From the NCBI GenBank assembly GCA_964354495.1, contig CAYHAA010000001.1, positions 248,075 through 280,074 on the forward strand: a stretch of 32,000 bases of DNA, read 5' to 3'. Positions within the stretch are counted from its first letter, which is position 1; every line of letters begins with the position of its first letter. This stretch comes from an uncultured archaeon (GTDB lineage: Archaea > Asgardarchaeota > Thorarchaeia > Thorarchaeales > Thorarchaeaceae). Positions 1-32,000 of the stretch are shown here, piece by piece. Made by a program: the position numbers and the translations under genes. The notes under the pieces are model-generated. The model saw nothing but the letters and a program-made list of their open reading frames with translations, did no database searches and was not told the origin of the DNA.

Positions 1-851
1 AGGTTGGAGACAGAGTCACCTTCCATGATGTCTATGATACGTGCTACAAGTGTTGGAATTGTCTCATCGCCAAAGCGCCAACAAAGTGTACAAATAGAAG
101 AGTCTACGGAATTACAATGGACTCTCAGAAGCCTCCCTATCTCATAGGTGGTTACAGTGAGTTTGTGTATCTCTCCCCTGGGACTCATATCATCAAGATA
201 CCTGACCATGTGAGCTTTGACGGAGCAAGTGCGGTGGGCTGCGCAATGCCGACTGCAGTTCACACGGTGCTCCGAAGCCCTCTCCAGTGGGGGATGAATG
301 TAGCAATCCAAGGAGCAGGTCCAGTAGGTCTGATGATTGCCGTTCTCGCCAAAATCAGTGGTGCCTCGACTATTACAGTGCTGGATCAAGCAAAGAATCG
401 ATTAGAGCTCGCGAAGAAGTTTGGAGTCACGCACACTCTCAACATCGGAGAGACCACCTTAGAAGAAAGAAAACATGCATTGATAGACATCGGGGGTGGA
501 CATGGTCCCGATATAGTGTACGAGGCAACGGGAAACGCCCGTGCAATCCCCGAGGGTATCGAGTTGGTAAGAGAGGGAGGTGCTTACACGATCTGTGGGC
601 AATACACTGATAGTGGAACTGTCGAGATCAATCCGCATCTGATGAATAAGAAGCATCTTGAAATCAAGACAGTCTGGGGTTCCGAAACCCTCCATGTCTA
701 CAAGGGCGTCAAGACAATTGCTGACAACTATAACAGATTCCCATTCGACTCTCTGGTCACACACAAGTTTGACCTAGATGATGCACAAAAAGCTCTGGAG
801 GCTCAAGAGAGCCATGTGTCTCTAAAGGCTGTCATTCAACCAAATCGCTAG
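1..851 (+). CDS. Zn-dependent alcohol dehydrogenase (MDR superfamily), 5'-truncated by the window edge
   Basis: The frame is open from base 3 and reads VGDRVTFHDVYDTCYKCWNCLIAKAPTKC, the structural-Zn CxxCxxC-x7-C motif. It continues into the track ORF 117..851, which has the Rossmann motif GAGPVG and GxYT/KAVIQP end motifs. The true start lies upstream of the window. Confidence 0.92.
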   Translation, partial: VGDRVTFHDVYDTCYKCWNCLIAKAPTKCTNRRVYGITMDSQKPPYLIGGYSEFVYLSPGTHIIKIPDHVSFDGASAVGCAMPTAVHTVLRSPLQWGMNVAIQGAGPVGLMIAVLAKISGASTITVLDQAKNRLELAKKFGVTHTLNIGETTLEERKHALIDIGGGHGPDIVYEATGNARAIPEGIELVREGGAYTICGQYTDSGTVEINPHLMNKKHLEIKTVWGSETLHVYKGVKTIADNYNRFPFDSLVTHKFDLDDAQKALEAQESHVSLKAVIQPNR

Positions 852-870
852 GATCTACGGACGTGTTTCT

Positions 871-2055
871 ATGCCATCAACGCTCGAGCGGACAAAGTGC
901 GAACAAGCTTCCGGACTCCTGAAAGAGCTTGATCTCGACTGCTGGCTCGTGTGGGTCCGAGAGACCTCACAGATGGCAGATCCCGTACTGGCTCTGGTCT
1001 TGGGAGGCGACTTGGTATGGCAGTCTGCTCTCATTTTTGCGAGATCAGGTGAGAAACTCGCCATCGTTGGCAACTTTGACGCAGGAGACCTCGAAGCGCG
1101 AGGAATCTATGACCAGGTCATCCCATATACCAAAGGAATGAAGGATGCCTTGGTGGCTGAATTGAATCGCATCAATCCACAACAGATTGGCATCAACTTC
1201 AGTACTGATGATGTCTCAGCAGATGGCATGACTTTGGGAATGCACCTGCTTCTGAAGGACTATCTCAAAGAGACCCCGTATATCGACAGGCTTGTTTCAG
1301 CCGAGAGGCTTGTTCAATGCTTACGAGGTAGAAAGACTGCTGAAGAGGTTAGCCTTGTGCAGAAGGCTGTAAGCATCACAGAAGAGATATTTCAGAGAGC
1401 CGAGCGCTTTGTGAGACCCGGCCAGACTGAACTCGAGATCTATAGCTTCTTCCATGATGAGATGAAGAAACACAATGTGACAAATGCATGGAATGAAGAT
1501 CATAATCCCGCGGTCGATGCTGGCCCGAACAAGCAATTCGGGCATGCTGGGCCTACTGACAATATCACCAAGTCCGGCCATCTGCTTCATTTTGACTTCG
1601 GGGTTCGTCACGGAGGATATTGCTCTGATATCCAGAGAATGTTCTTCTTCGGGACTACGAAGGACATTCCATCTGAAATTCGTGATGCATTTGCAGCTGT
1701 TCGCGGCGCAATAATCGTGTCTTCCAAGTTCCTAAGACCCGGTAGACTTGGCTACGAGGTCGATGCAATTGCGCGGGACTTTGTGACAGCTGCTGGATAT
1801 GAGGAGTATCAGCATGCCTTGGGGCATCAGATTGGTAGGCACGCGCATGATGGCGGTGTTCTCCTGGGCCCCCAATGGGAGAGATACGGCGAATCTGTCA
1901 TGGGTCCTGTTGAAGCAGGCAACATATTCACTCTGGAACTATATGTTACAACCAGAGACTATGGTCAGGTCAGTCTTGAGGAAGATGTCTTGGCCACGAA
2001 GTCTGGCTGTGAATTCCTATCTAATCCCCAGAAACGACTGATCTGTATACGTTAG
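871..2055 (+). CDS. M24 family Xaa-Pro aminopeptidase/prolidase
   Basis: N-terminal creatinase-like domain, then a pita-bread domain with all five metal ligands: HFDFG, YCSDIQR, HALGHQIG, TLEL and SLEED. Lies 19 bp downstream of the ADH gene on the same strand. Confidence 0.92.
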   Translation: MPSTLERTKCEQASGLLKELDLDCWLVWVRETSQMADPVLALVLGGDLVWQSALIFARSGEKLAIVGNFDAGDLEARGIYDQVIPYTKGMKDALVAELNRINPQQIGINFSTDDVSADGMTLGMHLLLKDYLKETPYIDRLVSAERLVQCLRGRKTAEEVSLVQKAVSITEEIFQRAERFVRPGQTELEIYSFFHDEMKKHNVTNAWNEDHNPAVDAGPNKQFGHAGPTDNITKSGHLLHFDFGVRHGGYCSDIQRMFFFGTTKDIPSEIRDAFAAVRGAIIVSSKFLRPGRLGYEVDAIARDFVTAAGYEEYQHALGHQIGRHAHDGGVLLGPQWERYGESVMGPVEAGNIFTLELYVTTRDYGQVSLEEDVLATKSGCEFLSNPQKRLICIR

Positions 2056-2222
2056 GATTTCCACAGACTCAATCTCCCGTCCATAGACCCTGTAGTATGC
2101 AACATGTATGCTTTGGACAGCCAGTCAGTTCTTGATTGAATCAGACTCAGTCCAGTCAGGTTTCTCACTAGTTGAAGACACTGAGTCCACCTGCTGTCTT
2201 GAGCTTTCAGAAGAGGCAGGCG

Positions 2223-4061
2223 TCATGACATATACGGGTCTTCATGCACATCAATATCGGCATACCCTGCGTCTTTAAGAAGGTCCTCGATCGATTCGGC
2301 TCCGGTAATCCAAGAGATTCCCCAGGTGTTGTCATCTTTCAGACGCAGTTCGACATCCGGGAGGTCTCCAAGCAGGTTATGGTCCATCTCAATGGCATCT
2401 TGGTATGCTCCGACCAGGGGGATTACGAAGCAAGACCCTGGAATGTCGTTCAGCACTCCCACGGGAATCCCTTTGCCTGCCTTTCCTCCTGGCATGGTGA
2501 CTGGTCTGTTGTCCCTAGTGAACCATATCTTCTCTGTGTGCTGTCTATAGAAATCTGCTATTTCGCCATCTGAATCGCATGTGATATCGACTAATCTCAC
2601 AGTGCTCTGCGGTTGAATGTGCAAGTCACGAGTCGGAATGACCGGGAAGTACTGTTGAACCAGTACATGGTCAGCAATGCTGTTGAATACGCTGAAGTTC
2701 CCAATGACGATGTGTTCAGGATACCAGAAACTTCTCTCCATCTTATCAGACGAATAGGTCGGAAGGTTCATCTCCCTCAGTTTGGCTCTGACTGCTGTTT
2801 CCAGTTTTCCAACGACCATTTCTCTCTCGTGTATGGCTCTGAGTCCCGCAAGAGTCATTCCTCCAAAGCGCTCATGGAATTCGTTCCAGAGACTGACCAT
2901 ATCTTCGAGTGTGTTGGCATTGTGGATTCTCGCCTGATAGTCCTGCTCAGCCAGAGCGATTTCCGATTCACATGCGTCACCGGGTGCAGGAAAGACCGAT
3001 CTGAGTTCGAGCGCTTGAACAACAATGAGTGCTGCAAGGGCAGTAACAGCGCGCCCTGACTCTATCATGATGTTAGGCTCTGGATGCCTGTTGGAATCTC
3101 TCTCGATCTGTGCTCTTATTCCGGACACAATATTGTGGGCGTACTGATACATCAGGTCTGGGGGATAGGAGCCAGTATAGTCGATTGCTAGGCCTCCACC
3201 GAAGTCTATGTTCTCCAAGTTTGATAGTCCCATCTCCCGGAGTTCAGAATAGAGTTTGGTCAGGAAGCTGCCGAATCTTGTGAATGCATCAAGGCCGGTA
3301 ATCTGTGACCCTGCATGGCCAAGAATCGATTTGACTGACCCCGCAAAACCTGTTTGCTTCAGCAATTCAACAACATTGTAGAGGTCCTGAATACTGAGAC
3401 CGAATTTTGAATCTCGTCCCGTTGAATGGGACCAATGCCCCTCAACATTGAGGTATGGTTTAATACGTAGTATCAAGTGTGTCTTTTGAGGTTTGAAATG
3501 TTTGACGACCAGTCGCGCCTCCTGTACTGATTCAACCGAGATTCCGATATTCCATCCACTATCCATGCTCGTTTGAATCAGTTTGAGGTACTTCGGATCC
3601 TTTGTGCCATTACAGACAATTTGGCGGTGTTTTTCATTTTCTGTCAACTTCTTAATCAGGAGCAATTCTGGCTTGGTACCTGCCTCAAGGCCGTACTCCG
3701 AATCGGTTCTGATGACGGCCGTAACGAAATCCCTGCGTTGGTTGACTTTAACAGGATAGATTCCAATGAATTTTCCCCTGTATCCCAATTCATCAAAGAC
3801 TCTCTCAAACGATGCCTTGAGTTTTTTAACCTGATAGGTGATTAGTTGAGGCATACGGAGTGTGAAAGACGAAGCATATCCAGTCCCATTTCCATTCATG
3901 TCATTGACATTTCGGACTAGTTCCTGAACTGTGATCCTCTGCTCACCTAGCTTGATACATAAATCACCGTCATCGGTGATATCAAGGAAATGGAGGTCAT
4001 TTCTACCCACACCAAATACGGTCTTCGACTTCTCAGCTGACCACGACTCTTCTGTCATCAT
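2223..4061 (-). CDS. speA: Biosynthetic PLP-dependent arginine decarboxylase (fold type III, SpeA-type)
   Basis: Motifs YPVKVNQ (PLP Lys), EAGTKPEL, CNGTKD, HAGSQI, IDFGGGL, ESGRA, FSVFNSIADH, DITCDSDG and GAYQD. The length of 612 aa matches SpeA rather than the shorter LysA/ODC. Start is ATG 4061 or 4058. Confidence 0.88.
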   Translation of the reverse strand: MMTEESWSAEKSKTVFGVGRNDLHFLDITDDGDLCIKLGEQRITVQELVRNVNDMNGNGTGYASSFTLRMPQLITYQVKKLKASFERVFDELGYRGKFIGIYPVKVNQRRDFVTAVIRTDSEYGLEAGTKPELLLIKKLTENEKHRQIVCNGTKDPKYLKLIQTSMDSGWNIGISVESVQEARLVVKHFKPQKTHLILRIKPYLNVEGHWSHSTGRDSKFGLSIQDLYNVVELLKQTGFAGSVKSILGHAGSQITGLDAFTRFGSFLTKLYSELREMGLSNLENIDFGGGLAIDYTGSYPPDLMYQYAHNIVSGIRAQIERDSNRHPEPNIMIESGRAVTALAALIVVQALELRSVFPAPGDACESEIALAEQDYQARIHNANTLEDMVSLWNEFHERFGGMTLAGLRAIHEREMVVGKLETAVRAKLREMNLPTYSSDKMERSFWYPEHIVIGNFSVFNSIADHVLVQQYFPVIPTRDLHIQPQSTVRLVDITCDSDGEIADFYRQHTEKIWFTRDNRPVTMPGGKAGKGIPVGVLNDIPGSCFVIPLVGAYQDAIEMDHNLLGDLPDVELRLKDDNTWGISWITGAESIEDLLKDAGYADIDVHEDPYMS

Positions 4062-4090
4062 TCTTGCCCCTTGGTTGCTAGATGAAGATA

Positions 4091-5551
4091 CTACAGCCCT
4101 TCGTCCTCTTTAATTGAATCTAACATGCCTTGGAATGCGCGTGCCAACTCGCCAATCTCATCGTCTTTCGAAATATACGATTGGTCTACCTGCAAGTCTT
4201 GAGTATCAAGCGGCTGATCTCTGATTCTTGCAGCCGCATTCCTTGTGGCAAGATCCATGAGATATTGCAGCGGCCGCGTCACAGTGTTTGACACCGAGAC
4301 CGCAACGATTCCTGCTATGATGATGCCTGCGACTGTCACAAAGAGAATGAAGGCTGCAGCTTGGGCATTAGCAGCAAGTATTCTCTGTTCGAGGGGAGGA
4401 ATGGCCTCCAGAACTTCATCAAGAGGAACTGCGATTGCGCAGATGTAGTTTCCCTTCCCTACAGGAGTGTAGACCAAGATACGTTCAGTGCCATCCCGAG
4501 TGTACCTTAGGGCTCCGGATGCGTCTGGAACAATCATTGTATCAATCTGCGATTGAAGAAGGGCTGGGCTATCATCTTCGTTCACTTCAATATTCACGAG
4601 CTCGGGCAGTCCTCCTATGTACGCTGTGTCCGGCACCTCAGGATGTGCCACCACAAGTCCGTCGGAGTCGATCAGGAATGCATAGCCTGATTCGAGGACT
4701 TGGACATCAATTACCTTTGAACGGATGTCCTCGATTGTGATGTCTCCTGAGATGACTGCTTTCGGTTGATAATTCCAATACACAACCTTTCCGATTGAAA
4801 TCAGGAGCACATCATCAAACTCGTCGTAATATGGTTCTACGAAGACAGTTTCGCCATCGCCTTCCCATATATCGTTGTACCAGTCCTCGCCTCTTGGGTC
4901 ATATGGATCTGATGTTCTTTCTGAATCAGTTCCTGCAAGAATGCTACCTGGATAGTTGATGAACAATCCATCGTCAGCAAACGCGATATAGAGCCATCTG
5001 AATTCAACTTGGTCATGAATCGCCTTGAAGATGTAGTCCATATTAGAGACGCGACCAAGCTTGTCACCGCTTATAGGATCAGATTCATAGTCATCGTAGT
5101 TCGTTGAGTCCGTACCTGAAACGTACCAGCTACTATATGTCCAGGATACATTGAGTCCATAGTTGTCGTCATACGCACTATCTGCTGGATCCGGTGCGAC
5201 TGTGTCATTTTCAAACAGAAGGTCGTAGTAGACGATTCGATTGGCATAGGTTGAATCACTATCGAACAATGCCTGCAATTCCTCAGCTGCCGCCTCGATC
5301 ATTCCCTGTGCGCTCGACAACTTCTGATGAATCACCAATGCTGTCTTCTGAGCTGTCTGTTCCATATTTGACTGAATCTGGGTTTCTAGTGCCAGTGAGC
5401 TTTGGTCTCTTGTGAATCCGCCTATGATATCTACAAAGGTCAGGGAAACGAATCCGGTCACTGAGAGAGAAACCAATGAAATCACCAAGAAGGTGAGAAT
5501 CACGTTTGTTCGGAACTTTCCTTTTTTCTTGGTCTGAGTTGGGTGTGACAT
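4091..5551 (-). CDS. Membrane sensor: TM - extracellular dCache-like domain - TM - HAMP, with no output domain
   Basis: TM1 VILTFLVISLVSLSVTGFVSLTFV. Cache-type motifs WLYIAF, FINYPG, YDPRGEDWY, VEPYYD, ISGDIT and GYAFLIDSDGLVVAHP. TM2 AAAFILFVTVAGIIIAGIVAVSVS. HAMP VTRPLQYL...DEIGELARAFQGML, then a stop about 9 aa later. A strong SD (AAGGAGG) overlaps the upstream stop codon. Confidence 0.85.
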   Translation of the reverse strand: MSHPTQTKKKGKFRTNVILTFLVISLVSLSVTGFVSLTFVDIIGGFTRDQSSLALETQIQSNMEQTAQKTALVIHQKLSSAQGMIEAAAEELQALFDSDSTYANRIVYYDLLFENDTVAPDPADSAYDDNYGLNVSWTYSSWYVSGTDSTNYDDYESDPISGDKLGRVSNMDYIFKAIHDQVEFRWLYIAFADDGLFINYPGSILAGTDSERTSDPYDPRGEDWYNDIWEGDGETVFVEPYYDEFDDVLLISIGKVVYWNYQPKAVISGDITIEDIRSKVIDVQVLESGYAFLIDSDGLVVAHPEVPDTAYIGGLPELVNIEVNEDDSPALLQSQIDTMIVPDASGALRYTRDGTERILVYTPVGKGNYICAIAVPLDEVLEAIPPLEQRILAANAQAAAFILFVTVAGIIIAGIVAVSVSNTVTRPLQYLMDLATRNAAARIRDQPLDTQDLQVDQSYISKDDEIGELARAFQGMLDSIKEDEGL

Positions 5552-5567
5552 CTCTTCATCTACCTCC

Positions 5568-8426
5568 TTAGTAATCTACAGTTGTTCCTCCTACTTCGAG
5601 CTGTGCCATCAGCACACCTACTTTGTCAAAGGCCTTCTCGATGTCCATGTGAACATCGATACTATCGACCACTGACAAGTATTGTCCCTGTGGGATGTTG
5701 TTACAGATTGACTCAAGGAGTTCCTCAGTGGTCATCTGTTGTCCCGTCTTGGGTGAGCGCGCTCTCTTTCCATCAACTGCTGCCTTCAACTCCTCACCAA
5801 CGCCGATCACTATGAGATTCACATCAAGATGGTTATCACGGATGAATCCCTCAATCGTCAGCTTTCTCCTTCTCTTCAGACGGTCATTCTGCGTGAATAT
5901 GCCTTCTAGCGCATCGAGAGAATATGTCTTTGAGCTGTTGTCCTGACCATCCGACAGTGCAATGACCCACCGATGCTCGCTCGACTCTATCTTGTTTAAT
6001 TCCTCTAGAGCCCGACCCAATGCGTCGTAGAACGCAGTTGCATAATTGGGATACTTCAGAGCATCAAGAGCTCGAACAATAGGGCTCTCGTCTTCGCTGA
6101 ATTCACCCTTGAGAGTGAGGGGCAGAACCTCGCGATATGTGGTATTGAAGATTATGATCGACACAGCATCCTGCGGATTCACCTGGCTATGGAGTATTTC
6201 TCTTGCTCCGGTAACAGCTGCCTTGATTCTCTGCTGGGCCTGCATGCTACCTGAGTAGTCGATCACAAAGGTAACGCTCTTCTTGTACAGAATGGAGCGC
6301 CTGAGTTTCTCAGCTTTCCTTCGAACATCATGACTCGGTTTGTTCAACTGGTCTAGAACATCGGCAAGCCGCTGCATGGCGAAGACGACGAGCCACAATT
6401 CATCTGTTGCCTCTCCAAGCTTGATTGCATCACTGTAGGACTTCTCGGCCTTTTTCCAGTTGCCTTGAACCTGAAACAGCTCACCTTCGTGATAGCTGAT
6501 GTAAGCCAAGCTTCTCTCATAGTTGATGGATCTTGCAGTCTCTTCTGCCTCACTGAAACGAGACTGGGCTTGACTGTATCTGCCATCCTTCATGAGAACA
6601 AGTCCCATAGCATCATAACGTCTGGCCAGGCCATAGGTATTCTTTTGCGTCATGTCAATGGCTTGGGCATCTTCAAGTAGCTTCATTGCAGCCTCAAAAT
6701 TGCCACGGTCCATCTCCACGAGCGCCATGTTGTGATAGATAGAAGCGATTCGGGTCATTGCATCCTTCTCATCGGTGCCGTCTTCCTTTGCCCTTTCGAG
6801 TAGCTTGTTCGAGATAGTCAGTGACTGGCCATAATAGTCCATGGCATTCGCTGTTTCACCACGCTGTCGGAAGACATTCCCAATGTTCAGCAGCATTGTC
6901 TGTTCTCCCGCTTCAATCTTCAACCTTCGGCTGATCTCTAGCAGATTCTCATAGTTGGCAAGTGCTCTCCTGAGGTCTCCGCGTATGAATGCTTGATTTC
7001 CGAAACGCATTGCCTCTTGGAAGCTTAGCAGAGCATCGACTGTGGTCCCTACTTCTTCGTACATTGCTCCTGCAGTCGTTACACCTCTTGTGAAGTCTTG
7101 TCGAGCCATCTTCTGTACTAGACGGGTCATCTCGGTTATTGGTTCGACCACAGCTCTTCCTCGTCTGGTTGAAACAACCGATACAACACCTGCTACAACA
7201 ACCAAGATGCCACCAAGGGCTGCAGTAAGGATGAGCGTTCGAGTGGCCACAAGATTGAGAATATCCATTGCTGGTGCAATGACATCAGATTCCGGTACTA
7301 CCACAGCTAGTATGTAATTAGTGCCCTTGACCTGTACAAATGCCATATGCCAGGTGTTGGCATTCTTTTGATACTCAAGTAGTCCTGACTCTTCGCCAAT
7401 TACCTGCGTCGTCAACAGACTCCTGAACGCTATAGCTTCCGAACTTGTCGTGCTTCCAAACTCAAGTACCTCAATGGGTGCGACCTCTTCGTCCAAGGAT
7501 TGGTCCTTGTGGGCAACAACATTTGCAGAAGTGTCCAGCATGAAGGCATACCCATTCGTTGAAACATTCAAATTCAATACTCTATCAAGTACTGTTGCCA
7601 TTGTGACGTCTGCTGACACAACACCAATGAGAGAGCCATTATCGAATCTCACGGGTCTGCCCATTGATATGACCAGACCAACTGGGTCGACATAGGGTGC
7701 AGTAAGAATGACGCTGTCATTGCTTGGTGCGATAGTAGCCACATTTGTGTACCATTCTTGTGCATTAGCATCATAGTCTAGGCCCAGTCCATCATAATCA
7801 ACAAAATAGCTCAAGTCATCAAAGGGATAGTTCTTGAAGAGATGCTGGTCAGAGACTCCTAGATCATATCCCATATACAGCCACTTGTAGTCCTCATTCA
7901 TCTCGTGAAGTGCTTTGAAGATGTTAATCATATTCGACGAGGAGTCTAGGGCGACCTGAGTGCTTGCAGAGAAGTCGCGTGGGTCGTTGTTGTTCCATTC
8001 AGAGCGTGGAATGAAGTAGCAATCGGCTGCAAAGGAGATGAACTCTGATTCATAGGCTTCGATGATCTCGTCATCTGTTTCGAATGTACCCGAAAGATCT
8101 GACCATTGAGGCTCTTCACTAGCGTTCCAATAATAGCTATACTGTGGAGTTGCTGAGATTCTGCCATTGAATAGATCTTCACAATACGCCTCCAACATGT
8201 ACACTCCATCAATATAGCTCTTCCACCTCTCCTCAATGAAGAGCGCCGTGTCATTTGAGAGTCTCTGGAGGTTTGCCAATTCCTCGTCCTTCAATGCCGC
8301 AGCAGCATCTCCTGCATTGGCATTTGAAACTGCGAATATCTCGCCCACTGACAGAGCTGAGATTACCAACATCGGCACGAGTGCGACGACCACAAACGTG
8401 ACAACGATCCTTCTTGAGATGTCCAT
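5568..8426 (-). CDS. Membrane sensor: TM - dCache-like - TM - HAMP - TPR repeats - vWA domain
   Basis: TM1 at about aa 7-30. Cache motifs WLYMG, FKNYP, YDANAQEWY, TAPYVDP, VVSADVT and GYAFMLD. TM2 near aa 400-422, then HAMP VEPITEM...EEVGTTVDAL. About 5-6 TPR-like repeats follow (e.g. LLNIGNVFRQRGETANAMDYY, YHNMALVEMDRGNFEAAMKLL). The vWA domain has an intact MIDAS: FVIDYSGSM, ATAFYDAL, LSDGQDN. Confidence 0.85.
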   Translation of the reverse strand: MDISRRIVVTFVVVALVPMLVISALSVGEIFAVSNANAGDAAAALKDEELANLQRLSNDTALFIEERWKSYIDGVYMLEAYCEDLFNGRISATPQYSYYWNASEEPQWSDLSGTFETDDEIIEAYESEFISFAADCYFIPRSEWNNNDPRDFSASTQVALDSSSNMINIFKALHEMNEDYKWLYMGYDLGVSDQHLFKNYPFDDLSYFVDYDGLGLDYDANAQEWYTNVATIAPSNDSVILTAPYVDPVGLVISMGRPVRFDNGSLIGVVSADVTMATVLDRVLNLNVSTNGYAFMLDTSANVVAHKDQSLDEEVAPIEVLEFGSTTSSEAIAFRSLLTTQVIGEESGLLEYQKNANTWHMAFVQVKGTNYILAVVVPESDVIAPAMDILNLVATRTLILTAALGGILVVVAGVVSVVSTRRGRAVVEPITEMTRLVQKMARQDFTRGVTTAGAMYEEVGTTVDALLSFQEAMRFGNQAFIRGDLRRALANYENLLEISRRLKIEAGEQTMLLNIGNVFRQRGETANAMDYYGQSLTISNKLLERAKEDGTDEKDAMTRIASIYHNMALVEMDRGNFEAAMKLLEDAQAIDMTQKNTYGLARRYDAMGLVLMKDGRYSQAQSRFSEAEETARSINYERSLAYISYHEGELFQVQGNWKKAEKSYSDAIKLGEATDELWLVVFAMQRLADVLDQLNKPSHDVRRKAEKLRRSILYKKSVTFVIDYSGSMQAQQRIKAAVTGAREILHSQVNPQDAVSIIIFNTTYREVLPLTLKGEFSEDESPIVRALDALKYPNYATAFYDALGRALEELNKIESSEHRWVIALSDGQDNSSKTYSLDALEGIFTQNDRLKRRRKLTIEGFIRDNHLDVNLIVIGVGEELKAAVDGKRARSPKTGQQMTTEELLESICNNIPQGQYLSVVDSIDVHMDIEKAFDKVGVLMAQLEVGGTTVDY

Positions 8427-8490
8427 CTTCGCTTCTTCACCTACAATCCTGAATTATTCCTATACGCGACAACATCTTCGCCTCTCATTC

Positions 8491-9945
8491 CTACCCTGTT
8501 TGAGCCCTTAATTCCTCGATTAGCTTACCGACAAAGTACTCCATATCGGTCTTTTCACTTGGAAAGAATCGCTCTCCCTCTAGTGTCCCTTGAACGATGC
8601 CCTCACCAAGAAGGATTATCAGTGTCCTCCGGAGTATAGTTCGGTCTACACCCGTCTGCCTCTCCATGCGGGCGACATCCACACTATCAGTCTCTTTGAG
8701 CAGATTCAGTAATGTTGTTTCGATATTGTGGATATCTTTCTCTTCAACCTTGACCGACTTCTTACGCTTCTTGAACTCTGTCCTGACAAAGGTGCTGCCA
8801 TCTAGATGTCCGTCAATGGCTTCGCTCTTAATCATTGCCTGCAGGCTCCTGCGCAGGTTATAGGCAGCAGGTCTGGGGAGTGTCCTTCGAAGTATCCTAT
8901 CCAGCTCCTTCAACTTGATCTGGTTGTGCTTTGAGGTGATTGAATCAATGCTCTCCTGGATGTATTCCTCAATTACGTATTCTTCAATCAACTGAAGAGG
9001 TGCTCCGCAAGCTGCACACTCCGATGCTTCTGGCGACGTTGGAGCTCCACAGTTGCCGCACTTTATTGCCCTGCGATATAGTATCTCCTTGGTTGAGCCG
9101 ATTTGCTGAAGAATCACTCTTTCGCTTCTCGATGCCTTCCCTGACTGCTCAACTTCCCAGAAGCTAAGTCTGTTGTCTTTCGTGCTCACTACAAGGTATG
9201 CAATATCTGAGATCTCATCAGGCACGCCTGTTGCCATGGCGCGTGGAACATCGCTCTCCTCAATCTGTGCAATCTCATTGCCGTCAATGTCCCAGATTCG
9301 GAGAGTGGAGGTCATATCACCGGTAACGAAGAGCTTCCTGTCTTCGAACGACAGCACTGCAAAGACTGTAATCTTGTCGCCTAGTTGAAGTTCACGCAAG
9401 AAATACCCTGCAGAGGTCAGTATGCTCACTTTCCCGGTCATCTCTGCAATGACAACCTCAAGTTCATTATCAGTCGTGATGTCCTCAAGCCAGACATCTG
9501 ATATAGGTTGACTCACGTTCCTTGTGAAAATTGCATCCTTGTCATCGTTATACAGGATGACTCTGTTGTTCTCCAGAGCGACAACGACTTCAGCTGCATC
9601 GTCGCCATCGACATCCCGGGCATCGCAGGCAACTACATCGCTCTCAAGGTTGATGTTCCAGACTGTGCTACCTCGATGATCCACAACGAGGACCTTCTTG
9701 CCGACGCCGCCCACCAGTGAATCTTGGCCTTCTCCTTCAACATCTGCGACAGCTATGCATCTGACCTTGCTGCTCCATTTGCGCGTACTCGTGAGAGCAC
9801 CCTTTGCATCGAAGACACGAAGCCTGTCGCCATAATCTAGCGAGAAGACCTGCGTGCTAGCGTCCCTTTTCTGTCTGACGTAGACCGAGTATACATTTGA
9901 CACTGTGGGTACACTCGCAACCTCGCGAATCTTCAAGCCGCTCAT
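8491..9945 (-). CDS. Hypothetical protein: FG-GAP-like beta-propeller + Zn ribbon + two winged-helix (PCI-like) domains
   Basis: Repeats AVADVEGEGQDSLVGG, ARDVDGDDAAEVVVA and LEDITTDNELEVVIA; CGNCG...CAACG Zn ribbon; two C-terminal segments ending MIKSEAIDGHLDG and LLGEGIVQGTLEG. The track start at 10134 overlaps the opposite-strand deacetylase gene, so ATG 9945 (MSGLKIREV) is preferred. Confidence 0.65.
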   Translation of the reverse strand: MSGLKIREVASVPTVSNVYSVYVRQKRDASTQVFSLDYGDRLRVFDAKGALTSTRKWSSKVRCIAVADVEGEGQDSLVGGVGKKVLVVDHRGSTVWNINLESDVVACDARDVDGDDAAEVVVALENNRVILYNDDKDAIFTRNVSQPISDVWLEDITTDNELEVVIAEMTGKVSILTSAGYFLRELQLGDKITVFAVLSFEDRKLFVTGDMTSTLRIWDIDGNEIAQIEESDVPRAMATGVPDEISDIAYLVVSTKDNRLSFWEVEQSGKASRSERVILQQIGSTKEILYRRAIKCGNCGAPTSPEASECAACGAPLQLIEEYVIEEYIQESIDSITSKHNQIKLKELDRILRRTLPRPAAYNLRRSLQAMIKSEAIDGHLDGSTFVRTEFKKRKKSVKVEEKDIHNIETTLLNLLKETDSVDVARMERQTGVDRTILRRTLIILLGEGIVQGTLEGERFFPSEKTDMEYFVGKLIEELRAQTG

Positions 9946-10002
9946 AGCACCTTCTTGAGCATTGTTGCATATCCATATAAGTTTGCTAGGACTCCAAGGA
10001 CG

Positions 10003-11082
10003 ATGATGAGAGAACCTGCCAAATGCAGTGTCGGCTTTCTTTGGAGCCCACTTCTCGAAACCTTTGACTTTGGAAAGAAACATCCTATTCAAGTGGGACG
10101 CTTCAAGATGATACATGACTTTGTGGAAGAGCAAGGCTTCCTCGATCTACCCGACGTCCGAGTCATCACTCCTGAACCATTGCCTGAGGATCTCTTGAGA
10201 GTCATTCATGCTGAGAGTTATATAGAGAAGGTTCGGAGGATTTCTGAATCTGGTGTCGGCGAGATTGACATCGACACGCCCGGATTCAAGGGGATTTACA
10301 CCAATGCACGAATTGTCTCTGGTGCATCGGTCACGGGAGTCAAAGCAGTTCTATCAGGTGAAATAAACCACTTTGTTTCACCCACGGGCGGGTTCCATCA
10401 TGCTATGTATGAACACGGCGGAGGTTTCTGCATCTTCAACGATGTCGCAGCCTGCGTCTATGAACTGAAACAGAGAGGTGTTGAGAGAGTCCTCATAGCT
10501 GATTTCGACGTACACCATGGGAATGGAACTCAGGAGTATTTCTATGACGACTCTGGCGTGATGCAGATTTCCTTTCATGAGGACCCTGAGTGGATGTATC
10601 CTCATGATGGTTTTATTGAAGACATTGGAGTAGGACCAGGTCTCGGATTTAACGTCAACATGCCCTTTCCAATGGACTCTGGCGATGCAGTTTACAGGTA
10701 TGCCTTCGATAGACTAGTACCCAAGCTAATTCACTATTACAGCCCTCAGTTCATCCTGTTCATTCCTGGCTTCGACGCGCACTACTTGGACAGACTTGCT
10801 CACCTCAAACTGACCACTGATATGACTCGCCATATCACGTCAGAGATTCATAGAGCTGCTCATGATTACTGCGATGGGAAGATGGGCGTTATGACTGGGG
10901 GTGGGTATCACCCCGATTCTCTACTGTGGGGCATCGGAACTGTGATATCAGAGCTCTCCGGAGCTCCCTATGACCCCCCTCCACAGACACCTCCATTCAA
11001 AGACGACAGGGAGACGTGGGATGAGGTAAAGTCGAATGTTGCCAGAGTGGAGGAATTGGTCTTCCCGATTCTTGGTATATAG
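10003..11082 (+). CDS. Histone deacetylase superfamily Zn-dependent deacetylase (AcuC/HDAC-like)
   Basis: Motifs HPIQVGRF, GGFHHA, GFCIFND, DFDVHHGNGTQ, GFDAHYLD and GGGY (catalytic Tyr) are all intact. ATG 10003/10006 preceded by AAGGA is preferred over track start 9955. Confidence 0.92.
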   Translation: MMREPAKCSVGFLWSPLLETFDFGKKHPIQVGRFKMIHDFVEEQGFLDLPDVRVITPEPLPEDLLRVIHAESYIEKVRRISESGVGEIDIDTPGFKGIYTNARIVSGASVTGVKAVLSGEINHFVSPTGGFHHAMYEHGGGFCIFNDVAACVYELKQRGVERVLIADFDVHHGNGTQEYFYDDSGVMQISFHEDPEWMYPHDGFIEDIGVGPGLGFNVNMPFPMDSGDAVYRYAFDRLVPKLIHYYSPQFILFIPGFDAHYLDRLAHLKLTTDMTRHITSEIHRAAHDYCDGKMGVMTGGGYHPDSLLWGIGTVISELSGAPYDPPPQTPPFKDDRETWDEVKSNVARVEELVFPILGI

Positions 11083-11084
11083 CC

Positions 11085-11741
11085 TCAGTCTGTTTCTGCA
11101 ATCAATCTGCGTGCCAAATCTACTGCGCTCATTGCATCCTTCCCAAACGCATCTGCGCCAGTGTAGTCCACAATGCTCTGATCAATGTCTCCCCCGCCAA
11201 TCATGACCTTCACTTTTTTCCTCATGCCTGCCTGTTTGAGCGCAGCTATGGTCTTCTTCATGACGTCATGTGTCGTCGTAATCAGACCACTCAGGGCGAG
11301 AACCTTAGCATCTGTTTCTCTCAATTTCTCAATGAACTTCTCGGGTGGGACGTCTTCGCCAAGGTCATGGACTTCAAAACCATTGGACTTCAAAAAGGCG
11401 ACAACGAGGTTCTTTCCGATATAATGTATATCTCCTTGTACAGTGCCGATCACAATCTTTCCGCTATAGCTCGACTTCTGAGATGAGAGAAGGGCCGGCT
11501 CGAGCTTCTTCATTGCTCGTTTGAATACATCCGCTGACATGACGAGCTCTACGAGAAAATACTCATTCTTGGAGAATCTTTCACCAACTATGTCCATTCC
11601 TTCCTTGAGTTGGCCAAGAATCGTGTGGGGGTCAATACGGCCTGAAATGTACTTTTCAACAAGACGAAGTACCTTTTTGTCATCGATGTCTGCCATAGCT
11701 GTTACAAGTTCCTTCACTTCATTTGATGCCTCCAGATGCAA
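11085..11741 (-). CDS. Methyltransferase corrinoid (B12-binding) protein, MtaC/MtbC/MtgC-like
   Basis: N-terminal cap domain (LKEGMDIVGERF...YFLVELVMSA), DxHxxG cobalamin motif GTVQGDIHYIGKNLV, then DLGEDVP, LSGL and MIGGG. TTG start with an AGGTG SD. Confidence 0.92.
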   Translation of the reverse strand: MHLEASNEVKELVTAMADIDDKKVLRLVEKYISGRIDPHTILGQLKEGMDIVGERFSKNEYFLVELVMSADVFKRAMKKLEPALLSSQKSSYSGKIVIGTVQGDIHYIGKNLVVAFLKSNGFEVHDLGEDVPPEKFIEKLRETDAKVLALSGLITTTHDVMKKTIAALKQAGMRKKVKVMIGGGDIDQSIVDYTGADAFGKDAMSAVDLARRLIAETD

Positions 11742-11770
11742 TTTAGGACACCTGTGAGTAAGAACAGCGT

Positions 11771-11785
11771 ATCATATATCTTTCC
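11771..11785 (-). promoter_or_regulatory. Putative archaeal BRE/TATA promoter of the corrinoid gene
   Basis: The minus strand reads GGAAAG-ATATATGAT, a purine-rich BRE-like block followed by a TATA-like box, about 33 bp upstream of the start at 11741. Confidence 0.5.
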
Positions 11786-11873
11786 TCATACTAACGCAGT
11801 TGAATCAAGAGACATGCCCTCAGAATTCTCGTGGGAAGCCAGGTAGAAATGCCTTGCTTCTCTGGCTATTCTC

Positions 11874-12008
11874 TCAGCTCTGACCCTGCTTGCCAAAGAC
11901 AGACGTAATCCTCTTGCACCTTCTCATGACGCATCCAGAATCATGCACGATACATCTGCCGCGGCTCGTAAGCCCGATGGTTCCGAATACTACGACGCGT
12001 TTTGGCAT
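11874..12008 (-). CDS. Possible small protein (44 aa, three Cys), absent from the ORF track
   Basis: ATG 8 bp after the mtrH stop. Translates as MPKRVVVFGTIGLTSRGRCIVHDSGCVMRRCKRITSVFGKQGQS*. No homolog recognised. Confidence 0.3.
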   Translation of the reverse strand: MPKRVVVFGTIGLTSRGRCIVHDSGCVMRRCKRITSVFGKQGQS

Positions 12009-12016
12009 ATGATTAC

Positions 12017-12922
12017 CTATCCAATCCTGAATCTTGGATGCTGCCTGTCCGGTCTAATGCCTTCCTCTAGAAAAACGCCTGACAGTGCAGTGTCGATCAT
12101 CGCGATCGATGGAAATACAATTGATGCGTGCTTGATTGGGCCATAGAGTATAAAGTCAGCTCCAAGCACGACAGGCATGAGACTGGAACCAACAAGGGCT
12201 GCATCTCTGGCTTCCTTACCGAACTTTGGTACAAGTCCGACCCATGTATTCACTGCATTATGAGCTCCGCACCCTACAGGATATCCCAACTTGCCTTTTG
12301 CATGTTGCAGAGCCTTGCTAGCAATACCAAGAGTCAGCATGTCTACGACACCCGTGTCAATCATTATGTTCTGAATTCCGATAGTCAGAGACCTATTTAG
12401 CAGGTCTTCTGCAATCCTAAGCCTCTTCTTCGAAGAAGCCATGGACTCGCTGTCAAAGGCCAGAACTACTGCGTTCTTCAGTCCCAGTCCGTGCATTTCC
12501 TCGAGGGTGCTAGGATCAGTTTCCGGAACTATTGAGTTGAGTACAACCCGTTCCATTATTCCAAGCTCAGAAGCTCTCTCCAATCCAGCCAGATTCACTT
12601 CATTAGAACCTGATCCGTCGATAAGCAGAGGCATCTCTGTGATATTAGAGAGAAATGAAATGTACTCTCTCATGGCATCTGGCGTGGCTCCGACGACATC
12701 CAGCATACTGGGGAGACCGGTGGCATCAGATATCTTCGAGAGCTGTTCGAGGGCCTGTTCTACCTCGGCTCTCTGTACTGTCCCCTTCTTGGGATCCTGC
12801 ACAAGCTTATCCTTGACGTAAAAAATGGAACCAATAAGGACTGTTGGAGTCAGCCCGGGCTGTCCACCAATTTTGATACCACCTATTTCCAATGTCTTCT
12901 GAGATGTCGAGTAGTGATACAC
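12017..12922 (-). CDS. mtrH: MtrH/MtgA-family pterin (H4MPT/H4F) methyltransferase
   Basis: N-terminus QKTLEIGGIKIGGQPG..PTVLIGSIFY is typical of MtrH; also PLLIDGS, GCGAHNAV and GADFILYGPI. GTG 12922 preceded by AGGAGA gives the usual MtrH N-terminus; the track start at 12997 is probably too long. Confidence 0.88.
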   Translation of the reverse strand: MYHYSTSQKTLEIGGIKIGGQPGLTPTVLIGSIFYVKDKLVQDPKKGTVQRAEVEQALEQLSKISDATGLPSMLDVVGATPDAMREYISFLSNITEMPLLIDGSGSNEVNLAGLERASELGIMERVVLNSIVPETDPSTLEEMHGLGLKNAVVLAFDSESMASSKKRLRIAEDLLNRSLTIGIQNIMIDTGVVDMLTLGIASKALQHAKGKLGYPVGCGAHNAVNTWVGLVPKFGKEARDAALVGSSLMPVVLGADFILYGPIKHASIVFPSIAMIDTALSGVFLEEGIRPDRQHPRFRIG

Positions 12923-13219
12923 ATACTTGGTCTCCTTTGCTCTGCTCAGACATTCATTTGTGCCTTTAAGCACACAGGTTCTGCTTGAATCTCGCACTAT
13001 AAGGAAGAGCTCAACATTACTGGATTTCCTTTGAGGACTGAATGTGTTGGTCCATGGAGATGAGTGCCTCTTGGTTCAACTGAAGATGTGGCCTATGGTG
13101 TTACGATGGAACTTGCTCAGAGAATAGGAAGTGAATTATCCCAGATAGGTTAACAAGCATACAGTATGATTGGACGCACTCGAGGACACAGAAACGCATT
13201 GTGTGGGGTCTGATTCATC

Positions 13220-14686
13220 ATGCCAAGTAAATCAGGAAAGCACACTGGTAAGAAACCTGCCAAAGATCAAACACTAACGATTGATGAAGGGTATGTTCTC
13301 AATAGTGATGCCATCGATACAATTTTTGGACTATCACCAAGTGGCATTGTTGTAATAGGGCTTGACTTCGTTATTGAGTATATCAATAATCAAGGCTGCA
13401 AGATATTCGGCGCCCCCCGTAAGAATCTGGTTGGCCATGATTTTAGAGACTTCCTGCAGGAGGACACCGTTCAAATGATGGCTGAGCGCTATCAGCTTCG
13501 CAGGGAAGGAAAGAATGTACCTTCTGTCTACCCACTCCATATCCTCCGCAAGGATGGTGTGGAGCTGACAGTGGAGGGCCGTGCTGATGTTGTCAAAGGT
13601 CCGGATGGGAACCTCAAAACAGTCGCCCATTTCTTGGACATCACACAGATAGAGCGAAGGCAAGAAGAACTCGAGCAGTCGCAGACACGATACCAGACTC
13701 TTGTTGAAACCATGAACGAAGGACTCGTCATCGATAATAATGAAGGAATTCTCACCTATGCGAACGATGCCTTCTGCAATATGATTGATAGGTCTCAGGC
13801 TGCCATCATCGGAAGACCCTGGATTTCCTTGGTCACTGACATGAGCATGGAACGAATCATGGAGAAATTCGAAGCGCGCAAGAAGGGCATATCTGAGCGA
13901 TACGAGTTGACGTGGAAAAGCACAACAAGCGCCCTAGTTCCAACCATCGTTTCTGCCAAGCCGCTCTTTGGCCGGAATGGTGATTTCCTCGGAACCTTCG
14001 CCGTAGTCACAGAAATCAAGGCGCAGAAAGATGCTGAAGAAACCATTCAATTCTACCTTGATCTCCTATCTCATGATGTCGCGAATCAACTTCAAGTCAT
14101 AATGACAAGTAGTGGTCTCCTCGAGGAAGAGGTGCCAAAGTCGTATATTGACGATGCAGCAAAGAACATCCTGGATGCTGTCGAACGCTGCAATAGGCTC
14201 ATAACCAAGGTGAAGAGAGCTGCTCAGATTCGTGAAGTTCCAATATCAAGTGTTGAGCTGATGCAGGTTCTCTCTGAAAAAATCGCTGTGCTCGAAAAGG
14301 TGTATGCCGCTAAGGTGCATTTCGAGGGACCAAAGAGGGTTCTCATGGTGGAAGCGGATATGCTATTGGGAGAGCTTCTCTGGAACCTGTTAGAGAATGC
14401 CGCACATCACAATCCTACTGAACCTAGGGAAGTCTGGGTTTCTACCAAGGCAAAGAGTGATTCTATTGAACTCTCAATAGCTGATAATGGTCCTGGAATA
14501 AGCGATGCCAGAAAGAGAGATCTCTTCACTGAACGAAAATATGGTAGTGGCGTTGGTCTTAGGCTTGTCCGTCAGATGATACGCAAATACGGTGGCTCAA
14601 TCGAGGTAGAAGATAGAGTGAAGGGCAATTCAAGTGAGGGGTCCAAATTCATTGTTACCTTAAGAAGGTCAAGGAAGAGCAAGTGA
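13220..14686 (+). CDS. Cytoplasmic PAS-PAS histidine kinase
   Basis: Two PAS-like repeats (YINNQGCKIFG...LVG and YANDAFCNMIDR...IIG), H-box LLSHDVANQLQVI, N-box LLWNLLENA, G1 IADNGPGI and G2 GSGVGL. No TM segment is evident. Confidence 0.9.
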   Translation: MPSKSGKHTGKKPAKDQTLTIDEGYVLNSDAIDTIFGLSPSGIVVIGLDFVIEYINNQGCKIFGAPRKNLVGHDFRDFLQEDTVQMMAERYQLRREGKNVPSVYPLHILRKDGVELTVEGRADVVKGPDGNLKTVAHFLDITQIERRQEELEQSQTRYQTLVETMNEGLVIDNNEGILTYANDAFCNMIDRSQAAIIGRPWISLVTDMSMERIMEKFEARKKGISERYELTWKSTTSALVPTIVSAKPLFGRNGDFLGTFAVVTEIKAQKDAEETIQFYLDLLSHDVANQLQVIMTSSGLLEEEVPKSYIDDAAKNILDAVERCNRLITKVKRAAQIREVPISSVELMQVLSEKIAVLEKVYAAKVHFEGPKRVLMVEADMLLGELLWNLLENAAHHNPTEPREVWVSTKAKSDSIELSIADNGPGISDARKRDLFTERKYGSGVGLRLVRQMIRKYGGSIEVEDRVKGNSSEGSKFIVTLRRSRKSK

Positions 14687-14697
14687 CGGAGTCGTCA

Positions 14698-15066
14698 TTA
14701 GACGTTATTATGGATTCTCTGGTATAGTCCTTCAAAGAAGTCCTTCTTCCTCGTCTTTCCTGCGTTTATCTTGAAGAAGTTCGTTCTTATTCGATAGAGT
14801 CTCCGCTTGACCAATTCATAGTCCTTGATGCCTCTCTTTCCGACTGCACTCTCGAGTATTGTTGTGACTGCTTCGGGAAAGTTGTCAATATACTGACACT
14901 GCTTGACTTGGATATGAAAGAGCGTGTTTCTCAATATTTCTGTTCTAGAGATACATCTGTTTTCCATTGCGCACAGGTCCCACTCATATAGGATGAGTTC
15001 CTCTAATAAGAGTTCTAATAATCGCGTTACAGCATCTAGTAATACTCTTCTCAGGTTTTGTGTCAA
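14698..15066 (-). CDS. Hypothetical helical protein
   Basis: A 122-aa ORF with a TTG start fills the gap between the kinase and the radical SAM gene without overlap. No motif recognised. Confidence 0.5.
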   Translation of the reverse strand: MTQNLRRVLLDAVTRLLELLLEELILYEWDLCAMENRCISRTEILRNTLFHIQVKQCQYIDNFPEAVTTILESAVGKRGIKDYELVKRRLYRIRTNFFKINAGKTRKKDFFEGLYQRIHNNV

Positions 15067-15120
15067 TATGGTTGAAGTTTTAATGCAGAATGTAGATAAC
15101 GATGTGAGTTCGATTGAACC

Positions 15121-15816
15121 ATGCGAATCGCTTCTGTCATTGATATCAGCCTTGTCGATGTTCCCAAGATCCCCGTGACTGTGATTTTCACTGCTGGGTG
15201 CAACATGGACTGCCCCTACTGCCAGAATGCTGAGATAATACCGCTCAAGTCAGGAGCTGCGATGAAGATTCCCGAGATTGTGGAGCGAGTGCGAGGAAGT
15301 ATGAGCGATGGTTGCTGTATCACTGGCGGAGAGCCAACCATCCATAGAGACCTGCCAGACCTGCTGAAGGCATTACGAGACGCTGGAACGGGCCATATCA
15401 ATCTGAACACACAGGGTACCGTGCCTAATGTATTGAAGAAGTGTTTGCCCTATCTCGATTCCATATGGTTCGATGTGAAGACAGTTCCAGAAAGATATGC
15501 AGAAGTCACCCGTGCAAGGAGTGACCCGTGGCCACGTGTGCTGAAAAGCATAAAGCTTCTTCTTGATTCAAGCGTCGCGTTTTGGCCTAGGACAACTTAT
15601 GTTGGTCGCTGGATGCACCCCGAAGAGATAGAGAGGATCGCCTATCTTCTAGTTGATTTGGGATTTGAGGGAGCATACCTGGTGCAGAACTACGTCCGCT
15701 CGTCAGGGACTCGAGAATCAGAAACTGTAGACTTCGAGGGACCTTCAATTCACGAAATAGAACAAATCAGGGAGAGACTTCCCCCTACAATCCGTCTAAA
15801 TCTAGAATGGCGCTAG
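15121..15816 (+). CDS. Radical SAM protein, glycyl-radical activating enzyme family (anaerobic RNR activase/PflA-like)
   Basis: VIFTAGCNMDCPYCQN (CxxxCxxC), ITGGEPTIH, LNTQGT, WFDVKT and RTT motifs. Confidence 0.85.
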   Translation: MRIASVIDISLVDVPKIPVTVIFTAGCNMDCPYCQNAEIIPLKSGAAMKIPEIVERVRGSMSDGCCITGGEPTIHRDLPDLLKALRDAGTGHINLNTQGTVPNVLKKCLPYLDSIWFDVKTVPERYAEVTRARSDPWPRVLKSIKLLLDSSVAFWPRTTYVGRWMHPEEIERIAYLLVDLGFEGAYLVQNYVRSSGTRESETVDFEGPSIHEIEQIRERLPPTIRLNLEWR

Positions 15817-15842
15817 CTCATCCGAATGACACACAGACAACC

Positions 15843-15849
15843 TTTTAAA
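15843..15849 (+). promoter_or_regulatory. Putative TATA box upstream of psmA
   Basis: TTTTAAA in the intergenic region about 70 bp before ATG 15920, preceded by A-rich ACAGACAACC. Confidence 0.4.
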
Positions 15850-15919
15850 TGCCCTCGGGGTCATCTTGTTTTGACCACGCCAGAACCTAGGTGTTAGTCC
15901 CCTGGAGTGTTGACTTATC

Positions 15920-16651
15920 ATGTTTCCAACGCAGAGTATGGGCTACGACCGAGCAATAACTGTCTTTAGTCCCGAAGGAAGATTGTATCAAGTAGAGTAT
16001 GCGACCGAAGCAGTCCGTCATGGACCGCTAGCTGTGGGAGTCAAGGCAGTCGATGGTGTTGTACTGGCGGGAGAGAAGAGATCCCCTCACGTGCTAGCAG
16101 ACCTTGATACCCTCAAGAAGCTCTTACTGATTGATGACCACGTGGGATGTGCAATTGCTGGCCTTCATGCAGACGCAAGGAAGCTCATTGACCAAGCAAG
16201 AATTCAGTCTCAAATAAACAGACTGAGCTATGATGAGCCGATCTCTATTCAGTCTCTTGTGGTGAATATCTGCGATACAAAACAGATTCACACTCAGTAT
16301 GGGGGAGCTCGCCCATTTGGAGTTTCTCTCCTGGTTGCAGGTGTTGATGATAATGGTCCCCAATTGTACACTACTGACCCATCTGGTTCATTTTGGGGTT
16401 GGAAAGCTGCAGCGATTGGAAAGGAGTCTGATGTAGTCCGTGACTTCTTCGCTGAGAACTACAAGGATAATATGAAACTGGATGCTGCATTGAACCTTGC
16501 TCTAAAGGGTCTGTTGCGGTCAGAGGATCTCTCCGCACTGAACGCGGCAGAAAAATCCAAGACAATCGAGATTGGAAAAATAAGCACGACTGACAAGTTA
16601 TTCAGGATCCTTCCACAGAGTGAAGTAGAGGTCATACTTGCAGCGCTCTAG
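15920..16651 (+). CDS. psmA: 20S proteasome alpha subunit
   Basis: Signature GYDRAITVFSPEGRLYQVEYA, plus IDDHVGCAIAGLHADAR, TQYGGARPFGVSLLVAG and TDPSG. Confidence 0.97.
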   Translation: MFPTQSMGYDRAITVFSPEGRLYQVEYATEAVRHGPLAVGVKAVDGVVLAGEKRSPHVLADLDTLKKLLLIDDHVGCAIAGLHADARKLIDQARIQSQINRLSYDEPISIQSLVVNICDTKQIHTQYGGARPFGVSLLVAGVDDNGPQLYTTDPSGSFWGWKAAAIGKESDVVRDFFAENYKDNMKLDAALNLALKGLLRSEDLSALNAAEKSKTIEIGKISTTDKLFRILPQSEVEVILAAL

Positions 16652-16685
16652 TACTCATTCATTGGCACAATCAGAAACCTGTTTC

Positions 16686-17582
16686 TCAGCGGTTGGTCTG
16701 CTCGACAAGTTTGTCAACGATTAAACCTGCGACATCTAGTCCAGTCACACTGGCGAGTGCACTCCATGATGGCGCAGCATTTGCCTCTATCACGCATGGT
16801 CCATCTGGCGTTTCGATTATGTCTACTCCTGTGTAATCGAGATTCAGCACCTCTGCAGTCTTTATTGCGCACTCCTTGTACTCCGGTTCAAGCTGCATGA
16901 CCACAGCCTCTCCTCCACCGTGAACGTTTGTACGCCATTCTCCGGGAATATCGTGTGGAACATATCGATACATCGAACCAATCACCTTCCCCCCAATGAC
17001 AAAAGCTCTGATGTCCCTGTTGGGCTTCTCTATCATTTCTTGGACATAGAGTACTTGACCGAGCTGATGAATGAATTTCATTGCTCGGTACGTCAATTCC
17101 TCATTCTCTGCATGGATCGAGCCCATTCCTCTGGCCCCAATCATAGGCTTGATTACTACATCCCCCACCTCATCAACGAATTTCACCGCTGCGTCGAGAT
17201 TTTCTCCAATGAATGTCCTTGGTACTCTGATTCCTGCTTTACTCAGCGCAGTCAAGGTGGCATACTTATCCTTCGCCCGCCTGAATGAGTATGCTGGATT
17301 CATCACATAGATACCAGCATTCTCAAAATGCTCAAGAAGGCTGATTCTATATGTGACCTGCTCACCTGTTCCGAATCCGATTGTGCGAACCAGAACGCCG
17401 TCCATGTTGGAAACGTCCTCTTCATCAAGGTAGGTGAACTTGTCTGGAATTTCAGCTGAAACATCGGGCAATCGAAAGGGCTTTGGCTCATGCCCCTTTG
17501 CCTTCATGGCTTCGATTAGACCAGCTGTTGCCCAGTTGTTTATGTTCTCGTGATAGACTACTCCAAAGAGACGACCAGGCAT
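16686..17582 (-). CDS. RimK/LysX-family ATP-grasp ligase (possibly MptN/CofF-type cofactor glutamylase)
   Basis: AKDKYAT, VPRT, VVIKPMIGARGMG, YVQEMI..PNRDIRAFVIGG, WRTNVHGGG, GVDII and EANAAP motifs. ATG 17582 follows an AGAGGTG SD; the track uses GTG 17591. Substrate is not determinable from sequence. Confidence 0.88.
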   Translation of the reverse strand: MPGRLFGVVYHENINNWATAGLIEAMKAKGHEPKPFRLPDVSAEIPDKFTYLDEEDVSNMDGVLVRTIGFGTGEQVTYRISLLEHFENAGIYVMNPAYSFRRAKDKYATLTALSKAGIRVPRTFIGENLDAAVKFVDEVGDVVIKPMIGARGMGSIHAENEELTYRAMKFIHQLGQVLYVQEMIEKPNRDIRAFVIGGKVIGSMYRYVPHDIPGEWRTNVHGGGEAVVMQLEPEYKECAIKTAEVLNLDYTGVDIIETPDGPCVIEANAAPSWSALASVTGLDVAGLIVDKLVEQTNR

Positions 17583-17626
17583 AGAATACACCTCTACTCT
17601 GCTGTACTGCGTACGGTGTCTTCTTG

Positions 17627-17632
17627 TTTAAA
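17627..17632. promoter_or_regulatory. Putative TATA box in a divergent intergenic region
   Basis: Palindromic TTTAAA between the divergent starts at 17582 (-) and 17735 (+), about 45 bp from the minus-strand start. Confidence 0.35.
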
Positions 17633-17734
17633 GAGATATCCAGAAGACATCATAAGTAGGTAAAGGCTAAGAGCATTGGAGCAGTTCTGATTATTCGAGA
17701 TTCACTGTCCCCGAATCAAGCGACCTGAAGAAGC

Positions 17735-18760
17735 GTGTCGAGAAGGATGATTAACAGAATAGTCGAGATTTCTGAAGAGCTTTCGAGAGAAGGAAGAAAG
17801 GACCCCGATCTGGTTTCCCGTATGGAAATCGCTCTTCAGGGGCAGTTCCCGCAGTTCCTCATGATATCTCCAATCAACAGAAGCTCTCAGGACCTGCAGC
17901 TTTTTGGCATGACCATGGGCGACGTATTCCATGGCACACGTGTTCCAGGGATGCCTCTTCTCACACCAGAGCGTTCCAGAATTCTGTATGGGGGTCCTAT
18001 AGCCTACAACCACGAATTTCCTGATAAGAGAGGTGTCATTCTGACCTTTGAGCAGGATGAGCACGAGAATGTAATCAAGGAGTCACTGGATAACCTCGTG
18101 CGTCATCCTGACATGAAGGGGATTCCCATAATTGTATTTCGAGTTGACTACGAACAAGGTAGAGCCCGTATTGTGGTTCATGGGAAGGGGAGGAACTATG
18201 AGGCTGAGAATAGGTTGCTTTCACGATTGCGGCGACCGGGCAGTATGGATACAAGTACCCTCGTCTTATTATGTTCAGACTCGAGAATTCGGCCACCCGT
18301 CACTCCAGAAGGGGTTCCCTTGGCGATTCAGACACTTGGTGGGTATGTTCCGAGATATTCCGGAGCAGATGATGAAACACTCCAACTTGCTGGCTTCCTT
18401 GCTGAGTGGCTATCTCCGGATGCTGCATCCCGAGAAATTCTCATCGTTGCCCATGGCAATTTCGAGGGAGAAGGGCCCTCATGTGGTGCAGGACGGGCAT
18501 GCCTTAATCCTGAATCTGTGAAGAATCCTTTTCTCCGTTCGGTCATGACTGAATTACAGCAGGCCGCCCTGCCCTTTGAGCCTCATGAGTCCAAGAACGC
18601 AGAGGAGCGTGTGAAGTCACTCTCTCTGGCTATCAGGGAAAATCTTCTCAGCTATCCTGCCGTGCAGAGTTTTTCGGAATCACGTCCAGCCCATTTCATT
18701 GACATACTCCTGATGGATACGGTGTCGAATGTCTTGTCAGCTGCAAATCTGAATCCCTAA
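17735..18760 (+). CDS. Beta-carbonic-anhydrase-fold protein, tandem: degenerate N-terminal domain + Zn-site-bearing C-terminal domain
   Basis: The C-terminal half has LVLLCSDSR, IQTLGG and IVAHGNFEGEGPSCGA (Cys, Asp-Arg dyad, His, Cys). The N-terminal half has GQFPQFLMISPINRS...FGMTMGDVF, which echoes beta-CA GQxP...CxDSR...GDxF without the ligands. Confidence 0.6.
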   Translation: MSRRMINRIVEISEELSREGRKDPDLVSRMEIALQGQFPQFLMISPINRSSQDLQLFGMTMGDVFHGTRVPGMPLLTPERSRILYGGPIAYNHEFPDKRGVILTFEQDEHENVIKESLDNLVRHPDMKGIPIIVFRVDYEQGRARIVVHGKGRNYEAENRLLSRLRRPGSMDTSTLVLLCSDSRIRPPVTPEGVPLAIQTLGGYVPRYSGADDETLQLAGFLAEWLSPDAASREILIVAHGNFEGEGPSCGAGRACLNPESVKNPFLRSVMTELQQAALPFEPHESKNAEERVKSLSLAIRENLLSYPAVQSFSESRPAHFIDILLMDTVSNVLSAANLNP

Positions 18761-19431
18761 AAGTGACCTGTGTAAGAAACAATAAGATCACGATACGTAT
18801 CAAAATCAAGGATGAACGAGTTGAATTTGAACACAGGAACTACTGGCACGCCCTCATGGAGCTCCACCTCTTCTACCAACCAGGTCACTAGAATGGGAAA
18901 GAATTCATATTCTCCGGGCACGATGGGCCGAAGCCTTTTCGACAGCTGTTCATGCTGAGCCAATAGTCGCATCGTCCTCTCTTTCTGTTTCTCTGCCGCT
19001 GCGCGCAAAGCCGATGACTTTCCTCCTCTAATACCCCACATCTTTGCATCGACTGAGAAGACCGACCTGTCATGGATGCCTATGACATCTATCTCCATGC
19101 CTCTGGCAGAGGAGTCACCCCTTCTACGAAAACTCTCCGTGCAACGGAAGCCATTCTCGTCCATGATATTGGCAATCAGACCCTCAAAGTCCTTCCAAGT
19201 CAGCAGACCGATGACTTCTGCTATATCTACGCCCTTCGCAATTACGGCCATAGCAATATTGATTCTCTTCTCTCTATCAACAATGATTCTCTGCTCCGAA
19301 TCTCTGGACAACCCGAAGCGCTCCAGCATGTCTTGTTCTAGATTTACCTCATGAGAGATTATGTTGTTCTCCTTTGTCTGTCTGAGAAGCTCCAAGGCTG
19401 CGTTGTTGAAATTGGTCTTCATACTACGCAC
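18757..19431 (-). CDS. PD-(D/E)xK restriction-endonuclease-like protein (Mrr_cat/NERD-like)
   Basis: WKDFEGLIANIMDENGF, EIDVIG and SVDAKMW match the E...D...(D/E)xK nuclease pattern. The stop codon overlaps the convergent gene's stop. Confidence 0.7.
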   Translation of the reverse strand: MRSMKTNFNNAALELLRQTKENNIISHEVNLEQDMLERFGLSRDSEQRIIVDREKRINIAMAVIAKGVDIAEVIGLLTWKDFEGLIANIMDENGFRCTESFRRRGDSSARGMEIDVIGIHDRSVFSVDAKMWGIRGGKSSALRAAAEKQKERTMRLLAQHEQLSKRLRPIVPGEYEFFPILVTWLVEEVELHEGVPVVPVFKFNSFILDFDTYRDLIVSYTGHF

Positions 19432-19445
19432 CCTTCTATCGAGTT

Positions 19446-19456
19446 AGTTTATAACT
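19446..19456. promoter_or_regulatory. Putative bidirectional TATA element
   Basis: AGTTTATAACT (TTTATAA core flanked by inverted AGTT/AACT) in the 55-bp gap between the divergent starts 19431 (-) and 19487 (+). Confidence 0.5.
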
Positions 19457-19486
19457 TGAGTTGGTGACAGAAGTGTAGGTGGGTTC

Positions 19487-19981
19487 ATGTCAGAGGCTCA
19501 AGAAGGTTGGCAAAGGGTTCTGAAGGCTTTTGATGACTGGATATACTACGAATCATCAGAATTTGGCCCATACACCGGATATTTCTCACTGGAGAATTTT
19601 CGAGACCTCATGCATGGCGAGAGAGTTGGCTGGATGCGTTCTATGTATGAGAATATCATCCCTGGTCGTGTGGAGAGATGCAGGGATGCCGCAGTCGCGT
19701 TTGAGGACTTCATGCCATTTATGCCGGACCCTGATGCTCGTGATGTTGTACAATCAATGATTGACCTTGCTCAGGTCATCGTAGATTCCATGCTGACCAT
19801 GAGTGACACGTTTCATAGCATGATGGAAGAGTACGGATCCAGTGGATTCGACGAGGTAGTCCCATACTTGTCCAATCTTGCAGAGACCGAGGAGAGTATT
19901 CGTCACCATATGAGTCTCTTCAGCGAGGGATTCACAAGACTGAGGAGCTTGGGCTTGGAGATGCCTGATATGGAATCATAA
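19487..19981 (+). CDS. Hypothetical acidic, all-alpha protein
   Basis: A 164-aa ORF with ATG, an upstream GTAGGTGG SD-like site and a TATA-like element. No family recognised. Confidence 0.7.
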   Translation: MSEAQEGWQRVLKAFDDWIYYESSEFGPYTGYFSLENFRDLMHGERVGWMRSMYENIIPGRVERCRDAAVAFEDFMPFMPDPDARDVVQSMIDLAQVIVDSMLTMSDTFHSMMEEYGSSGFDEVVPYLSNLAETEESIRHHMSLFSEGFTRLRSLGLEMPDMES

Positions 19982-20120
19982 TTCTCTGGGCGCAGGTGTA
20001 GCAAGACTTAAGACAAGAGAGACGCCGTTTTATCTGACCCACAACAACGTGAGGTGAAAATCACAATGGGTACCGAAACAAACTACAAAGCCCATCATTA
20101 TCGGGTCTCAGACGCGAAAG

Positions 20121-20480
20121 GTGACCGCCAAGTTATGGCAGGTGACCGTGTTCTCGAGTGACCCTGAGGTCTTTCATACTAGTTATAGCAGTCTCTTGGC
20201 AACTCTTCTGCAATTAGCTGATGCTAGATTGAGTGCCACACAAAAGCTGGTTCTGACAATAGCTCACGGGTTGCTCAAGAATAGTGACCTTACTGTCACA
20301 GCGCTGGCAGACCAAGTCTCTCGAAGATCTGATATCCCGTACAGCACCGCAAAGTGGAATCTGCGTGCTCTCAAGGAGATGGGCCTTTTGAAGGGCGGTG
20401 ATGTGTGCTCCAAAGGAGAAAACGCTTGCCTGACGTCTGAAGCACGAATGCTGGCAGACTATTTTGAGCGAAACCAATAG
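20121..20480 (+). CDS. Winged helix-turn-helix DNA-binding protein (start uncertain)
   Basis: LSATQKLVL...LTVTALADQVSRRSDIPYSTAKWNLRALKEMGLL...LTSEARMLA is a typical wHTH. The frame is open from 20058, but the SD-led ATG at 20066 is out of frame (see findings). Confidence 0.75.
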   Translation: MTAKLWQVTVFSSDPEVFHTSYSSLLATLLQLADARLSATQKLVLTIAHGLLKNSDLTVTALADQVSRRSDIPYSTAKWNLRALKEMGLLKGGDVCSKGENACLTSEARMLADYFERNQ

Positions 20481-20485
20481 GAAGA

Positions 20486-20513
20486 AGGGGCATTCGAAGC
20501 CCCTCGTTTTTTT
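20486..20513 (+). terminator. Hairpin + U-tract terminator
   Basis: Stem AGGGGC(ATTCGAA)GCCCCT followed by CG and T7, starting 5 bp after the wHTH stop codon. Confidence 0.7.
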
Positions 20514-20694
20514 ATATCAAGTAATCGCTGGAAGACGAATCTCTCGAACGCTTCGCTCTTGGTTTGGTCTATGTGATTTCATATGAACCTCGGTATAGGT
20601 CTGGGGAATCAACCACTTCAAGCAACTCCTCTCCTTTCATAAAGTTGATAAACACGTTACAGGAACGGGTGAGTTATTCGGGCAGGTTTCGCCA

Positions 20695-21927
20695 ATGACC
20701 AGTCTTACAGTCGAGCAGCTCCAGCCATGGTACAAGAAACAGCTCACAAGAAGATCCGCTGAATTCATCAAACAGGCTGAGAGAATCTATAAAGTCGTTG
20801 AACGAGCACTCAAGGATGTCCAAGAACTTGTGAAGGCATTCGAAGTCGAAGGCGAAGATGACCCCGAATCCACCGGCATTGCGGCCAGATTTGGCATGAA
20901 GCTCAAGGAGATTGTTTCCGATTTCTACGTTGAGAAGGAAATCACCTACGAAAGTACTGAAAACATGCAAGGTGAGATACAACGATTCATCCAGGAACTC
21001 TGGGGTGCCGGAGCCCGCTGGATCAGGAGAATGGACAAACGCCACAAGGCAACGATAAAGGCGCTCGATGAGTCAATGAAGGAACTTGCAAGAGAGATGA
21101 AGCGGATTGGCAAGCTTCTCTATGACTATGCCTGGTTGAAAGATATTGAGCGTATTGGTGGTCGAATTACCACACTGCACGACCTCACTTTCAGTAAGGA
21201 GGTGTTCGAGGAGCAGATTGGTACCGTACGATTGAAGATTCAGACCGCTGAAAGTGATTTTCAGAATACTAAGCGTGCATATGACCAGTTTTTGGAGACA
21301 TCGAATGTTGCGGAATTGCTCAGCCTAGACGAACAAGCACAGCGCATTTCGAGTCTGCTTCGAATGAAACTCAATCCGTTGAAGAAACAGGTGAGGAAAT
21401 TCCTGCAGGTTGACACAGGTGTTCGGGTGGGTCCATCAGGCCAAATCGCTCTAACTGAGTACTTCGATGACCCATATGCCGCAATCGTAAAGGAGGCTGA
21501 GGGCTATCCGGGTCTTCTAGAAGGTCTCAAGGGTGTCGAAGAAGCTATTGAGGCTGACAAGTTGGACCTGAAAGATCGACTTGGAAGACGTGCTGTGGAA
21601 GAGATCGAAGCCATTCGAAATGGAGGCCTTCAGGAGCTCCAGACCCAAGCAAAAGACGTCGAAGCGAAAAGACATACCTACGCTGGGTCTGATGTGTACA
21701 AGAGAAGCGAGCAACTTCAAGCAGCGCTCAACGAGGCTCAGAAGAACCTAGAATACCATAAGAACGACCTGCTCAGAATCCGCGATGATCTTGAACGTCA
21801 AATTACAAAGGTGAAAGAATTCAAGTCACGCATCGAATCTGAAGTACTCGAGGCGTTTGGTGAGAAAGTCACGATAGAGCTTGAAGTCTCACTTGAACCG
21901 CTCATCAAGATGTGCGTCATTGAATAG
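20695..21927 (+). CDS. Hypothetical long helical/coiled-coil protein
   Basis: 410 aa, E/K/R/L-rich with heptad-like segments. No Walker motif or TM segment seen. Confidence 0.75.
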   Translation: MTSLTVEQLQPWYKKQLTRRSAEFIKQAERIYKVVERALKDVQELVKAFEVEGEDDPESTGIAARFGMKLKEIVSDFYVEKEITYESTENMQGEIQRFIQELWGAGARWIRRMDKRHKATIKALDESMKELAREMKRIGKLLYDYAWLKDIERIGGRITTLHDLTFSKEVFEEQIGTVRLKIQTAESDFQNTKRAYDQFLETSNVAELLSLDEQAQRISSLLRMKLNPLKKQVRKFLQVDTGVRVGPSGQIALTEYFDDPYAAIVKEAEGYPGLLEGLKGVEEAIEADKLDLKDRLGRRAVEEIEAIRNGGLQELQTQAKDVEAKRHTYAGSDVYKRSEQLQAALNEAQKNLEYHKNDLLRIRDDLERQITKVKEFKSRIESEVLEAFGEKVTIELEVSLEPLIKMCVIE

Positions 21928-21943
21928 GTGAAGGCCGGGTATC

Positions 21944-22768
21944 TTGCGCGTATTAGTCACATCAGAGAAAGACCCTGCTAGCCAGACAATCAAGAGAGTA
22001 CTAGTGGATGGATATGGCTTCTCACCGAACGGCGAGTACTTTGAGAGCAATCCCATCCTCTCCCACAATGACTCTACAATACTTATCACGACCAGCCGCG
22101 ATATGATATTCTGCGACCATCTTGAGTCGCATTTCTCTGCGGAAGCATTCATTTTCTGTTCACGCCATCGAGCCGAGTCAGCCAAGCCAGCCCTGCTTGT
22201 ACATAGCACTGGCAATCTCGGCAGTGAGGCTCTATTTGGTGGTCATCCCTTTCAGGTATCTGTGTCATCCCCGCAACTGGTTGCGGCGGCACTCAAGAGG
22301 CTATCAGTCGAAAAGATCCGACGGTCCTTGACGGAATTTGATGTTTCACTTGAGGTTACACATCATGGCCCTACTTCTCTGAACACTCCTATTGTGTTTG
22401 TGGAGCTGGGCAGCACTGAGGAATACTGGGTCCACAATGAGGGAGCACGAGCAGTCGCGGCTGCCATAATGGACTGCACTAAGGAGCCCCTGCTTGGTGA
22501 AGCAGCTATCGGTTTTGGTGGAACGCATTACGCCAGCAAGTTCAACAAGCTCGTTCTTGAGAAGGGCTACAAGATTGGTCACATTGCTCCAAAATACTCC
22601 CTTAACGAACTGACTCTAGATGTCATCAAGCAGATGATCACACGAACAACCGGCTGTGTGAAGAAAGCGATTGTTGATTGGAAAGGAATGAATGCTGAGA
22701 ATAAGGAGCATCTATTCCCTCTTCTTGACGAGGCAGGACTCCAGATGGTCAGCGATAAGGATGCCTGA
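21944..22768 (+). CDS. dtdA: Archaeal/plant-type D-aminoacyl-tRNA deacylase (DtdA/GEK1)
   Basis: FCSRHRAES.KPALLVHSTGN, EVTHHGPT, FVELGSTE, GFGGTHYA and GHIAPKY motifs. Confidence 0.93.
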   Translation: MRVLVTSEKDPASQTIKRVLVDGYGFSPNGEYFESNPILSHNDSTILITTSRDMIFCDHLESHFSAEAFIFCSRHRAESAKPALLVHSTGNLGSEALFGGHPFQVSVSSPQLVAAALKRLSVEKIRRSLTEFDVSLEVTHHGPTSLNTPIVFVELGSTEEYWVHNEGARAVAAAIMDCTKEPLLGEAAIGFGGTHYASKFNKLVLEKGYKIGHIAPKYSLNELTLDVIKQMITRTTGCVKKAIVDWKGMNAENKEHLFPLLDEAGLQMVSDKDA

Positions 22769-22890
22769 TGTCGGTACACTACCGTAGAAGAACTGCTCCT
22801 TAGACCTTTCAACTGATGTTACTACACTCCCGAAAGGCTAATTACAGTCCTTTGATAAACCCCAAATACCACCATCCAGTTGGGAATGAT

Positions 22891-23736
22891 ATGTGCCCTG
22901 AAGACAATGCTGTAATAGGCGAAATCTTGGAGAAAGTGGGCACGCTAGCAGAAGAACTCGCGAGCATTCGGAAGGACCTTGGTGCGCTAGGTTCGATTCC
23001 AGGAATTGCAAAGAAAGTTGATGGTCTAACAAGCTCAGCAAATGAGATCAGTAAGACAATGCAGGGTATTCATGAGTCCAAAGAATACGAAGTCATTATC
23101 AAGAAGCTTGATGACCTTCTGATAAGTCTGTCCGAACCTGAAGTCATAACCAAGAAACTCGACGACCTTCAAGGATACGTAGCTGGTCTGTCTGGAATAG
23201 AAGAAAAGGTCGAAGACTTGTCAAGGGCATTCCAAGAGACTCAAGAAATAGTTGGCATCATTGTTCGCCAGCTTGATGACATTGAACGCAAATACAATCT
23301 TTCCATCGATAAGATAAGCGAAACTGCAGATACTGTTGCGAGAATCGCTGAAGGCGCTTCATCTACGCCAACAAGAGCAACAGAGAGGAAGACACACAAG
23401 AACGACGAAGAAGCTGTTTCTGTGCCTGAGAAGAAAGTACCTGTTCCCAAGGCTAGTCTTCCGTCAACAATCGATGCGCTAATGGATCGATTATTGAATC
23501 TAGTTAATCCACAGACTGAAGCTACGAAGATGGGAGAGGCTCTCGAGGATGTCCGTGATGAATTGACCTCGATGATACAGGGTCACACCCCCGTGCTATT
23601 CCAATTTGGGAAGAAGGCACGAGAGCTCAAGTCGTACCCACCTACAGCCACTCTCAACGAGAACGATATAGCCAGTCTGAACAAAGACATCAAATCTTGG
23701 ACAAGCAAACTCAAAGAGATTGCAAAGAGCTCGTAA
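22891..23736 (+). CDS. Hypothetical protein: N-terminal coiled coil, charged linker, C-terminal helical domain
   Basis: Coiled-coil-like region with a KKLDDL duplication, then a T/E/K/P linker and a helical C-terminus. ATG 22891 is preferred over the track start 22816. Confidence 0.7.
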   Translation: MCPEDNAVIGEILEKVGTLAEELASIRKDLGALGSIPGIAKKVDGLTSSANEISKTMQGIHESKEYEVIIKKLDDLLISLSEPEVITKKLDDLQGYVAGLSGIEEKVEDLSRAFQETQEIVGIIVRQLDDIERKYNLSIDKISETADTVARIAEGASSTPTRATERKTHKNDEEAVSVPEKKVPVPKASLPSTIDALMDRLLNLVNPQTEATKMGEALEDVRDELTSMIQGHTPVLFQFGKKARELKSYPPTATLNENDIASLNKDIKSWTSKLKEIAKSS

Positions 23737-23927
23737 GTAGGACGCACCCTTCGAGAATGGACCTATCACGCCTCTTGTCTGATTATCATCCCGGTTTTTC
23801 TAGCATAGGTTTATCTCCAAAATCTGCAATTGCGCAATTGAACATGCCTGGGGTGATATTGAGTCCCTAGGTGAACGGAGCTCGAAAGATTCGGCTCTCT
23901 CATCATCTTCAATGGACGGTGGCAGCC

Positions 23928-24734
23928 ATGGAATTACCAAAGCACAACAACGAACTTCAACAGAGAATTCAATTGCTCGATGCAGCTGCAGATCAGCAGC
24001 TGGCAAAGGAACTAATGGAGTTGCATCAGGTCAAATGCACTGAGTGCCAAGAAGATCGGCTCAGATGTGCGACTCGGCCGGCCTGCATGACTCGCAATTT
24101 CCTCAACACTCTCATAGAAATTGGCGTCGAAGTCAGCGATATGCCAGCTTTCTGCTACAGCGTGAACCTTGATCAAGTCCGCCGCCTTATTCTAGAGAAG
24201 AAGGGCAAAAAGATGCTGGATCGTAGGCTCCCGATAAAGGACCTCCTCCAGACACTGGGAATCAGTTCAATCAGGCATTTTACAACCAAGTTCAAGAAAG
24301 AATGGTCTAATTTCTCTTCGGTCAACGAAGGCAATACGATGCTTGTGACCGGGAACGATCTGCTGTTTCGCTTCGATTTCGTTCGCGGAATAGTAACGAT
24401 CAATCCTACCAAGGATCGAATCAATACACTCGGCGTTTTCAAGCTCTACTGCCAGTTGTTCTCAGAGAGGTATCAGGTGAAGTCAACAGTGAAGGATGTG
24501 ACTCCGAATTGGTGGATCCTCTCAGTTGAAGCTAGCCGTCCTGACTCTGCAGCTCTCAGAGCTCTACAGAAGAGTGAAACAGCTAGTGCTTTCGAAGCGA
24601 CTTATCTTAAGGAAACTGAAGGCTCAGCCCAGATACAGATAGAGGTCATTCTTGATTCTGATGCGAAGTATCTGGAAGCAGAACGCCTCGATGAGATGTT
24701 TGCGAAAGTAAGCAAGATTAGCAGCACAGCTTGA
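23928..24734 (+). CDS. Hypothetical protein with an N-terminal Cys cluster
   Basis: CTEC-x6-C-x5-C plus a later FCY. ATG 23928 follows a GGACGGTGG SD-like site; the track start is GTG 23871. Confidence 0.7.
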   Translation: MELPKHNNELQQRIQLLDAAADQQLAKELMELHQVKCTECQEDRLRCATRPACMTRNFLNTLIEIGVEVSDMPAFCYSVNLDQVRRLILEKKGKKMLDRRLPIKDLLQTLGISSIRHFTTKFKKEWSNFSSVNEGNTMLVTGNDLLFRFDFVRGIVTINPTKDRINTLGVFKLYCQLFSERYQVKSTVKDVTPNWWILSVEASRPDSAALRALQKSETASAFEATYLKETEGSAQIQIEVILDSDAKYLEAERLDEMFAKVSKISSTA

Positions 24735-24783
24735 GGAACAAATCAACAGTTCAGACGAACATACACTGCGGTGGGATGCACAA

Positions 24784-27700
24784 ATGAGTGACGACATAGT
24801 AAGTAAATCGGTGCCTATTCTCAGGGATAGCCTCGGTCTGACAGATGCAGAGGCAAAAGCAATCGTGCCAATCTACCTGGGAGGCAACATGACTGCCGGA
24901 GGAGTTGCTCTTCTTACAGGAGAGAAACTCGCTACGGTTCAGAAAACCCTTGGTCGCCTTACGAACAAAGGTCTGATCAAGCAGATTGATGGGATAGTTC
25001 CTGTCTACAGAGCCTTGTCGCCTGTTATGGCTCTTTCAGGGCCTCTTGGAGATTCTCTCAACGATGTGAGGGCTCTCACAAGTGACTCAGAACAGGTATT
25101 CTCTTCTAGAGTGAAGGATACTGAGTCCGTGGCTGAAGATATCATAGGCTCCCAGACCAAGTCTCTGGACGAAATGAGGGCGGCTCTCACATCATACGAG
25201 AACGAAGTCCTAGAGCTCGTAACAAAGCAGGTCGAGAATGTAGTATCGACCGCAACGAGCACGATGACTGGATTCTCAGATGAGATTGAGCAGGCGATGA
25301 ATGGTCTCGACGCCATCCTCGAAGAGAGCCTAGGAACGAAAATGCGCGAGCTACAGACCGAGATCGATAAGGCTCAACTAGCCATGGACAAGGATCTGAA
25401 GGTACAGGTTCGCGAATTCGATGGATGGCTCAAGACTGAACGAAAGGGAGCCTTGGGGTCCATCAAGGAGTTCGAAACAAAGTCTGCTTCTATTGTTGAA
25501 TCCGCTAAGGAGGCTGTGACAGCAGCACTCTCAACATCTTCAGACCAGGTCCAGAATCTAGCACGAGAGATTTCTGGAAAACTGGCCTCTATGGCATCTA
25601 CCGCATCTGATGACGGCATCGCAGTGATCAATAATGTTTCAGCAGAGATTTCGCAATTGCTCAACCTTCTCGATAGTGAACTATCACAAGCATATCTCGC
25701 GGGGCAGGAATCATTAAAGGAAGTAGTCACTCAGGCACGCAGTGTTTCCAAGGAATACGGTGAGTTTGCACAGAATCGTATCGGTGCTGCAGTAGAGATT
25801 GCAGATTCTGTAGGCGGAATTGTCGACGATTGGAAGAACGAAGTCTCGGGATTCATGGAGGTTGCATCCCAATCTGTGACATCCCAGCTGAATCAGGTTG
25901 CTTCCACAGATGCATCCTATCTTGAAGTGATGAAGAACTCCCTTACATCACACGTCGAGAGAGTCAACGAATTGCTAGCTGAAGAATACGGTGGGCTCTC
26001 TGCCCTTGTTACCTCTCTTGGGAGCGAGACAGAGACAACACTCTCAGACACTCGTTCAATGGTACTTGAGCTTCTTCAGGCGCAGAATGATGAGGAAGAG
26101 AAAGACTGTGATATCGCCGCAGACAAGCTAAACGCGGAACTTGATAACTGGGTCAGCGATTCAGTCACCTCCATAGAAAAGAAGATGAAAGACACGTCCA
26201 AGGATGTTTCAACCATCCTAGATACAGAAACCTCTGAACTGAACTCCATCTCCAAGACGATGAATAGTCGACTGAAGTCCGCTTTCAATTCCGTCATAAA
26301 GAGCACAGCCACAAAGAATGAAACGCTTCTTACATCGGTGAAGAAGACAAGTCATGACTTCGAAGCCGATATAGAAAGCAGACTCGAGGAGTTGATTGGT
26401 AGCTACACGACAGCAACGGAAAAGCAGGTCCGCGAGTCAAAAGAACTGTATGAGGGTTTGCGTGAACGTTTAGATGGCCGAATGTCGGAGTCCGTTTCTG
26501 CAATCAATTCTCAAGCTGACAGGATTCAGAAAGATATCACTAACACAATAGCTGAACAGACCAGTAGAATCGATCAACATGCACTGGGTATCAAAGAGGA
26601 ATTTCATAATCGGTTAGAAGAGATCACGAACCAATTTCTGTCGCTGACGCACGGCCTTGAGGCAACATTCAATGGTCTCTTGTCATCTCAGACCATTGAG
26701 GCACGTGATCTCATTGCATCAGCTCATTCAGAGTTCCGATTCATTATGAAGAACGAGGTCACCACGCTCAAGGACGACTCACTGAAGATACAGCAGGAAT
26801 ACTCCACTGAGCTTGCCCTGAAGATTGATGATGTTGCATCCTCTGTTGCCGCTGTAAAGAAAGCCCTCAATGAACTCTCAGTTCAAAAACGCTTTGAGAT
26901 ATCTGAAAGTATGGCGAAGACACTTGCAGACCTCGAGTCGTCCATCAGGAGCACTGAGGAGAGTCTACGCGACATCGAGTCCGGAACTATTACCCAGTTC
27001 ATCGAGAATATGGATCAGGTCTCTGAAGAGTTCAAAGTCACTGTGGCTGGTGCACGTGATAGTGTAGCTGAACGTTTGGATAGCGTGAAGGATGTGGCCG
27101 CAGCGTCACTGGCAAAGAGTTCAGCAGCAGCGAAGTTGGTTGCTGATGGATTCATAGCTGAACAGAAGGATATCAGACAACGACACCTTGCTGAGGCGAG
27201 CAAGAAGATGAATAGACTTGCCACCAAGAGAGGGAAGGACTCCTCAGCATCTATCGAAGCGTTCCAGAAGCTACTCTCGGAACGTCAGACGAGTAGTGTG
27301 AAAGATAGAAGCACTGCGAAGGATGAGGTGTATGCAGCAGTAGAAACGCGTAGGTCTGAGGTTGCCAATGCATTTGACGCAGCAGCAGTATGGGTCGATT
27401 CATCTGTGTCCAATGTTGCCACCTCACTTGATGCCTTTGGCACCAAATTGACGAATGAACTTACTCTAATGCAGAAAGGTCTCCAGAAAGCTGGAGCTGA
27501 GGCGGCATCGGCAATCCAGGAGCGTGGCGAGGCTGATATCGACAGCTTCCAGGAAATCGCCTCTGCACTCATAGAAAACACTGAGTCGATTGTGAAGGCA
27601 CGAATAAACGAATTTGGAGATAGTTGTTCAGATGCTCTTGCAAAGAGCAATGACTCCTTTACGTCCATGCCAACCCGATTGAGTGAGGACATCAATGGAA

Positions 27701-28677
27701 TGGAAGATGAAACAGCAAAGAGGACCACCCAAGACTACTCGTCCATCTCAGGTGACCTTTCCAGTTATTTCACCGAATGCATCCGTAGTGCTGAGTCCGC
27801 ATCTGAGGGCTTCAAAAACCTTGTTGACAATACCTCGAACACTCTGACGAAACACCGTGATGAGGTGTTTGAGGAGGTGCAAAAAAGCACCGACTTGGCA
27901 AACCAACATGCGTCTCGCAAGTTTGAAGCAATCGGTTTGGATCTCAAGACCCAGCTAAGTGGTGACTCATCACGTTTACTGGAGAAAGCACGACTGACAT
28001 TCACTGAAAAGAGCAAAGAAATCACTGACATAGTAACAACGACAACCAATACCATTAATGAGGAAACCTCCCCTCTGAGAGAGAATCGCAACAAGGCACT
28101 CTCTCTTTTTGGAGAGTCTAGCGAAAAAACACTCAGAAGATGGTCGACGGATCAGAAAAACCAGATCTCTTCATTGAAGGAGCGAATTCTTGAAGCAATC
28201 ATGCGTGTCACCGGGAAGACAGAGGAAACTATCAAGGTTCTCAATGCCATCAATGACATTGGCGATGAGATCATCAAGAGCCCATCAAAAAGGACCTGGT
28301 ATGTATCGGGCAAAGAAGAAGCCTGCGCACATGTAACAGATATGGCAGATAGAGCCGAAGACTCAGTCGTCATCTCTATCATCGATCCCTCCTGCCTGGA
28401 CTACAAGAAGCTGGCAAAGGTCAAACATGCCAAACGTCGTGTGCTTGTTGTTCCAGAGAGCGAAGAACCAGATCCGAATCTATCTTCCTTGGAAGGTTGG
28501 AGAATCTGGCAGACCCGAACCCCGATGTTCCTCTCCATAATCGACGATAGAGAGCTACTGATTGGAGGTGCGACCGCGACCGAGGATTTTGTTGCTCTGA
28601 TTTCAGAGGATGAGACCTATGTCCGACTCTACCATGACATACTTGGTCCTCGACTGGTGAGGGGCAGAGTGAGCTAA
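24784..28677 (+). CDS. TrmB-like protein: N-terminal wHTH and C-terminal effector-like domain separated by about 1050 aa of amphipathic helix
   Basis: N-terminus LGLTDAEAKA...MTAGGVA...LGRLTNKGLI...YRALSP matches the TrmB HTH. C-terminus WYVSGKEEACAHVTDMADRAEDSVVIS...FLSIIDDRELL matches the TrmB/PLD-like domain. The middle is S/A/E/D/T/L-rich helical sequence with almost no Pro. Confidence 0.75.
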   Translation: MSDDIVSKSVPILRDSLGLTDAEAKAIVPIYLGGNMTAGGVALLTGEKLATVQKTLGRLTNKGLIKQIDGIVPVYRALSPVMALSGPLGDSLNDVRALTSDSEQVFSSRVKDTESVAEDIIGSQTKSLDEMRAALTSYENEVLELVTKQVENVVSTATSTMTGFSDEIEQAMNGLDAILEESLGTKMRELQTEIDKAQLAMDKDLKVQVREFDGWLKTERKGALGSIKEFETKSASIVESAKEAVTAALSTSSDQVQNLAREISGKLASMASTASDDGIAVINNVSAEISQLLNLLDSELSQAYLAGQESLKEVVTQARSVSKEYGEFAQNRIGAAVEIADSVGGIVDDWKNEVSGFMEVASQSVTSQLNQVASTDASYLEVMKNSLTSHVERVNELLAEEYGGLSALVTSLGSETETTLSDTRSMVLELLQAQNDEEEKDCDIAADKLNAELDNWVSDSVTSIEKKMKDTSKDVSTILDTETSELNSISKTMNSRLKSAFNSVIKSTATKNETLLTSVKKTSHDFEADIESRLEELIGSYTTATEKQVRESKELYEGLRERLDGRMSESVSAINSQADRIQKDITNTIAEQTSRIDQHALGIKEEFHNRLEEITNQFLSLTHGLEATFNGLLSSQTIEARDLIASAHSEFRFIMKNEVTTLKDDSLKIQQEYSTELALKIDDVASSVAAVKKALNELSVQKRFEISESMAKTLADLESSIRSTEESLRDIESGTITQFIENMDQVSEEFKVTVAGARDSVAERLDSVKDVAAASLAKSSAAAKLVADGFIAEQKDIRQRHLAEASKKMNRLATKRGKDSSASIEAFQKLLSERQTSSVKDRSTAKDEVYAAVETRRSEVANAFDAAAVWVDSSVSNVATSLDAFGTKLTNELTLMQKGLQKAGAEAASAIQERGEADIDSFQEIASALIENTESIVKARINEFGDSCSDALAKSNDSFTSMPTRLSEDINGMEDETAKRTTQDYSSISGDLSSYFTECIRSAESASEGFKNLVDNTSNTLTKHRDEVFEEVQKSTDLANQHASRKFEAIGLDLKTQLSGDSSRLLEKARLTFTEKSKEITDIVTTTTNTINEETSPLRENRNKALSLFGESSEKTLRRWSTDQKNQISSLKERILEAIMRVTGKTEETIKVLNAINDIGDEIIKSPSKRTWYVSGKEEACAHVTDMADRAEDSVVISIIDPSCLDYKKLAKVKHAKRRVLVVPESEEPDPNLSSLEGWRIWQTRTPMFLSIIDDRELLIGGATATEDFVALISEDETYVRLYHDILGPRLVRGRVS

Positions 28678-29159
28678 AACTCGATGGCATAGATGATGGC
28701 GTCTTCATCGTCATAGTATCGTTCTGCTCTATCGACCGCCATCATCCCTGCCCTGCTATAGAGGTTTCTTGCGCTCTGGTTGCTTTCGCGCACTTCGAGT
28801 TCACACATCTTCATCCCCGCCTCGCACATGCCTCTGAGTGCATGATCTAGCAGAAGTTTGCCATTCCCTTTGCTACGTTCGTCCTCACGGACTGCCAGAT
28901 TGAGTATGTGCCCAGACTCATCGGAGAACGATTCTTCCCAGATGATATACCCGATGACCAATCCTTGACGGGTCATCACCTTCATATGAACGAGGACATC
29001 TTCGTCTACTTTGTACTTGCCCCTACAGAGTACTATTCTAAGGAATATTTCCTTGCTCCATGGCACAGGAAAACAACTGTTTTCGATATCGATGACTTGA
29101 TTGAGATCTTCAATCTGAGGTAGCCGCATCAGTCTGTCTTCCATCTCATAGCCCTTCAA
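28674..29159 (-). CDS. rimI: RimI-like GNAT N-acetyltransferase
   Basis: VIDIENSCFPVPW, GHILNLAV...RSKGNGKLLL, LEVRESNQSARNLY and RYYDDEDAIIY motifs. Confidence 0.88.
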   Translation of the reverse strand: MKGYEMEDRLMRLPQIEDLNQVIDIENSCFPVPWSKEIFLRIVLCRGKYKVDEDVLVHMKVMTRQGLVIGYIIWEESFSDESGHILNLAVREDERSKGNGKLLLDHALRGMCEAGMKMCELEVRESNQSARNLYSRAGMMAVDRAERYYDDEDAIIYAIEF

Positions 29160-29183
29160 AGCGAATCACATTCTCTCATTCGA

Positions 29184-29543
29184 CTAGTCATTTGGAGTGA
29201 CGTTGTTTCCACAGAACGGGCAGAATGACGAGCCTACTGGAATTGGTCTGGAGCAATAGGCGCACTTCAAGCCTACCGGAATAAAGCTATCTTGTGCACC
29301 TGTAGCATATTGAGACTCCGCCTTGGAAGCAGACATTGCTGTCGCACGCGCTGCAACGATGAAAAAGACAAACGCTAGAGCAATCAGAAGGCCAAAGCCA
29401 AGAGAGCTGGAATCTCCAATCAAGAAGAAGGGGAAGATGAAGAACACACCTCCTCCAGATAGATTGCTGGAAGAAAACAACAGGATGGCTCCAAGTGCAA
29501 TGAGAAGAAATCCCAAGGGAAGTAGACTCTGGTTCCAGTGCAT
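29184..29543 (-). CDS. Small membrane protein (DUF131-like N-terminus) with a C-terminal Zn ribbon
   Basis: Hydrophobic segments LGFLLIALGAILL, GGGVFFIFPFFLIG and LGFGLLIALAFVFFIV; CAYC...CPFCG. ATG 29543; the track starts at TTG 29549. Confidence 0.65.
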   Translation of the reverse strand: MHWNQSLLPLGFLLIALGAILLFSSSNLSGGGVFFIFPFFLIGDSSSLGFGLLIALAFVFFIVAARATAMSASKAESQYATGAQDSFIPVGLKCAYCSRPIPVGSSFCPFCGNNVTPND

Positions 29544-29565
29544 AGTCAATCTAGTCCTTTGACTG

Positions 29566-29916
29566 CTATTCCAGCATTCCTCGGCTCTTCATCTGTTCGA
29601 CGATCTGACTGTACTTCTGATTGTTGCCTATCATCTCATTGACTTGAGTTTCCATAGAGTGTGATCCTGGCAATAGAAGCACACTGATTTTGCTGCCCGG
29701 ATAGACTGATTCAAGACGATGTCGAATCAGGACGCCAATCAGTCCACCCATCGGACAATATGGGGCAGTTGGTCTGAACTGCACACGAATTGAGTCATTA
29801 TCAACGTCGATGTATTCCTGCTTCACTATCGACATTTGTGGGTCAGTAATCGATATGGGGTGCTCAGGATCCATGACGGGCTCCAATGCTTTGAACACTT
29901 CACCGACTGTTGCCAT
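29566..29916 (-). CDS. MIP18/DUF59 family Fe-S assembly protein, CIA2/FAM96-like
   Basis: VMDPEHPISI, FRPTAPYCPMGGLIG and KISVLLLPGSHSMETQVN motifs. ATG 29916 is preferred over TTG 29928. Confidence 0.8.
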   Translation of the reverse strand: MATVGEVFKALEPVMDPEHPISITDPQMSIVKQEYIDVDNDSIRVQFRPTAPYCPMGGLIGVLIRHRLESVYPGSKISVLLLPGSHSMETQVNEMIGNNQKYSQIVEQMKSRGMLE

Positions 29917-30107
29917 TATATTCCCCAAGACTAGGTCCCCTTTTCGACCACTTAATAATCTATGGCTCTAGCTACCTTTCACGAGCAGTTCTGGGTCGTC
30001 TACATTAATTGGCGCAAGGTATATCTGATATAGGAATCCCTTTATCGCGTCGGGTAATGCAGGAATAACGTTCAGAGAGAAACCACCAGTTGGGGGTACC
30101 AAAAACC

Positions 30108-30566
30108 ATGTCGCCCGCCGAAAAGAAAGCCAGCAACAAAATCAAGAAGTATCTGTTCAAGATAACAGTTGTCGGCCCAGATGACAAGCTTCTCATGGAT
30201 GTTCTTTCATTATTCGATGATCCCGTCGTATCAGTCGATGGGATTCGAATCGGATCAACTGAGGTGGATGTTGACACCTCTGAGATTCATGCTGTCTTCA
30301 TGTCGCCAAGGCACTCTGCTCTGGATGTCCTTCTCACCCTGACTTACAGAGGTGCAAGTGGTGCCATCATTGTGCTCAGAGAACCTGATTTGGAGCTGGA
30401 GCGACTATATCGAGATGAAGCTCGGACGAACCTAGGTGCAGATATATCCATGCGCACCGTGACTACAGGCTCCTCAATAGATGATTTCAAGCGAAATGAG
30501 ATTCATCATCTCTTCGAGGAAGTCGTTGTGGACATTTTGAAGCGCAAGACTCGAAAGGGGAAGTAG
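30108..30566 (+). CDS. Rab/Ras-like small GTPase-fold protein with degenerate nucleotide-binding motifs
   Basis: YLFKITVVG and TYRGASGAIIVL align with Rab YLFKxxxIG and YYRGAxGxxxVY, but GxxxxGK[ST], DxxG and NKxD are all absent. ATG 30108; the track starts at TTG 30090. Confidence 0.65.
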   Translation: MSPAEKKASNKIKKYLFKITVVGPDDKLLMDVLSLFDDPVVSVDGIRIGSTEVDVDTSEIHAVFMSPRHSALDVLLTLTYRGASGAIIVLREPDLELERLYRDEARTNLGADISMRTVTTGSSIDDFKRNEIHHLFEEVVVDILKRKTRKGK

Positions 30567-30573
30567 TACAAAC

Positions 30574-30582
30574 CTTTTTTTC
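30574..30582 (+). terminator. Oligo-T tract after the GTPase-like gene (archaeal-type terminator, or part of a promoter for the next gene)
   Basis: ACAAACCTTTTTTTCAG lies a few bases after the TAG at 30566. Confidence 0.35.
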
Positions 30583-30602
30583 AGTCCTGATACCACTCTA
30601 GA

Positions 30603-31667
30603 TTGGTGTCCACGGTGAGCTCGGATAATAAGAGAAGCGACGAATACTGGATGGGCGTGCGCGATGCACTCAGAATGATAGATATCTTCAACAAGTGGGC
30701 TGTGAGAAATCCCACTCGCGCGAAGAGTCTTGAAGATTTCATTAACGATGGGCTCATAGCAGCCGCCAAGCGATGCGAGTCTTGTCTCCGAGAGAAACTA
30801 GGGATTAGTTTCCTCAAAGAAGAGCCAGCTGAAGATGTTCCTCCTTTGGTTGAGTCACCAGCTCCCGAACCAGCGGCTCCTCCTGACTTTGAGTCTGCAC
30901 CAGACGAGATTTTCGACGCACACAGTGAATCTCCTCCAGATACCGATTTTGAGGTTGCTGTAGAGTCTGTGGACTATTCCTCCGAACAGGAGATTCACAT
31001 CGAATCAGAAGAGCCCACCATATCTATCGATACTGTCGAACGGTTAGAGGAAGAGCCCATGGACGATATTGTCATTGAGGGTCCACAACGTGATTTCTCG
31101 ACAGATTTCGTTCTTGTCGAGCCATCACCGCTTTCCGTTGATGCTGACGAAATAGAACCCGAGAGACCGGAAGTCGATGAATCATTACGTGAGTCTGACC
31201 TCGAAGAACTCGTTCATTCGGATGAATTAGATCTGGAACCAGAAGATGATGAGAGCCGGCCGACATTCACATGGGCTGATTATGAGGCTGCAATCACGCC
31301 TGCTCCTGAACCAGAGCCATTAGAGTCTGACTCTGTTGAATCCACGATTAGAGAAGGTGATTATGAAGTGCCTCCAATTGAGGACCGAAGTTCTCCAGAT
31401 GACGAAGCCTTTGGGGGACCTCCTGAGCCTTCTGAAGCACCCAAGGGATGGAGCACATATGATGAATCGGCCATCGCCAGTGAGGAGATTCCTGATGAAT
31501 CCTATGATACCAAGGATGAGGTTGAGATGGATGATTCAGAAGTGTCCAAACCCAGTGAAGCCGCAACACCAGTCACCGAACCTCCTTCTCCCCCGCCGCC
31601 GCCTGAAACCGAGGAGGATGAAGAGGAGCGACGACGAAGAGCACGAAGGCTGTTTTTCGGAACCTGA
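30603..31667 (+). CDS. Hypothetical protein: small N-terminal helical domain + long acidic/Pro-rich disordered region + basic-aromatic C-terminal motif
   Basis: About 70-aa ordered N-terminus (YWMGVRDAL...CESCLREKLG), about 270 aa of D/E/P/S-rich sequence, ending PPSPPPPPETEEDEEERRRRARRLFFGT. Start uncertain (TTG 30603, or a later GTG or ATG). Confidence 0.75.
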   Translation: MVSTVSSDNKRSDEYWMGVRDALRMIDIFNKWAVRNPTRAKSLEDFINDGLIAAAKRCESCLREKLGISFLKEEPAEDVPPLVESPAPEPAAPPDFESAPDEIFDAHSESPPDTDFEVAVESVDYSSEQEIHIESEEPTISIDTVERLEEEPMDDIVIEGPQRDFSTDFVLVEPSPLSVDADEIEPERPEVDESLRESDLEELVHSDELDLEPEDDESRPTFTWADYEAAITPAPEPEPLESDSVESTIREGDYEVPPIEDRSSPDDEAFGGPPEPSEAPKGWSTYDESAIASEEIPDESYDTKDEVEMDDSEVSKPSEAATPVTEPPSPPPPPETEEDEEERRRRARRLFFGT

Positions 31668-32000
31668 TCAGCTCTTGAGAATCTCCTCATAGAGCTGGAC
31701 CGCTTCTTTTGCGGTACTGACGCCTCGTACGATGGCACTGCCTGTAGACATTAGGGTGATCTTGGAACCCGAAGGTTTCTGGATTATCAGGACTTTCTTG
31801 CCTGACTTGACGGTATCCTTAGAATCAAGATGCTGTGATATGGCTCTTAGGTCTAGATTCATGATTGTCGGAGGTGAGATATTGAAGTCATTAGTGCATA
31901 GAGCAGTGACAATAAGCCCTTTGCCTCTTCGTGCCTTTGTGACATCTGGTTGTGAACACTGTGAACAATCGGGGATACGTCCGATATCAAAGAAATCAAA
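31668..32000 (-). CDS. C-terminal part of a ThiF/MoeB/E1-like activating enzyme (5' end outside the window)
   Basis: The frame is open from 32000 and reads FDFFDIGRIPDCSQC...TALCTNDFNISPP, then track ORF 31862..31668 (ITLMSTGSAIVRGVSTAKEAVQLYEE). This matches the CxxC Zn site and C-terminal extension of long MoeB/ThiF proteins. Confidence 0.75.
   Translation of the reverse strand, partial: FDFFDIGRIPDCSQCSQPDVTKARRGKGLIVTALCTNDFNISPPTIMNLDLRAISQHLDSKDTVKSGKKVLIIQKPSGSKITLMSTGSAIVRGVSTAKEAVQLYEEILKS

Follow-up and report, generated by a model that had tools for sequence, protein, structure and literature searches.

Several described protein families contain parts of the architecture reported here. 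The chemoreceptors PctA, PctB and PctC of Pseudomonas aeruginosa and Mlp24 and Mlp37 of Vibrio have an input half composed of a transmembrane (TM) helix with the N-terminus inside, a dCache_1 domain, a second TM helix and a HAMP domain. The PctA-type receptors signal through an MCP domain to CheA and function as homodimers, which is the normal state of Cache-HAMP receptors. In the PctA pocket the carboxylate of the ligand is bound by residue R126, an arginine that amine sensors typically lack (PMC8915833, PMC10589655). The dCache_1AM receptors PctD, McpX and PacA (Cerna-Vargas et al. 2023, PMC10589655) have lost this arginine and kept the aromatic residues and the Asp. The full AM motif in PctD consists of R103, D133, W155, F188, M215, S217 and D235, and within archaea its authors report it only from Halobacteriota (PMC10589655). 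The output domains of these receptors are kinase, MCP, GGDEF or PP2C domains.

The alpha2delta subunits and CACHD1 of eukaryotic calcium channels carry dCache_1 and a vWA domain with a MIDAS in one polypeptide. The membrane-anchored BatA and BatB proteins of the Bacteroides aerotolerance operon combine vWA and TPR domains. In the CadC/LysP system, which controls lysine decarboxylase, a membrane sensor and a co-sensor are found beside an amino-acid decarboxylase gene and the amine product feeds back; the protein families are unrelated to those described below and CadC itself has a DNA-binding output, making this a functional analogy only. The obligate heterodimers of GABA-B and T1R, in which the sensor subunits are paralogous and one of them couples to the output, are likewise only an analogy, their folds being unrelated.

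The locus that brings several of these features together lies in a 32,000-nucleotide window of a Thorarchaeota genome (contig CAYHAA010000001.1), where all the features given below are on the minus strand. Two neighboring open reading frames encode a long receptor of 952 amino acids (5568..8426) and a short receptor of 486 amino acids (4091..5551). They are the core of a four-gene module, c1-long-short-speA, which is an operon in this stretch. The c1 gene (8491..9945), encoding a propeller and Zn-ribbon protein, is upstream of the pair, and speA (2223..4061), encoding a SpeA-type PLP-dependent arginine decarboxylase, lies downstream, 29 nt from the short gene; both belong to the same conserved module and neither was part of the initial annotation. 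A TTATAT sequence at 9975..9980, which precedes the start codon of c1 by about 32 nt, is tentatively read as an archaeal TATA box. The junction between the two receptor genes (5552..5570) reads ...TAC TAA GGAGG (11 nt) ATG, with the TAA of the long gene lying within AAGGAGG, the Shine-Dalgarno sequence of the short gene, and a gap of 16 nt before the short ATG.

The TM-dCache-TM-HAMP-TPR-vWA order of the long receptor, proposed in the initial annotation, is borne out by Pfam, by an alignment of orthologs and by an AlphaFold model. Hydrophobic segments at residues ~7-29 and 396-420, with flanking Arg and Lys, were taken by eye as the TM helices and indicate that the N-terminus is inside. The extracellular dCache_1 domain (7242..8339, residues 30-395) matches the Pfam family MCP-like_PDC_1 with 28.7 bits (cut-off 27) and dCache_1 with 38.7 bits, under the cut-off of 45; alignments to PctA and PctB structures and the pocket columns agree with the assignment, and bacterial dCache_1-HAMP chemoreceptors are among the best single-sequence PDB matches. 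When the Asgard ectodomains are used as a profile, the best PDB match is alpha2delta-1 (2e-22), colinear on both sides of the inserted vWA, and 5 of 20 ectodomains match VWA_N. A sister form resembling alpha2delta, with a vWA inserted in the Cache, exists in some other Asgard genomes. In alpha2delta the vWA is extracellular and inside the Cache, and HAMP and TPR domains are absent, whereas the vWA of the long receptor is cytoplasmic and C-terminal, following TM2, HAMP and TPR.

The HAMP domain of the long receptor (6984..7166, residues 421-481) is divergent. It has no Pfam match in the Thorarchaeota protein, but orthologs match Pfam HAMP at the equivalent position (L028 with 37.8 bits, L034 with 32.2), the alignment displays the canonical P-I..L....GDLS...E[IV]..L..AF pattern, and the model contains two helices, 421-441 and 457-481. 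The TPR array that follows (6348..6974, residues 485-693; TPR_12, 61.6 bits) is of the LGN/Pins and kinesin-light-chain type, with profile matches to GPSM2, Pins and KLC. The original estimate of five to six repeats is narrowed by the model to five TPR pairs and a capping helix, the latter lying, with the end of the last TPR helix, at 6291..6362 (residues 689-712) and including H699. The vWA domain (5592..6281, residues 716-945; VWA_2, 48.1 bits; VWA, 33.3 bits) is seen in both Pfam and the model and resembles in profile searches the vWA domains of ITIH4, CLCA1, ANTXR2 and BatA/BatB. Its MIDAS, D723-x-S725-x-S727, T797 and D826, is intact as annotated, all five residues being invariant across 20 orthologs with identities down to 26%. 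Domain searches of both receptors detected no kinase, MCP, cyclase or phosphatase domain, in accordance with the original description of a long receptor devoid of enzymatic output.

The short receptor consists of TM1, a dCache_1 domain (residues 41-395, 68.9 bits), TM2 and a HAMP domain (residues 423-481, 25.8 bits). As the Pfam HAMP match ends at residue 481 of 486, the protein stops five residues later; an end soon after HAMP had been noted correctly, at a distance given as about nine residues. To judge from their sequences, both proteins are membrane receptors with the N-terminus inside, dCache_1 as the sensor on the outside and HAMP in the cytoplasm. The cytoplasmic arm, comprising the five TPR pairs, the capping helix and the MIDAS vWA, is exclusive to the long receptor and has no enzymatic output.

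The two receptors are 27% identical over residues 14-420 (E 2e-29), which agrees with their initial description as paralogs, as does the junction with the tight coupling described for the genes. The pair is adjacent in all relatives where the contig permits (about 95 loci from Thor, Heimdall, Hod, Hermod and Loki lineages), and the genes are therefore not unlinked in relatives. In 19 of 19 diverse loci the genes are on one strand with gaps of 2-16 nt. Adjacency with the same spacing was scored in 64 of 75 loci from a set of 80 species, the other 11 being contig ends or artefacts of ORF starts. Nor is the short gene a truncated pseudogene, since its orthologs are natively 477-497 residues long and have no output domain, except in the Hermod lineage, which alone extends the short paralog by a Zn-ribbon and HEAT tail. 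In the phylogenetic tree a branch with 100/99 support separates the long from the short sensor modules and the two topologies mirror each other; the duplication therefore predates the split of Thor, Heimdall, Hod, Hermod and Loki. The long and short receptors are old paralogs whose genes have been passed down jointly as tightly spaced neighbors.

These observations bear on whether the two proteins act together. The pair is the only source of dCache_1 proteins in the Thorarchaeota genome, the short receptor carries its only Pfam-detectable HAMP, and no MCP signalling domain was found in that genome. The two proteins may form a heteromeric receptor. Alternatively, there might be two separate homodimeric receptors, the long one signalling alone through two TPR-vWA arms and the short one being a decoy, a ligand sink or a signaller through its bare HAMP to some other partner. 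Homodimers are the norm for this class, most lineages have kept both pockets, a Cache-less long variant manages without a short partner, and the Hermodarchaeota tail could give the short paralog an output of its own. The strict adjacency and the mirroring of the trees throughout the Asgard range make such independence unlikely, and the genome offers the short receptor no other HAMP or MCP protein as a partner. Furthermore, in family f22 the pocket of the long receptor has decayed and that of the short receptor is intact, a state that is hard to explain if the long receptor were independent and that favors a division of labor within a heteromer.

Five of the six amino-acid-motif positions of PctA are conserved in the Thorarchaeota pair and R126 is replaced. 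The pocket of the long receptor has, in PctA numbering, Y121, Q in place of R126, W128, Y129, Y144 and D173; that of the short receptor has E at position 126 and the same Y, W, Y, Y and D. Across 75 species W128, Y129, Y144 and D173 are kept, and position 126 is occupied for the most part by Glu in the long receptor and by Glu, Asp or Gln in the short one. The replacement of the carboxylate-binding Arg by Gln or Glu, with the amine-binding residues kept, points to an amine, for instance agmatine, as the ligand. The likeness to dCache_1AM covers the loss of Arg, the aromatics and the Asp, not the full motif.

The neighboring speA matches NCBIfam PRK05354 (4e-103) with 346 bits, just below the cut-off of 369. 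Fifty-three of the 75 related loci contain it, in several orientations and four different gene arrangements. General amino-acid or nutrient sensing, with an incidental speA and an output unrelated to polyamines, would explain why Loki and Promethearchaeum, which have no speA in the locus, as well as the protist homologs, carry the complete amino-acid motif, and why the Loki and f22 loci lack speA. In the Thorarchaeota genome, speA is a single-copy gene, probably essential, and searches brought up neither another arginine decarboxylase nor a pyruvoyl-type enzyme. Since the agmatidine of archaeal tRNA-Ile requires agmatine, speA could be a housekeeping gene with only a loose link to the pair. 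Against this reading, which appears improbable, speA stays beside the pair through the different arrangements, and the change from Arg to an acidic residue accompanies speA linkage in most lineages.

The c1 protein is cytoplasmic, with a six-bladed beta-propeller (residues 1-267), a Zn ribbon (~295-316) and two winged-helix-like domains (342-387 and 402-462). Its identification relies on an AlphaFold model (pLDDT 79.6), on weak Pfam matches to propeller, FG-GAP and Zn-ribbon families, on linkage and on complex prediction. Of 75 related loci, 59 include the gene; its place and direction differ among them, and the linkage survives these rearrangements. In the predicted complex, the face of the c1 propeller docks on the helix between the TPR array and the vWA of the long receptor, a site absent from the initial annotation. 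The ipSAE is 0.75, against 0.00 for the best of three controls; in the calibration, which is rough for the 14-row alignments used here, 58 out of 80 solved complexes attained this mark, as did 2 out of 110 mismatched pairs. Three runs share at least 88% of the contacts, with partner pLDDT of at least 77, and the interface includes two invariant residues, H699 in the long receptor and Y19 in c1. Sixty-four of the 75 orthologs carry H699. H699 and c1 occur together in 59 loci and are both missing from 11, with no discordance except in five truncated contigs, and genomes that lack H699 have no full-length c1. The tree implies at least two independent losses. The pair is kept without c1 in four families (Hermod f14 and f8, Heimdall f13 and f10), so the core can dispense with c1. 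Since the winged-helix domains are Thor-specific, c1 is unlikely to have a conserved role as a transcription factor.

As every cytoplasmic part of the system binds proteins (TPR, vWA and the propeller partner), the long receptor could be not a ligand-gated signal transducer but a membrane-anchored assembly or trafficking scaffold, akin to BatA/BatB or to a receptor-adaptor platform, with the Cache providing surface contact or stability. The vWA profile matches the BatA/BatB-type structures 4jdu and 3ibs, and the propeller resembles the BBSome, KICSTOR and WD40 scaffolds, although only generically. A role of this kind is quite unlikely. The ligand-pocket residues are strongly conserved, and a conserved HAMP, a signal converter, sits between TM2 and the TPR array. 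BatA and BatB differ from the long receptor in domain order and topology and have no Cache or HAMP, and the MoxR and DUF58 genes that accompany them in Bat operons are absent from the Asgard locus.

By combining these data, it is possible to outline how the system might work. With a probability of roughly 0.55, the pair forms the center of a signalling module found across Asgard archaea, a heteromeric amine or amino-acid receptor whose output is protein contact. The long and short receptors would associate through their Cache, TM and HAMP regions into a single sensing platform with one TPR-vWA arm. In Thorarchaeota the ligand may be a cationic amine lacking an alpha-carboxylate, agmatine or a polyamine akin to it being the most plausible candidate; in Lokiarchaeum the ligand would be an amino acid because the motif is complete there. 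HAMP would relay the signal to the TPR array, to which it is directly fused, and thereby alter protein-protein contacts, soluble c1 docking on the TPR-vWA helix. The MIDAS might hold a second, acidic ligand distinct from c1; that the predicted c1 contact bypasses this site is a point against the scheme. The Cache-less variant (TM-HAMP-TPR-vWA, 578 residues), which has no short partner, still adjoins c1, and the arm can therefore work without the Cache. The downstream target is probably agmatine or polyamine homeostasis (speA), reached through the winged-helix domains of c1 or through scaffolding. The suggestion of ligand-gated protein recruitment made in the initial annotation thus gains, for recruitment, a predicted and co-varying partner in c1, and ligand gating is inferred.

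The initial annotation did not recognize the architecture as a described system, and the literature searched contains no description of it. PctA-type and dCache_1AM receptors have enzymatic or MCP-type outputs, unlike the TPR-vWA of the Asgard pair with its obligate neighboring paralog. Beyond what was first noted, full-length homologs of the long receptor are found in protist transcriptomes. With only docking domains (TPR and vWA) inside the cell, a pair conserved Asgard-wide and a long form that occurs in some protists, the system looks like an undescribed mode of transmembrane signalling.

The two receptors and their neighbours constitute a genuine, hitherto undescribed module with deep conservation. 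The host genome is 3.30 Mb in size and 97.7% complete, and the names of homologs assign it to Thorarchaeota (Asgard archaea). In the window, four consecutive genes lie on the minus strand. The first is c1 (8491-9945), which encodes a propeller/Zn-ribbon protein; it is followed by the genes of the long receptor (5568-8426, 952 aa) and of its paralog, the short receptor (4091-5551, 486 aa), and then by speA (2223-4061), which encodes a SpeA-type arginine decarboxylase. From c1 to speA, these genes are separated by 64, 16 and 29 nt. The junction between the two receptor genes reads TAA-GGAGG-11 nt-ATG, which is the tight coupling across 16 nt that the initial annotation had described. The remaining neighbours are a gene for a B12-binding protein and, on the plus strand, a histone-deacetylase/acetylpolyamine-amidohydrolase-family (HDAC-like) gene divergent from c1 (9955-11082, with a likely start near 10011) and an M24 peptidase gene beyond speA (871-2055). 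Only in Thorarchaeota are the HDAC-family and M24 genes kept next to the module.

The anatomy of the long receptor is well supported. In Pfam, its ectodomain scores 38.7-40.8 bits against dCache_1 (PF02743), under the cut-off of 45, and 28.7-30.5 against MCP-like_PDC_1, over the cut-off of 27. All 20 of 20 orthologs match dCache_1 (best 1.9e-22), and a profile of the ectodomain matches solved dCache structures at 1e-17 to 1e-22. The copy in the window has no Pfam match to HAMP (PF00672). The presence of this domain is supported by orthologs in which the equivalent position matches with 37.8 and 32.2 bits, by the canonical HAMP motif seen in the ortholog alignment and by two helices of the AlphaFold model (421-441 and 457-481), which run into the first TPR. 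The TPR region matches TPR_12 with 61.6 bits (cut-off 30.1) as well as related TPR models, and it is folded into five helix pairs with a pLDDT of 85-97 in a model whose overall pLDDT is 81.5. The TPRs are followed by a capping helix (699-712) and a vWA domain of alpha/beta fold (aa 716-945; VWA_2 48.1 bits, VWA 33.3 bits). A PDB search with the single sequence of the vWA region gave no match at E <= 0.01, and a profile search did give matches. In a fold search of the Atlas with the cytoplasmic arm, only its own cluster was found above TM 0.5. The MIDAS residues D723, S725, S727, T797 and D826 do not vary among 20 orthologs, and a role for the MIDAS may reasonably be inferred. The Pfam scans, the orthologs and the model together confirm the dCache/HAMP/TPR/vWA architecture with an intact MIDAS.

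The short receptor has the same sensory part, with 68.9 bits (6e-19, cut-off 45) for dCache_1 and 25.8 bits (cut-off 25) for HAMP, and is 27% identical to the long receptor over residues 14-420. Neither protein carries a conventional output, as had been proposed: Pfam and NCBIfam scans found no MCPsignal, HisKA/HATPase, GGDEF/EAL, cyclase or PP2C domain after the HAMP of either receptor, and no MCPsignal domain was found anywhere in the genome. Among known systems, the Bat-type proteins have a TM-vWA(-TPR) organization and are encoded in an operon with a MoxR ATPase and a DUF58 protein; in contrast, neither MoxR nor DUF58 genes are present among the neighbours of the module. The architecture was not found described in a literature search either, which is weak evidence since most subscription journals fell outside its scope. 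Archaeal Cache domains have been reported to be almost confined to Methanomicrobia (Galperin 2018), and a more recent analysis of Cache domains does not mention Asgard (Gumerov 2022, PMC8915833).

The lack of any domain after the HAMP of the short receptor could mean that the gene is a truncated pseudogene whose homologs normally carry an output domain. The orthologs, however, are natively 477-497 aa long and have no added domain, which rules this out. The Hermod lineage is the sole exception. In Hermodarchaeota the "short" paralog is 583-665 aa long, with a Zn ribbon and HEAT repeats at its C terminus (L019:293-2290; also L020, L089, L090 and L100). C1 is missing from these genomes, and H699, a histidine in the helix between the TPRs and the vWA domain, is absent from their long receptor; in Hermodarchaeota, an adaptor role may have passed to the short protein. 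Another variation is found in the Hod/Heimdall family f11, where the short paralogs (L015-L018) share a conserved acidic Trp motif, D-D-S-F-W-D/E, at the C terminus. Kinesin-light-chain TPRs bind W-acidic peptides. The f11 motif resembles these peptides, and the TPRs of the long receptor are of the kinesin-light-chain type. By analogy, the tail of the f11 short protein could contact the TPRs of the long receptor.

The linkage of the two receptor genes is equally well supported. Close homologs of the long receptor, 940-963 aa in length, number 166, and a survey of 400 genomes gave full-length matches in at least nine Asgard families. The long and short genes adjoin each other on one strand, with gaps of 2-16 nt, in every one of 20 diverse loci. 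In an independent set of 80 species, which spans Thor, Heimdall, Hodarchaeum, Hermod, Lokiarchaeum ossiferum B35 and Promethearchaeum, they are adjacent wherever the contig continues. The pairing suggested by the window alone is therefore upheld in relatives. The sole apparent exception to adjacency is a Thorarchaeota chromosome (L055, CP070658.1, G368:C1:196731-199577), in which the long gene has an internal TAA and some 180 kb separate it from the best short-type match. The scan of genome contigs returned Asgard sequences only; it used one narrow peptide pattern, and this outcome says nothing on absence in bacteria. In a maximum-likelihood tree, the long and short sensor modules form two clades of mirrored internal topology, separated with 100/99 support. 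The duplication is therefore older than these Asgard lineages, and both copies have been retained since. The two receptors are the only dCache_1 proteins of the genome, and the short one has its only Pfam-detectable HAMP. It is reasonable to suppose that they would form a heteromer. A 578-aa variant with two TM helices, HAMP, TPR and vWA, without Cache and without a short partner, adjoins a c1-type propeller gene (L034:8054-9790 and 10409-12238) and is present in about ten genomes of the Asgard family f22.

Clustering of the neighbouring genes brought out c1 and speA as further members of the module. C1, the predicted adaptor, is the next well supported component. Its gene is present in 59 of 75 related loci. 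It shares the strand of the receptor genes in Thor, where it lies upstream of them, and in Loki and f22, where it lies downstream; in f11 it is convergent. The model of c1 (pLDDT 79.6) consists of a six-bladed propeller and a Zn ribbon, with two winged-helix-like domains in addition in Thor. Its fold matches are generic only (NHL, WD40, BBS2/9, KICSTOR), and no family name is drawn from them. FG-GAP_3 matches c1 with an E of 0.013, below the Pfam cut-off; a propeller of the FG-GAP/integrin-alpha type would have seven blades with Ca-binding loops.

The structure of a complex between the cytoplasmic arm of the long receptor (aa 465-952) and c1 was predicted with our own alignments in the same genome order. 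It scored 0.75, and the best of three controls scored 0.00. In calibration, 58 of 80 solved complexes and 2 of 110 mismatched pairs attained this mark, a comparison that is only rough for own alignments. The three runs share at least 88% of contacts, and the partner pLDDT is at least 77. In the model, residues 689-710 of the long receptor contact one face of the propeller through several blades, and the MIDAS lies outside the interface. The prediction supports binding of c1 to the cytoplasmic arm. Pairing of the vWA with the propeller through the MIDAS, as in integrins, was also considered; since the model places the contact at the linker helix and not at the MIDAS, this idea was dropped.

The docking of c1 on the linker helix draws independent support from co-variation in the sequences. 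H699, which lies within the predicted docking site, is invariant in all 59 loci that encode c1 and is replaced in 11 of the 11 loci without it. The only mismatches are five truncated contigs. In five genomes without H699 (84-90% complete), no full-length c1 was found, and the lineages lacking c1 occupy two separate positions in the tree. On the other side of the predicted interface, Y19 of c1 is one of its three invariant residues.

SpeA is encoded in 53 of the 75 related loci. The gene is found downstream in Thor and in Heimdall f13; in f11 and f8 it is upstream and divergent, and the Loki and f22 loci lack it. That the linkage of c1 and speA is kept despite rearrangement argues for a functional tie; for speA, this would be a reasoned link. 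SpeA is the only arginine decarboxylase detected in the genome, in which no pyruvoyl-type arginine decarboxylase was found; a gene of the arginase/agmatinase family is located elsewhere. The HDAC-family neighbour could be a further link to polyamines.

The ligand pocket can be compared with those of amino-acid and amine sensors. In the amino-acid motif (PctA numbering), Y121, R126 and W128 bind the carboxylate, and Y144 and D173 bind the amine (Gumerov et al. 2022, PMC8915833). When these positions are mapped onto both receptors by alignment to PctA and PctB, the dCache_1AA motif is incomplete in the window pair: R126 is replaced by Gln in the long receptor and by Glu in the short one, and the remaining five residues are conserved. 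Of 75 species, 47 have Y-E-W-Y-Y-D in the long pocket, and the short pocket across the 75 is aromatic-[E/D/Q]-[W/F]-Y-Y-D. Arg is present in both proteins only in Loki and Promethearchaeum, where the motif is complete, as it is in the protist orthologs. R126 is not conserved in amine sensors, whose AM_motif (dCache_1AM) in PctD comprises R103, D133, W155, F188, M215, S217 and D235 and an upstream insertion (Cerna-Vargas et al. 2023, PMC10589655). The comparison of the receptors with these sensors covers the shared aromatic pair, the Asp and the loss of R126. An amine ligand is a reasonable proposal. Since the carboxylate position holds an acidic or amide side chain and speA adjoins the pair, our best guess is agmatine or a related polyamine. 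In family f22, the long pocket is decayed and the short pocket is intact, as would be expected if the subunits divide the labour.

Relatives of the long receptor are found beyond Asgard archaea. A search of 1.84 billion representatives with the profile of the long ectodomain gave 205 clusters at E <= 1e-30. Three EukProt transcriptome clusters, from Platysulcus tardus, Stygiella incarcerata and one further set, carry the same full TM-dCache-TM-HAMP-TPR-vWA architecture (protist homologs P0392, P0479 and P0505/P0513). The S. incarcerata protein aligns end to end with the long receptor of the window (25% identity, E 7e-63). None of ten sampled short-type representatives is eukaryotic. The AlphaFold DB clusters A0BS51, A0A482RWD0, A0A1R2BNA1 and Q23RC3 align over the whole TPR and vWA arm (E 1e-19 to 4e-15); A0BS51, A0A1R2BNA1 and Q23RC3 are presumably ciliate proteins. 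A 1570-aa relative (L115:10001-14713) is encoded on an ORFan-rich 32-kb contig of giant-virus-like appearance.

The best PDB match of the long-ectodomain profile is alpha2delta-1 (2e-22), ahead of bacterial chemoreceptors with close bit scores. The match comprises two colinear stretches on either side of the inserted vWA. In alpha2delta/CACHD1, the vWA lies inside the distal module of dCache_1 and is extracellular, whereas in the long receptor it follows TM2, HAMP and TPR (aa 716-945). An alpha2delta-like inserted form of about 600 aa, with VWA_N, vWA, the C-terminal part of Cache and a MIDAS, is encoded in some Heimdall-group genomes, followed by a plain Cache paralog (L119, 1402-3189 and 3111-4445; L122, 1396-3234 and 3231-4565; a further locus is L116, 1416-4397). 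Second tandem pairs of this kind are seen in families f11, f10 and f9, with a plain paralog of 444 aa, and a fused 993-aa form is encoded on a compact prokaryote-like contig. The genome of the window has no inserted-vWA form. A literature search, with most subscription journals outside its scope, returned nothing relevant on a link between Asgard and CACHD1, alpha2delta or VWA_N. The vWA insertion has been placed at LECA, and a bacterial transfer has been proposed (Gumerov 2022, PMC8915833). A different and, on our estimate, rather unlikely scenario is that the long receptor and its inserted-vWA sister arose in Asgard and were passed vertically to eukaryotes, so that the protist homologs and animal alpha2delta/CACHD1 would descend from an archaeal receptor-adaptor device. 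If this were true, the combination of Cache and vWA would predate LECA.

To our knowledge, prokaryotic transmembrane receptors end in an enzyme or a chemotaxis signalling domain. Here, a standard Cache and HAMP input is wired to protein-docking modules alone, and the module includes a predicted soluble adaptor and an obligate paralog that has the sensor only. Because the module is also encoded by Lokiarchaeum ossiferum B35 (CP104013.1), which is in culture, it is testable. It bears on the origin of the Cache-vWA combination in the alpha2delta subunits of calcium channels and on the control of agmatine synthesis, for which the only enzyme detected in the genome is encoded next to it. The module is kept across the archaea closest to eukaryotes, and transcriptomes of protists contain its long form with every domain of the architecture. 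If ligand-controlled recruitment holds, these archaea would possess a receptor-adaptor logic that is more typical of eukaryotic signalling.

Follow-up and report, generated by a model that had tools for sequence, protein, structure and literature searches.

How the cytosolic Fe-S assembly (CIA) pathway arose has been a puzzle. Freibert et al. 2017 characterised the pathway as largely bacterial and did not settle the prokaryotic relationships of Cia2 (PMC5216125). The phylogenomic survey of Tobiasson et al. (bioRxiv 2024.10.14.618318; PMC12338589) then stated that CIA1 and CIA2B are clearly associated with Asgard archaea but gave no description of the genes. An Asgard association of CIA2B has thus already been reported. 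The locus studied here, a small DUF59 gene in a window of 32,000 nucleotides from an uncultured Thorarchaeal genome, raises the question whether such a gene encodes a genuine CIA2 relative or an ordinary SufT/PaaD-type protein and, if the former, whether it acts within an archaeal counterpart of the eukaryotic targeting complex.

Gene and conserved motifs

The gene lies on the minus strand at 29566..29916 (stop codon included) and, based on the open reading frame list, its translation and a Pfam match, encodes a CIA2/MIP18-type DUF59 protein of 116 aa, hereafter P0001. The reading frame is intact, with an ATG at 29916 and a TAG at 29566-29568; an alternative TTG start is found at 29928, four codons upstream of the ATG. 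The sole Pfam match of P0001 is the generic DUF59 family PF01883 (E 2.6e-7, 31.2 bits, cut-off 23.5).

The translation reveals a DPEHP motif at residues 16-20 (29857..29871, minus strand), in which 16 archaeal CIA2-type sequences show no variation at D16, P17 and P20 and hardly any at E18. The segment from F47 to L68 (29713..29778, minus strand), corresponding to the FRPT..C54..RHRL stretch, carries Cys54 (codon 29755-29757, minus strand) within PTAPYCPM and leads into a helix spanning residues 56-71; it aligns with the PTIPHCSM stretch of galla-2, and both DPEHP and the cysteine motif also have their aligned counterparts in FAM96A. C54, P49, P55, I60 and G61 are invariant in the same 16 sequences, and the homologous DUF59 cysteine has been reported to be hyper-reactive (PMC4982691). 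Residues 76-93, KISVLLLPGSHSMETQVN, contain the signature G84-S-H86-S-M-E89-T-Q-V-N93 (29638..29667, minus strand), which distinguishes the CIA2 type from the SufT type, where PPW is found here instead. This signature aligns with PGTHASELAVN of galla-2, and G84, H86, E89 and N93 are invariant among the 16 archaeal CIA2-type proteins.

DSSP analysis of the structural model places a two-helix extension (helices 89-97 and 99-111) at the C-terminus (29569..29637, minus strand). The protein ends in ..GMLE, directly before the position of a second Cys that is conserved in most archaeal and eukaryotic CIA2 proteins. The eukaryote-type N-terminal extension is absent, and alignments begin at residue ~3-6 of P0001 as against residues 35-100 or beyond in the eukaryotic matches. 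DPEHP and the other strings quoted in the earlier note are all present in the 116-aa translation exactly as written there, and the eukaryotic CIA2 motifs that it had listed agree with the alignments of galla-2 and of the matches from an exhaustive database search.

P0001 belongs to the CIA2/MIP18 branch of DUF59

A phmmer search of the PDB with P0001 retrieves Drosophila galla-2 (CIA2B; E 2.2e-15, 60.1 bits) and human FAM96A (E 7.5e-11, 45 bits), whereas the best prokaryotic DUF59 protein, TM0487, reaches only E 0.16 and 15.5 bits. The similarity to CIA2 proteins thus greatly exceeds what chance would give. The exhaustive phmmer search, covering 1.84 billion cluster representatives, yields 636 matches, headed by the Thor cluster and a few short archaeal proteins and followed by CIA2-type proteins of 150-250 aa with the motifs DPEHP, PT(I/V)PHC(S)M and G(T/S)HxxExxxNK. 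The named CIA2-type matches are eukaryotic (Pellita, Heterostelium, Arcella, Hartaetosiga, Lupinus AE7-like and Zooxanthella). In fact, the best 150 of the 636 matches are all CIA2-type, with no SufT-type protein among them.

The motifs separate the two types cleanly. DPEHP is found in 118/120 Thor-like homologs and in 128/149 of the best exhaustive-search matches, and GxHxxExxxN in 112/120 Thor-like homologs; both are absent from all 120 SufT-type proteins. Conversely, LGL(I/V)Y (120/120 SufT-type proteins) and PPW (115/120) do not occur in the CIA2-type set, P0001 included.

Structural comparison leads to the same assignment. The AlphaFold2 model of P0001 (pLDDT 94.6, pTM 0.88) adopts the alpha/beta DUF59 core, and its best Foldseek matches are the CIAO2B chains of the CIA targeting complex (6tbn, 6tbl, 6tc0), with TMq 0.84, an rmsd of 1.3-1.5 Å over 109 columns, E 3e-9 and ~30% identity. 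The two-helix extension of the model superposes on that of CIAO2B. FAM96A follows (E 2e-6 to 7e-6), while with prokaryotic DUF59 structures the alignment is limited to the core (in most cases 83 columns; TMq 0.56-0.61, E ~2e-3) and ApbC (8zkc) matches weakly (E 0.46).

An ordinary SufT/PaaD-type DUF59 protein whose CIA2-like motifs are coincidental could draw on the generic Pfam match and on weak matches to NCBIfam models of SufT and PaaD. These scores lie far below the cut-offs, however: 26.2 bits for TIGR02945 (cut-off 143.4) and 26.6 bits for TIGR03406 (cut-off 202.6) among the SufT models, and 14.4 and 19.8 bits for the PaaD models TIGR02159 and NF041868 (cut-offs 108 and 180). In addition, no paa genes are found among the window ORFs scanned. 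Scores of 14-27 bits against cut-offs of 108-203, together with the motifs, speak against ordinary membership, and with sequence, fold and tree (see below) all separating P0001 from SufT, this explanation is effectively refuted. Within DUF59, P0001 is an archaeal protein of the CIA2/MIP18 (CIAO2) branch, and the assignment made in the earlier note, CIA2/FAM96-type rather than SufT/PaaD-type, is borne out.

Distribution among archaea

The named close homologs of P0001 (60-91% identity) come almost exclusively from Thorarchaeota MAGs. Searching 400 genomes of the phylum with a profile reveals full-length CIA2-type genes in six families, namely Thor (42/85 genomes), Hermod (13/19), Jord (5/5), Frey (6/6), Sif (present, one genome listed) and family f33 (2/2). 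A divergent intermediate form without GxH occurs in families f26, f27 and f32, and Odin, f4 and some other families have the SufT type only; SufT-type and CIA2-type proteins sit in different Asgard families.

The same search gave no match in 135 genomes of a family labelled Promethearchaeia (the Loki class), 14 of Promethearchaeaceae (Harpocratesius-like), 12 of a family labelled Heimdallarchaeota, 22 of family f11 and 12 of family f13, and a single SufT-type match in 31 genomes of Heimdallarchaeaceae, which include Ca. Heimdallarchaeum aukensis. The CIA2 type was thus not found in the sampled Lokiarchaeia or Heimdallarchaeaceae genomes. We note that these are lineages commonly regarded as closest to eukaryotes, and that no CIA2-type match came from their sampled genomes.

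When one genome from each of 185,579 prokaryotic species was scanned for the pattern, 76 loci were detected, among them loci of Asgard archaea, of many Bathyarchaeia, of four Methanocellales MAGs and of Ca. Mnemosynella. The PGxH motif, which the earlier note had taken to be missing from typical prokaryotic homologs, was not found in bacterial homologs: it is present in 0/120 SufT-type proteins, and 76/76 pattern-scan loci are archaeal. A motif common among bacterial homologs, which the note had set as contrary to its reading, is thus not what these searches show. Since these loci include Bathyarchaeia, Methanocellales and Mnemosynella, the CIA2 type is wider than Asgard.

The second C-terminal Cys is distributed unevenly. 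It is present in 61/80 complete eukaryote-type matches, 13/14 Bathyarchaeia, 4/4 Methanocellales and 8/8 Jord/Frey proteins, and absent from Thor (0/31 and 0/112) and Hermod (0/12), whose proteins end just before the position. Given the missing cysteine, the chemistry of the Thor and Hermod proteins may differ from that of other family members.

Relationship to eukaryotic CIA2

A phylogeny of 93 rows and 129 columns, including 32 eukaryotic and 10 Thor rows, was computed under LG+C20+F+G4 (PMSF). The SufT-type outgroup is separated at 100/99, and P0001 does not branch inside SufT/PaaD, which was the placement that the earlier note had set as contrary to its reading. The CIA2 type and the divergent intermediate group form a clade at 96/84, within which the eukaryotes are monophyletic at 100/100. 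In the maximum-likelihood tree, eukaryotes and Thor are joined with UFBoot 100 / SH-aLRT 92.

We do not trust this last grouping, for several reasons. A topology that holds all archaeal CIA2-type proteins together with the eukaryotes outside is not rejected by the AU test (ΔlnL 4.96, p 0.445), and constraining Thor to monophyly gives a likelihood slightly above that of the free search (p 0.562). Furthermore, the eukaryotic rows were picked as the best matches of a Thor query and are therefore a biased sample. In PDB searches, the Hermod and Bathyarchaeia proteins score higher against galla-2 (72.6 and 70.1 bits) than the Thor protein does (60.1 bits), and the second C-terminal Cys, which eukaryotes share with Bathyarchaeia, Methanocellales and Jord/Frey, is missing from Thor. 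A firm sister relation of Thor and eukaryotes was consequently set aside, as was a nesting of eukaryotes inside Thor, given that Thor monophyly is not rejected and has the slightly better likelihood. The AU tests thus favour no particular archaeal group as the sister of eukaryotes.

In sum, presence outside Asgard and the lack of matches in sampled Loki and Heimdallarchaeaceae genomes mean that the CIA2 type is no simple Asgard-to-eukaryote marker. The earlier note had considered the gene relevant to the origin of the CIA pathway; an Asgard association of CIA2B is on record (PMC12338589).

The Thor locus and presence within the genus

In its own strand direction, the CIA2-type gene of most Thor loci is followed after a gap of 16-22 nt by a membrane zinc-ribbon gene and then by a GNAT gene. 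In the window, the first of these (29184..29549, minus strand) encodes a protein of 121 aa whose N-terminal region is hydrophobic and predicted to lie in the membrane, and whose C-terminus carries a CxxC..CxxC zinc ribbon with weak Zn-ribbon Pfam matches; the zinc-ribbon gene adjoins the CIA2-type gene in most of 29 related Thor loci. The second (28674..29159, minus strand) encodes a 161-aa GNAT acetyltransferase (PF00583, E 3e-12). The conserved flank consists of an acidic protein and a Thor-specific 158-aa protein (30090..30566, plus strand), both transcribed divergently. The 158-aa protein has no Pfam match; its language-model look-alikes fall into Arf/Ras/Rab clusters, which makes small-GTPase-like a lead only.

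This synteny is kept across the Thor family, and the neighbourhoods in Hermod, Jord/Frey and other lineages are unrelated to the Thor order. A cysteine-desulfurase-like gene abuts the homolog in family f32 and lies 2-3 genes away at two Hermod loci. The conserved Thor neighbours themselves, the zinc-ribbon membrane protein and the GNAT, are not Fe-S biogenesis genes, an observation that counts against an Fe-S role.

Within the genus, the CIA2-type gene is absent from 18/27 genomes. In the five lacking genomes that we inspected (91-95% complete), the two flanking genes on either side keep the same order with no room for the gene between them, and no PF01883 match is found anywhere in these five genomes. 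The zinc-ribbon and GNAT genes are retained. The lacking genomes represent a more divergent subgroup, with 46-51% identity in a shared WD40 protein as compared with 60-92% in the others, and the pattern fits a single loss or gain. Because of this clean absence from a syntenic locus and the number of genomes concerned, the CIA2-type gene looks accessory within the genus. This status parallels that of SufT, an auxiliary factor with a single hyper-reactive Cys that cells require only when Fe-S demand is high (PMC4982691).

Fe-S genes and candidate CIA partners in the host genome

The host assembly (3.3 Mb, 51 contigs, 97.7% complete) contains a single DUF59 gene, SufB and SufC, seven full-length class-V (cysteine-desulfurase-like) aminotransferases, and two Mrp/NBP35-type ATPases that have the C-terminal CPKC motif and no fused DUF59. 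The CIA2-type gene is adjacent to neither sufBC nor mrp. Since both Mrp/NBP35 genes are without a DUF59 domain, a DUF59 protein acting in trans beside these ATPases is plausible.

Of the CIA partners that the earlier note had named, the genome yields Mrp/NBP35 ATPases and WD40 proteins of a generic kind, and no Nar1, MMS19 or CIAO1-specific WD40. Nar1 (PF02906) has no match in the host genome, with the control positive in 2/14 genomes; MMS19_C and CIAPIN1 (Dre2) have no host-genome match either, negatives that are weak given that their controls matched nowhere. Four WD40 proteins are encoded. CIAO1 is absent from the best 60 PDB matches of the three other than the 258-aa protein, and these matches are generic (WDR5-like). 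Orthologs of the 293-aa WD40 protein are found in 10/10 and of the 258-aa protein in 8/10 tested genomes of the genus, regardless of the CIA2-type gene. With generic PDB matches for three of them and a presence that, for the two traced, does not track the CIA2-type gene, the WD40 proteins were set aside as CIA1 candidates. A complex model of the 293-aa protein with P0001 scores 0.01, which gives no verdict either way.

In the alignment with galla-2, M95 and K101 of P0001 presumably fall at the positions of Q135 and R141 of human CIAO2B. In the human protein these two residues form a client-recruitment pocket with CIAO1 (PMC12910081). Because both are replaced, the eukaryotic mode of client recognition probably does not apply to P0001, as far as the alignment can tell. 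C-terminal [LIM][DES][FW] client-type tails occur in 10/2843 ORFs as compared with ~5.7 expected, and offset controls give 3-8, so that no clear enrichment is seen. The IEF ending of the neighbouring GNAT was also considered as a client tail and dismissed as coincidence, since the Thor orthologs that accompany the CIA2-type gene do not conserve it. P0001 therefore represents homology to one CIA component, and nothing in the present analysis indicates an archaeal CIA targeting complex. The earlier note was right that P0001 is a close archaeal relative of CIA2, and the complex that this might suggest does not follow: the searches revealed no counterpart of CIA1, MMS19, Nar1 or Dre2, and the pocket residues differ.

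Proposed function and alternative explanations

We consider it likely that P0001 is a stand-alone, Cys54-dependent auxiliary factor of late-acting Fe-S protein maturation and an archaeal CIA2/MIP18 member. An Fe-S role is most likely by homology with CIA2 and by the genetics of SufT. Either a [4Fe-4S] cluster or a partner that carries one would be bound transiently at the exposed, invariant Cys54, which lies beside the GxHxxE element and the DPEHP loop, and P0001 would thereby help to pass clusters from SufBC and/or Mrp/NBP35-type carriers to apo-proteins. SufBC and Mrp are plausible cluster donors, and we infer that P0001 acts without a CIAO1/MMS19-type complex. The Fe-S genes of the host genome, the cysteine-desulfurase-like genes beside or near the homolog in family f32 and Hermod, and the accessory status that resembles that of SufT speak for such a role.

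Several other explanations assign P0001 a different partner, history or task. It could be half of a real archaeal complex resembling the CIA targeting complex, binding a CIA1-like WD40 protein and recruiting clients, in which case the late CIA module would predate eukaryotes. The four WD40 proteins of the genome, the reported Asgard association of CIA1 as well as CIA2B (PMC12338589) and the presence in the model of the C-terminal helices that contribute to the eukaryotic CIAO1-CIAO2B client pocket all speak for it. Yet the three compared WD40 proteins are generic, the 293-aa and 258-aa orthologs persist irrespective of the CIA2-type gene, the pocket residues are changed, client-type tails are not clearly enriched, and MMS19, Nar1 and Dre2 gave no matches (with the caveat on the MMS19 and Dre2 controls above), and we regard such a complex as improbable. 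Recruitment of the Thor protein to a non-Fe-S task together with its membrane zinc-ribbon and GNAT neighbours would account for the gene order conserved in most Thor loci, with its short gap to the next gene, and for the loss of the second Cys. However, genomes without the CIA2-type gene keep these neighbours as they are, the neighbourhoods of Hermod, Jord/Frey and other lineages are wholly different, and the invariant Cys and the acidic and His residues are kept, all of which leaves such recruitment very improbable.

Two further explanations concern descent. Lateral exchange of the Thor gene with a eukaryotic lineage, either from eukaryotes to Thor or from Thor to the eukaryotic stem, instead of vertical descent, would explain why the 32 eukaryotic and 10 Thor rows are joined in the tree and why no member of the subtype turned up in the Lokiarchaeia and Heimdallarchaeaceae that were sampled. 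It has to contend with the AU result, the slightly better likelihood of Thor monophyly, the Thor-biased choice of eukaryotic rows, and Hermod and Bathyarchaeia proteins that are at least as close to galla-2. Moreover, the Thor proteins show CPM, as archaeal members do, start without an N-terminal extension, lack the C-terminal Cys common to eukaryotes, Bathy, Jord, Frey and Methanocellales, and are encoded in a synteny conserved across the Thor family. Lateral exchange is thus very improbable. Less remote, though still unlikely, is that eukaryotic CIA2 descends directly from the archaeal CIA2-type proteins and that the latter already serve as dedicated late targeting factors, handing [4Fe-4S] clusters from Mrp/NBP35-type carriers to defined clients via a further partner. 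If this were true, archaea would have invented the late CIA module, which would then have passed to the eukaryotic stem and subsequently disappeared from the sampled Loki and Heimdall lineages.

Beyond the known Asgard association, the present analysis adds a motif set that is diagnostic of CIA2 versus SufT, the patchy distribution, the pattern of the second Cys, the lack of recognisable CIA partners and the observation that one genus can dispense with the gene. For experimentalists, P0001 offers a concrete, well-modelled archaeal counterpart, a minimal CIA2, and the distribution warns against reading the CIA2 type as a simple Asgard-to-eukaryote marker.

Comparison with known systems

Among the known DUF59 systems, PaaD, a subunit of phenylacetyl-CoA epoxidase, shares the generic DUF59 core alone with P0001. 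The N-terminal DUF59 domain of Mrp/ApbC/HCF101-type carriers exemplifies the known pairing of DUF59 with an NBP35-type ATPase; unlike this domain, P0001 is neither fused nor adjacent to mrp.

Like P0001, SufT is a DUF59 protein that is small, stands alone, has a single invariant Cys and occurs in genomes dependent on SufBC; by this analogy P0001 is probably also an auxiliary, non-essential Fe-S maturation factor. SufT differs in having LGL(I/V)Y, TxPGCP and a C-terminal DPPW and in lacking the GxHxxExxxN signature and the extra helices of P0001. The two fall into separate clades, and P0001 scores far below the SufT cut-offs.

CIAO2A/FAM96A has the same subfamily signatures and fold as P0001 but is a more distant match than CIAO2B; it is referred to as a paralog of metazoans that functions in iron homeostasis (PMC4982691). 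The best match of P0001 in both sequence and fold is the MIP18-family subunit of the CIA targeting complex, known as CIAO2B, Cia2, AE7 or galla-2. P0001, with 116 aa and no N-terminal extension, is shorter than the eukaryotic CIA2 matches (~150-250 aa), has CPM in place of the eukaryotic CSM motif, carries M95/K101 in place of the client-pocket residues Q135/R141 of CIAO2B and, as a Thor protein, lacks the C-terminal Cys of most eukaryotic CIA2 proteins. In contrast to the eukaryotic setting, no CIAO1-specific, MMS19 or Nar1 partner was detected in its genome. What CIAO2B and P0001 have in common is the DUF59 core, the C-terminal two-helix extension and the motifs DPEHP, PTxPxC and PGxHxxExxxN.

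Presence and absence of the CIA2-type gene, and its neighbours

The gene for the 116-aa CIA2-type protein (29566-29916, minus strand) is a clean presence/absence polymorphism inside a single genus. In five genomes of the same genus (G354, G357, G347, G356 and G364; homologous loci L145-L149), the syntenic locus is otherwise intact and lacks exactly the CIA2-type gene, and none of the five has a DUF59 (PF01883) match anywhere in its genome.

In Thor, the divergent partner of the CIA2-type gene is invariably the gene for a Thor-specific 158-aa protein (30090-30566, plus strand; no Pfam match), whose language-model look-alikes are small GTPases of the Arf/Ras/Rab type. By eye, the N-terminal region of this protein shows no evident canonical P-loop (GxxxxGK). 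Adjoining the small-GTPase-like gene is that of a highly acidic 354-aa protein rich in proline and glutamate (30603-31667, plus strand; no Pfam match), an arrangement that is kept across the Thor loci.

On the other side, the same gene string as the CIA2-type gene includes a GNAT acetyltransferase (28674-29159, minus strand) with the C-terminal end I-E-F, which fits the client tail [LIM][DES][FW] of eukaryotic CIA clients. This ending is not kept in the other Thor GNAT orthologs, and the likeness is therefore probably a coincidence.

Farther off in the window lie an MtrH-family methyltransferase and an adjoining B12-binding corrinoid protein (11085-12997, minus strand), which form a methyltransferase module, and a radical-SAM protein of 231 aa (15121-15816). 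A 1297-aa protein (24784-28677, plus strand) carries an N-terminal TrmB-type HTH followed by approximately 1000 residues of apolipoprotein-like helical repeats; we note this unusual, giant coiled-coil protein as regulator-like.

Relatives of the CIA2-type protein

Loci L059-L065, from the Asgard families f26 and f27, encode a divergent DUF59 group that lies between the SufT and CIA2 types, with a C-terminal extension of CIA2-like length and with P(D/E)V-IGSxxWN in place of GxHxxE. The divergent gene immediately precedes a pair of small genes in f27, and likewise in a single f26 genome; by eye, the pair resembles the genes of ribosomal proteins L18e and L13.

P0131 (854 aa) was matched by the CIA2-type protein in 8 separate stretches and is possibly a tandem DUF59-like array, and P0138 (320 aa) carries its CIA2-type domain C-terminally, one member of its cluster bearing the label Nanoarchaeota.

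Comparison of the C-terminus (29569-29637) with loci L101-L143 reveals no second Cys in any Thor or Hermod protein compared; these proteins end, or diverge, immediately before its position. This residue, in the context ..G(M/L)LxRC.. some 25 residues C-terminal of GxHxxExxxN, is common to the Bathyarchaeia, Methanocellales, Jord, Frey and Sif homologs and to most eukaryotic CIA2 matches.
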